From: Spizellomyces punctatus DAOM BR117
Taxonomy: Eukaryota
Direction: 5' to 3' (one strand)
Length of the DNA: 64,000 bases
Assembly (NCBI GenBank): GCA_000182565.2
Contig: KQ257452.1
Shown here piece after piece: positions 1 through 64,000 of this stretch (positions are counted from its first letter, which is position 1; every line of letters starts with the position of its first letter). The translations under genes were made by a program, and so were the position numbers. A model generated the notes under the pieces. The model had not been told where the DNA came from. It made no database searches and worked only from the letters and a program-made list of their open reading frames with translations.

Positions 1-95
1 CACTGAAATCTCTAAGTCCAAGCTACTATACTACTGATACTACTGACTGACTAACTAACTAAAGACAAAGTAACTAACAGAAGAATTCTGTTACA

Positions 96-1648
96 CTCAG
101 CAATGCTCAGCAGCTTCAGCCATGCCTTGGCAAACATTACCTGAAAGTCGATTGTCCCAAACCTTCCAGACCTTCTAAAACTGCTTACATGATGATTTAC
201 CCCTTTAAACCATTCCCATATGCATCTGTGATCATTCTGATTACTCTAAGTCCATTTCCCCATCTTGTAATTTAGCCAATTCAAATGTGAACTGCCCTTG
301 AAATGCATGAAGCTCACTCTTGAAGCACATGAAGGTCACATTTGAAGCACACACTTAGATCTTAACATGAACAAGTGGGCTGAAGCATGTAAACAGTAAA
401 CAAAGGTGGAGGAAGGCTGAAGAATGTACTGGAGTATATAAAGGGGACCTTTGAATTTCCCAGGATGAAGACACGCATGTTATCCCACAAGATACAGTAC
501 CAAGAAGTTTCACCATGATTCACAAGCATTCCTGGGCCTCTCAGAAGTGTTTTCTACAGGGGAAATCAGTGTTTCAAGTGCTAAGTTTAATACAAATACC
601 TGGATCAGAGAACCTGGATCAAGTAACCAGTTCATGTATCTGGATGTGGGAACCAGTGAAGGGAACTGAACTGGCTTCTAGGCCAGTGGACCTGTAGTTA
701 GGGGTGCTATGAAGTAAATTAGTTATAAAAGAAGTATCAGTGCCCCCAGACTAAGAGTTAAGTGTTACACACAAAATCACCAAAAATCCCCTTGTTTATC
801 CTCTGGCTTTCCCATTTTCATTCTCAGCATCAGAACTCTTTTCTTGTTGTTTGAAGCATGTACACATTGTTTAAATTAGTATATATCCCATTAATTGACA
901 TCTGACCATGCCAAATGATGGGACCTCAGCCAAATAAATTACCCTCATGGCATTTTAATGTGATCCCAAATGTTTACTGGTCTAGGTGCTGTTATTGTGT
1001 TTGAAGAACAACAAACAAGATAGTGAAGATAGAGCCTTTGGACAGTTTGATAGAGGTTCTAGGGCAAGGATCCAATGGCAGGAAGTACTGGCAAACACAT
1101 TGAACCATCAATTGATAACAAAAAACCTCAATTTGTTGTAATCTGTGAGCAATTGCCATAGGTATTTAGCAGTATTTAGTACCTACCATAGCCACAGTTG
1201 ATCATATGTACAGCCTAATTCCTGCTTAGTACCTGATGCACATGGGTTCAGAGCCACCAAGTGCTGGAGCATATCAGCCTTGTAAAGTTAATGACACAGT
1301 AGATGGAGGGTGTTGTTGTTGGTAGCCAAGGGATGGATAATGCTGCTGATGTTTGAGGAAACCTGAGGTCCACATTGTTGAGATTCAGGCTTAAACCATG
1401 CTGTATGATCTATAAATCATGTGAGATCATGCTGGGATGTCATTAGACAGTTCACATCTGATTTGGCTAAGTTAGAACATGGGGAATTGGACTTCGAGTA
1501 ATCAGAATGATCACAGATGCATGTGGGAATGATTTAAAGGGGTAAATCATCATGTAAGCACTCTTAGAAGGTCTGGAAGGTTTGTGGTGATCTAGATCTT
1601 CAGGTAATGTTTGCCAAGGCATGGCTGAAGCTGCTGAGCACTGCTGAG
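96..1648. repeat. ~200-bp inverted repeat pair (96-294 and 1448-1648)
   Basis: ctcagcaatgctcagcagcttcagccatgccttggcaaacattacctgaa...aatgtgaactg is the near reverse complement of cagttcacat...ttcaggtaatgtttgccaaggcatggctgaagctgctgag. Confidence 0.9.
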
Positions 1649-2880
1649 CATGGCTGAGCATGTAAACAAGTGGGCTGAAGCATGTAAACAGTAAACAAAG
1701 GCAGAGGGAGGCTGGAGAATGTACTGGGTTATATAAAGGGGACTTTTGAATGTCTCTGGATTAATACAAGCATGTTATCCCACAAGTTACTGCACCCAGA
1801 AGGTTTACTAGCAGCCACAGGCATTACTAGGCCTTTCAGAAGTGATTTCTACACAGGAAATCAGTGTTCCAAGCACTAAGTTCAATACACATTAATTCAA
1901 AAAAACATCCAAGAGTGATCTCTCACCTACTTATAAGCTTCAGAATAGGCCAGTTTCTAATACATGATTTGGCTCAGGTAGAAGTGGGTTGGTGGTATTG
2001 TGTACTGACTTTTATTAAATCTCCTCTGTGGTATTAGCACTGCAAAGTGTACAAATTGAGAATCTACCAAATGGTTCCTTCAGATACCTTGCTTTGGCAG
2101 GTGTGTGGGAAGGAAAGAGGGAGTGATTCTTCAATGCATCTCCTTTCTGCACATTGGCCTACTTTTCATCTTGGGGAAGCCATGGCCCAAATTTGCTTTA
2201 AACTTTTTTCAGAACTCTTGCAGCATTGCTTTAATTTTGCTAAATTGTCCCATTATGTCAGCCTAGTCCTCCATCTGTGTTAGAGATCTATGTTCCTTGC
2301 AATTACCTTTATGTAGTCAGAGCCATCTGAAAATACTTGAGTTGGGCATTGCCCAATACTATGAAAATCAATGTCAGTGGCTGCTCCTCCTTCTCTCTGC
2401 ATCTCTCAAATCCTTCTCATGGGCACTCTGCAATGCTCAATCTCCCTTATGCACCATAGCTCTTCAAATACCAGTAGAAGCTATGGGTAGTAAGATTCAA
2501 AAAAACTGGAGACCTCACACATTTGCATATGACTCAAAGGTGTATACCATGCTGTATACAACAAGGGGGGGCCTGCCGTGGTCCAGACTTGCTGGAATGT
2601 TTGCCAAGGCAAGACTGAGTATGGCTGACCTTTTCACTTTTCTTGGGCTTATTTGTGGTTGAAGGCTTTGTCTGTGCAGCATGGAATAACAACAATGGTG
2701 GAGGATGGGCTGAAAGAAGGTAATTTAAAATATAAAGGGGAGGTTCCAGCACCATAATATAATTGTAAGTATGATTCCATGAACTTAAAGCACCCAGTAG
2801 TCTTACCAGCATTCACAAAAATTCTGGGCCTTTCTGACTTGATAATTAATACCAAGAAGTATTGCTTCAAGTGCAAAGTC
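370..2880 (+). repeat. ~225-bp dispersed direct repeat (370-594, 1665-1889; diverged third copy ~2700-2880) with TATA-like TATAAAGGGG
   Basis: Shared aacaagtgggctgaagcatgtaaacagtaaacaaagg...tatataaaggggac...gcatgttatcccacaag...ggaaatcagtgtt..aag; the third copy keeps tataaagggg and ctgggcctttctga. Confidence 0.85.
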
Positions 2881-3702
2881 TAACATAAAGATGGGTTTTG
2901 GTATTGAGGCAGGGGTAAGTGGTATGTGCAGGAAGGCAGTGGGGAGAAAGTAGGTCAGTATTAATATTTATATGGCTATCAGATCAACATATTAAAGTAA
3001 GAAATTTGCTCTGGCTATCTGGGCTCATCTTTTTTTAGATCTATATACACTAATTATATAAAGGGAAAAAATATATTGAGCAGAGAGAATATAAGAAAAC
3101 TTTTATTATTTTAATAATATTTTTATCTATGCAGTTAATTTATAGAAGCTTTATAAACCCCTACACTTACTTTTAGAAAATACTAGGGCAGTCTAGATAT
3201 TTAATATAGGATCTTATTTTTATACTTCTTTGTTTTAAAATTCCTAATAATATAGTCAATAGGTTATATACAGCTTCTCAGAAGTTATTCAGTGAAGTTA
3301 ATAACTCTGTTGGGTACTATACTATTATATTATCCAGTATTAAAGAATATTTTTGGAAACCTGCTATTAAGAGAGCATAAATAATACAACTTCCTAGTAA
3401 AGGAATATGACAACTTGCAGCCAGTGCTTCTAAGAACCATTTTGGTCTTCTTCCTATGGTTCAAGTTTCCATCCTATGACATCTTCATTGCAATCAATTA
3501 TTTCTCACAGTAGTGATGCTGCATATTTTTTCCATGATTGAGAGAACTAAGATGACATTTGCCTGATTGTTGCCAATGAGCTATCTTGCTGAAGCAATAT
3601 GGATCCATTGGTACAGTCAATCAGATATTGTTTATGACCACACAAACGAAGCGACCCACACATGACGTATACCAACAAGGGATTGGATATGCAGTGCTCT
3701 CA

Positions 3703-4661
3703 TTACACTGGGTACAGACATTGTTCATCAATTATGATATACCGTGTACACAAAAACAACCGCTTTCCCCGTAGGACTCCCTGGCCATCCTCCGTCCCTG
3801 TGCACTGCATATTGTCAAATGCCTCATATACGTCTACAAGGTCCTGAGCTTTGACGGCGCCAGTGTGTCCTCCAGACAGGCTATACAACTCCACACAATG
3901 CCGAAACCCCACAAAACAAACCTCCCCACTGTCAACCGATGGGAGATTTGATTGATCAAGAATGGTACATTCACACCATAGGACAGCAAGTCCCGGCGTC
4001 TTCCATGTTCGAAGAACCCGTAGTCGAGAGGTGGGATGCAGGATATACTGATCTGCGTTAAAAAGAGTTGGTTTTGTGCCTTACCGCAAGTTACACGGTG
4101 TAAATCAAAACGAACCTCGTCGCTTCAGCATATGGAGCCACATAATGGCATCCGACTTGTCTCGGAAAACAAGAGATGACAAGCGATCTGCATATCCTCC
4201 ACTGTTCGAAGTTAGACGCGGGCGCACATGGTCAGACTCTTGCGGAATATGGCTTAAGATCTATGTGGTATGTCCTTACCCAAGGAGTCCTTTCCTACTT
4301 CTCCGCCGCTCCTGAACCAGGCCAGACTCATCACCTGGTATCTTGAACCCAGGGGTGGCCCACGATGTGCGATCAGGTGTTGGGCTGACAACTTCGTTTG
4401 CTGATCGATCAGAAGGTACCGTAAACCGAATCGGTATCGGTGTTGTGTCATGTTGCCGCTTTGGTATGTCTTTCGAAATTAATGGGGAGGCAACTGGAAC
4501 ATGTCCAATGGTGTCTGGCTGGACAGCGCGTTACTTTAAGGAACATCAACATCCTTTGGTAAAGTCATGACGAAGACCTTGGGTGTATCTGGCGCTTCTG
4601 AAGGCGGTCTTGACGTTGGTGTCCGTTTTTGACTATTTGATGGCAGAATGAAATGGTGCAT
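3703..4661 (-). CDS. Spliced hypothetical protein with SPIDR (DUF4502)-like segment; start approximate
   Basis: Exons translate to ...RRRSRKGLL / GGYADRLSSLVFRDKSDAIMWLHMLKRR / DQYILHPTSRLRVLRTW...LWCECTIL...QDLVDVYEAF...LFLCTRYIII, resembling the GGLAERL...RERS...W.H motif and following OB fold of SPIDR. Confidence 0.55.
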
Positions 4662-4809
4662 TGTTGCTATTATTTCGACCGCGACTGTCCTGGGTCAATA
4701 ATGCTTCGTTGTTGCCATGTCAACAATTCAAGGTCAGAGTATGATAGAGTCAACAGCGGGCTTGGACTGCCATCATTCGTTACAAGTACTAGCGAACTCC
4801 GGCCTGAGA

Positions 4810-6679
4810 ATGGGCGATGCAGGTTTTTTCAAGGTATGGGAAGATTGTGGGGTCCGGTAGAACTGGCGCTGAGTGGTCGTTCCACACGAAGCCGAAATCT
4901 AACTGTCAGCGCTGATGACACAGGGCACAAGTGCCGAGCAAGATGCACGCTTCGGTGACAAGCAGAAGAAGCTTCTGAAGACAATGAAGTTTCCAAAAAT
5001 CTACGACCAAAAGGTATGAATGGACTTCTTCGGAGGGAGAGCAGGAACGGTATGCCGTGGGATTCTGCAGGAGATCCTCGCCAGGAGGCATGGAAAGGCA
5101 GGAGATTTGATGTTTCTCGAAGCGGCAACAACATTATCTAATTATGCACTGTTGGGTGTAAATGAACAGTAATGAATTTTCCTGCGGACTTTGCTGGGCT
5201 GCTGTGCGCTCGCAAGATGATGGAAACGCCCCTCGTTGTCCAGGAGTTTCAACCAACCATTTCGTCATTTGGGATGCTGACTTCCAGGTAGACATCAAGA
5301 AAGTCAATACGAATGTTATCAAGCCCTGGGTGACCAGCAGAGTGGTGGAACTTATGGGGTTCGATGATGATGTTTTTGTTGAATTTGTATTCAATTTGCT
5401 TGAAGCGGAGGTATGAACAGAGTAATCTTCGTTCAGGGGCATTTTCGCTTAACATGTCATAAATATCATTCCTCATCAAAGAAACTGGATCCGCGAACGA
5501 TGCAAATCGAGATATCCGGATTTCTCGAGACAAAAGCACCTATATTCATGGAAGAACTGTGGGGTCTGCTGGTCAGTGCCCAAAATACTATAGGAGGTAA
5601 TTGTTAACCGCCTCGGAAGACTTTACTTGCCATAAATAGCCTGACCAATGGTCTTACTATCGCAGGTATTCCCCAAGCTTTCTTGGATCAAAAGAAGGAG
5701 GAAATAATGGCAAGACGGGTATGGGACAATTGCAGTTACATGGATCTTGTTGCCAAGTATTTAGCCTACATCAACTCGGTAGCGTGAAAACGAACACATA
5801 GCAGCACAACTACAGAAGCAGAAGGACAAGGAAGTAGCTGAGAGAGCGGAGCGCGATGAAGCACGCAAAAAGGACAGAGAAGACCGAGGAGGGGCTGATC
5901 GTTACCGGAATGACCGTCAGCGTCGACGGTCACGATCTCGCAGTGGTGATCGATACAGAAGCAGAGATTATGATAACCGTTATGAACAACGACGTGATCG
6001 ACCTGATGAGAGAAGATACAGAGATGAATATCGTGGTGCACGTGACCGATCAGATGCGCATGATGGCCGACGGGACGAGAGATATGGGCGGGAACGTAAT
6101 ACAGGACGGCGTGACCAAGATAACGATTACAGGAGTGATGAGCGTCGAAGGGTGGTCGACGATCGGGATATCAGAGATAAGCGAGAGCGCACAGAAAGGT
6201 CAGAGAGATATACCACTGATCGTGAAAGGAGAGATGACTATGAAGTAAGTAGGAGAACCGAGAGAGGTCGCGATAGGAAAGAAGAACACAGCGAACAGAG
6301 CCACCGAAGACAAAGAGAGCCGCGGGAACGTTTGCCTGAAAACTCCGCGGGCAGCGGAACTGACTATACTAGCGATAGCGATGCATCCAGCTCGTCTGCA
6401 TCATCACGAACTTCCACCTCACGTAGTCGGTCATCGTCTAGGGATAGTGGTTCCCCGCCACGCAAATCTCATAAACGAGAACGTGACGTGGCGGACGAGA
6501 GTCGACGACGCAATGGTAGCACAAAGGTGGGAGAGCGGCGAAGGAATGATAAAGATGATGGAAGCAGAAAACGGCATCGGGAGGAAGCAGTCCCCCTTTC
6601 TCATTCCTGGAAGGACAGCCTGGACAATAGCGAGTCAGGTAAAACTAAGAAGACTAGATCAGATGGAGATAAGGAGTAA
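4810..6679 (+). CDS. SRRM1: PWI-domain, RS/RD-rich splicing coactivator (SRm160/SRRM1 orthologue)
   Basis: MGDAGFFK/GTSAEQDARFGDKQKKLLKTMKFP.../VDIKKVN...IKPWV...GFDDDVFVEFVFNLLE/KLDPRTMQIEISGFL...FMEELWGLLVSAQ, followed by an R/D/S-rich tail. Confidence 0.92.
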
Positions 6680-6824
6680 GTAGTGCTTGTACATAAGGTT
6701 CTGGATCAGGCTGCCATGGGAGAGCCTGCCAGGTGAGGAGGGTGGTACAAATAGACAGGTCCCCATGTTCTGCGGAAAGTAAATATCGTATTATCACAGA
6801 ACATCACATAAAATGAGGAGAATT

Positions 6825-8596
<1,772 letters not shown>

Positions 8597-9312
8597 TGCG
8601 GCCTTCTCAAACACAAACAGGATACAAGTTTAGAGGGATAAGAAATGAGAGATTTGTTCAGAGGAAATGCAGAGCGAAAGAAAGTCGAAGGGGGAAAGTC
8701 TCCCTCCCCCTAGGATCACGCTGGTTATTGCTAAGCCCCACAAAGTCATGACATCATCATCTGACTTTGGAACACTTGCCTAGTCTTGCGTGCAATCGTT
8801 TTATTTCACCATGATCTTTGTTATCAATACAGTATATGGCCCATACGACAGGCGCTAACAAGATAATATGTGCATTTGAGCATGCCAACTGCATGATGGT
8901 CAGCACTACATTGAATGTCATCGACAAGGGCTGCATCAGACATGGCGCTTTGGCCTCAGTCTCTCCAAAACTATGCATTTTTTTCTAACTGAAGACTGCC
9001 CCATATACATTGGGTGCAGGTCTGCCAACGGCCATGCACAGATGATAGCTACCAAGAACATTTCCAGAATGACACTTGAAGCGATAACCCCAAAAATGCT
9101 TAAACAGTTTCTTATCACCTTTTTGATGAAGCCTCATCTCACACTAAACAAACGCGTCATCGCAAAAAGCAAAGCCTTCGTTGACATCATTTCACCCCCT
9201 CCGATCTTTCTTTCTTAAATTGAACAGCACTTTTTGGTTTCCTTTTGTGTAGATCTCAACTTAACAACTCTAGATTTTCGCTTCTACCAAAATCCAACTT
9301 TTATCCCCCCCA

Positions 9313-11253
9313 ATGTCCGCTCCTCGTCGAAAACTACCTCCACCGCCAGTCGGTCTGACGAGGCGACAAACACATCATAATGTCTCTATCCCATTAAATG
9401 GAACTATGATTCAGTATTTCGAGTAAGTTATGTAAAGGGACCTTATCATATCATCTTGCGCTAACAGAGATGGGAATTCAAAGATGGCATGTCCCCGCAG
9501 ATCATAAACATTGGACGCGTCTTAGAGACGATGCTCAAAACTTGAAAGATTTGGGAATAACAGCGATATGGATCCCTCCACCAACGAAAGGGTTAGCGTG
9601 GCTCTGATATATAGGAAGAATGGAAAACGATATTCTAATCCTGCTTACACAGATCGAGTCCCGCCTGTGTTGGGTACGCCACATGTATGTTCACTTGTTT
9701 TATATCAATATCTGGTTTGGGACAGAAACTCACCCTACACTCATCCAAAGACGATCTGTGGGATCTTGGTGAATTTGACCAGAAGGGCTCGGTGCCAACA
9801 AAATATGGAACCAAAGCAGAGCTCGTGGATGCCATAAAGGCGTGCAGACAACGGGGAATAAACGTCTACGCAGACGCTGTCCTAAATCACAAACTGGGTG
9901 CCGATCAAACGGAAACTTTCAAAGCCGTCGAGGTATCGCCGCATAATACTGAGCAAGAAGTATCGGGAGAGCTGGAAGTGAAAGGCTGGACAAAGTTTGA
10001 CTTCCCTGGAAGGGCAAACAAATATTCGGATTTTAAATGGCGTCACTATCACTTTACTGGCATTGATTACAATGCAGCAAATAAGCGTCAAGCTATATAC
10101 CGAATACTAGGAGAAGGAAAGTACTGGGTAAGTGACGGCCCGTCTGCTGTCAGTTCCTTTTATCCACGTGATCTGACCTTCGATGGTAGTCTGATAATGT
10201 CGATGGCGAGAGAGGCAATTATGACTACTTGATGGGGGCGGACATTGATACAAGTCATCCAGAGGTGGTCGAAGAACTCAAAAAGTGGGCATTGTGGATC
10301 ATAAAAGAACTGGACCTTTCTGGATTCAGATTGGACGCCGTCAAACACATCGATGCAAAGTTCATGCATGACTTGCTGGAACATGTTCGAAAGAATTCAA
10401 GTGTAGGAGAAAACTTTTTTTCAGTCGGGGAGTACTGGAAGAACTCTATGAAAGACCTCGAAGACTATCTTGACATCCACGAGTGGAAACTGTCCTTGTT
10501 TGATGTACCGCTTCACTTTAATTTTGCGGATGCTAGTAAATTGGGCAAATCTTATGATATGAGAAAGATCTTTGATGGTACATTGGTGCAATCTCATCCA
10601 ATGCATGCGGTTACATTTGTGGTGGGTAGTGGAGGCGTTCAATATGCATGTCAGACCATTTGCTGATATCTTTTTCCACTTACCAGAACAACCACGACAC
10701 ACAGCCGGGTGAATCACTAGACTCGTGGGTCGCTCATTGGTTCCAGCCGCTAGCCTACGCCCTGATATTACTTCGACGAGATGGGTATCCATGCATCTTT
10801 TACGGCGATTTTTACGGTATTGACGGCGAACATCCCGTTCCCGCACACGCTGCGCCAGCCATACGTAACCTGCTAATTTTGCGATCCCAATTTGCGTTTG
10901 GGGATCAGGATGATTACTTTGACCATCCGAGTACTATAGGATGGGTCCGGCGTGGTTGTGAGCAGCGTCCTGCCGGATTGGCAGTTGTGATGTGTGCTGG
11001 GGATGCGGGGTTCAAGCGGATGTTTGTTGGTAGCGAGAGGAATGGAGAAGAATGGGTTGACGTAGCCGGGGGCCGTAAGGAAGTATTGACCATTGGCCAA
11101 GATGGATTTGCGGATTTCCAATGCAATGGGGGTAGCGTAAGTGCCTGGATTCCAAGAAAGGAAGCAGAGAAAACATTCAAGTGGAAGCGGGAAGAGCTCG
11201 CGGCCCTATCGGAAGCCAGTGAAACTGAAGGCGAGGACACTGTAGAACGGTAA
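9313..11253 (+). CDS. Alpha-amylase, GH13 subfamily 5 (Bacillus liquefying type), no signal peptide
   Basis: GTMIQYFEW, GITAIWIPPPTKG, YDLWDLGEFDQKG..PTKYGT, DAVLNHK, GFRLDAVKH, GEYW, NHDTQPG. Confidence 0.92.
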
Positions 11254-11448
11254 GATAAAATGGAAATAGTAGACAAATGTACCATAATGATGAACAAACG
11301 ATATCTGGTCGATCTTCTTGTCCCATTGAAAGTAATAACCTGCTGTCTCTGCTGTCACGCTTTACCAATTTAAAGTGAGGTCCCCATAATCTCGATTATT
11401 TGCATCGCAAAAGAACATCCTTCTGGCGCGTTTCCCCATCCCCAGATC

Positions 11449-12087
11449 ATGACCACGGCACCCGACATTCACAGCCTAATCACATCCCACACCGCTCTCC
11501 CGACGCCCCTCCCCCCTCTCACCCTCGACGCTGACGAACGCACTCCGCTCCACACCGCCGCTACCTCCAAAAATCTCGCTGCCATCACCCTCCTCTCTCC
11601 CCTCACCAGCACATTAGCTGACCCACAAGATTGGACTCCCATACACATTTGTGCGTCGAATGGGTTTATTGAGGGGTTGGCTGTCCTACTACGTGATCAT
11701 CCCACACATGTGAACGATCAGACGGAAAGTGGACAATCTGCGCTCCATTTTGCGGTATCTAAAGGGTGGAACGAGATTGTGGTTGCGTTGTTGGATGCTG
11801 GCGCGGACCCCAATCTTCCAGACAACTATGGTATGACGTCCCTTCACCGGGCTGTGCATCGTAGTAGGTACGATATTCTGAATATCTTGGTGGCCCGTGG
11901 TGGGAATATCAACGCTGCAGATAAAGAGGGCGTGACGCCGCTCATGGGGGCCGCGGAGGACGGTGATGAGCAAATGGTAAGGGCGCTGCTGGAGAAGGGG
12001 GCGGACGTGGGCAGGGTGGATAAGAGCGGACGAAGAGCAGTGGATGTTGCGGCTGCAAGTGTCAAGAGGTTGGTGTCGGTTGAATGA
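11449..12087 (+). CDS. NAS6: Ankyrin-repeat protein, gankyrin/Nas6 (PSMD10)-like; intronless
   Basis: DERTPLH, DWTPIHICASNG, GQSALHFAVSKG, YGMTSLHRA and DKEGVTPL repeats; 212 aa. Confidence 0.75.
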   Translation: MTTAPDIHSLITSHTALPTPLPPLTLDADERTPLHTAATSKNLAAITLLSPLTSTLADPQDWTPIHICASNGFIEGLAVLLRDHPTHVNDQTESGQSALHFAVSKGWNEIVVALLDAGADPNLPDNYGMTSLHRAVHRSRYDILNILVARGGNINAADKEGVTPLMGAAEDGDEQMVRALLEKGADVGRVDKSGRRAVDVAAASVKRLVSVE

Positions 12088-12297
12088 TAGTAGGAGGTAT
12101 TATCCATAGGAATGGTGGGCCCGGGTAGCATCTTGTGCATATAATGCAATAAGACGAGTCAGTGTGGGCAAGTGTACTTTTAGGAGGCATCATGTTGGTA
12201 TGTTGATAATGAAATATATATTGGATAAGAAAGAAAAACAGGCAGAAATATAGAAAAGAACCGCTATAAAAAAAAACATGGATGTCCTAGTCCTACA

Positions 12298-14766
12298 TCA
12301 TTCGACACCGTCCACAAGAGGAAGCCTCTTTCGCAATTTACCGTTTATTTCCGTAGGCGTCAAAGACTCCTCATCATCGTCATCATCGTGCTCATCATTC
12401 CTATCATACTCGTCTTGGTCCTCTCTCTCTTCCTCCTCATCACTCATAATAGGGGAAGCATCGGACCATGGAGAGGCAAGATGTGCCTCATGCGTCGCTT
12501 CCGGTTGAGGTTGAACAGAATTTTTGCGGCCAACCGGTCGGACTCTGGTTCCTGAAAGAGGATACCGTCCCCCACCTTTACCACTCTCGGTGACAAGTGG
12601 TTCCAAATTCGTATGAGATTTCTCCTTCTCGAGAGCACGAAGAACGGCTTGGTGGATTTCTTGTTCGGCGGGTTGGTCAACCGGTTGCAGCAGGGCCTCG
12701 GTCAAGGTTGCGGCGCGAGTAAGGGGCCGTGACGAAGCCATGAGAACTCTCTCAGCGCTCACGCGCCCATCCAGAACGATTTTCGAGCCAGTTTCATCGG
12801 GGCGACCTTGTCCCATTTCGAGAAGAGTCGATATTTGGGTCTCTGAGATCCAAGGTACCGTGCGGATAGGTGTAGAGTCGGCTTGGACGGTCGCAGACGT
12901 GTCCGACCATGTTTCGGCGTATTCGTGAAGGAGGCCGAGAATGGCAGGGTATACTGTCTTTTCGAGGCCTCGCGCCCACAGAAAGCATATGTGCTGGTGT
13001 ACGTGCGCACGGCTGGCGTGAGACAGCTTTCCAGGCGGACAGCAAACGGAAGATAAACCTTACCTCATACTCATCCACCTTCATACAATAGATGGGTGTC
13101 GCGGTCTCTTCCAATAACCAGTTCATATCCGCCAACGTATCCTTCCCTCCGTAAAACAATGCAATCGGCGTCTGAATATGCTCCGTCGGAAACTTTGGCA
13201 CAACATGGCCCGATGAAGAGTTGGGGAGTACAGTCGGACTTTCGTCGTACATTTGGAACCGTCCGTTCCGGATAATTTGGAACCAATGGACCTAGTATAC
13301 AAACATTAGCTCAACGCTTTATAGCATGTTGAAGAAATACCCAGAATAAATCTTACCACACACTTGACGGATGTGTAGGAGTACAAATGCTGATAACAAA
13401 CATTCTTATGATCAATCATTTCTGCATTCCACTTGAACAGAAACCGCACAGCGACATCAATCAACCACGCAAAACTGAGTGGTGTCAGAATGCTCTGCCA
13501 AAAGAGGGTAATAGACAACAGAGATTTACGACCAAAGAGAAGGAAAACAATTTCCGGGGAGATATTGAGCATAGTTCCTAGGACTTTGTTTTCGAGGCCC
13601 ATCGGCTTCGCGGCGGGTGCGAGAGCCACAAAGAGGTTGATACGTTTGTTCAGCTTGGAGTTGATGGAGAGGGATGAGAATCCCTGTGCTGTGCCTGTGA
13701 CCCAAATTGTGAGATCACACATGGCCCTTACATCTGAATCAAAGAGTCCTCGTCCTTACCTTGCGAAAAACCAATGTACGTGAGCGACGGGACACCCGTC
13801 ACTTTGAGAATATACTATAAGATCGCAAGCGTGTGAGACAAGCGATCAACCTGTTACCATCATGCGCCGGACTCACATCAACTGCATCCGGTAAATCATA
13901 TAAAGCCAAGTGATCCATCGAAAAGTCCCAAAATGCTTCTTCCGTGGGTTTCAAACTCCGATGTTTACAGCTATACTTGTTCCCTCGTGTATTCCCCAAC
14001 CATACATCATACCCCGCATCAGCCAAGGTAAAGGCAAGGGACAGCTTTGGATCAGGAGTGCACACCCAGACTTCAGAGCACATGAGAAACCCATGCCAGA
14101 GGAGGACGACAGGGCGGTTGTTGGTTGACTGTCGTGTTGGACGGGTGCCGGACCGACGGGCGAGGGCCTTTTCCCGCTTTCTGGATTCATGTTCGGCGCG
14201 AGAGGTGGGTATACGATGGAGGGCGAGGATATAGCCATCTTTGCTTGTCACATAGTGGTGTTGGAAAGGAAAGCCCCTGATGATGGAGAGAGTTAGTGAC
14301 CAGGTTTTGCGTCATCTGAATGCCCTGCGGTGGGCACCGCATGGCGACATGGCACGGGGTACATGCCAGGCCAGCCATACAGCACAGGTTAATCAACACA
14401 AAGCGCCAATCACTTTTGCAAAATATCTGCCTCTTCAAAAGTTCCTCACCAGCACTGCACCACCACGACCAGCTTCCCACACTCGTTCCATTCAGCCCAA
14501 ACTCACCAAAATCGTGCAAACTCTTCCGTCGAGTTCAAGGTCTCAAACACCTTTTCCGCCTTTTCATCCCCATTCTTCTGATCCTCTGACGCATCCTTGT
14601 CTTGTTTAAACATTTTCCTAATCCAGTCTACAATGTATCTCAACGGCCAAAAGACCGCGAATACAAATCTCAAAATCGGTTCGGTAATAAGAATGGTGAC
14701 TGCCAGAAAGAGCCGAAGGTAGTCTTGGATTCGCAGCCGTCCGAGGACGGGGATGTAGGAGAGCAT
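12298..14766 (-). CDS. AB-hydrolase acid lipase/steryl ester hydrolase (Tgl1/Yeh family) with N-terminal membrane anchor
   Basis: TSKDGYILALHRIP, VLLWHGFL, DVWLGNTRGNKYS, FWDFSMD, GFSQG nucleophile (spliced), ALAPA; acidic low-complexity tail. Confidence 0.88.
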
Positions 14767-15322
14767 ATTCCTTCGTCGCTTTATAAATGTAGATGACTTT
14801 CAGATGAGGTTTTCCGAGGCTTGTTGTCTTTTAACAGCTTTTGAAATAACGCGCATCATCATCATCAGCGCGTTCCTTTTGAATTTCACATGTTGGATAA
14901 AGGGATGATGACGTTAAAAAGGTCGAACGATCGCTAAAGTGTCGAGTTTATTGTTTTATTCAATCCAGAATCGTTACTTGCTCGTTTCCTTGGGGGGGAG
15001 ATTGCTTGAACTCTTTATTTGCAATAGTACGTACGATGTGCAGTCATTCCAACAGGATGTTTAAATAACCGTTTAGCCCCCATCCTTTTCATGATGATTG
15101 TTCCAAGAACCATTGTTGTTTTGGTTTTCTTGCAAGGAAATGCCTTCACTCCAATGCCCACCGCAGTCATCTCCTTTGAGTAAATTGCCCTTTTGGCAGA
15201 TCAAAAATTTCCATAATCCATCGCCAGTCAGCACACTTGAACAGGTCTTGGCATTTTGATGACTTTTTAAACGCCTCCAGATTCCCTTGTCCTTGTGCTT
15301 TCTTGAATTTTACTTTTGGAAC

Positions 15323-17218
15323 ATGGACATGGAAACAGAATATACCATCATCGAACCTTCGGATGAGACCGAGGTCGTTCTTGGCAGGACTGCTGAAGGA
15401 ACAGACATTTCAGTACAAGGAGATCCGTCGGTGTCACGTACGCCAAGAGAGAAAATGACCAATGTCTTTACGGGTTTGGTACGTTTCCTAGTGTTGCTTG
15501 TTTTCATGTAAACAGGCTCGCCTTACTTGTTGTGTGTCCAGCGTTTTCTGGTAGGCGTCGCATCAGCAGCGAGCGAAGTGGGCTTTGCAGCCGCCAAGCT
15601 CGGTACCAAATTCGGGATCGGTATCGCCCGCGGGATCGTCGACGGTGTCGGTGAAGCAACCGGTCTCGACGCTACAGGTGTCACACCCCTCGTCTCCAAT
15701 ACACTAGCCTTTGCAGAGTTTTGCGCCATAGCTGGCATAGAGACGGGTCGCTTCTGGACAAAATTTGGCATCTCCACTGCTGACAATAGCGTCAAGGCGC
15801 TCAACCATGTATTTGGATCCAGCGAAGTGGCAACAGCAATCCGACAATTTGCTGCATTGGTCAGAAGAGAAATGTCGGAAGGGGAGAATGGTTTGAGTTT
15901 GGCGGATATTGGTACCGTGGACACTGTGCGAGCTTTGATGGCGTGGGTATCTCTGCAATCCACCACTTCTCTCCTATGGGATTACGACGCAGTCAATTCA
16001 GGAAAGACCTTGGTGCTTGAGCAAGGTGGTCCCATAATAGAAGAACCTGATGAGCCGGTAGAATGGACTCATGTGGAGGGCGCCGCCGCGGTCGAGGGAA
16101 GTATTGGAACGCCTTCTGCGGACACATCCGAACCCAACCCAGCAGATACCGATACCACCCAAGAACTTGTTGCCGATCTTCGTCGCTACATAAAGTTTGC
16201 AACAGGAAGCTACGGGCGCAACTACATTGGCGCCCTCAATGGCCAAATACCCACATTTGGCTTTGCAGCCGATCCAGACCCCCGTCACGTTCCCGCATCT
16301 GCTGAACACCAGTTTTTCGCCTCACACACCGATACACCCCTCGAAGGAATATTTCATTCCACCCATGACACGGACGGCTTTGATGACATTTTCGCCAACC
16401 ACCAGACCTACAAACCCACTTTATACGTCATTGCTGACCACGCCGCGCACCAAATCATTGTCTCCATCCGCGGCACTCAATCCTTTCACGATGTCCTGGT
16501 GGATCTTACTTGCGAATACGACTTTTTTGACGACGAACAGGTGCATTCTGGCATGATGCGCGCCGCTCAAGCTTTGGCGGGGGTCAACCACGTTGCACGC
16601 GTCCGTGAATCCGTCCAGAGCCTCTTGGAACAACACCCGTCCTATTCCCTCCTTCTCACAGGTCACTCCCTGGGCGCCGGTCTGGCGACTTGCCTCGCAC
16701 TCGTGTGGACGGATCGCTCGACAGGTACAATCCCCTCTGAAAGCGGTCTCCCAGCCGGGCGCAATGTCCGTTGTTACGCCTTTGCGCCACCTTGCGTTGT
16801 GACACCCGCACTATCAGCTTCGTGCACGTCCTTTATTACGTCTTTTGTTTTTGGCACGGATTTAGTCTGTCGTCTCTCCCTCGGCTCTGTACGCGATCTT
16901 ACTCGCGTGGTAGCCTGGCTTCATACTCACCCATCCGAGCGGGACGATCTTCTCCAGCGCGTGGCATTTGCCCAGGGATCTGATAGTTTTGACAACGGAG
17001 GGGATATTGACCTCCGTCGCCGAATCGAACGGGAATGCATGGTGAATGATAAGTTGTACCCTGCTGGACGTATCGTATGGGTGCAGGAAACGGATGGCGT
17101 GCTAAAAGTCATTCAAGTGGAGAGACCGTCCAAGGCTTTAGGACAGATTCTGTTTACCAGAACGATGGCGAGAGATCATTTACCTAACGTCTATTCGAAT
17201 GTGGTTCAGAGATTGTAG
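15323..17218 (+). CDS. Class 3 lipase (diacylglycerol-lipase-like)
   Basis: VSIRGTQSFHDVLVDL, VHSGM, TGHSLGAG, YAFAPP, DLVCRLS, DHLP; one short intron near 15479-15535. Confidence 0.85.
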
Positions 17219-17534
17219 AAGTGTTGTTGGCTTTATTTTCGCTTTTGATATTCAGTTTTTTATATTAATGACTTTTATATAGTGAGCTCGTTTGTTGGCT
17301 TCATTTACGTAGTGTCCTTGCTTGTTGAGTTTTATTGGTTTTAGCTTCTTACTGTTGTAGTTTGCATGTACATGTTTTATCACGGTGAACACGTTACTGC
17401 TTATTCATGTATATATCGTTCCTGGCACACACATGGTGCATTCTCCGTGAAAATATAGAAAGATGTGCAGCAGATATATATATTCCTTTCTCATGCTGTA
17501 TTTACACGTGCTTGCACAATTCACAGACAAATAC

Positions 17535-19991
17535 TCACTTTCTTCCGGTATCACTCCTCCAAATCCTTTTCCACACCCACGGCATAACCAAGAATCCCAC
17601 CCCACTCCCAAACACCAACACAAATGTCACAAATCCCCTAGCAAATCCCCGTAAGGCTTTCATGGCGTCCTCCATCTCATCTGATAGGCCACGGACATTC
17701 CATCGAAGGTTGGATACATCTCGACCCAGGATGGTCACCTGGCTCCCAATCCAGAGGAGATAGATGATGCCAAGGAGGGGAACTGAGATTTTAAGGACTT
17801 CCTTGCCAAGTGTGATAAGATGTCTGTAGGCGTGGGTGAGGAGTGTCCCTGTTAGATGGGTAAGGCGCACACCCATCGTCCACAAGGTGTGCCGCCACTG
17901 AATCGCAACACCAAGACTTAAAAGTCCTCCTCCGGCAAGGAATGCAGTTTTGTACGCATTCCACAAGGGTTGGATGACCTCCAGTGCAATTTGGAACGGG
18001 TTGGGACAAGTCGCGTGGGTGAGAAGGATCTGGTGTACAGCGGTATCAATCTCCATATTTCGTTCGTGGGCAGATCCGGAGCCGGCTCCAACGATATGGT
18101 GCATAATATCGTGGTCGTAAGAAGATGGAAAGTGTTTAATCATGGGTTTAATGATTTTGTCGCGCTCCATCTTGATGCGCTTGTGAAGTGCTTCTTTCAG
18201 AGACGTTGTGAACCACCATTTACATATACGGTCCGGGGTATCCCGCAAGCCTAGAAGCCAGTCCATGACTTCATCGTGAGCTGCGTCCCCCTTGGCTTTG
18301 ATTTCAGTCTCGGCCCAAGTGATGTAAACATTTTCCCACTGCTCCACGCGATTGGCGAGTTCTTTTTCTAGAAAGGCAATCACCATGACTCCCCGAGGAT
18401 CTTCCCCCAGGTTTTTGACGCTTGCTTTCATTTTAGCCATTTCAACGTCGGCAAGGGCCTGAAGTTTTTTTGTGAATGTGGCAAAGTCTCCTTGCATAGT
18501 GATGGGAAGTTTGGCAGCGGCAGCATCGAAAGCACGTAGGAGGCGCTTGGCTTCGTGCTCCAGTTTAAGTTGAACGGCCCGGGCCCAGTTTGTGTGTTCA
18601 GGGATTTGTATGGGAGCTTCCTTATCCCAGAGGGTGATGAGCTTGACGAGCTCGGCTCCACTCAGATTCCGACCGTTGAGTCGTTTGGGCGCAATATGGG
18701 TGCTGACGGAATGATGCAGTGATGTGACATCCTTTCGATATTCCTATTCGGCGCAATGCCTTGTCAGAACAGGAGGAGGTTAACGTGCTGACATGCGGAC
18801 TACCTACCTCTTTAAAGTCCGCCCACCCAATCTCATCACCATCACCAGCCATCTTGGCGTCATCATCGCTGGGTCTCACGATCGGAACGAGTTCAATAGT
18901 GCCAAACTATGTAACAGGTCAATACCACCGGCCACCGTATACAGATTCAAAACATATTCACAAGTCCTACCTGTTGCTGCAAGAACCTGACATCCACATT
19001 AGCATCCTCCAAAAAGGTATCCTTTGTAATCAACTGATCCAGAAACTCTTTCGCAGTCCATCCTGCCTTACGTAGCGCATATTTGTTAAAATTCTGGACG
19101 GCCCAGTGGAGGTTGGGTGGATCCAGGTGCTCTGGGATGGCAATAAGGTCATGCTCCTCGCCAGGAACCGTAAGCGGTAGCGTGTTGTTTGAATCCACGG
19201 TAGCGGCAGCAACGTCCATCATGAACAGGCGAGAGAACGCTATATTTGGCACAGTAGAGTGAGACCCTGTCGGAAGTTTAGCTTCTGATTTGATTGACTC
19301 ACCCACAAGTGCCTTCAAGTTTCGTACATCAGCGGCATCCACCGGTGCCCACGTATTATATAGCACCGCGCTGGCAAGCATGGAGGCATGTACAAACAAT
19401 TCGACCTCGTACGCAATAGTTTGAACGGACTCTACTCCGTGCAACCCCTCACTATCAATCAAATACGTTGGAACCCCACCCATAGTGATAGGTTTTGGCC
19501 AGATCCATAAACCTGTCGGTCGGATGGTGTGTTGGAATATGTTGATAGATGGACGAATTGTTTTTTTTAGGACCTACCGTGCGTTTTGGATGCGACGCCG
19601 CCTCCAACCGGGAATGGGATTGCGGACTTTGTCACCCGCGTTGAAGCGTCGCTACCATTTTCAATGCGTACTATTTGGTTTAGCAACTACAAATAGACTA
19701 TGAGTTTGAACGAACACGCTGGAATGCAAATCCCTCTTGACCTACAAAAGACTTTCCCGTCCGCGTCGGTCCAACCGCGGAAACAATGGCAAAAGGCGCG
19801 TAGAGTGAACCCAAGAACGCCGATCCCTCTGGTGTGAGACGAAGTCGGGTGCCTGCTACCGTATCGCTATCGTCCTTTGTCCGGCTGAACAGGAGGATGG
19901 GTGTGTTTTCAACTGGCAAGTGCGGGGATTGGGCGCTAACGGCGAACGCGACGTAGAGGAGAAAGAGAAGGCGACAGTATGGGGATCGCAT
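17535..19991 (-). CDS. Guanylate-binding-protein/atlastin-class large GTPase with signal peptide and C-terminal hydrophobic helices
   Basis: Spliced: G1 VGPTRTGKSF/LLNQI, G2 FPVGGGVASKTHG/LWIW, G3 LIDSEG, G4 region LHWAVQNF, PKRLNGRNLSGAELV; joins in frame to ORF 17535-18497. Confidence 0.85.
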
Positions 19992-20294
19992 TGGCGAGGG
20001 CTTTCGTTTGCGTTGTGCGTGTGTGTAAGATGGTTTCCTTGATGGATGCCTTGCAGATGGCCTTTTTGACAGTCGAAGAGCGCGGAAAGCCCATTCGATA
20101 AGCCAATAATTAATTTCGCTTAGTCTTGCGTTTTGTCACCTTCTTTCCTCCTTCCTGCTTCAGTTGCCTTTTGTTTTTGTTTTTTTGTTGGCATTGGCAT
20201 CAAGATCTTTGAAAGAATACACAGCAAAAGCGATACAAGGTTCGCCAGATTGCTGTTCGAAAAAAGCCCGTAGCGACCCAGCGATACAGTTTCA

Positions 20295-21959
20295 ATGAAC
20301 CGACGCTCCTTTCAGGTAACACATCCCCCATCCCATTTCTTTTTTGACAACAGAAGGGAACATGCCCCCACAGTTATCCATACCCCCACTTTGACTCTTC
20401 CATGACAAACCTACCAAGTACGCTCGACCGCCACCGCACTTTGCACCACCCCCACGATCAACATCGTCTTCTTGGAATGGATACCGGAGAGGTTACGAAT
20501 ATGAGCCATTTCACGCCGACCGCAGTGAGGACTGGAGATCTGGTGAATATCATGATGGTGGTATAGGTCTGCAGGATAGAAGCAATGGGCCTTGGGACTT
20601 GCGCTCAAGGTAAGGAAAAGCAGTTTCTGGTTGATTGCACAGTGCACAGGCTTTACACGATGGTACAAGCAGTCACACGGAGCAACGATACGATCTTTAT
20701 CCTCGACGAGATCCCCAACCACCACCACCGCCAACACCGCCACCTCCAACACACGATGCAAGCCTTGAACCCATCATCGAGTCCTTTGTCACCCGTCCCC
20801 CCATTTCAAAAGCCGTTCAGTTCCTACAGGACGGGCTCCTCCCTGACGTCCCAGGAAACTACACCCTCCCCACCAACCTGGACCCACACAATCCATATAC
20901 GTATGAGCAGTTTTTAGATGGGTTGTCCGTGCTTGGGAACTATAGCTTTTTGGTGGATAAGTGCTCGTATGGCAAGAAGGAACGGGCGGGCCGCTTTGCG
21001 CGAAATGTCGAGGAAGAACCCGAAGAGGACTACTTTTCTTTGAGGTCTAGACAAAATGCTGATTATGCTCTTCGCTGGTATGTACTATTCTAGAAGCAGA
21101 ATCATGGGTGACCATGATACATTATTTAATAATCCATGTAGCGTCAAGGAAGGGATTGAAGCCTTCCAAGAAGGTGATTTCGAGCGAGCCCTGAAAAAAT
21201 ACCGACATGCTTTAGAGCAAGATGCGCGATGTGCAGAAGCATACGTTGCGCGTGGTGCCGTGTAAGTCTGACTCTTTGTGCGCATTCAAGCGCAGGCGTT
21301 TTATTGATTAGATATCCAGCCACGTAAAGCAAGAAAAATACACAAAAGCCATCGCCGACTTTGAACACGCCCTCAAGGTGGACCCACGACATGCAAACGC
21401 TGCCATCTATCTCGCAAAGACACGCAAGCGAGTCGCAGAGCTAGAACAAGAAAAACAAAGTGCCGCGAGGGGAGAGTTTCTAATGGTACGGTTCACGTTT
21501 CATTGCCGCCAATACTCTAATGGACTGGTCAGTTGAACAGCTGTTTTGAAAACATAGCCAGTAGATTACGATCCCAGACATCCAACGCATCCAGCAGCAC
21601 TCTCCAACAAACTCGCGCACGTTCGTTTCCGTTCCGCTGAGAGCTCAACAACGGAACTCATGACAGATCCAGATCCACCAGCTCCCGAACCCATCCATGA
21701 CCTGACAAAACGCCGTCTCGTCTCCCCACCACCCACCAAACGCGAAAAACGCTCCCCGCACAAAAAAGACAAGAAGAGAAAGAAAAAGAAACGGCGACGA
21801 CAGAGTGTGGAGAGTTTGAGTAGTAGTGCATCTGAGAGACATGGTCGTGATTATCGTGAAGCGAGTTTGGACAAGAGGGACAAGAGGCGAGCAAGTTATA
21901 CTTTTAGATCCCCGTCTCGTGACAAGAGTCGACGGTCAGGGTCACACCAACGACGATAA
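20295..21959 (+). CDS. TPR protein, TTC14-like, with basic/RS-rich tail
   Basis: LRSRQNADYALR.VKEGIEAFQEG...YRHALEQD..CAEAYVARGA...KAIADFEHALKVDPRHANAAIYL matches the TTC14 TPR block; KKDKKRKKKKRRR NLS-like run. Confidence 0.7.
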
Positions 21960-22052
21960 ATACAATGCAATCACAAACGCATCTTGTCATTTTTTTTGTT
22001 TGTCATATTATAGATAATGTTGCAAAGAAAAACAAAATTGAAAATATAATTT

Positions 22053-25000
22053 TTATACAGCACGTCCAAATTCCGTGTTCGCCAACCCACGACACTGCAA
22101 GCCAAACAACTTGACAGCATCTCGCGTACGTTTAATTAACCTTGACCTAAACCAGATAACATTCAACACCCAAAAAAACAAATAACCAATTATAAAACAA
22201 GTACATACCCAACAACAGCCTTGACAAACGTCTTCTTTTCTTCCTGACTGACACGAGGCGTCGGGAACCCCTCATGAGCCAAACACCCCAAAAGCCACGT
22301 CCGAGTCCGTTCAGGGTACTTTGTCACCAGTTTAAAAAGCACATCCGCAAGTTTTGGATCCAAAGACCGAGGTTGTTTTCCTGCAATGGCCTTTCACCAG
22401 AAAAACAAGAATATTACAACCCTTTCACTCATTCAAACAACAACAAAAAGACATACCTCAACTAACCCCACCACCCAAACCTCCCCAACACCCTCAACAA
22501 CTCGCCTCGTAACCCCAAACCCTTCATCATCATCCATCCCAATAAACACGACCAAAAAATCCAAAATGGCTGTAACGGCCAGCCGTTCTTGGATGACTAA
22601 ACCTCGAGGGACGAGTCCACCAAAGAGTGCGTGGAGGATATTGGGTGAGAGTTCATGGAGGGCCCATGGACATCGTATGGTATACTAGTAAACAAAAAAC
22701 TTGTTTAAAAAACAACGATCGGAAAAATGAATTGTTTTTTTTTGGTTGCTTTTTTTTTACCCGCTGCAACAACTCAAAATACGACGCAACAACATCCGGA
22801 TACATTTCCATTTGCTCCGTACTCTCCAACCACTGTATCGTCCGCCCAGTCACTTCCACAATCAGCCTCGTAAGTTCCTCTCGTTGCGGGATGGACGCTC
22901 TATCCGCGAGTCCATCGCCATAGGCACCTGCGGTTGCGGCTGCGGTGTTGAGGAGGCAGGCGTGGGGATGGTGGGCGTAGAGGTGGGTGATGAGGGTGAT
23001 GAGGGCTGGGAGATTGGGTGTAAAGATGGGGAGAGTGTTTCGGAGGGTTTCGTTGATAAAACTGCAGAGGGACTGGTTGCATACAAAATGTAGGTGAACA
23101 TACTTTTATTGTTGTCGTTAGAGGGATGAATAGAGGACAAACCTGCATGACATGTTCATCTGCACCAAAAAGCGTACAAATCCGTTGCGTAACGTCCCAT
23201 ATGACTGCTGCGACTGATTGTTGTTGCGGGTCACTGCTTCCAGCTGCAGGGGGTGCCAACCCCGTGAGTGACTCTGTCGAGCTATCAGCATCGGATTCAG
23301 GGTGTTGGATGCCCTGACAACAGGCTTTGAGGTACCCCAATTGATTAAGGACAGTTTCCTTGGTTTGATCCGCGTCCTTGAATCATGTGTGAGATAAAAC
23401 ATACAAGGTAGGCATGTCATATAGAGACTTGCCTGTTGGACAGTATCTAGCGCACATGTGATATCACGGACAATGCCACTCAAGACCGTCAAGAGTCTTG
23501 GAAGGAGTAAGGCGTACGGCATGCATTGAATAACATTCGTAACAGCTTTAACCAGCCGAGATTTTTCCAGTGGCTAAAAACCAAACAAAACAAAAGGTGT
23601 GAGTAACAGTGTGAGCGTAAAAATCCCAACATGTAATACCTGCAAAGAAGGCCCAACTTGGATCCACAAGTTCACAAGCACATCCGCTCCATCCACCAAA
23701 TCATTTCGACAGACATCACAGACATTTAATAACCCATCTGCCGCAGCAGTAGACACTTTTCGGGACTGAATCGACGCAATCAGAAAATGGAGTGCTGGCG
23801 GCAAATGCGCTGTATTGGCATGTAACCATTCCGCATACGATCCTATAGGAAACAATGAGTATGCTTTGTAGATTGCAATTACCGAGAACGCTCATACCAA
23901 TCAACCGACACGTTGTCATCTTGACTCGCACCAGCGCATCAGGAGGGGACGCAGCAATTCGTCCCAACTCTGCAAATAATCGAGGCAAATAAATCGTTTC
24001 CGAAGACGAAACGGAATCGCTGATGGATTTGATGGCAAATAAGGTGGATTCCAGTACCTATTCACGCACACAAACACTGTAAGCTGCTATACGTATATAT
24101 GGCATTGCTTCTGCATTTATATATGTACCAACCTGCCAGTCCTCTTGGCCCGTTTGAATATCATCCAGGCTGCTAATGGCGAGTGGAACCAGGTACGCCA
24201 ACATATCATCGCGGAGGACGTAATGGCACGACAAGAGCGTATCAGCACAGTCACGTCGATAAACCGAAAACCGATCACAAACATCTAGAATTGAAAAAAA
24301 ACAAAATTAAGAAAAAATCTCAATACACGAATTCAACACTTGACTCACCTGCCGCCCACGTATTCCAAATCGTATCAGGCGGTACACCAATCTTGGAGCA
24401 AACCACCTTGACCAACCGCGCAAACACATTTTTCGCAACCCCCATTTTGGCTACCTTGGCATCATCATGATTGGCAGGTACGATTGTAATGACCCCAATC
24501 TGATCCGAATCGACTTGAGTGACGGTTCCGGAGCGAAATATGGGACGACCTGTGATGGGGTCCGTGGAGATATCTGCAGAGGTTTCGGAGAGAACACCCG
24601 TATCGTCGAGTTCTTCTTGTAATAGAGCCCAAAACGTCAATGGAAGCTCACTGTTTCAATGAGTACTTTTAGGAACGTTGTACAACACATGCAAGATACG
24701 TACGTGAGTTCTTGTTCAGCGGCAAAGTACCCCGGAAACCCCGTACATCCCAACATCATATCCAGATAAACATGCACATCAGGTCGTAACAAATGTTTGA
24801 CAATAAACGAATAAAAATGTTCCCCAAATTCTGTCATGAGACGACACATATTTCGCGCTACATCTTCATCCTGCTCTAATCCACCTCGTCAGCGTGCCTT
24901 ATCCCGTGAGTAGAAACAAACCCCCACTCACCCTGTATTGCCCTCGCCAATTCATCTCGGACCCACGCACTCGTCAGTACACTCAGGACCGTTTCCGAAA

Positions 25001-26306
25001 GCGTGGAAGCATACGCCTGGATGCTTTGATGTGATATCAATTCAATAAGGGTATCCACGGCGGCATCCAACATGTCAGGTTCGGGCAAGAGTTGAATCGC
25101 CTTGTTCACAAGCGGGCCGAGGGAGCTGTACTGGCGTTATATCAATATCATTCTTGTTTATAACGGTATCGTAGAGTAGGATGGTAACGTACCCAATGGG
25201 GATACCATATTGGATCCAACTCTGCATGCATCGGAGGGCTTTTGCTTTCATGTGTTGGAAGGTGGTGAGGTTGGGAAGTGTGGGTGGGGGGACAAGGTCA
25301 AGAACGTATTGGATTCGGTTTAGAGCCAAACTAGTTGATTCACTCAATTCCTGCATGACTTTGGCCCTATAACCCAAATAAAACCAATCCAATGAACATA
25401 AACTCGACTTTTTCCCAAAATTCCACATGATAGGACATACTGTCGTGAAGGCGACAAATCCGCTTTTCCAACCTCCTCTGGCACAATCGTCAAAAACTCC
25501 AACAAAACAAGTTGCAACCCCACCCGCTCCTCATCACTTGCCGCCAACACCATCCGCCCATCCATAGCCTGACACACCCCCGCAATGAAATTCGGCCACT
25601 GCCCAGAATCATCCTTGAGTGCAAACAAGGCCAACTAGACCCACATGGGTGATCATGGTATTCAAACAAAAAGGGATATGCCATAAACTTACTGCAACAC
25701 ATAACCGCGTAACGACAAACATGGGGCCATCTGTACTCGACAGTAAACAGCTTAGGAGCTCGTCACGGAGGTGAGGGATTTGTTCTGGTGGTAAAGATTC
25801 CCTAATAGTTTGCAATAAAAAGGATGATTAAAGAACTAACTCGAAAAACAACCACCAAACAATCATACCAATCCCGCACAATCTTTTTCTGAAACGTCAG
25901 CGCACCAAAAAACTTTGAATGCGAAGCCTAAACAAACAGACGTCACATTATAATTCAAATTCCAGAACGCAAAAACATTCAAGCTTTTGAAAACCTTGCA
26001 AAACATACCCGAGACTGAATCAATCTCGACGCAAGACCCCACGCTTCCTGTCCCTGCTGAACCGTCACCAACCATTCCTCGGCGGCTTTTTTGGTGTAGA
26101 TGGGTGTACCCGGGTCATATAGCTGTCGGATGGCCTATTCGAAATGAGTAGTTGGCAATTGTCTGTTAGCACTCATCTACAAGAGTCTCTTAAGAAAATG
26201 GGCCTATATGTACCTCTTCGACATGTTCAATGGACATTTGGGGGAGGATCGTAGATCGCGTCGGGCGCTCTGCTGGGGTGAGGAAAGCTTTTGCTGGATG
26301 AGTCAT
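22053..26306 (-). CDS. IPO13: Importin-13-like karyopherin, many exons (start at 26306 or 26237)
   Basis: VEEAIRQLY...AEEWL...FFGALTFQKKIVRDW, VVTRLCVA, LEFLTIVPEE, ALRCMQSWI; C-terminal LQCRGLANTEFG. Confidence 0.8.
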
Positions 26307-26519
26307 ACAAGCTGCAAGCCAGAATTTAAGAACACATACAAAACAAAACAATTCAACAACAACAACAAAAAAACATGTATAGTATTGGTATGGCTACTAT
26401 CAAAAAACATGGTATGCACGATACAAAAAAAAGGGTCACAGAAAAACACACATCTATACTTTCAAAAACTCGTCTAAAAAAAATTTCGGTAACCTCGTCA
26501 ACTCGGTCATAACCGCCTT

Positions 26520-29500
26520 CTACTTTTTGAAAATCCCAAACCCAACGACTCCTTCCAAAACCCCTTCGAACCCTCTCGCCATTTTCTCCAAAGGCCCTTC
26601 AACATTATCCACTTCAACAGCCGAATCCGGGTGTCCGCCCCGGTACCCAGAAACGTCCACACGTAAATCTTCGTCAAAACGGTATACATCCCGACTACGG
26701 ACGCGGACAACGGGGCGGTCTTCGACAATGTCGTTTAGGTGTTCCACCCAGGTTTGGATGGGGCGGAACCAGCTGTTTGTGCGTTTTCGGGGAGTGTCAA
26801 GGGGGGGAGAGGGGGAGTCCGTGATCATGACCGCTCCGTCCGATAACTTGCGATGGGCCTTGACCACGACCGAATGAGCCACAACATCGGATGGTATTCC
26901 CGACTCGTTCGAGGACACGGAAGCCGATTCAACCTCTTCTGACTCGTCAGGGTGGTCCGCATCGGGTCGCCACCACTGCAGTTTGGCGGGATCCCGTTTC
27001 ACGCCTTCGACAGGTGCATCCCGTCTCCACCACGCTAGGCTTTCATCTACCTCGACATCGGAATCAAATTCAGAATCCGTGTCCCAACACCGTGGGACTT
27101 GTCGCGGCGGCATAAATCCCTCCAAATCATCCTTGACAAAAAGGGGTGTGAAAGGGTTTTGAAGCATGGCATAAAGGCCAGAGATTTCCTTTTCGATTTC
27201 AATCCAGTTTCGGTCCGCCGAGCGCTTGAGGTACTCGAAAGCAGCTTCGTGGGCTTCCTGCGTGACATTGAGTTCCGTTTTGTAGGTGACCAAGAGTTCT
27301 TTGGCTGCTGCGAGTTCTTCTTCGGCTTCTGCCGCACGGGCCACGCTTTCCTGAGCCATGGACATGTCGGCTTTGATGTGAGCAAGTTCGGTCCGCGCCG
27401 CAACGAGCTCGCTTTTGAGACGAAGTTTTTGGCGGTTTTGTTTTGCCACCAGTTCTTGAGCTTGGGCGAGTTGGAGTTTTAGGACACGAATGTCGTCTGA
27501 CGCAGCCGTGGGGTGTGCTTCGCTTTCGTGGCTAGTGAGGATGCTCTCTGTGCCGTTGGGTGCGTTGCTGGCGCTGTCGGTCGGGTGAATATCGGGGGTG
27601 TCGGGTTCGTCGGCGGGTGTTGGGGATTGAGGGGGAGAGGGCGGGGCACTGCCAGTCGGACTGGATGTTCCTGATCCTACGAGGGAAAAGATTTTGTCAA
27701 TTTTCGTATGCGCTTCTGATGACAATATCATGACCATGTTCAGGCCCATAGCTCAGGAAAAGACATGGAATGGCGAAAGCCGAGCCCTCACTGTTATCCA
27801 CATGTGCCCCACTGAATACGCTCTCAAAACGCTAATTCAGGGACGAGACGGAATGACGAAAGCTATATCTCACCGTCATCCAGCAAAAGTGTCCAGTGAA
27901 GACGCGCCCGACCGTGTCCAAACACACTAGCTCAGAAAGAGACGGCATGGCAAAACGCCAACTCCTTGCCGTCATCCACTAAAATACCGCTTTCCATCAC
28001 TTGAACATTCCCACCATTTCTCAACCCCCACGTCCATGTTCACTTGTATTCAATCTAACCCGGTCGGTACTCACCCAAATCATCCACATCCCAAACCTTA
28101 ACCTCCCCATCGACACAAGCCGTCACCAATCTCCCCCGCCCAGCCACAAGCGCCACGACTTTTTGCTCAACCTCAAAAGCCCTCGTCACACGCCCTGCTT
28201 TGACATCCCACTCCAACACACTTGCATCTCCCGCGCTGTACAATTTGCCCTTTGATAAGACGAGAGAGTGGACGGGCGAGGTGTGGCCCTTGAGGGTGCG
28301 GAGGGTTTGGCCGGTGCCAATGTCGAGGACGTGGATGGTGCCGTCGTAGGCGGCGCTGTAGAGGAGGTCGCGGCCGAGACAGAGCGTGAGGACTTGGGAC
28401 TGATGCTCTTGGTACGCGACAATGCAGCGGCCTGTATTTAAAAGAGGAGATGTTAGCCATGTGTATTGAAAGCGAGCGGTAGCTCTCGCTCCTCCCAGTC
28501 GCTACACTGCAACGCGGAAGAGTGATAGGTGCACCTAGCCCATCATGTCGCCCAGCGAGTTGTGGAAGCAACCAGCGCTCGCCTCCCAGTCGCTAGCCTG
28601 CAACGCGGAAGATTGATAGGTGCACATAGCCCATCATGTCGCCCAGCGAGTTGTGGAAGCAACCAGCGCTCGCCTCCCAGCCGCTAGCCTGCAACGCAAA
28701 GGTGGGGCAGGTGCACCTAGCGAATATACCGCCCGAACCTGAACCCAGACCCTAACCACTAGCCCAACAATTACCCAACAAAGCTCGAACCTTAGACCCG
28801 AACTCTAGCCCATCCCTAACCCAAAACCGAACTCTAACCGAACCTGAAGCCCGCAACCCAACCATTAACGACTAACCCGAACCTTAATCCCCTAACCCAA
28901 CTCTAACCCGAACGCTAACCATCACTCAACTCCCCTTACCTAAATCCCAACCTCCCCCTAATCCCTGATCCCTAATCCCCAACTCCAACACTCACCAGTA
29001 GACATGTCCCATACTCGAACCGTTCGATCTGCACCGCTTGAATACAATCTCTTTCCGTCAGCACACAATGCCGTCACACTCCCCGAGTGCCCTCTGAGCA
29101 TCCATCTCCTCCGACAACTTCTGGCATCCCACTCACTGACACCACCATCTTGACCTCCAGAGTACAATTTCCCTTCAGGCGTAAAGCACAATGCCAAGAC
29201 AGGCCCTTTGTGACCAATGACACTCCTTGCACAAGCACCCGAGGACAAGGACCAAACACGGATAGAGCCGTCCTCGTAGCCTGAAAATAGCCTGCGAGCA
29301 CTGGAAGCCAGACTAGAGACATTTGCACCGGTTGTCACAAAGGAGCGCAGCGTCGAGTGTGAGAGGGTATTGTATTCCAGGACAGAAGCGTGCGTGCCTA
29401 CGTAGAGCGTGTCACTGTTGGTGGCGAGACAAGAGACATGATTGTTTGTGTCGAGCGGCAGCCTCGAGTCCGTGCTTGTTGGGTGATAAAGAGGAGGAGG

Positions 29501-29710
29501 AGAAAGAGAAGAAGAAGAAGGAAGAGGTGGGGATTTAAAGAGAGACCAGAGACTGTCCATGACCGTCCCAATCCCCTTGTCGTGAGCGGTGGTGGCGGAA
29601 GGAACAAGCGTCGAGCGATGAGTGTCCTTGTTATTATGAATAGCAAGACTACTTGTGTTAGTAGTAGTAGTAATAAGAGAAGAAGAAGACAAGGAAGGCA
29701 ATAAACGCAT
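26520..29710 (-). CDS. WD40-repeat protein fused to a coiled-coil/acidic C-terminal region (3 exons; introns 28432-28995 and 27716-28074)
   Basis: GH...WD repeats (LFSGYEDGSIRVW, LYSGGQDGGVSEWD, LYSSGADRTVRVWD, LYSAAYDGTIHV). The phase-1 donor TTGG|gtgagt matches acceptor catcag|AAGCG, joining ORF 26520-27749. Confidence 0.75.
27740..27980 (-). repeat. Three diverged tandem units (spacings 96 and 82 bp), intronic
   Basis: Sense-strand units tggatgacgg...tt(t/c)g(c/t)cat(g/t)cc(g/a)t.tc...ctga(g/a)(c/t)ta near 27979, 27883 and 27800. Confidence 0.7.
28487..28721. repeat. 91-bp tandem repeat, ~2.6 copies, intronic
   Basis: Unit cgctcgcctcccagtcgctagcctgcaacgcggaag...gtgcac.tagcccatcatgtcgcccagcgagttgtggaagcaaccag at 28487, 28576 and 28667. 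Confidence 0.95.
28730..28990 (-). repeat. Degenerate telomere-like (TTAGGG-related) hexamer array, intronic
   Basis: On the + strand: ccctaacc, cccgaacc, ctctaacc and ccctaatcc variants over ~260 bp. Confidence 0.75.
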
Positions 29711-29951
29711 TGTCTATACAAATCTATGCAATCCAATGCAAAAAACCAACCCAACAAAGGAGGGGACGAAAGCGGTCCAATGAGTCATTCAATGGTGAAG
29801 CGGAGTAAAAAAAATAAAATTATGTGGGGAGCGAGGATTGAACCCTTCAAATGTCATGTGATTGGGGGGGGAGAGAGAGGGGGAAACACATACGGGGGAG
29901 TGTGAATAAGCAAATGAGCGAGATTGTGTTTTTGATTAGAGTTTGGAATAA

Positions 29952-30003
29952 GATGAGCATTTGGGGAGATGGAGGATTAAGATGAGATGAGCGTTGAGAT
30001 GAG
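29952..30003 (+). promoter_or_regulatory. Cluster of four GATGAG (PAC-like) motifs in the divergent WD40/SUV3 promoter
   Basis: GATGAG at 29952, 29981, 29986 and 29998. Confidence 0.3.
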
Positions 30004-30228
30004 GGTTTGGTTTAAAAGTCACTTTTGCGAGATTTTGCATTTAACGCTTGCATGGATAGTTATTCAATGCATTTGCACTTGGGCTTTCATGCTCAACTTT
30101 TTTATTTCTTCTTGCAATGAAGGGAATTTCACACTTTCACACTTGTACATTGGAATGCATTGGAATGTATTCATATTTCATCCTTGTTGCATCTCGCAAC
30201 TCTTCCCAACTGCGGGCTTTTGCAAGTC

Positions 30229-32998
30229 ATGATCGTCATTAGACGCTTGTATGCTTGTCCCATTCGCACACTTGTTCGCTCTTCTCACTCTCTCGCATCT
30301 CGCATCCCTTTTACCCAACCTTCTCCCTCCCAACAGAGAGGTATTTCACATGTGGAATTAGCAAAATATACTCGATTATGACATTTTCTTTTCTAGCCCT
30401 TGCAAAGTACCTCGACTACTTTAACAGGTCAAATTGGGTAAAGCAAAAATGTCTGGCCATGGGAGTCGAACACAAGGTCCTCGAGACTGCTCTCAAAGAG
30501 TACAAAGAGAGTCTCTTGCGTGACTCTGTCAATGGCTTGAGTCTCGCCGACGCAGTCGCTCATATCGAGGCCAATAGTGAGTATCGATTGTATCAATGGA
30601 AGGGTTCCTCGCTATTGCTAACACATTGGGTCTTATTGTTGCCAGGCAAAATGGACAAGGTCCTCCTGCCTGCATTCTACACTTTTCTCGCGGATCGATA
30701 CCCACAAAAGGTCGAGCTCTTGCGCTCTCTCATGAGCTTTAGCGATCTGACTTCTCCCGCCGACTGGCACTCTGGCGCTCGCTCCATGAAGAGGTGGGTA
30801 TTTGGCTTCGAGTTTCAGTTTGGGGTTCGTGTTCGTGTTAGGGTTCAGGCTCAGTGTTTTAGGGTTTGGGATTTGGATTTGGGACTGGAATTGGGATAGG
30901 GCCATGACTCGCTGGCGTTCGTTGCTAACGCACGTCATGGAGCTATAGTGGAGGGTAACATTGAGCTATGGCGAGTGCGAGAGCACATGAAGAGGGAGCC
31001 CGTCGTTGTCCTGGAAAGCTTGCCTCTGTGCAATCGCACTGCCGTTCGTTGCACGACACTTGTGACTGACATGTGTTATATTTGTTTAGGAAAATCATTA
31101 TGCATGTGGGACCGACAAATTCAGGGAAAACGTATGCTGCCCTCCAACGCCTCGAACAATGCGCAACCGGCATCTACTGCGGTCCGCTGCGTCTCCTCGC
31201 CCATGAAGTCTACGAACGCTTAAACAGTAAAGGCGTGCCCTGCAACTTGCTCACAGGAGAAGAACGGAGAGAGAGCGACGGGGTCTTTAAATGGGCCGCA
31301 ACCGTCGAAATGGCGCCCGTCACGAAAAGATTTAATGTTGCCGTATTAGACGAGATTCAAATGATTGGAGACCGGACCCGAGGCTGGGCCTGGACGCAAG
31401 CCCTCTTGGGACTTCAAGCGGAAGAAATTCACGTTTGTGGTGAACCCACGGCCGTACCTCTCGTTCAGGCCATGGCAAAGGAAACGGGGGACCACGTGCA
31501 AATCAACACTTATCAGCGTCTCACGGGGCTGACAGTCAAGGGGGCTGGACTGGGAGGCAAGCTGGCGGACCTCAAACGGGGAGACTGCGTCGTGACCTTT
31601 TCGAGACAAAACATTTTTGCCCTCAAGAGGCAGATTGAGGAAAAGACGCGGTTGCGTGCTGCAGTCATTTACGGAAGCTTGCCCCCGGAAACGAGGGCTG
31701 AACAAGCCAAACTCTTTAATGATCCCAATAGCGTGTATGATGTGCTGGTGGCTTCGGACGCTATCGGCATGGGACTCAACTTGTATGTTGCACATGTTCC
31801 TCGCCCAAATTTCATTGTCACTCACTCTTTTGCATTTCCAGAAATATTGGGCGCATGATTTTTGAGCGCGTTGAAAAATGGGACGGAATGCGAACAAAAT
31901 CTTTGACGGTCTCGGAAATCAAACAAATTGCAGGACGTGCAGGGCGTTTCGGAACTCAGTATGAGAATGGGGAGGTTTGCACGTATGTTTTGCAGTTGTT
32001 GCCTTACCTTGCCATCAATACTTGATACTGATACTCTATACGCTGGTGCAGACTGGATGATTATGATATGCACACGTTGAGAAGGGCCATGAAAGTCAAG
32101 GCTCCCAATGTCATGGTAAAAGCGTTGCGCTCAATTGGAGTTTTTTAGCATGTATATACTAAAAGCCAATCTAGTCCGCGGGACTTCATCCTACCCTGGA
32201 ACAAATTGAGAGCTTTTCAAAATACCTCCCCAACGAATCCCTCGCATCCCTACTCGTACGTGTTGTTGATCTTTGGATGCCAACGACATGATGACACTTC
32301 ACTCATAAAAACTTCCACAGGACCGTTTTGAAGACCTGGCCTCTCTCGGCGGTCGTTACTTTCTCTGCAACCTCGACTCGCAACGCGCCATCGCCAACAC
32401 CATCGCCGCCGTCCCGCTCACCCTCCGCGACCGCTACATTTTTCTCCTGGCCCCGTGCAACATCAAAGATACCCTCCTCGCCTCCCGCATGCTTACGTTT
32501 GCCAAAGCCCACGCTTCTGGCACAGAATGCCCGCTAGAACCCCACATTTCCCTTCCGACCCACGCCCCGAACACGATTGAAGACCTTCGGGACCTGGAAG
32601 CTCAGCACCGGGTCATTATATTGTACATGTGGTTGAGTCAGCGGTTTGCCGAAACGTTTACGGATGTATCAGGTGCGAGCGTGCTGAAACGCCAGTGTGA
32701 GCGATTGATTAATACTGGATTGGCGGAATTGACATTTGAGCGCCGTCGGAAAAAGAGCAAACCGCGCAACAGGTTGGGTGATGACGCTCGTGTGGAGACT
32801 GTGGAGACAGAGACCCCTTTGTCACCTCCATCACATTCTGATGTGAACCAAGGCATTTTGGATCTGTTGCCCCAAAACAAGCACAAGCGTCCTGGTATGG
32901 GCAAAAAGCCTCGGTCCACAGAGACTGTTATTGTGAATTTTTTGAAAAAGACGCTGGACCGGCCGGCAAAGTCTGGGGGTAGTGAGGAGCGGTATTAG
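30229..32998 (+). CDS. SUV3: Mitochondrial ATP-dependent RNA helicase Suv3
   Basis: Arg-rich presequence; ARSMKR/KIIMHVGPTNSGKTY, YCGPLRLLAHE, DEIQMI, RGWAWTQALLG, GDCVVTFSR, IYGSLPPETR, ASDAIGMGLN, QIAGRAGR. Confidence 0.95.
30794..30902 (+). repeat. Degenerate telomere-like G/T hexamer array at the 5' end of SUV3 intron 30794-31089
   Basis: tttggggttcgtgttcgtgttagggttcagg...tttagggtttgggatttggatttggg...gataggg. Confidence 0.65.
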
Positions 32999-33199
32999 TA
33001 GATGGTTTATTTTATATGGCAGGGTGTATATAGATTTTGCATTTATTTATATTATAATTATATTTCTTGTTGCATGTCGAGTTTGTTGATCCAGGGAGTG
33101 GCTTGGCATGATGACCCAAGCAACCGTATTTTTGTCCGGTTGTCGTGGTTGGACCACGCTGGTGAACGATCGCCGGCATTTACCATTGTTAACATCACC

Positions 33200-34012
33200 A
33201 TGTCTCTGTGCCGAGTCTACCCCCGTCGCCTCTTGCTCCCTTTATCCTATCGAACATTTGCCAGCGCCCCCTCCCCCGTCTTTGCAGCCAATTCCACCTC
33301 AACCCGCACCAAAGCCAAACGCGTCCTCGCAGCCGTTGGATGCATTAGTGTAGGCGGCCTAGCCCTCTACCGCACAATGTCGTCCGACACACCCGCACCC
33401 AGCCCCCCAAAACCAACATTTGTCCCACGTCCCATAGTCATTTGCGGCCCATCCGGAAGCGGCAAATCCACTCTCCTCACCCGACTCTTTAAAGACTACC
33501 CAACCGAATTCGGGTTCAGTATCTCGCATACGACTCGTTCACCACGTCCAGGAGAGACCAATGGAAAAGAATACCATTTCACAGACCGTGATAGCATGCT
33601 AAAATCCATTTCCCAAAACGAGTTTCTGGAACATGCGGAATTTGCGTCGAATTTGTATGGAACGTCGTTTAAGGCCGTTCAGTCCGTTTTGGATGCCAAT
33701 AAGCATGTTATTTTGGATATTGATGTACAGGGGGTGCAACAATTGCAACAAGCCATACGAAATGGAAAAGGGTTCACCACTCGTCCTCTTTTTATTTTTG
33801 TTGCGCCGCCTGATGTGGGGGTTTTGGAACGGCGGTTAAGAGGTCGTGGGACGGAGAATGAAAGTAGTTTGAAAAAGCGGTTGGAGGCTGCTACACGAGA
33901 ATTGGAGTGGGGGTTGGGCAAAGGGAATGTGGATGTTGTGATTGTGAATGAGGATGTGGATAGGGCTTATGAGGAGCTTAAGCGGGCGATTTTTGGTGAT
34001 AACAAGGTGTGA
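33200..34012 (+). CDS. GUK1: Guanylate kinase with N-terminal extension; intronless
   Basis: RPIVICGPSGSGKSTL, FSISHTTRSPRPGE, YHF, NLYGTS, LDIDVQG, LERRLRGRGTE. Confidence 0.95.
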   Translation: MSLCRVYPRRLLLPLSYRTFASAPSPVFAANSTSTRTKAKRVLAAVGCISVGGLALYRTMSSDTPAPSPPKPTFVPRPIVICGPSGSGKSTLLTRLFKDYPTEFGFSISHTTRSPRPGETNGKEYHFTDRDSMLKSISQNEFLEHAEFASNLYGTSFKAVQSVLDANKHVILDIDVQGVQQLQQAIRNGKGFTTRPLFIFVAPPDVGVLERRLRGRGTENESSLKKRLEAATRELEWGLGKGNVDVVIVNEDVDRAYEELKRAIFGDNKV

Positions 34013-34053
34013 TTGTTGCACCAGAAAAGAATGGGGTTGATAGATAGTATTTA

Positions 34054-34958
34054 TTAAAACACCAGAGGACGTTGAGCTGGCCATACCCGTTCTATCCAAA
34101 CAAAAGTACCTATATAAACACATGCACATTGATTTCGACAAACACTCTTGCAACTCACCACTTTCAAGTACAAGCGTAAAGGATTTCGCGTAAATGTCTA
34201 TCCACTCTTCAATGGACATGACGGTTTTTGACTGAATAATAGCCGACAAGAGCGATGATCTTGGGATGGAATCTCTAAACTGCGTTGTCAATTCATCCAA
34301 AGCCACTTTTAAATCATTCTAAACACAAAAAGATATTAGCTACCAAATTAAAAACACTCCATAAAAACAAAACTGACCTTTCCCATTGTCCCCAGCCCAA
34401 CCCCAACCTTACACAACTCTACACAAACACCCGCAACAACGTCTTCATCCACTTCAACAACATCCTCCCCACCAACCCCAGCCCGCCCTTCCAAAACCCT
34501 CCCAGCCCAAAACGGGAAAAACCGATGATAAACATCATCCAACACAGCGAGTACCTTACTTTTCCCCAACAATGGATGAGATTGTAACGAAGTCATGAAT
34601 GCATATGTGGTTTTTGTGGAGGATTCGAGGATGTGGATGTAGGTTTCTGGATAGAGGACTAAAAGACCTGTTATGAGATCTGTATCTGTTTGATGGGTTT
34701 TGAATAGTTTTTGGTAGTTTGCTAAAAGACGACCATAGTTTACTAATTGTTAATTTGCTGTGCTTTTTGTTCTTGTTGTCAAATGTACTTACCAATGATT
34801 TCTGAGCGGTCAGTTTGGGGAGGTATGGATCCACAGACAATGATCCGATACAGTAATGTGGTTTTGTTTTGGCGGGCGAGACTGTCGCGGATCGTGTCGA
34901 GAAGGGATATGCGTTTTGGGTCATCGGGGGTGGGTGGTGTGAGGGGTGGGGTGGACAT
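34054..34958 (-). CDS. TEX47/C7orf62-like protein (BLUF-like fold)
   Basis: Spliced: SLLDTI...LLYRIIVCG..., ITGLLVLYPETYIHILESS, KVLAVLDDVYHRFFPFW, and C-terminal LVLESERVWP. Confidence 0.7.
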
Positions 34959-35366
34959 TTGACGTTTATTTTTTGTATTTGGGAATGGAATATCCAAAAA
35001 GGCGACAAGAAACGATGGAGGGGCCCCTTGCTTCTCCGCTCGACGTGGGTTATTACGTGATCAGAATTGGTAAGTTTTTAAGGACAGTTTCGCGACTTGG
35101 ACTTTTGACAGCTTTCTGTGTGTGTGGGTAGAGTTTTGTTGTTGGAATGTCCATTCCGCTTATCCGACATTTCCACTTTGGTTGTCCACTCGTATTTGTG
35201 CATTTGGCAAAAAGAGTCGTGAGAGTCAAGGTCTTGTTGTTTGTTGTGGCATTGGTTGGGTTCTTGTTTGACCTCTAGTCGTTTTTCGGTTTGCGTTTGG
35301 GTGAGTCTCCCCATTATCGACTAAAGTAATCTTGCGAGCTCATTTGGTATCGTTCGTAGTGGGGTG

Positions 35367-37162
35367 ATGGTGTTTCATACGAATGGTGGGCTGGAAGGGG
35401 AACGGGGTGTCACGACCTCTGCTCCCCATCCCTTTCAAGCCGCCGCACAAACACTTCTCAGCGCACTGGAAAACTTGATGCTCATTGACGAACATGGGCA
35501 TTCACGGACCCAAACAACCCTGTCAGCACGCGGCGATGCGCTATTCCATCCCGGTAAACGTCGACCCTCTGAAAAAACACCACGACAAACCGACGACGAA
35601 ATGGATATCGACGAAACAGAAAAAGAGTCAGATCGATCCCCGTTGAAACGAAAACGGGATGCATCGGCGTTTCCATTACCGGATGCCAAATCCCATCGTA
35701 TCTCTGCTGCTCTTTCTTCAAGGCTACAGCGGAGCTTACGTGTTGCAGAGGGCACGGACGATCCATTACTTCCTACCCCCATTGAACCCACCGACTCATC
35801 CCGCCCAAATTTTCCCAGACGCACCACAACCCGTCGTCCCTCCCGCCCACCACGAAACGACAGCGTCACCTCCCTCGACACAGACATGCACGCAACAGAT
35901 CTCATCCGTGATATGAGCGCCTCCTCCCTTTCCTCGCCCATTAGCCCCGTGTTTGGTTTATCCCGTGGAAGCAGTTACTCCGAACTAGCCGACCCCATGT
36001 CCATTACAGCGTGGATTGAATGCCAGGCCCGTCGGAACCACATGTCAGTCCCCAAAATGCAAGACGCGTGGAACGAAAAGCGGAAAGAGTTGGAATATAA
36101 TTTAACGCTCCTTGCTAATGGAGTCCCGAGTGATTCTTATCAGGATTTGAAAAGTATTACGGAAAAGATTATGGAGAGTGCCAAGTGGCTTTCGGTTGGG
36201 AATTTGGATGAGCTTGGTGTGAGTTGACTTGTTTTTCCCACCCCCGACTTTCTGTTGATAACAAACGTTTGTGTAGGACCTGGTTCCCCTCTGGCGCATG
36301 ATGGAACCCAACATTGACAATGTAGTCCACTACATCCGCATTGTCGAAGACATGAAATCCACCATCCAAACCTCCTTCCACATGACAGGCTGCCTCCCAA
36401 CAGACCTAACCCGCATGCGCACCTGCCTAGACGAAAAGAAACACTTGTGGGGCACGACACTCTCTGATGACGCGAATGCATGGCGGGTCCTTGGTTTTCC
36501 TGTGGATGAATTGCGGGGTGTGTTGGCTGCGGCTGCTGCGTGGATGTACGGACTGGCATGGGCATGTTTTGTCCAGATTGATAATGAAGTGAATCGATTG
36601 GATCGACCTGATGGAATTCAATCCGTATGTACCAGAATCCCGACATTTTCACTCGCACGTAAACTAACGACGCTTGAAACAGTTGATGGACCCAATTTTC
36701 TCTGCCCTCCTCTTTGCCAAAGACTGCGCCGAATTCATCCAAAAACCATTTTACCCCCGCGTTCTCATCGCAGCGTATACCCTCACAACCCTCTACACAA
36801 CATGTACCCTCACAGCCTTTTCCCAACTCCTCCAACGCTCCAATAAACCCCGAACCGAAGTCCGCGTTTTACACCTCTTTGGCAACCTTGTTCGTATCCT
36901 CGACGGTATCCATCTCATGCGGGGCCCACCCATCGATGATCCAGCTTTAGATTCAGTGGCACAATCAACAGTTGAAGCGGGTCTCCAGTTGTGTGAATAC
37001 GTTGCTGCGAGGAATTGTGTGGAGGGTGTGGGTGGGCGACATGTTTTACTGGTAGATCTTGTGTGTCGGTTTGTGGGTGCTGTTGTACGGATGGGCAAGA
37101 GTGCGGGGGATGAGGAGCGGTTAAAGAGGCTTTTGGGACGGGTGCCGGTTGAGAGTGGGTGA
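35367..37162 (+). CDS. Hypothetical protein (disordered S/P/R-rich N-terminus, helical C-terminus), 3 exons
   Basis: Three long ORFs linked by GT-AG introns near 36218-36277 and 36625-36681. Confidence 0.65.
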
Positions 37163-37978
37163 AGCCTCTCATAAAAAACAATTGTGGGATGTTTGTGTGT
37201 GATTGAGGAATTTGGTTTGTAAAATCTCCCTTTTTAACAGATTGGATGTCAGGGATTTTTTAGGTCTTGCGTTGATGTCCCTAAATTGTATAATCCTTGG
37301 TGGTCATGACCGAGATGAAATGCAAAAGATGAAAGGCAGTATCGTATTTTTGGTGCAGGAATGTGCAAGACAAGCACTGGCTGTACCAAAGCAAACGGTC
37401 TGGGATATCAACATTTTGGCACCAGAAAGTGTTCAAATGGGGGAGTGTATTTTGCAGATATGATTTATTGTGGCGACCACAAAGGTTTGCGTAAGTTGGT
37501 ATCAGGCAATGCAAGTCTATTGATTAATAAAGTTTGGTGGTATTTCATCTAGTGTCCTCTCTTTTTACAAGAAGCTTTCATGTTGTCAAAAGCCCAGGGG
37601 GATAACGGAGGAAGATCATTCTGGCATGTGTGTTTTGCGCAGCAAATAAACCCAAAATGCTTCAATTGTCCAAGCGGCCCATCAAAAGAAAAAAACAAAG
37701 CCTTTGGGGTTTTTATTCGACGTTTAGAACACTTTCCACACACACACACACTTGCAGAAGAGCTCTTGGAGGGCCCCACCACTCCTTTTGAAAGCCCCTT
37801 GTATCTTTCACGCGCTGAACGGACCTTTATCCCCTCCGTCCCCAAAAATAACACTCGCCAATTGGGAGGCAACCCCCTCCACCCGTTTTATCAGAAACCT
37901 TTTTATACGCACCTTTCTCTGCTCTCCCCCCACCACCACCACCACCAGCACACACACACACACACACGCAGAATCAAA

Positions 37979-39508
37979 ATGTGCGCACACGATCGTGCCG
38001 AACCCGCGGTCATTACACCCAAAGAACTCGGCGAGTGTAATAAGCCTGAGCGGGCTCTACTGGCTGTTCGTGGCAAAGTGTACAATGTGACAGAGTTTGT
38101 GGAGCGCCATCCGGGTGGACGGGATATTCTGTTGATGGCCGCTGGAAGGGATGTAACGCAGGTTTTTGAGACGTATCATGATGAAAAGGCGGAAAAGGTG
38201 TTGAGGTATGGTTTTTTGTTTGCAATTCTTGCGAGGTGTGAGCATGAATGTTTGGTGTTGATTGTTTTTTCTTTTATAGCAAGTACCATGTGGGAGACTT
38301 GACGGACCCTGGCCCACTTCCAACCTTTCCCCTCCCCTCAACGTTCAACACGACACTCCGCCAACGTATCGCCGACTACTTTACCACTACACACCAAGAC
38401 TCCCAAATACCATCCTTACCATACACTCCACTACCTCCTCATCGCCNNNNNNNNNNNNNNNNNNNNNNNNNNNNNNNNNNNNNNNNNNNNNNNNNNNNNN
38501 NNNNNNNNNNNNNNNNNNNNNNNNNNNNNNNNNNNNNNNNNNNNNNCTTTTTGGGCATCCTGTGCGCTCAGTCGTGTTTTACGATTGTGCATGATGGGTC
38601 TCATGCGTCCTTTACCCATCGGCCGTGGATTTGGAAGGCGTTGGGTGCTTGGCATGATTTTATGAATGGGGCGAGTCAGGTTGCGTGGTTTTATCAGCAT
38701 GTGTTGGGGCATCAGTAAGTTTCATCCTTTTTTTAATAGTGTTTTTGTTGTTTATGGCATTGATTGATTTTTGTTGTTCTTACCTAGTCCTTATACGAAT
38801 GTTCCGGACGCTGACCCCGATATCGACGTTGCATCCGTACATTTTCGACGTATCCGTAAAGACCAAACATGGTACCCCTTTTACCTCCTCCAACACGTTT
38901 ACGCACCCGTCATGTACAGTCTTTACGGTCTCAAATCCCGTTACGACGATATTGCCATCCTCTATTTTTCCAAACGCCGCGGTTCCATCCCCGTGAACCC
39001 CCTCACACCTTCCCAACACGCCCTCTTTTGGGGCGGAAAGGCTTTCTTTGTCTTTCACCGTCTCGTTCTCCCTGCATTCTTTATGCCCCTTTCTCAGGTC
39101 CTTTATTTCTTTGTATTAGCGGATCTAGCCACAGCATGGACGCTGGCACTCGTTTTTCAAGCCAACCACGTAGTCCAACACGTGGACTGGCCCACACCTG
39201 ACCCGAAAACAAATACAATCAACCAAGACTGGATGGAACTCCAAATCCGTACTGCGCAAGATTACAGCCACGACGGATTCTTGACGACTAAATTGACGGG
39301 TGGATTAAATTACCAGGTCGTCCATCATGCGTTCCCGCAGATTTGTCAGTGGTATTACCCGGAAATTGCCCCGATTGTCAAGAGCACTTGTAAAGAGTTT
39401 GGTGTGCCCTACACGGTTCGAAAGGACTTTTGGGAAGCGATTGGTGATCATGTGAGGTTGTTGTGGGATTTGGGGAGAGATGCGCGCGTGGAGAAAAAGG
39501 CCAAGTAA
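37979..39508 (+). CDS. Front-end fatty acid desaturase (Delta5-like) with cytochrome b5 domain; spans an assembly gap
   Basis: KVYNVTEFVERHPGG; His boxes HDGSH, QHVLGHHPYTN and QVVHH (GGLNYQVVHHAFP). Confidence 0.9.
38447..38546. other. Assembly gap (100 N)
   Basis: Run of N. Confidence 1.
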
Positions 39509-39721
39509 TGGGCAAATGGGTTTCAACTAGACTTGAAATAGTGTGCCTTCCGTTAATGGAGGAAAAAACAAAAAACTACAGATGTAACTGTAACGGACTT
39601 TCGATGAAATATACCAAAAGACGTTTTCTATAACTTTTCTTCATCATCATAATTCATTATCTATGTATACATTATTATAAAAAGTGGTCCTCGCTTACCA
39701 ACTCTGTATATACATGGCTTC

Positions 39722-41564
39722 TCACTTTGACGACGACGAGGTGTCGTGGTCATCCAGTTTTCGCTTCAATGTGGGGAGCACCTGCACCGGCGACTCGGAA
39801 GGAAGTGAGGGCATATCCCCCTCGCTTTGATCGTGATTCGGTAAACATGTCAACACGTCCAAGACTCGAGTGCTAGCCCGTTTTGGCGACGACAAGGGCA
39901 ATTCCATAAGGGGTGGCTGTACGCTAAAGACCAAGCACATAACACGTCAACAGATAAACACTAGAAGGGGGCATGTAACAAACGTGCACTCACTCGCTAG
40001 GTTCAATCTCAATCACAACGACAGAAACATCATCCCACATCCGTCGACGCTCAGTCCAAAACAACTCTTTTAAACCCCCACACTGTCGTGCACAAAGAGC
40101 ATCCACATAGTTGACCAATCTCGCCGCCCCAACAGACCCAACAGGTGTGAAGCCTCCACCTACATCCCTGGGATCCCCACGATCATCCAACACCTTTTCC
40201 AACCGTCCAGCCCGACCAAAAGCTTCCAATACACGTTCAGCAGCCATATCGGCATCCCTACTCTCCAAACACCCCCACAACCCATCACTCCCCAAAACAA
40301 CCAAATACCCCCGTTTTCGTTCCAGTTCCAAAATATGGACATCAGGCACGCCTTGAAAGAGCCTTGGTTCAATCTTCATGATCACATCTCCCATGGCGTC
40401 ACCCATGCCTAAATGTTTGACTGGGAATCCATATGGATTGATAAACTCTTGTGGACGGAACACGCGGGCGTTGGATAGACATCGGATCGCCGTTCGTGCA
40501 TTCTGGGGAAGTGGTTGCGTGATGGGTGGGTCGGATTTGGATTCTCGAAAGAGGCCACCGGCTTTTTGGATAAAGAGGGCTTTGGTGGGGTGGGAGACAG
40601 TGTGGTCTTCTGTGATGTGCCAGCGGGTATAGCTGGGTGGGGTTGGTGAGTCGTGGCTGGGAGTTGGGTTTCGTCGGGTGGTACCACTTCGGCCAATGAT
40701 TGTGCGTGAGTCGCCGACGTGAGCGGTCAGGATCCATTGCTTGGCGTACAATACCACTACATTCAACGTGCATCCGTCGTCAGGAGGTTTGTGCCCTCCT
40801 GGGTTTTTTGTGTACTCCATATACTCGCTTTTCCGCATCTCGCAAAACTGATGGTCAAGTTCCTGAAAGGCTTTTATCATGGCTTCCTTCATGGCCCCCT
40901 GCTCTTGAGGTTCGTTCAATTGCCATGTTGCCCGGGAGTTGAAGCATGAGAGTATCTTTCCTGGTATCCGACGCACAAACCATTCCGCCGCCGCCCTTCC
41001 ACCATGTCCGTCAGCAAGGCAAAAAACGTGGAGTGTTTTCCCATCTTGGGCGGTCAAGGTCTGGTTGGAACGAGGCATGTAAATGACATCCTCCATCGTA
41101 TCGTGCAGTGGGCGGCAACCTCCGTCAGACTCCTCCCACCATCCTCGAACACCTGCGCCAGCCCAGGTAATGCTGCGGTGGACAGGAGACGTGATGTTGG
41201 CGTGAGGTTCGAGATCAATCTCTGCGATACTGCGCGGATCCAAGTTTCGCAGCGTTATCCATGACCGTCGGACTGCCGCAACTACGGGTGAGACAGATTG
41301 GACAGCATATAATTTATCATGAATATGTTCTATCGTCTTGAATGCCTCGATATGGCGCAAGTAGCGATACACTTGTAGTACTCTTAGGTCAATCCCTTCG
41401 TGATCCAACGCTACAGATCCGCTCGCGTCCGAGTCAGACTCCTTGTCCTTTACATCCAACGCCGATACCTCATCCTCTAAGCATGGTACGGCCGACGCAA
41501 GACCAAGAATACGCAAACTCTGGATGCACGACGTGAGACATTCCACTGTTCCCACCTGTGCCAT
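39722..41564 (-). CDS. PP2C/PPM-family protein phosphatase with N-terminal extension (start probably 41564)
   Basis: MED, LADGHGG, DGCT, HVGDSR, TEDH, MGD, LGSDGLW, DDVSVVVI; short last exon ending at 39722. Confidence 0.8.
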
Positions 41565-41735
41565 CCCCAACAAATCTCTCCAAACCCTCCTCCCCCAACT
41601 TTCTCCGTTCCCCGCGACGCGCGACTGAGCCCTGCATGACTCGCATGACTCACTTGAGGAATAAGCCACGGCACCATGACGACCACCTTCAACTCTTCCT
41701 TTGGAGATCATTACATATTTTGTCTACGAAGCAAT

Positions 41736-44310
41736 ATGTCTGAGCCAGCACCGACAACAGAGGAGATCACACAAAAGATGGAGGAGGTTGTTCTCGGTGA
41801 GGACGGAAAGCCGCTTTCAAAATCTGCTTTGAAAAAACTCGAAAAGGAGCGAGAGAAGGAGAGGAAGAAGGCTGAACGCGAGGCAAAATTGGTAATGCCC
41901 GGCCCGACATCTTTCTATCTGATACAAAAGTATTTAACGATTCGGTATGTGAAAGGCTGCGGAGAAAGCTGCAAGGGATGCGGCGACTCCTGTAAGTGCA
42001 ATCACTGGTGATCTCGCCAGTGTTACTTTTTTTTCAACCAATTGGTTTCGGATGTAGGACTGTTCCAAGGACCGATATGGCAACCTGCCTTTGAACCAAT
42101 CCCAGGACCGCCCAGGTACACGGCGGAGACATGATCAGGAAAGGACGATTGCCCGAAAGGACGCACATATTCACATTTTATTCTTGTATCAGGTCATCCG
42201 CGCAAGAAGATTGTGGGATTGTCAAAGAGCGATGTTGATCAAACAATCCTGCTGAGCGCTCGTGTACAGACTTCCCGTCCTACTGGTAATATATGCCCGT
42301 GAAACAGCTCTTGTCAACGGCGCATAAGTACTGACCACGATGCGCTGGTCGCAGGTAGCAAGAAATGTTTCCTGACTTTGCGACAGGGGACGGTCACCGT
42401 GCAAGGTGTCCTAACTGTTGACGACACTACCATCAGCAAACAAATGCAAAAATTTGCTGCCAGGTTAGAATAAGTGTTATCATCATCTCGATGAGGGAAT
42501 CCCACTGATGCGGTCGTCCCATCCTTGTAGTATCTCAGTCGAATCACTTGTGTTGGTTGAGGCCAAAGTGGTGGAAGCGCTCAAGGAGGTCACGTCATGC
42601 ACGGTTCAGAATCTGGAACTCCAAATTGAAAAGGTAGATAGGCCTGAAAGCGTCCTTGTCGGATATGATCTCGTTACTCACACCACATTTTGCTCAGCTC
42701 TACGTTATCAGCGAAGCAAGCCGTCTTCCATTCACTCTTGAAGATGCCTCAAGACCTGAACCCGAGTTTGAAAAGGTATGCTACGTTAAAGTAGGGTGCT
42801 CTCTTGTTGTCTTTACCAGAGCCTTGACCCTACTTTGCAGGACCCTTTGCTGGTGCGCGTTAACCTTGACACCAGATTAAACAACCGACCAGTCGATCTA
42901 AGGGTACGTTGCATATCTCGTTGACCAATCGGTTATCACTTGCAGCCACGCTTACATGTATACAGACCATCACAAACCAAGCTGTTTTCCGCATGCAACA
43001 CGGCGTCTGCCGCTTGTTCCGTGAATACTTGGAAGCCAACAACTTTATTGAGATCCACACTCCCAAGTTACTTGGAGCTGCAAGTGAAGGTGGTGCAAAT
43101 GTGTTCAAGGTGGAATACTTCAAGGGTATGTGGCTCCCCTCTGATTACATTTACGAATTCACCTAGTTCTCATCAATGAGTCTTTCCATGACAGAAAATG
43201 CATACCTAGCGCAATCCCCTCAATTCTACAAGCAGATGATGATTTGCTCTGACTTTGAACGAGTCTTTGAGATTGGACCAGGTATATCACCAAGATTTCT
43301 TGTTTCATGTTTGGTCGCACTAACACTTCAACCCCTCATAAAACAGTTTTCCGTGCTGAGAACTCTCAAACTCACCGACACATGACCGAATTTGTTGGTC
43401 TCGATCTCGAAATGGCATTTGACGAGCACTATCACGAGGTGGGTCCCCGAACACAACATGTCTGACCGCAACCTTTGTACCCATCCATTCGCATTTAGGT
43501 TCTTGACCTGATCGGCGGCCTGTTTGTACACATCATCAAAGGTCTCAAGACCCGTTACGCGGCCGAGATTGAGGTTGTGAAGCGGCAATATCCTTTTGAG
43601 GACTTTGAGTTCCTTGAGACCACCTTGCGTCTCGAGTACCCGGAAGCTGTCAAGATGCTGAGAGAGGCAGGTGTAGAGATGGACGATTTCGTTGATCTCA
43701 GGTACGAAACAATACGCGCCGTTTTGAATTTCACCAATCGTCTTACATGTTCTTTGCTTACTGTTTAGCACTGAGAACGAGCGTCTGCTTGGCAAACTTG
43801 TCAAGGAAAAGTACAAGACCGATTTCTACATGCTTGACAAGTTCCCCTTGGCTGTGCGTCCCTTCTACACCATGCCCGACCCGAACCGACCAGTACGTTA
43901 ACATTGCTCTGTGGTCAAGAATCCGAATAATATATTGACCCCACCGTTGTTACAGGGATACAGTAACTCGTATGACTTTTTCATGCGTGGCGAGGAGATT
44001 CTTTCTGGGGCACAACGTGTACATGACCCGAAGCTGCTGGCAGAGCGCGCCAAGGAACACGATATTGAGCCCAGCACCATCCAGCCGTACTTGGATGCGT
44101 TCAAATACGGAGTTCCGCCTCACGCAGGTGGTGGTATAGGTACGTGGCTTTTATAGGTCAGTTGCAACCCCGCGTCTTATCCGTATCTCATCATTTGCTG
44201 CCTATTTTTTTTTGAAAGGTCTGGAACGTGTCCTCATGTTGTTCTTGAACTTGGGTAACATCCGTAAAACGTCATTGTTCCCCCGTGATCCCCACCGACT
44301 GGCACCATAA
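41736..44310 (+). CDS. DPS1: Cytosolic aspartyl-tRNA synthetase (~14 introns)
   Basis: [104 protein letters not shown]. Confidence 0.97.
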
Positions 44311-44488
44311 ACATTCTGTTCCAAAAACTACATGCCATTTGATTTTAAAAGTTGTACTACATTAGAAGAATATATACAATGGCTTTCAAACGGCACCACA
44401 TAATTTCGACACTCTAGGCGTACAGAATAAATAGGCGATTGTTTTTTTATACCAAAAAGTCATTAGTCTTTTGTCCAACACCGCAGCG

Positions 44489-47400
44489 TTAGTTTTTCTT
44501 GTCTTCTGCAGATTCATCATCATCTTTTGTGACCTTTCGTCTTCGCTTCTCAAGAGCCATTTCCTCCGTGTGAGGAATAATTTTGACACTGATAAAATGT
44601 AAGTCGTTGGTATCTCCTTCTCATATGATATATGCATGTGCCGATCATACCGGAAGGGTAGCGGGACCTCAGTGACTGCTCTAAACTTGCCAATGTTGTT
44701 TGTATGCTCGTTCTCCCTGTGACCACAAGAGGTACATGATGCCATCCTATGTCCACGTACTAAGGAAAACCTACATCCGAATGATACTCCACATAAAGCG
44801 TCTATAAAAGTAAAATTCATGGGTGAGCATGCCAGTTCTAGCAGAGTAGACAACGAAAATACCTAAAGAGTTCCAAAAGCGCTTGCACGTAAATCAATAT
44901 CCGAGCATCGTTGAACACCCCCCAGTTGTTGGGTGACAGGAGGAAAACCCACGACAGTCTCAAAAGGAAGTTGACCCTGTTCATCTCCGCTCTTGAGAAT
45001 GGGTAGCCAAGTGAAATAACTCGCTACAAAGCAGTCTCACCCGATGGATGTCATGTAGAGCCATGGCGGATACACAATCACTTTTCGCAGGTATTTGTGA
45101 TACTTGTTCTTCTGGAGAAGACCCCAGTCGTATAGCACATCCCAAGCATATGCATACATTGATGCAAAAATGGCAGACACTACGACAAGCGCGATGATGA
45201 GTATAACGGATCCTTGTCAGAAATTCACAGAGGTCTTTACATATCCAAAAGACGCGAGCTACAGTGCTCCCGTTGATACGAGCTGCAGCGGAAATGAAAA
45301 CAACCGATAGAGACAGACAGTACTTGACCGCATTCGTCAAGTGCGGGTGTACAAGACGGTTGTCGTAATAACCTTGTGATAGGTATGTATGATTAAAAAA
45401 GTATCACCAAACATACTGCACAATATACGTACGACGAAGACACTGGAGAAGCCGCCATGTCGCCGGGATAGCGGTAATAAATGGCACAACCCAGGAATGG
45501 GAGAACTCGCAGTGATCAGCTAGATGAATGAAGATAAGTCTACGGTGCCGCTTTGTACAAGAGCCGTGCCAAACAAAAACATACCTAATCTGTCAAATTG
45601 GTGGAAAGTGGTGCACACTAGAATTTGCATCGATACGAACATGTACGTCTGCAGAACCATAGATAAGCAGAGCGCAACAAGCCTCCTAAGGAGATCGATG
45701 CTGATTACCATGGAACTGAGGAGATCTGTGATAAAGAAGTCTCGAAATTGAACTTCAAACAGGCCCGAAAAGGTTATTCTACCCTGTAAACTGAATTATG
45801 AGTATTATGAATGCTGACATCAAATAACGGCAAGCCTAACCAAGGTTCGTATGAACCATTTCCGCGACGATCGGTGAAAGAAATTGAAGGGGTTTATCAG
45901 GATCACGATTATAAGGAGAAGGAGCATCTGCCAATGAGGGAATCAGGACCATGCTATATCACCGTGCGTAACATTGGCCATCTTACCACTGGATACCAAT
46001 TGAGGGGAATGAAGGGGAAGATATTGTCGTCCATGGCAAAGTACATGTTGTATGCAAAGAGGAAGAGCAATATAGATGCCACCTCCGAAAAGCCCTCGGG
46101 AGGTAAATAATCTGCGTTTCAAGGAATATCTGAGATCCAAGATCTACGATCTGCCCCCGGCGCATGAAATCTCCGTACCTCTAGGATCGAGCTCGAATAC
46201 GAGGACCCAGTTTACATGATATCTCGCCCAGATTACGAGTAGCATTGAATAGTAGAAAAGGAAGAAAATGGGTATACTGGAATGAATCAAAAGGGTTGAT
46301 AAAGTCATACTGGCTGAGACGGGCTCGCATAGGCCGTACCTGAAACCGCCATAAATGAGCAGAATCAGTGCAACGTTCTCATCTGGAATTCCGCCTGTGA
46401 AGGTCTTCCGCAGAGTCAGCGCGATCGCTGGAATGGCCAAGCCAACAAAGAGCCCTGTACGCCACGAAGTAAACCCTTGCGACTACATGACGTAGTTTGG
46501 TAAACATCTATTAGTTGACAAACTTATACCGTGCGTCTCCAAACCTGCGCTTTGAGATCCGGAATCCGAAGTTTTCTCATTGCCGAGTGCCGATCTCCTT
46601 CTGCAAACACCTCCGTGTACAAAGCTTCCGTTTCGGCAATCAGATCTTCCACCTTATTTGACGTAAAGAGGTGGAGACTCTTGGCTCGGGATAAGTATAT
46701 CTCGCTGCCGACCCCAGTAACTGTTGCATAGATGAGCACACTGGTAAGGACGATCCAAACTCTCCCAATTGATAGCTTTTTCGTTCTTCTTGAGAATCTT
46801 TGTGAGAGAGGTTTGGTTTATGATTCTAAAGTTTTTCAACAGCTAGCATTGAGGTGTCGATATGATTTCTCGGACTCAGGTAATCAGTACGTCTTACAAA
46901 CCTCCAAAAGTCTGTAATACTTTGACAGAGTCAGATTTAGTCTGCAAGTGTTTTTACCATATCATCAAGATCATTGCACTACCTCAAGGAATGCCTTTTG
47001 TAGGCGGCTCCTGGGGTTTTTCACAACCGGTGTAAAATTCTCGGCCTCGACAGCGGCTGGCGCATCCGCGATAATCTCATCATGTTGCACACTTCTTGGG
47101 GCCGGTCCTTCTTGAGGCGAATCGCTTCCGCTATCATTCTCAGTATCCGAGTGTCGCCTCTGTCGTACAGGTCGTCAGTATGTGGTCCGCAAGCGGATCG
47201 TCCGCGTGCACTTACGTCCGTTCTAGTTTGCCGTTGTTCCATAATGATGCATTGGCGACGAAGATCCTCCAGCCTCCGAGATGCATCCTGTTCCTTTCCT
47301 TCGCCGCATTCAGTCAAGTGAACAAAGCACGTACTGAAGACCGGCTTGTAGTGACTAACCAAGAAAAAAGGCGTCTGCCTTTCGCAACTCCCTATCTAGC

Positions 47401-47873
47401 TGTTGGAAGAAGCGCACCTCCTCTGGCGCCAGCTGGGCTTCTTCCAACATCAAGACAAGATTTTCTTTACGAAAATTTGAGCAACTTGTCAGTTAACTAC
47501 AATACTGTTGCGGACGTACCATCGTCCTTTGGCTGATGGGATTCATTTGTAGTGGCTCGCGAGTGCAACCGGGACCCGTCACGCTGGACGACAAGTGACT
47601 CAGTGGAACCTTCCAACGATTGTAGACTCTCCTCCTGTGAGCTTTGCGCCGAAGAATCTTTCGCACGCTTCGCTTTATCCCGCGCTGCAACAACTTTCTT
47701 GATACTTTTCTTGAGTTGCCGATAATTGACATACCGTGATCTCCACTACGGAAAAGTCAGAGTGTCAAAATGGGTTATCGCGAGGTCGGACCGGGCTGTC
47801 AAGCAGATGAGCAAATGGACAAGTCTCTCACCTCCGGTACGCTGTTTTCTGCCAAGTACTTTGCAAACTTCAT
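44489..47873 (-). CDS. SYG1: SPX-EXS phosphate exporter (SYG1/XPR1); 3' end approximate
   Basis: MKFAKYL.ENSVPEW, LKNFRIINQTSLTKILKK, GDRHSAMRKLRIP, VNWVLVFELDPR, HLTNAVKY, ENEHTNNIGKFRAV.EVPLPF. Confidence 0.9.
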
Positions 47874-48104
47874 GACGATCAACAACGAATATCCATCGTC
47901 AGAAAAAAAGGTGTGATATCTTGATTCTTGCTGCGCTCGAAGCGATCGCTCACCGAATGTCACGAGGCTCATTTAACCAAATTGGGACAAGCAACTTGAA
48001 CCCAAAAAAAACCAAAAGCTGAACCCTGACTTTTTACCAGAGCACAGCGTCCGGATCACGATCAGGAATTTTGGAAAGCATTTCAACACAAAAGTTCCGT
48101 CAAA

Positions 48105-50236
48105 ATGGCTAAAAAGGGAGGAAAGAAGGCTGAGAAGATGTCGCTCACCGACTTCTTGATGAACAAAGGTTCGCAGATCTGCAGATGAACGGGGGATCTC
48201 GAAAGTGGTGGGGACGGGCACACGAACGGTTTTGACTGATATGCGACAAATCTACACAGACTACGGTGGTTCTTGGGCTGACGATGTTGCCGACCTTCCT
48301 AGTGCTCGTACGTATTACACTGTTGACCACAATGGAGTTTGTGTCTGACCTTCTTTTTGCGTCCGTTCAGCAGCGGCAGTGGCAGAGCCTTGTATGTTAC
48401 GGCAAAGTGGAGTTTCGTGAAGCAATTCTTGATATTGACATTAGATGTGTACCAGATGGGTCTGATTCTAGAGGATATGCTGCGTACGATGCTGCGACAG
48501 GTCGAGGTGAGTGCCCTTTGGAATGCAGTTTCCAGCGATGGCCACCATAGGTGACGAAACTTGCGCCTTTCCACAGGAGAGCGTGACTCTCGTCCCCAAG
48601 CCCCTCTTCCGGATAACCCGCCATACACCTGCTTTTTGGGAAATTTGGCCTACGACGTTTCGGAGCGGGACATAGCTACGCTGTTCGGTGATCTGAAGGT
48701 GCATTGAGCCTCCAATACGTATAATCTGCCTTGTTCTGACGGAAAGGCAATTCTTCTTTGAAAAGGTCAAGAACATTCGTATTGTGATGGAGCCCACCGG
48801 TAAGCCAAAGGGCTTTGGCTACGCTGAATTTTTCGATCGGGAATCTCTTGCGGAGGCACTCAAATTTAGCGGAGAGGTACAATAATGTCGTTTACAATGG
48901 TAAATATCGATATCAAACAAACATCATAATTGATTTCAGAGTGTGATGAGACGCAGCATTCGTATTGACGTTGCCCAGCCACGTAAGCTACTTGCAGTAT
49001 ACTGATTCTGTATGTGGTCGACCTTGATCTTGACTGCCCTCGCCTTGCAGCCGCGGATTCTCGTCGAGGCCCATCGGATCAAGATAGGCCAGACAGGAGT
49101 GGCGAGCTCGAAGGTGCATGGAGAAGAGCTGAACCCCTTCCACCTTCGGCCCCTCTGCGCAGGGACAGCTCCAGGGATTCACGAGGTGAGGAGCGCCGTG
49201 GATTTGGAGGCGGTTTCCGTCGGGAAGATCGATTTGGAGGTCGCGATGACGGTTTCCGCGGAAACGGACGATACGGTGATGACCGCCGTGGCCGCGGCTT
49301 TGGTGGTGACCGCGACCGGTATGACCGTTCAACATCCCGTTCTGGTAAGCAGGTGCATGCCCCTCTCCGATTGCATTAACAACTAATCACCTTTGACTGC
49401 TAGACGCTCCCATGGCCCGCAAAAAATTGGAACTTGTTCCCCGCACACGCCCCATCACCTCCCCCGAACCCGCCGAAAATGCTAAACCCTCCGCTCAAAG
49501 TCCTGAAGGTAAGGTAGCGGCCGAACCGAAAAAGCCGAAGTCGAACCCTTTCGGCGCTGCAAAACCTCGTGATGAGCAGGAAATAATGAAGCAAATCGAG
49601 GAACGCCGGCAGCAGCGAGAAGCCGAAAAGCGTGCTGCTGAGGAGGCTGAAAAGAAAAAGGCAGAAGAAGAGAGAAAGAAACAAGAGGAGGAGAAAAAGA
49701 AACAGGAAGAGGAACAGAAAGAGCGTGAGAGGAAAGCAAAAGAGGAACAGGAGCAACAAAAACGGGAAGCGGCTGAGAAAGTGGATAAGGCGGGAGTTGC
49801 CAAAGCAAGAAAACAAGATGATGCACAAAGACCTCGCGACAATGGTCGGCCAGAGCGTCGTCCCTCAGAGGGTGTGGAATCTCGTGCGGACGCAGCATCT
49901 TCTTGGAGACGCGATGCGCCACTGAAGCCCGCTGGCCGGGGAGAACCTCGTACGGGAGGTCGCCGGGATGGAGAAAGGGGCCGCGGAGGGCGCGGAGGAT
50001 TCGGGGCCCGGCGAGACAGCCGTGATGACAACAAACCCAGCACTGGGCGCGGTGAAAGCCGACCTCAGACTGCGAAGGCACCGAAAGGCCCAAAACCATT
50101 GCCTACTCAAGAGAAGGAGCAAGCACATGTCGAAAGCAAAAATGTCTTTGACCTGTTGGGCGAGGTAAGTGTGAATTCAGTGTGATCTATATTTCTGGGG
50201 TAATGGCTGATTCGGTCTGGGCAACAGGACGAATGA
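48105..50236 (+). CDS. TIF3: Translation initiation factor eIF4B (RRM + RGG/coiled-coil)
   Basis: KMSLTDFL, SWADDV, LPDNPPYTCFLGNLAYDV, KPKGFGYAEF, RKKLELVPRT, KSNPFGAAKPRD; the last exon is only GAC GAA TGA. Confidence 0.88.
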
Positions 50237-50464
50237 ATGGACCAAAGCATTTGAGTGTATGCTAGTAGCACACCATATCATAGATGTATCTACCATCAGT
50301 TCTCAGTATATTCGTTTAGTCGTTATGCGTAATTATAGCATGGGAGAGGAGTGTAACTTTGTAAGGGTCGCCGTAGCGACGTGAATAGCATTATTAACCA
50401 GTCTTCAAACAATACTCCACTCAAAATAAAAACTACTGCAAATCCCGCACTTTCAAGTACCCTC

Positions 50465-50947
50465 TCACGGCTTCGCGGCCACTACTCTGTTATATGCTTG
50501 CAATGCCCTGATTCTGCACCGATCTGCCAATACTGGATCCATGTCCTCTGGAATGTTTTTTGGCCGAAAGTAATCTCGAAACGTATGACTTCGTCTGAGG
50601 TACTTATCGGCGTTCTTTGAAACGTAAGGCTTGAGCTATGTACAACAAGTAAAATGAATAACCTTCAAAGTAATCAGACATGGAGCGTGCAGTTCTTACC
50701 TCACATGTTGACAGATCTGGTATCTCCCAGGAACGAAACCTCCATGGTTCGAGGATGAAGCGTCCTAACCCCAAGGTCAGTAACCCAACAGCTTACTCTT
50801 CAGCGCAAGCGTCAAACACCCACCTCGTGCTGTCCATCGCCCCATTCGTCCGCTCCCCGTTCCCTTGTAGAAATTCTTATTCCCTTGCTTTGCCGACATG
50901 ACTCCCCTTGTTGCCCCTCGGCAAAGGCCGGTAATGATCCCAGTCAT
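50465..50947 (-). CDS. MRPL41: Mitochondrial ribosomal protein mL41 (yeast MrpL27), 3 exons; absent from the ORF track
   Basis: RGVMSAKQGNKNFYKGTGSGRMGRWTARG/RFILEPWRFRSWEIPDLSTCE/LKPYVSK. Confidence 0.85.
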
Positions 50948-51179
50948 ACCCATTATGCTTTATAATGGTGTGTTAAAAATGGCAAGGTTATGCTGCTGTG
51001 GTTGAAGAGTTGGAACTCAATGATCAAGGCACATTAGTTGTCATGGTAACGCGGCTGGCATTGGTCATGTTTGATGAATTGCTGGTTCGCCCAGAGCTCC
51101 CGTTATGAGAGATATTCACCTTGCAACTTAACGTAGTGGGTCATGACAGTGCCCATATGTTCATAAATATATTAAGCCC

Positions 51180-52430
51180 TCATCGCTCTGCTAAAGCCCC
51201 TTCCAAAATCCCTAGTATATGCGTAGCCCTGGTTCTTGCTGCCTCCAAACAACTTGTTAATGTCTCCTGACCCAATGCAGAACCGCCAGGTTTCAACATC
51301 CCACAAAGACCACCATTTTGCTCGATAATCACAGTCAGCTGTGAAGAGAGATGGGGTTCTTCTTCGATGTCGGGATCGGCAAGGATGAATTGTCTGCAAA
51401 AGATCTTGTCAATACCAATGGAGTAGTCACAGAGCTTCGAACGACTTACCCATCGAAGACACCGAATGTCACAGATATTGGTGTTCGTGAGAGTTTAAGC
51501 GGAATTGTTCGCTGCTCCTTTACTCTGACAGCGTTGTCTGCTTCGTAAAATGTCGCTGTGGGTAGTCGAACTGTGATACGTGGTCGTGATTGTCATCAGC
51601 ATTTCAGATCCATCGCAGATGGACAGGCAACTTATCCTTACCATGTTTCAAAGCAGCCACTAAAGCAAGCATGGCCGCATCCATCGCGTTTCCCTCATAG
51701 TTCAAGCAGACTATGTCAGCGTATAAGACCCAAACCGCACGTCCCTCCTCTATGCAGAGATCCGATAGGTTTAACAGTTTCGAACTACCGAGGCAAGTGC
51801 AAAAGTAAAGTCAATGAACAGCCGGCATAAACGGCGCTGGCATGCTCTCCTACCTTTCCAGTACTCGGTTGATGTATTCGCTGATACTTTGGGATAGTTC
51901 GGACGGCGGTCCTGGCTTGAATTGCGGAGAACATAGAGGTGGCAGATCAAAATTTGGAACTATGAAAAGTCACAATCAGGACCGACTTGCATCATATAGT
52001 GCAAACGTATGCAAAAGATGCACGAATCCAACCTATAAAGCCGTCCCTCGGCGCGCCAGTTTTTGGCTCTGTTATTTCTGCTTTTATCCCACACACCACC
52101 GTTGTCTCTCCCAACCTCGCCATAGCCGACCCATGTGCAGTGGTTATCGCACCTTTAGAGATGGAATTAATCGTCCGATTCAAACAGACTGGATTAACAG
52201 TTATCAACCACGTCCACCATACCAACAGTAATTTTGGCTTTTCTAAACCTTGACAAAGTCCTGCCGTCCGGTCGTACGCCTTGAGATAGAAAGCGGCGAT
52301 GGTATTCTGTTGGATGGATTTTCTTGAAAGTTTCGGAATCGAGAGAGAAGACAGCAGGAGTGCTGGTCACAGATGGGGGAGTGTCGACGTCCATTCCATT
52401 CTGAACGGACGCTGGTGTTGAGTCGTCCAT
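51180..52430 (-). CDS. RRP43: Exosome core subunit Rrp43 (EXOSC8)
   Basis: FKKIHPTEYHRRFLSQGVRPDGR, AHGSAMARLGETTVVCGIKAEI, LPPLCSPQFKPGPPS, YKPGGS-like C-terminus. Confidence 0.9.
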
Positions 52431-52567
52431 AATGGGGGGATATGTTGAGATCACAGACCACACAATACGTGTAGGGAATCGTAATGGAGTCCTTGTTGCC
52501 ATCGAAACGAATCTGATTAGGTGATGATGTTGAAGGCAGCGCTCTTGACATTTTGTAGATCACAGCA

Positions 52568-53230
52568 ATGCCAACTACGTCGTCCTCGTCCTCGTCTGAC
52601 AGTCCAACCCTTTCCGAACGAGCCCATGACTTGCTTTCTAAAGCATCCGATCAGTTAGTTTCCCGCGGATATCCTTCACTGACAACTTTAGCGCAACGCC
52701 CGGGACTGACACCGTACCCTGCAATGGCAACATCTGCTTTGTGTATGTGAGGTTTCTGACAAGTGCATTGCGGAGGATGGCCTTCCTTGGCTCATTTGTG
52801 ATCCCATATATCTGTTTCAGGTTTTGCATCTGCAATTCCAGCGCTGCGAGGAGGAAGAGGGTGGCCTGGATATTTTCCCTTGGTCGGATTCGGAGCGATA
52901 TTTGCTGGGGCAAGGTGTGCACTCGAGTGGCTACTGCATTCGTAAATTATTTGATATGTATCCACCTTTTCTCTCCTATCAGCTACGTACTTTTGCATGA
53001 TCTTGATAATGGCACGTCTACCGCGACAGGTACTTTATTGTGTTGATAGCCCACAACCTGTCAGCGTACTAATTGGACATGTACATCCAGCTTGGGGAGT
53101 AGTATATACTTCTTTATTCCTTCGGTCGACAATAGCATCTCGACGAATTGGGCCCATTGGTCTCCTGGCTTGCGTAATGGGAACAACCGGTGCCTACGGG
53201 GTCGAGATGTGGGACTCGTTCTTTGGATGA
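52568..53230 (+). CDS. Small membrane protein, Aim19-like
   Basis: Spliced: PYPAMATSAL..., FGAIFAGASYVLLHDLDNGTSTATAWGVVY..., GAYG. Confidence 0.6.
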
Positions 53231-53490
53231 GCAAGGTGGAACATCTTATTTAAATATCATTAACCATATGCGCGTGCATGCGCATAACATCAGGGCGCGC
53301 TGGATAGTTCACAACATTATTCATGTACAGTATACCGAGTATTGCATAGAAGATTAGACAGTAGTTATTCATATTGTATTTGGTTGCTTCAAACCTGGTT
53401 TTTTTTGATCTGGAAGAAACCAAAAGAACTGGATATGTTTGTGACGTCTATTTTAGTGAAATGAATTTTGTATCAGTGTCATACCGCTCG

Positions 53491-54534
53491 CTAGTCAACC
53501 AAGACAACCCTCTTCGCCTTGATCTCTTCCAAGATCTCTCGAGCGCCCTTGGCCACCAATGCCGCCCCAAGTCGCTCTCCTAGTGCTTCCGCGGCTTTCA
53601 AGTCTTCTTCCCGAGTTCGCCCTTCAATAATACACTTATCCTCTTCACGAATCTCCACCGTCCCATCCAAGCTAGATACGGAGCCAGTCATTAAAAGCTC
53701 CCCGCCGCCCGCGTACTTTGTTGACACGCCAAGCGGCACACTGCATCCACCCTCTAAGAACCGCATGAACGCCCGCTCCGCTGTACATCTTAGACGTGTT
53801 TCCCAGTGGTCTAGCGGTTGAAGCAATTCTAACGTTTCTGCGTCATCCCCTCTGCATTCGATCCCAAGAGCCCCTTGCCCCACAGCATGCAAGATTGTTT
53901 CGGGGCCCAGTACTTGTGAAATACGGTCATCCCAGCCTAATCGGTGCAAACCCGCGTAGGCAAGAAGGATAGCCGCGTAGGGCCCTTCAGGTGCATCCAG
54001 CTTGCTTAGCCGAGTATTCAAATTACCTCGAACATCTTGAAAGACAAGGTGTGGAAATCGACGCTTCAGTTGCGCTATGCGTCGGACTGAGCTAGATCCA
54101 ACTATACTGCCCTCCTTCAAATCGGAAAGCTGTTTTAGGCCCTCAGATTGACTTTTCAATGACAGAACCAAGGCATCCCTGGGGTCCTCTCTCTCCGTTA
54201 TGGCGCCAAGGCACATTCCCTCGGGCAGCACGGTTTGCAAGTCTTTGAGGGAGTGTACGACAAGATCCACAGTGCCTTCGGCCAAAGCTACCTCCAGCTC
54301 CTTTGTGAAGAGGGACTTTGAACCAATCTTCGACAGGGCAGTGTCCTGAATTTTGTCGCCTTTGGTTGTCATGCCGTAGATGGCAAAGGTGTATTGAGGG
54401 TGCATGTTCCGTAGACGGTTTAGGACAAATTCCGCTTGGACCATAGCGAGCTGAGATTCGCGGGTGCCAATCACAAAGTGCGTTCGTCGGCTGCCGGGTG
54501 CGGCACCCGCTGCGGCTCCAGATTGGGATGCCAT
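53491..54534 (-). CDS. HEM3: Porphobilinogen deaminase (hydroxymethylbilane synthase); intronless
   Basis: IGTRESQLAMVQ, GDKIQD.ALSKIG.KSLFTKELE, VHSLKD, GSSSVRR, RGNLNTRL.KLD, AVGQGALGIE, ERAFMR.LEGGCSVPLG. Confidence 0.97.
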   Translation of the reverse strand: MASQSGAAAGAAPGSRRTHFVIGTRESQLAMVQAEFVLNRLRNMHPQYTFAIYGMTTKGDKIQDTALSKIGSKSLFTKELEVALAEGTVDLVVHSLKDLQTVLPEGMCLGAITEREDPRDALVLSLKSQSEGLKQLSDLKEGSIVGSSSVRRIAQLKRRFPHLVFQDVRGNLNTRLSKLDAPEGPYAAILLAYAGLHRLGWDDRISQVLGPETILHAVGQGALGIECRGDDAETLELLQPLDHWETRLRCTAERAFMRFLEGGCSVPLGVSTKYAGGGELLMTGSVSSLDGTVEIREEDKCIIEGRTREEDLKAAEALGERLGAALVAKGAREILEEIKAKRVVLVD

Positions 54535-54722
54535 TGCAGCAATAAACAGGTAAACAAAGTTGGGGCAAATCCGACATCCCACCTAGTAAAGAGTTGGTGA
54601 CACAAAGTGTTGCCACGACTACCGTAGTGGACCTGCGTGATCCTCCCCCCCTGCCCTTTCACCACCAACACACCCGTCCCCAATTAATTCTGCTTGCGAT
54701 CAACCAAAAAGTGTGAACAAAA

Positions 54723-55588
54723 ATGAACACAACCACAGCTGATTCTGATTCCGACAATGATTCCCTCTTCGCGGAGTTGGAACGCGACGACGACGAATTC
54801 CTCGCGTCCCACCGTGAACTTCGGATGGAGGAACTGAAGCGTGAGTGAGTTTTACCCTCAGAATACTTGCAGTCTCCCGCTCCGTGAAATTCTCACTCTC
54901 CTTTAAACGCAGAATGACAAAGGTTCAAGAAATGCGAAATAGCTCACACGGCACATATGACACGGTCTCCACAGAAAAAGCGGTACTGAATATCACAACA
55001 ACGACAAAACACTGTGTGGTGCACTTTGCGCATAAAGATTTCCGGCGTTGTCAGTTGATGGATAAGCATTTAGGGGTGAGCAGACCAGTGTTCTCGTATA
55101 CGTGAGCGTGTTCACTTATTGATTCTGTGGCTGCGCATTGAAGGAACTAGCAAGAAAACACTTTAGAACCCGGTTCATTCGGGTCGACGTGGAAAACGCG
55201 CCATTTTTGGTCGAACGATTGCAGGTCAAAGTGTTGCCGTGTGTAATACCGTTCATAGATGGGGTATCTGTGGATAGGTGCGACATTGTCTCTGAAAATC
55301 GCGCTCCGTCGACCTCACTGACCTTCCTTTTCACAGATTAATTGGATTTGAGGATGTAGGAGACAATGACAATGTACCCACATCGGCAATAGAAGAATGG
55401 TTAAAGAAGACGAGTGAGTAGTTGAATTAGATGACGTGCTCTCGTAATTCAAATTGTTGACACTGCCTTTGCTCCATGTCAAATCAGAGGTGATACCGGA
55501 GTCTGAAATGGATCTGACGCACAGAAAGACCATATTCGGATTTCCGGACAAGTCGAGGGAGGATGAGTCGGACGATGATGATTACTAG
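54723..55588 (+). CDS. Phosducin-like thioredoxin-fold protein (TXNDC9/Plp1)
   Basis: HRELRMEELK, SHGTY, CVVHFAHKDFRRCQLMDKHL, TRFIRVDVENAPFLVERLQVKVLPCV, IGFEDVG; acidic C-terminus. Confidence 0.88.
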
Positions 55589-55819
55589 CTTCTGTCGTTG
55601 GGGTTTGTGAATAATATGATAAGTTATGTTAGTGAAAGGGTGTCAAATGCTCAGTTCTGGAATATGTTACTGCGATATGTTATGTCCGCTTGGAAGCGCT
55701 TGGAGGAGCGGGTATCACAACAGTAATTAGGTATTCTTATTATAGAAGGGCAGGAAAAAAAAAAGTCACAATTGACCGAGCAAGAAACCATCTATATCCA
55801 ATTGCCTTTTGTCTATCTA

Positions 55820-58800
55820 CTACATCACCAAACAATCCTTGTCCTTGTCCTTCGAACTCCCAGGAAGTGATTTCCTCTTTGCCTTTTTGGTACTCTTTTT
55901 CCCTTTCATTTTCTCGTCCCGGTGGACGTCGTCTTTGCAAGATTCTGTAATCGACACGTGAGTATCAGCAGGATTGTGTACTTCAGGTGCAGATCGGCAA
56001 GGACGCATCACCACTGGAAGGGCTGAGGTGTCGCTGCTCGAGTCGGGCTTTGTGCCAAGGTCAGGCAGACTGGGTGGAGTGGAATTGGGAGGGGGTAGTG
56101 GTGAGTCCTTTGGTGTCGAGCTCATTGATGCAGCAGACGTTGATGGTTGTTGTGATGAACAAAAAGAATCTTCGCGGATCGTTGGAGTTCTAGATGTTTC
56201 GGGAGTTTCGAGGTCAAAGCTAGGTGTAGGTTCGGGGATGGTATCCATGGATTGCGGTATTGATGGGGTCATGGCATTTTCTTGGATCATTCTTGTTCCG
56301 ACTTCGAGGAGCATAGCGCTTTCTTCCGCGGTATCCGGGTCCTATTTTTGCGTAGAATCCATACATCGGTGTTGGGTTCTTCAGAAGAGAGGTATCCTAC
56401 GCCGTACCTGGTATTTCAGTCGTATCCAATCATGCTTCAGTAAGGCACTAGCTGTCCATCGCTTGTCAACGTCACGTTGGAAGCATTTGTCGAAAAAGTC
56501 CCGAAGATCCTATATGTGGTTAGGTAGTTTGAGCTTCGCGCTTGCAAGCAACAGATGCTGTGCATTCTTACATCCGATATGTCATCCGGCAATGGTGGAG
56601 AGTCATCTGCAGACGTGTACGTCAGCTACTATCCTTTTCCGAATCTCGTCAGCGCGAATGAATCAGTGTGTACCTTCAACAATACGGAACAAGGCAGTCA
56701 TCGGGTTCTTCAGATCCAGATATGGAGGCTTTCCGGTGATCATTTCAATTATAGTACATCCAAGACTCCTATGTAGAGTGAGAGGCAATGTTAGAGAATT
56801 GTGCTTGGCAGGAAAAACGGAAACACGACGAAGAGTGCTTACCAAATGTCTGACGCCGTCGATGCGCCCTTCAACTCTATGATCTGTGCGACAGATATAT
56901 GACCTACATACCCATAAGCTGCTCTATATCACTCGGAACATACCTCGGGTGCCATCCAGTAGGGTGTACCAGCTGCAAGAAATGAATAAGATACGAAACG
57001 ATTCTAAATCGCAGACGGATTGTATACCAACCGACAGCTTGCTCGTCCTCCCCCACGCCATTAAGTTGCTTTGATACTCCAAAGTCGGACAGCTTCACTG
57101 TGCTGTCCTTGGTTGTCAGGATATTGGCACACTGTATAGTACATCAAATGCACATGTTATTCACAGAACGGAAATTATTCCTTCCTAAAATGACGCACAT
57201 ACTTTGAGGTCACAATGGACAACACCCTTTTCATGCAGGTACTGAAGTCCCTCCAAAATGTTTTCCACGTAAACTGCAGCCAGCTTTTCGGGTATCAGAA
57301 GGTTGTACTTTTTCATTACGCTTTGTAGCGAACCACACTCCATGAACCTATACCGTGACACCCCATGAGTGAGTCAATGAAGATGAATGGCCCACAAATT
57401 ATCCACTTACTCCAAAATGATGTTTAGATATCCTTCCTGAAGGACGAAACCCAGGTACTTGACTATATTAGGGTGTGTCAACGACTTCAGGAGTTCAACC
57501 TCTTGCTGTAGAACTTTAGCGGTGAGTCCAAGTCTAGGGATATCAATGACTGGACAACGACAAACCATGAGCTCTTGTACACCCTGTTCTTTACGGTCAG
57601 CCAATGGAATGCGTTTGATGGCCGCCACTTGCCCTTTGGTTGAGTCCGGAGTAAGCATCCAGTCTGAGGTGGACTATTCGGTTTGGGCAATTTCTTACCA
57701 GTTTCCATATTCAATGCCCTGATAACAAGCCAGAGTAAGTTAGAAAATGGATCCGCAAGGAGCCGACATATCCTTGTACTCACTGGTAAACCGTTCCAAA
57801 TTGACCCTTCCCAATACTGCTTCCCAATTGCTAAACCACTAGACCTGAGTTGGGAATCTCAATCAGGACATGACGAGCACCACTCACGTAAGGCCCCAGA
57901 GTGATCCTCTCCGCTGGCGTCTTGGATCCCCGAACGCTGCTTGCTCTCGATCCGGGTCGACTAGATCGGTGTGGTGACTCAGTTCTTGTTCGTGGTGCTC
58001 GGAGGTTTCGGTCTGAATCTGCTTTCTTCATCCCCGAGGGCGTCACCGGTCTAGTGTTCCCAAAATGTGATACTGATATCGACTTGGTATGGACAGGAAC
58101 TGGTTTCTGGGGTGGTGCATCTTCAGATACTATCACCTCATTCCGATATGGGTTCAGTTCGTCAGGTGGCCGAGATTTTAGAGGAGATCCCGCAATGACC
58201 CGTGCGATGGTGAGGATGGTGATGATCACCTACATCACAGACAGTCAGCTACCCTCACGTCGACTAGGATACACGTGAATCTCACCTGCTGCATGTCCTT
58301 CCCCTCAAATAGGTCGACAGTTTGAAAGAGCTCATGTCCTTTCAGACCAAGGTTTTTGCTCGCAGTGAGAAAGCGATTGATATTCTCCATCTGGCAAGGA
58401 ATTTTCAGTTAGGGGTGCTTCAACAGCCAGTTGGTTGGCTAGCTCCAACGAACCTGCAGAAATGGGGCATCTCTCGTGCTGATTATGGAAATACTCCCAG
58501 GCTTCAGCTTATTCATGAGCCTAGAAAAGGGAAGCAGTGATTCAACACCATGAGGACGCTAGCTATAGACTTTGAAACAAAAGTCGGAGTCTTATGACTC
58601 ACTCGCATAGAACGACACCATTTCGTAAGGACTCGTGCAAGCTGTCATTCCCCAGCTTTCTTCCTATGGTTGTCTCTATAAAGTCTACTGCCGCTTGCTG
58701 ATTCTCCAAGTGCTGTTAAATTCAGGAATCATCATGAGCACTGGAACATTGGAAACCTTTGTGATTCAACAGTCGCCGAAGATAGCCGGGCTTTCCTCAA

Positions 58801-59254
58801 GTGGCTGATGTTGACAGTAGTCCATCCCACAAATCCTCACCTGAGCAGCTCGTTTCTGCGCTACCTTGTCGAGAGCGGCCCCCTCCTCGGAAAGCGCCGG
58901 TGTAGACACGTCGGGAGGTGGAACAACGGAGTCAGGGGCAACCTTTGTCATGAATTGGCAGAGTGCACCGGTGGACCTTCGCTTCAGTGTTCTAGGAGCC
59001 CGCGGTCCTTTCGGCAATCGGGGTAATGACGGTTGACGAACAAGGGTAGTTCCGTATGGTGCGCTGTTCGAGTCTATGGGTGAAGGAGGAAGCGGTTCGC
59101 TGGCAACGTGATAGATGCTGCGGTGCGGCCAGCTGTCACCTTGCAGGTGGGACAAAGCATGTCAACTTTGACTAATACATATTATGAAGACGCAATAGGC
59201 TATACCAATAGAATACAGCGGCGGGCAAGTCGGTGTAGGTCCTGGCAAGTGCAT
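55820..59254 (-). CDS. STE11-group (Cdc15/SepH-like) Ser/Thr kinase; start approximate
   Basis: QLGSSIGKGQFGTVY, ALNMETGQVAAIK, EVELLKSLTHPNIVKY, HCDLKCANIL, KLSDFGVS, GTPYWMAPE, SLGCTIIEMITGKPPY, ALFRIVE. Confidence 0.85.
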
Positions 59255-59827
59255 TGAACATTAGTGATCAGCGATGACAATCATAATCAATTGGGCAGCC
59301 CCGAAAGAGCTGACCAAGTTCATTTCTTTGACGTCAGTGGACAAGCAGCATGTAATACGTACGTTGTTGGCTACTGTCGAAACAACGACCTGTTGCCCGG
59401 CAAAGGAAGAGATTTGACAGGTTTCTTGCTAAAGCTCGATGGATTACTCTACCATGAAGACCCAAACAACCGCGATGCTTAGTCAAAGGGGCTTAGCACC
59501 TACAGAAGGTCGCGACACCCGTAGGATTTCTTCCCTTTTGGATCTGTAGGTTGTTGAATAGCAGAACATTAAAGTCATCGCTTGAACTTTTTACATTTGT
59601 TACGGATTTATTCTCAACAGCAACTGTGTGATATTTTGGTCTCGCACTGGCACAGAGTTTTGTTGATAACGGCTAGACGCAGCGCTCGCTGCCTCAAGCA
59701 TAACGAGATCACCATTTGGAAGCTCTTTCCCCGCCACCTCCATCGAACCCCAAAGAATTCTATTTTTGCGTTTCGCACGCTCAGAACTCGAACGTAGTTG
59801 CCGGCTTTGCAGCGCATAATCTTTGAG

Positions 59828-62800
59828 ATGCCCCTACACAAAAGGAAACCTGTGGAAATTCTACCACTTCCAACCCTGCCTGAAGGTGACGGTGAAGAGG
59901 TCTGGCAAGTACGAACGACGGGAGAAATCTTTCAGAATTACGAGTAAGTATCAGAATGGGGACATATATATTGGCGTCGTCCTCCGCGGTCGCGTTCTAC
60001 TCGATTGTGTGTGGTCCTTGACATGCCATGTCGGGTCAGATCCTGCGCATTCGGGAGCAGCAGTCGCCGAAAAATCATTGTCTTTGCGTGGATATGTGCA
60101 CTGTTGAATGACTAGACTACTTTCTGTTGCAGAGATTACGTCGCCAGATACAATTTTCTTCGAAAAAAACAATTCGCTTGCGCTAAAACTGGCCGGTCAA
60201 ACCTAACCTATGAGGATGCTCTCATATCTGAACAGGAAGCCACAAGAAGAGTTGAAGAGAACTTTCCTGAGGTCTGGCGTAGACCTGCTATGGAAATCAT
60301 TCACTACAGTGAGTATGTTTCTGTTGTGATTCCGCAAAAGTCCTGCTCATCCAATTGTTTATGTTAGGTATGGAGAAGCTTAATTCTCTTGTAGATCATT
60401 TATATGATTTTTTCAAAGACAGAATATTTGTGGGAGAGTATATCTATATTGACGTTGAAGGCACGCTGGCGCTTGCAAAAGTCTTGGAGGAGATTCGCAA
60501 TGTCCGGGACGGGAACGGGTTCGTCTACACAAATGGCGCGAATGATAAAGGGGTCGATGTAGAGGGAAACGATAAAAGTGGATATCGCTATCGTGTCAAT
60601 CTCGTGGATGATCAATATGAACTACTGTCAATGGAAGATATGGATGGGGATCTCGCTGTCGAGTATGAACTTCCCGCTTCACAGCTGAAACGTGATCGTC
60701 AGATCTTGTCGAAACAAAACTTCAAGAAATTTATTAGAGATGTTGCGACGAAGGATATGTGGGTTGGGGCACCGTGGACAGTGAGGTCAGAGTTCCTTAA
60801 GCGGTATAGCGTTCCCGATACTCCACCTCCCGCAGTACGAGAGCTACTTGACGAGCGACATAGGAAGCTTACGGGTGATACCAAGCCCGTTCACAAGAAA
60901 AAGGCCGCTGACAATGGTGGTACCGATAAGGGAAGTCCAAGAAAAGGTAAACAAAGGGCCAACGATGATTCGGAACTGGATGATGATTTAAAGAAGAAAG
61001 GCCGATCAAGAAAGTCATCGACTTCTAAGCGGGGGGAAACCCCTCCGAAATCGAAAGCTAAGCCATTGCGCTTTCCAATGGAAGACCTAGAGTTATTGAA
61101 ATTGGCACCTCGTCCCAAGAGTCTAGGGATACCGGACCGTCCAGAACCTTCCCGCGACTTTGGCGAAATACCCGAGCACCTCACAACCGCTTTAATGGAA
61201 GTATGGACATTCCTCGCTGTGTATGGAAAGCCACTTCAACTGTATCCATTTACCTTGGACGAATTCATCAAATCACTGTCACATCAAGCTGCACATCCGA
61301 GGGCAGTCCTAATTCACGAGGCATTCGGGTCTCTTCTTGCTGTAGCATGTCAGGAGTGGAGCAATAAACTGGACGCAAGTGCTACTCATGTCATTCCAAT
61401 ACCGGACTTTGCGAGCATTGATCCCACTAAAGCGACACCGGGTGAATTGTTCTTGCTCGATAAACGAGAAGCTGTGGAACAGTACAAAGCTGTTTATCAG
61501 GCGCTCACTGACGATGAGAAGGCAGCACTGGATCAGTGGTGGAAGTGGGAACCGGGGAGATGGTCCACAGGTTACGAATCGCAGAAAGTGAACGCCTATG
61601 GATCTGGCAAACAGGGTCCCGGGGCCGGCCGGTTGAAAGCCTGGGAGATTGTTCTCGCTGGAGTCGTAAGAGATTGGTTACAGCTTGAGCGCTTCCCGCG
61701 CAAATGGGCCATTGTATCTCACTTACTAGGCGGCCTAAGACAACAAGAGGACCAAGTTGATGTAACGGATGAACAGGATGATATCGCGATGGAGGAGGAA
61801 GATATAGATATCAACGGAAGTGCAACGCCGGAGCGGAACGTTACACCCATGGAAACAGACAATGATGAAGAGGATGTGCCTCGACCGTTTGGCCTACGGA
61901 AACGGCGCCGCAAAGATGATGAGGATGATGACTTTGTTTTCGATAAGAAGGAAGAACAGGGTTCGACTAGAAGCAAGCGTCGCGCTCGTCAGCCAGTTGA
62001 CACTATACCGGCCAATGGGTCTCGATCGAAAACTCGAGCTGCAGCTAAAGCGAAAGCCGACGCTGCTTTGGCCTTTGACCGATTGTGCCAGTCCACGGAG
62101 TCTGGATTCCTCTCTCTCAGTTGTAATGACCGGTTAGAGCTATTGTCATTTCTGGTGCGCGATTGTGTGGGACAAAGCTCTCTCATCCGCGGATATGTCG
62201 ATGAGTGTATCGAAAAAAGTTTCGAATTGAAAAAGGAAAAAAGAGAAATAGCGAAAGAACGCAAAGATCTGTAAGTTTTTATCATGTTATCGGCTTCGAA
62301 CGGCTGTCTTATAGACTCTCTGTGCTGTCATAGCTTAATCATGCGCGCTGAGTTTGAGAGTCGCGATCGTGGGGATTCACCATTGAATGACGGCGAAAAT
62401 GGTGTTGTTGCGTCAGCATTGATTGGTGCCTCAGAAGGGCAAGAGGTCATCGACGACGCTGGAAATTCAAGCTCAAACAGTTCAGATGAAGAGTCGCCTA
62501 GGTATTTATCTGTGCACAGGATGGTGTTACTCCCTCGCTGTATATTCGTGGTTTTTTCTAATGCACGAGAACTTAGGGCGTCCAGGTCACGGCATACATC
62601 ACGTGTGCAGAAACTGAGGGAGGAGCAGGCTCGACGGGAGGAGGAAGACCGTCGAAGGCGGCAAGAATATGAACAAATGCGACGCCACAGCAGAGCCCGA
62701 CAAAAGGAGCAACGAGCGCGTGCGGAGGTGAGGCGGAAACATTTTACTGCGACTTTCTTTTTCTGCCCCTTTTAACAAAGATCAACGACAAATGTACAGG

Positions 62801-63565
62801 AACGTAAAAAGATTGAGGAACAGGAACGAGTCCTTGCTCGCCGCGAGTTGACGGTCGACTATCAACTGCGCGTCCTGACGGCCGCTTCACGGCTCAAACC
62901 ACTCGGTCGAGATCGATATTGGAATCGGTATTGGTGGTTTGATCCATCACTCGGGTCATCATTCGAGACCGACGCGAATAATGCAAAGAGCAAGACTAGG
63001 GCTCGAGGAGGACAGGCTCAATCGGGGCAATTGGATTGGGTTTCAGGCAGGCTTTTTGTGGAGGACGTCGGCTTGGAACCAAGAACAATCCTTCAGGATG
63101 ACGAGCAGGATGTTGTGAAGCAAGGACTGACGCATGGTGTGTGGGGTTTCTATAGCGAGCCACATCAGGTATAAGCGAATTGCACTATGTCTCATCCTCG
63201 GGTCTCTTGGCTGACATTTGATATTCAGATCGAACAGCTTCTTACCTGGCTGGATCCGCGCGGTGTACGGGAGTTGAGCCTCAAGACCACGGTAGAGCGA
63301 CTGGCAGAGCACATCACTGCAGGCATGCAACGACGCAATGAGGTTTGTCCGATAATTGACGTCTTGATATCCTACCCAGCGTATTTACAACTTTACCTTT
63401 CTGTAGGACATCACTGCAGCGATTGCCCGACAAGAAGTTATGTCCTCCCGGCGACCCACGCGGAGCACACGGACGTCTGTGGGTGGCACGGATAACGATG
63501 GGGCCGACGGGGAAGGACTAATATGGGAGTCGTACCTGGACTATACAAATCGGTGGGCAAAGTAG
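59828..63565 (+). CDS. ITC1: ISW2-complex subunit Itc1 / ACF1-like (WAC, DDT, WHIM/WSD domains)
   Basis: MPLHKRKP...VWQVRTTGEIFQNYE, C..TGRSNLTYEDALISE, LMEVWTFLAVYGKPLQLYPFTLDEF, PLGRDRYWNRYWWF, WLDPRGVRE, YTNRWAK. Confidence 0.9.
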
Positions 63566-63871
63566 CGCACATCCTTTTAGAGTGTCTAGGCATGTTTTTG
63601 GTTCTGTCAAGTCTATATTTTTGTGTGAACATGTTTAATGTGGGGGCCTTTTTGCAAAAGTGATCTGTATATAATAGAACGGCGACTCTGCATTGGTGAT
63701 TGCTCTTCTTTCCTATTCCTTCTATCCGCTACAGCTATCTCTTACATTCTACATTTGTCATTATGACTTATCTACAGTAAGGAACCTGCCTATAACGAGA
63801 CGTAGGACTCGCGTAATAGCAATACAATGCGCCATGCAGAGACGTTTCAGTAGATTTGGTCGCAGGGGAAC

Positions 63872-64000
63872 TTAGGATGCAACCACGGAGACGTTCCTTG
63901 CGATACCATCTGCCTCATTGCTCACATCCCTCTCAGTCTCTGGATTCGAAAGAGCAGACAACCCAACCATTCTTCCAACATCCATTTCATCCAACATTCT
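63872..64000 (-). CDS. 3' end of an unidentified gene (partial, runs off the window)
   Basis: Open frame RMLDEMDVGRMVGLSALSNPETERDVSNEADGIARNVSVVAS* ending at 63872. Confidence 0.4.
   Translation of the reverse strand, partial: RMLDEMDVGRMVGLSALSNPETERDVSNEADGIARNVSVVAS

Follow-up and report, generated by a model that had tools for sequence, protein, structure and literature searches.

Two described systems come closest in layout to the protein analyzed here. [quoted passage not shown] From GFP tags that were protease sensitive at either end, its authors conclude that the G domain is cytosolic (PMC12040241, PMC8565484). The same parts record that an N-terminal GFP fusion of DdGBP aggregated and that C-terminally tagged DdGBP behaved in protease digestion as C-terminally tagged calnexin did. 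The plant AtGBPL2 clade (AtGBPL2, SlGBP3/4) is predicted to combine a signal peptide with three TM helices (PMC12489281); accounts of AtGBPL2 itself place this active GTPase at the ER, liken it to atlastins, and treat it as cytosolic/ER.

Vertebrate GBP1, GBP2, and GBP5 are cytosolic and have neither a signal sequence nor a TM segment; some vertebrate GBPs, according to the accessible part of one report, bear a CaaX lipid anchor (PMC12040241). Atlastins and Sey1/RHD3 proteins belong to the same class of GTPases as the chytrid protein, are likewise anchored in the membrane, and act in ER membrane fusion. An atlastin has no signal sequence: its G domain is cytosolic, and a pair of adjacent TM helices precedes an amphipathic tail. 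Our literature search on signal-bearing GBPs of chytrids and fungi found nothing, the nearest item being a listing of a Blastocladiella EST. Here, we analyze a locus of the chytrid Spizellomyces punctatus DAOM BR117 whose product has a predicted signal-plus-TM layout, one that is odd, not unprecedented, being already in print for DdGBP and the AtGBPL2 clade.

Gene structure

The window, by which we mean the whole 64,000-nucleotide stretch of DNA analyzed, holds a single such locus when searched by tblastn with P0004, a homologue from Spizellomyces sp. 'palustris' that is 96.3% identical to the window protein over 710 aligned residues. The coding region lies on the minus strand, as do all features given below, at positions 17535 to 19991 and in our splice model consists of six exons with 713 codons and a TGA stop at 17537 to 17535. 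Exon 1 (19746 to 19991) encodes residues 1 to 82, which comprise a signal-like segment, the first beta strand PILLF, and the P-loop. Exon 3 (19303 to 19512) encodes the end of switch I and the G3 motif DSEG (19445 to 19456), exon 4 (18971 to 19239) encodes the G4-equivalent A-V-Q-N (19091 to 19102), and exon 6 (17535 to 18743) encodes the helical stalk, two invariant Cys residues, the hydrophobic segments, a basic tail, and the stop. Exons 2 (19578 to 19686) and 5 (18808 to 18906) are placed by the splice model and by tblastn pieces; indeed, the pieces that P0004 yields against the window coincide with the exons. That the gene is real is shown by exon 6, which on its own finds matches in three proteins with E values of 1.8e-78 to 3.4e-28.

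Removal of four GTAGG...AG introns gives one open frame. These are introns 1 (19687 to 19745; 59 nt), 2 (19513 to 19577; 65 nt), 4 (18907 to 18970; 64 nt), and 5 (18744 to 18807; 64 nt), the second of which interrupts the switch I motif S-K-T-H-G. Comparison with homologues identifies a further intron, intron 3 (19240 to 19302; 63 nt, GTGAGT...ATATAG), which is in frame and stop-free. Because the 21 residues that it would encode are absent from all eight homologues, a first splice model of 734 amino acids was dropped in favor of one with 713 amino acids in six exons. A preliminary description of this DNA had proposed a spliced gene and quoted peptides from it, and all of these are present in minus-strand frames: MRSPYCRLLFLLYVAFAVSAQSP and GPTRTGKSF in the open reading frame (ORF) at 19698 to 20135, LWIW...DSEG in the ORF at 18947 to 19573, and three hydrophobic segments with the basic tail in the ORF at 17535 to 18743. 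The spliced gene stands, with its exon count revised to six.

A GBP-type G domain with a changed G4 motif

The window protein and its eight homologues form a family of nine chytrid members that are just 35 to 50% identical overall. All nine retain GPTR(T/S)GKS in the P-loop, S-x-T in switch I, and D-(S/V)-E-G. The P-loop of the window protein reads GPTRTGKS (residues 74 to 81; 19749 to 19772), and its Arg, which occupies the arginine-finger position of GBPs and atlastins, is found in nine of nine members. The roles of the P-loop Arg, the switch I Ser/Thr, and DxEG are known from hGBP1 and atlastin. That the phosphate-binding motifs are so strictly kept speaks for a bound nucleotide.

Assignment to the GBP/atlastin class, as made in the preliminary description, is supported by profile searches. 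The Pfam GBP family (PF02263) matches all three homologues scanned, with E values of 2e-18 to 2e-16 and 60.6 to 66.8 bits (cut-off, 21.1). Exon 3 of the window by itself reaches 18.3 bits and misses the cut-off of 21.1, since the G domain is distributed over four exons; a phmmer search of the PDB with the same exon gives an E value of 0.045. The window exons and the three homologues scanned show no match to the RHD3 GTPase domain PF05879 or to PF20428, the Sey1 three-helix bundle, at E values up to 1. When a profile of the family is compared with the PDB, GBP5 (3.4e-18), GBP1 (about 1e-13), and GBP2 all rank above the atlastins, of which atlastin-1 reaches 6e-8 and atlastin-1 and -3 together span 6e-8 to 2e-5; no Sey1 chain appears at E values up to 0.01. 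A fold search gave GBP1, RNF112, and atlastin-1 as best matches (E values of 4e-11 to 6e-10), and the structure model is of moderate quality (mean pLDDT, 65.9; pTM, 0.47).

Vertebrate GBP1, GBP2, and GBP5 thus provide the best G-domain matches in sequence and fold and share the P-loop Arg, S-x-T, and D-x-E-G with the chytrid protein. They differ from the chytrid family in having R-D in G4 and a GBP_C helical domain, both of which the family is missing. Atlastins score more weakly than GBPs in the profile comparison. Language-model look-alikes of the protein stay within the GBP/atlastin/Sey1 superfamily, and it is only among these look-alikes that Sey1 clusters are seen.

HMMER alignment to GBP5 and MAFFT alignment place A-V-Q-N of the window protein where GBPs have T-L-R-D. 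The family reads (T/A/V)-(V/I)-Q-N at this position in nine of nine members, whereas all 15 canonical relatives compared have R-D, and the guanine-reading G4 motif of GBPs, (T/L)(L/V)RD, is absent from it. Because the base-reading G4 has Q-N instead of R-D, the preferred nucleotide may differ from GTP.

Helical stalk, hydrophobic segments, and tail

Among 1.84 billion representatives, the stalk has no detectable relatives beyond the nine-member family. PF02841 (GBP_C) gave no match at E values up to 1 in the three members scanned or in window exon 6. Profile-profile comparison of the stalk returned 84% probability (E value, 7e-6) against the eukaryote-wide signal-plus-TM class described below and 8.7% against canonical GBP helical domains. 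The C-terminal half has a streptophyte GBP_C cluster as a language-model look-alike (score, 0.91; 162 shared features), which we record as a lead only. Exactly two Cys columns are invariant, each filled in nine of nine members, and they account for the sole Cys residues of the mature window protein, C485 (within 18213 to 18230) and C557 (within 17997 to 18011). Both lie at stalk helix ends in the moderate structure model, positions that would suit a disulfide.

Hydropathy was averaged over 19 residues on the Kyte-Doolittle scale. Of the three C-terminal hydrophobic helices in the preliminary description, the last two, ISVPLLGIIYLLWIGSQVTIL (residues 630 to 650; 17727 to 17789) and GFVTFVLVFGSGVGFLVMPWVW (residues 681 to 702; 17571 to 17636), are strong in all nine members. 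The first, AFLAGGGLLSLGVAI (residues 578 to 592; 17901 to 17945), is weak: it has a 15-residue core, and the 19-residue mean of 1.5 is reached in four of the nine members, the window protein not among them. The protein ends in the basic tail KRIWRSDTGRK (residues 703 to 713; 17538 to 17570). Across the family, the strong helices are separated by 22 to 30 residues and the tail measures 1 to 22 residues, so that with its signal-like N terminus the family departs from the atlastin layout. The soluble layout of canonical GBPs does not apply either, given an N-terminal hydrophobic segment and at least two hydrophobic helices in every member.

Summed over the nine proteins, the net charge is +29 in the loop between TM1 and TM2 (40 K+R, 11 D+E), +20 in the tail (27 K+R, 7 D+E), -3 in the loop between TM2 and TM3 (41 K+R, 44 D+E), and +3 in the 15 residues ahead of TM1 (12 K+R, 9 D+E). 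This distribution fits an N-terminus-out, three-span, C-terminus-in arrangement, in which the loops separate by net charge only, K+R counts alone giving a weak bias (67 inside versus 53 outside). N-glycosylation sequons number 0 to 7 per protein and no column is common to more than three of the nine members; being unconserved, they are uninformative on topology.

Relation to the wider signal-plus-TM class

As found here, the signal-plus-TM GBP-like class comprises 109 proteins (P0010 and P0016 to P0124) from Amoebozoa, Holozoa, a nucleariid-type amoeba, alveolates, and streptophytes; DdGBP may belong to it, as other amoebozoan proteins do. One of them, P0010, is labeled "archaeon"; a prokaryotic origin was rejected, as its 120 named relatives are all eukaryotic. 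Like the chytrid clade, the class shows a hydrophobic N terminus ahead of the first strand (74 of 109 at the set threshold), at least one TM segment after the G domain (90 of 109), and Gly-Pro opening the P-loop (100 of 109). It differs in having one TM segment near the C terminus in 89 of 109 members, whereas the chytrid clade has two to three hydrophobic segments; in His rather than Arg at the position of the arginine finger (108 of 109); and in E-D rather than Q-N in G4 (89 of 109). Four juxtamembrane Cys columns are filled in 77 to 85 of the 109 rows. We rejected these as a class-wide mark: among 12 C termini examined, they are present in perkinsid and similar rows and missing from the amoebozoan ones.

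The best HMM matches outside the chytrid family are members of this class (Balamuthia, 119.5 bits), with the best canonical GBP-like match at 93 bits. In a G-domain tree of 54 of the 135 proteins, built by a quick method under LG+G4 with three clades and no further outgroup, the chytrid clade stands apart on a long stem (1.87 changes per column) and does not fall inside the signal-plus-TM class. The tree splits three ways, into the chytrid clade, the signal-plus-TM class, and canonical GBPs, and which clade is nearer depends on rooting. The AU test does not reject a tree that unites the chytrid clade with the Lithocolla member (p-AU, 0.585), for which lnL is 3.5 higher; when the chytrid clade is made to group with the four opisthokont members of the class, lnL falls by 56.8 (p-AU, 0.013).

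The chytrid clade is best read as a highly divergent offshoot of the signal-plus-TM kind, and its putative kinship with DdGBP and AtGBPL2 is based on the architecture described for those proteins. [quoted passage not shown] It differs, again by description only, in having one predicted TM segment and 796 amino acids, compared with two to three hydrophobic segments and 713 amino acids in the chytrid protein. The AtGBPL2 clade, likewise compared by description only, has the same predicted layout; its members are about 600 amino acids long and are depicted with NES/NLS motifs and a helical domain of the GBP-C type, whereas the chytrid stalk gave no PF02841 match in the three members scanned. The preliminary description had suggested an uncharacterized system of early-diverging fungi and had allowed that the protein might group with a family already described. 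The first idea is weakened and the second partly borne out, the layout being published for DdGBP and the AtGBPL2 clade and recurring in 109 proteins, although the chytrid branch itself diverges strongly.

Signal-like N terminus and membrane topology

The N terminus of the window protein, MRSPYCRLLFLLYVAFAVSA (residues 1 to 20; 19932 to 19991), resembles a signal peptide, with two Arg residues, a hydrophobic core of 11 to 13 residues, and V-S-A. The preliminary description had asked whether orthologues keep this feature; an equivalent n/h/c-like segment is present in all nine family members, the sequence itself being unconserved. In each, it directly precedes the invariant first strand PILLF, with a gap of 2 to 10 residues. 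One to five Lys/Arg residues stand before the hydrophobic core in eight of nine members, and seven of nine pass the N-terminal hydropathy threshold, the remaining two scoring 1.90 and 1.65. The strongly hydrophobic core is short in the window protein and the Rhizophlyctis member (about 11 to 13 residues), the uncharged N-terminal runs are 17 to 25 residues, and an Arg follows just behind the core in some members (A-R-R-D in P0005, A-E-R in P0006). Mitochondrial targeting was rejected, as the N terminus is a hydrophobic core and not an amphipathic basic helix.

The reading that we favor, and to which we give an even chance, is that of a chytrid-specific, very divergent, membrane-anchored GBP-like GTPase of the signal-plus-TM kind with a lumenal G domain. 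The N-terminal signal, which we infer to be cleaved, would direct the nascent chain into the ER, so that the NTPase domain and the stalk would face the lumen or the exoplasmic side; the three helices would serve as the anchor, and the basic tail would be cytosolic. Action would be like that of GBPs and atlastins, with nucleotide-driven pairing of G domains tethering or reshaping the membrane, here from its lumenal face. The signal sequence, the loop charges, and the two invariant Cys residues lean toward this topology, short of proof. Against it, the first hydrophobic segment is weak, and two spans would put the tail on the same side as the G domain. To our knowledge, the G domains of all characterized dynamin-superfamily proteins face compartments rich in nucleotide, and we know of no established GTP supply to the ER lumen. 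ATP is the nucleotide known to enter the ER by import. A narrower proposal, with the NTPase domain lumenal or at the cell surface, a C485-C557 disulfide, and, because every member has Asn in place of the guanine-reading Asp, the use of a different nucleotide from GTP (for example, ATP), is one that we put forward tentatively and consider somewhat doubtful.

A cytosolic G domain and stalk, with the N-terminal segment acting as an uncleaved anchor (N terminus outside) or a hairpin, would make the protein an atlastin-, Sey1-, or DdGBP-like tether, fusogen, or defense scaffold; this possibility is a serious one, if somewhat short of an even chance. It draws on AtGBPL2 as described, with its NES/NLS motifs, and on DdGBP as published, ER-localized and with accessible tags, and the invariant catalytic motifs, arginine finger included, are as expected where GTP is plentiful. 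The uncharged runs of 17 to 25 residues could in principle cross a membrane, and the Arg directly behind the core in P0005 and P0006 points the same way, but the hydrophobic cores are short, and positive charge ahead of the core in eight of nine members favors insertion with the N terminus inside, which would translocate the G domain. Merely 2 to 10 residues lie between the segment and the first G-domain strand, and the net-positive first loop and tail would be lumenal, contrary to the charge rule. The DdGBP assay, so far as the accessible text describes it, sees GFP only: a C-terminal GFP behind the TM segment would be cytosolic in both topologies, and an N-terminal GFP, in the fusion that aggregated, would mask the signal. 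We infer that the published tags cannot discriminate between the topologies.

Two further explanations were weighed. A secretory protein that is no longer a GTPase, serving at the cell surface or in the vacuole as a structural or receptor-like protein independent of nucleotides, would be in keeping with the family-wide Q-N in place of the R-D of canonical relatives, the long stem branch, and a stalk without detectable relatives outside the family. The change is confined to the base-reading residue pair, however, and the invariance of the P-loop Arg, the switch I Ser/Thr, and D-x-E-G at 35 to 50% identity is difficult to account for unless a nucleotide is bound and hydrolyzed, which makes this explanation improbable. 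We consider it very improbable that the signal-like N terminus is an artifact of the gene model, with the true transcript or start elsewhere, or downstream of the hydrophobic segment as the preliminary description had allowed. ATG 19991 is the sole in-frame ATG from the upstream stop (20138 to 20136) to residue 129; the next Met, residue 129 itself, lies past the P-loop, and a downstream start is therefore incompatible with an intact G domain. The hydrophobic segment shares exon 1 with the first strand and the P-loop, and the same kind of start is found in all eight independently annotated homologues.

Implications

From amoebae to plants, the orientation of the signal-plus-TM GBP-like class has so far been probed by terminal GFP tags only. 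The chytrid branch lends itself to a clean test, as it combines a signal-type N terminus, only two invariant Cys residues, and an intact catalytic core with a changed base-reading motif. Spizellomyces, moreover, can be transformed. With a cytosolic G domain, the protein would correspond to the ER-anchored GBPs, in a fungal lineage believed to depend on Sey1. With a lumenal one, GBP/atlastin-type mechanoenzymes would have a new cell-biological setting. Should the lumenal, non-GTP reading hold, this would be the first dynamin-superfamily mechanoenzyme to act from the exoplasmic face of a membrane, and the whole signal-plus-TM class, including DdGBP and perhaps plant GBPL2, would have been assigned the wrong topology.

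Gene model and neighborhood of the GBP-like locus

All peptides quoted in a preliminary description of this gene are present in stop-to-stop frames of the minus strand. Joining four short introns (59, 65, 64, and 64 nt, each GTAGG...AG) gives a single open frame from an ATG at 19991 to a TGA at 17537-17535. Comparison with homologues revealed a fifth intron of 63 nt on the minus strand (19302-19240; GTGAGT...ATATAG); as it keeps the frame and contains no stop, it is silently read through. The 21 residues that it encodes are absent from all eight homologues; the gene as first observed is confirmed, and its model needed this correction, to 713 codons in six exons. With the closest homologue as tblastn query, a single locus in the window was matched, in pieces that agree with the exons. 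From the upstream stop (20138-20136) to 19991 there is no in-frame ATG, and the next Met is residue 129, past the P-loop, so the start is well constrained. The hydrophobic N terminus is encoded in exon 1 together with the P-loop and the initial strand of the G domain.

Retention of the 63-nt intron (19240-19302, minus strand) would add 21 residues inside the G domain. In the alignment, the Rhizophlyctis model (P0008) is interrupted at precisely the same position by 22 unrelated residues, probably an intron retained in that annotation. Other G-domain insertions, each in a single species (25 residues in homologue P0003, 20 residues in P0008), look like unspliced introns of public gene models rather than real features.

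Upstream of the GBP-like gene, ~300 bases from its start codon, is a possible short first exon of a divergently transcribed gene (20295-20320, plus strand; ATG at 20295, then GTAAC), which leaves scant space for an additional upstream exon of the GBP-like gene. On the other side, a class-3 lipase gene (PF01764, E 1.8e-21; 15512-17218, plus strand) is convergent with the GBP-like gene, their stop codons being ~320 bases apart. The neighbors at 9639-14311 have no functional link to the GTPase: alpha-amylase fragments (9639-11253, plus strand), an ankyrin-repeat protein (11374-12087, plus strand), and an alpha/beta-hydrolase lipase (about 12298-14311, minus strand). A WD40-repeat gene (PF00400, E 4e-20) occupies 28055-29713 on the minus strand.

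The window protein is GBP-type and belongs to a chytrid family

Exon 6 (402 aa; stalk and hydrophobic helices), run exhaustively with HMMER against 1.84 billion representative proteins, matched only three at E up to 0.001, each of 705 to 720 aa. A word-indexed search with one of these returned eight proteins, all from chytrids: Gaertneriomyces, Spizellomyces sp. 'palustris', Phlyctochytrium arcticum, Geranomyces, Powellomyces, Fimicolochytrium, Borealophlyctis, and Rhizophlyctis. NCBI taxonomy assigns five of these species to Spizellomycetales, two to Rhizophlyctidales, and one (P. arcticum) to Chytridiales. Identity between the window protein and the Spizellomyces homologue is 96.3%, which makes a Spizellomyces species the probable source of the window; identity to the others is 35 to 50%. 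Two of the eight homologues are already annotated 'guanylate-binding protein' at source. The stalk has no detectable relatives beyond this family.

Single exons were too short for Pfam to be informative. The three full-length homologues scanned all contain the GBP domain PF02263 (E 2.2e-18, 6.9e-18, and 1.8e-16), with no match to RHD3 or GBP_C at E up to 1. With a profile built from the eight homologues (cutoff E 0.01), 27 different PDB sequences were matched, led by GBP5 (E 3.4e-18) and including GBP1 (2.8e-14 to 2.2e-13), GBP2 (1.3e-12 to 2.8e-10), an RNF112-type protein (3.2e-12), atlastin-1 and -3 (6.3e-8 to 2.9e-6), and an atlastin (3x1d; 2.2e-5); no Sey1 chains were among them. Modeling the Spizellomyces homologue with AlphaFold2 gave a structure of moderate quality (mean pLDDT 65.9, pTM 0.47), with stalk residues 310 to 550 mostly at pLDDT >80. 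It has 74 structural matches at E up to 0.001, the top ones being GBP1, RNF112, and atlastin-1 (E 3.9e-11 to 6.2e-10). The domain and PDB matches bear out the proposed GBP/atlastin class, and within it the window protein is of the GBP type, not of the atlastin or Sey1 type.

The G domain retains catalytic motifs and has an unusual G4

The P-loop GPTR(T/S)GKS, the Arg at the arginine-finger position, the switch I S-x-T, and the G3 D-x-E-G are invariant in the window protein and its eight homologues. At G4, HMMER aligns GBP5 'VWTLRDF' opposite 'HWTVQNF' of the chytrid family, as do two MAFFT alignments; the pair is Q-N in nine of nine chytrid proteins versus R-D in 15 of 15 canonical relatives. 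The G4 Asp of GBPs reads the guanine base, and in Ras-type and EF-Tu GTPases replacement of the equivalent Asp by Asn moves preference to xanthine nucleotides. By analogy, we infer that base preference may be altered in the chytrid family.

Relatives with a signal-like N terminus and a hydrophobic helix occur across eukaryotes

A distant match of the chytrid profile search, P0010, has the same layout as the chytrid family. Used as a query, it retrieved 121 proteins (E up to 1e-5), most of 780 to 870 aa. Named sources among the 120 matches listed include Balamuthia, Mayorella, Pelomyxa, Physarum, Entamoeba, Creolimax, Lithocolla, Nematostella, Symbiodinium, Perkinsus, Amoebophrya, and Selaginella. 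Fifteen canonical-looking proteins (nine of these matches and six from the chytrid profile search) were separated by eye on the R-D motif, GBP_C in most, and the absence of hydrophobic ends; two proteins without a recognizable P-loop were dropped, leaving a class of 109.

A signal-like N terminus is present in 74 of 109 class proteins (95 of the 109 begin with Met), one or more hydrophobic helices beyond the G domain in 90 (exactly one in 89), and both together in 58; none of the 15 canonical proteins has either feature. In the chytrid family, every member has such a helix and seven of nine combine it with a signal-like N terminus by threshold. The arginine-finger position is His in 108 of 109 class proteins versus Arg in all canonical and chytrid proteins, and the class G4 pair is E-D in 89 of 109.

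P0010 itself is a 777-aa protein on a 4.6-kb contig of a genome bin labeled 'archaeon'; since names among its 120 listed relatives are exclusively eukaryotic, the contig is probably eukaryotic and mis-binned. Its N terminus ends V-V-G-C, which resembles a lipoprotein box as well. Immediately ahead of the C-terminal transmembrane (TM) helix, four Cys columns are occupied in 77 to 85 of 109 class rows. Among the sequences inspected, these Cys appear in the perkinsid and unnamed similar rows (P0031, P0033, and P0069, among others) but are missing from the amoebozoan rows; disulfides or a metal site could account for them. In two Symbiodinium entries (P0049 and P0070), the GBP domain is joined to an HSP70 domain (PF00012), which may reflect fusion of adjacent gene models.

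The same predicted layout has already been described in amoebae (Dictyostelium DdGBP) and plants (AtGBPL2), which weakens the suggestion of an uncharacterized system special to early-diverging fungi. Beyond the papers on DdGBP and on plant GBPL2, our literature search surfaced none, and it found no paper treating signal-plus-TM GBP-like proteins as a class. The DdGBP papers describe an ER-localized protein that restricts Legionella growth (PMC12040241, PMC8565484), and GBPL2 has been termed a counterpart of atlastin-1 (PMC12034427).

Orientation of the G domain

The signal-like N terminus noted earlier holds up across the family: a hydrophobic segment lies 2 to 10 residues ahead of the invariant strand PILLF in nine of nine proteins, conserved in form and not in sequence. 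Lys/Arg (1 to 5) stand at its front in eight of nine, and the hydrophobic core is followed by small residues (V-S-A, A-L-A, C-Q-A, C-L-A, and similar). Seven of nine pass a crude threshold that asks for a Met start and a Kyte-Doolittle 10-residue window of at least 2.0 within the first 40 residues; the others reach 1.90 and 1.65. These N termini look like secretory signals with a putative cleavage site.

All nine members have two strong hydrophobic helices. A third, upstream of the pair, has a 15-residue core and reaches 1.5 in a 19-residue window in four of nine, the window protein falling below. Summed over the nine proteins, two of which are near-copies, net charge is +3 in the 15 residues before helix 1 (K+R 12, D+E 9), +29 in loop 1 (40, 11), -3 in loop 2 (41, 44), and +20 in the tail (27, 7). 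These values fit an N-terminal domain outside, three spans, and a tail inside, which would agree with a signal sequence; K+R counts alone give a weak bias (67 versus 53). Exactly two Cys columns are invariant, C485 and C557, the sole Cys of the mature window protein. Both lie at stalk helix ends in the AlphaFold2 model, a placement that would suit a putative disulfide. The nine-protein alignment contains no conserved N-glycosylation sequons.

We give a putative lumenal G domain about one half of the probability. Strict conservation of the catalytic motifs counts against it, as does GTP supply, which to our knowledge is not established for the lumen; the Q-N change could reconcile these two points if a nucleotide other than GTP is used. 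A cytosolic, atlastin-like G domain takes about one third, and both a nucleotide-independent role and a start-site artifact fall well below these two models.

The body of calnexin is lumenal, which bears on the published case. The DdGBP authors conclude that its G domain is cytosolic, as GFP-DdGBP and DdGBP-GFP both lose GFP signal under proteinase K. In the same paper, the blot detects GFP alone, a C-terminally tagged calnexin control gave the same outcome, and the fusion with GFP at the N terminus 'appeared to produce unspecific aggregates'. This suggests that the assay does not discriminate between topologies, so that either orientation may hold for the whole signal-plus-TM class.

Placement of the chytrid family

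Members of the 109-protein class score highest with the chytrid family HMM (Balamuthia, 119.5 bits), with canonical GBP-like proteins close behind (93 bits). In a G-domain tree of 54 of 135 proteins (9 chytrid, 32 class, and 13 canonical; 337 columns), chytrid, class, and canonical proteins each form one side of a branch (SH-aLRT 100, 95, and 99), three clades without a further outgroup from which the sister pair is not decidable. The chytrid stem branch has 1.87 changes per column. When the chytrid clade is constrained to group with the Lithocolla protein, a choice made after the tree was viewed, the likelihood is slightly higher (lnL +3.54, p-AU 0.585); grouping it with all four opisthokont members is disfavored (lnL -56.8, p-AU 0.013). 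Profile-profile comparison of the stalk, a helical region and as such prone to spurious matches, gives 84% probability for the class (E 7e-6, 190 columns) versus 8.7% for canonical helical domains.

On the stalk profile match, the common Gly-Pro P-loop start, and the common architecture, we would place the chytrid family among the signal-plus-TM GBP-like proteins, as a branch that evolves fast; the comparison with DdGBP and AtGBPL2 is by published description. The chytrid clade is distinctive in its unusual G4, its retained arginine finger, its anchors, two to three in number, and a stalk that has no detectable relatives outside the family.
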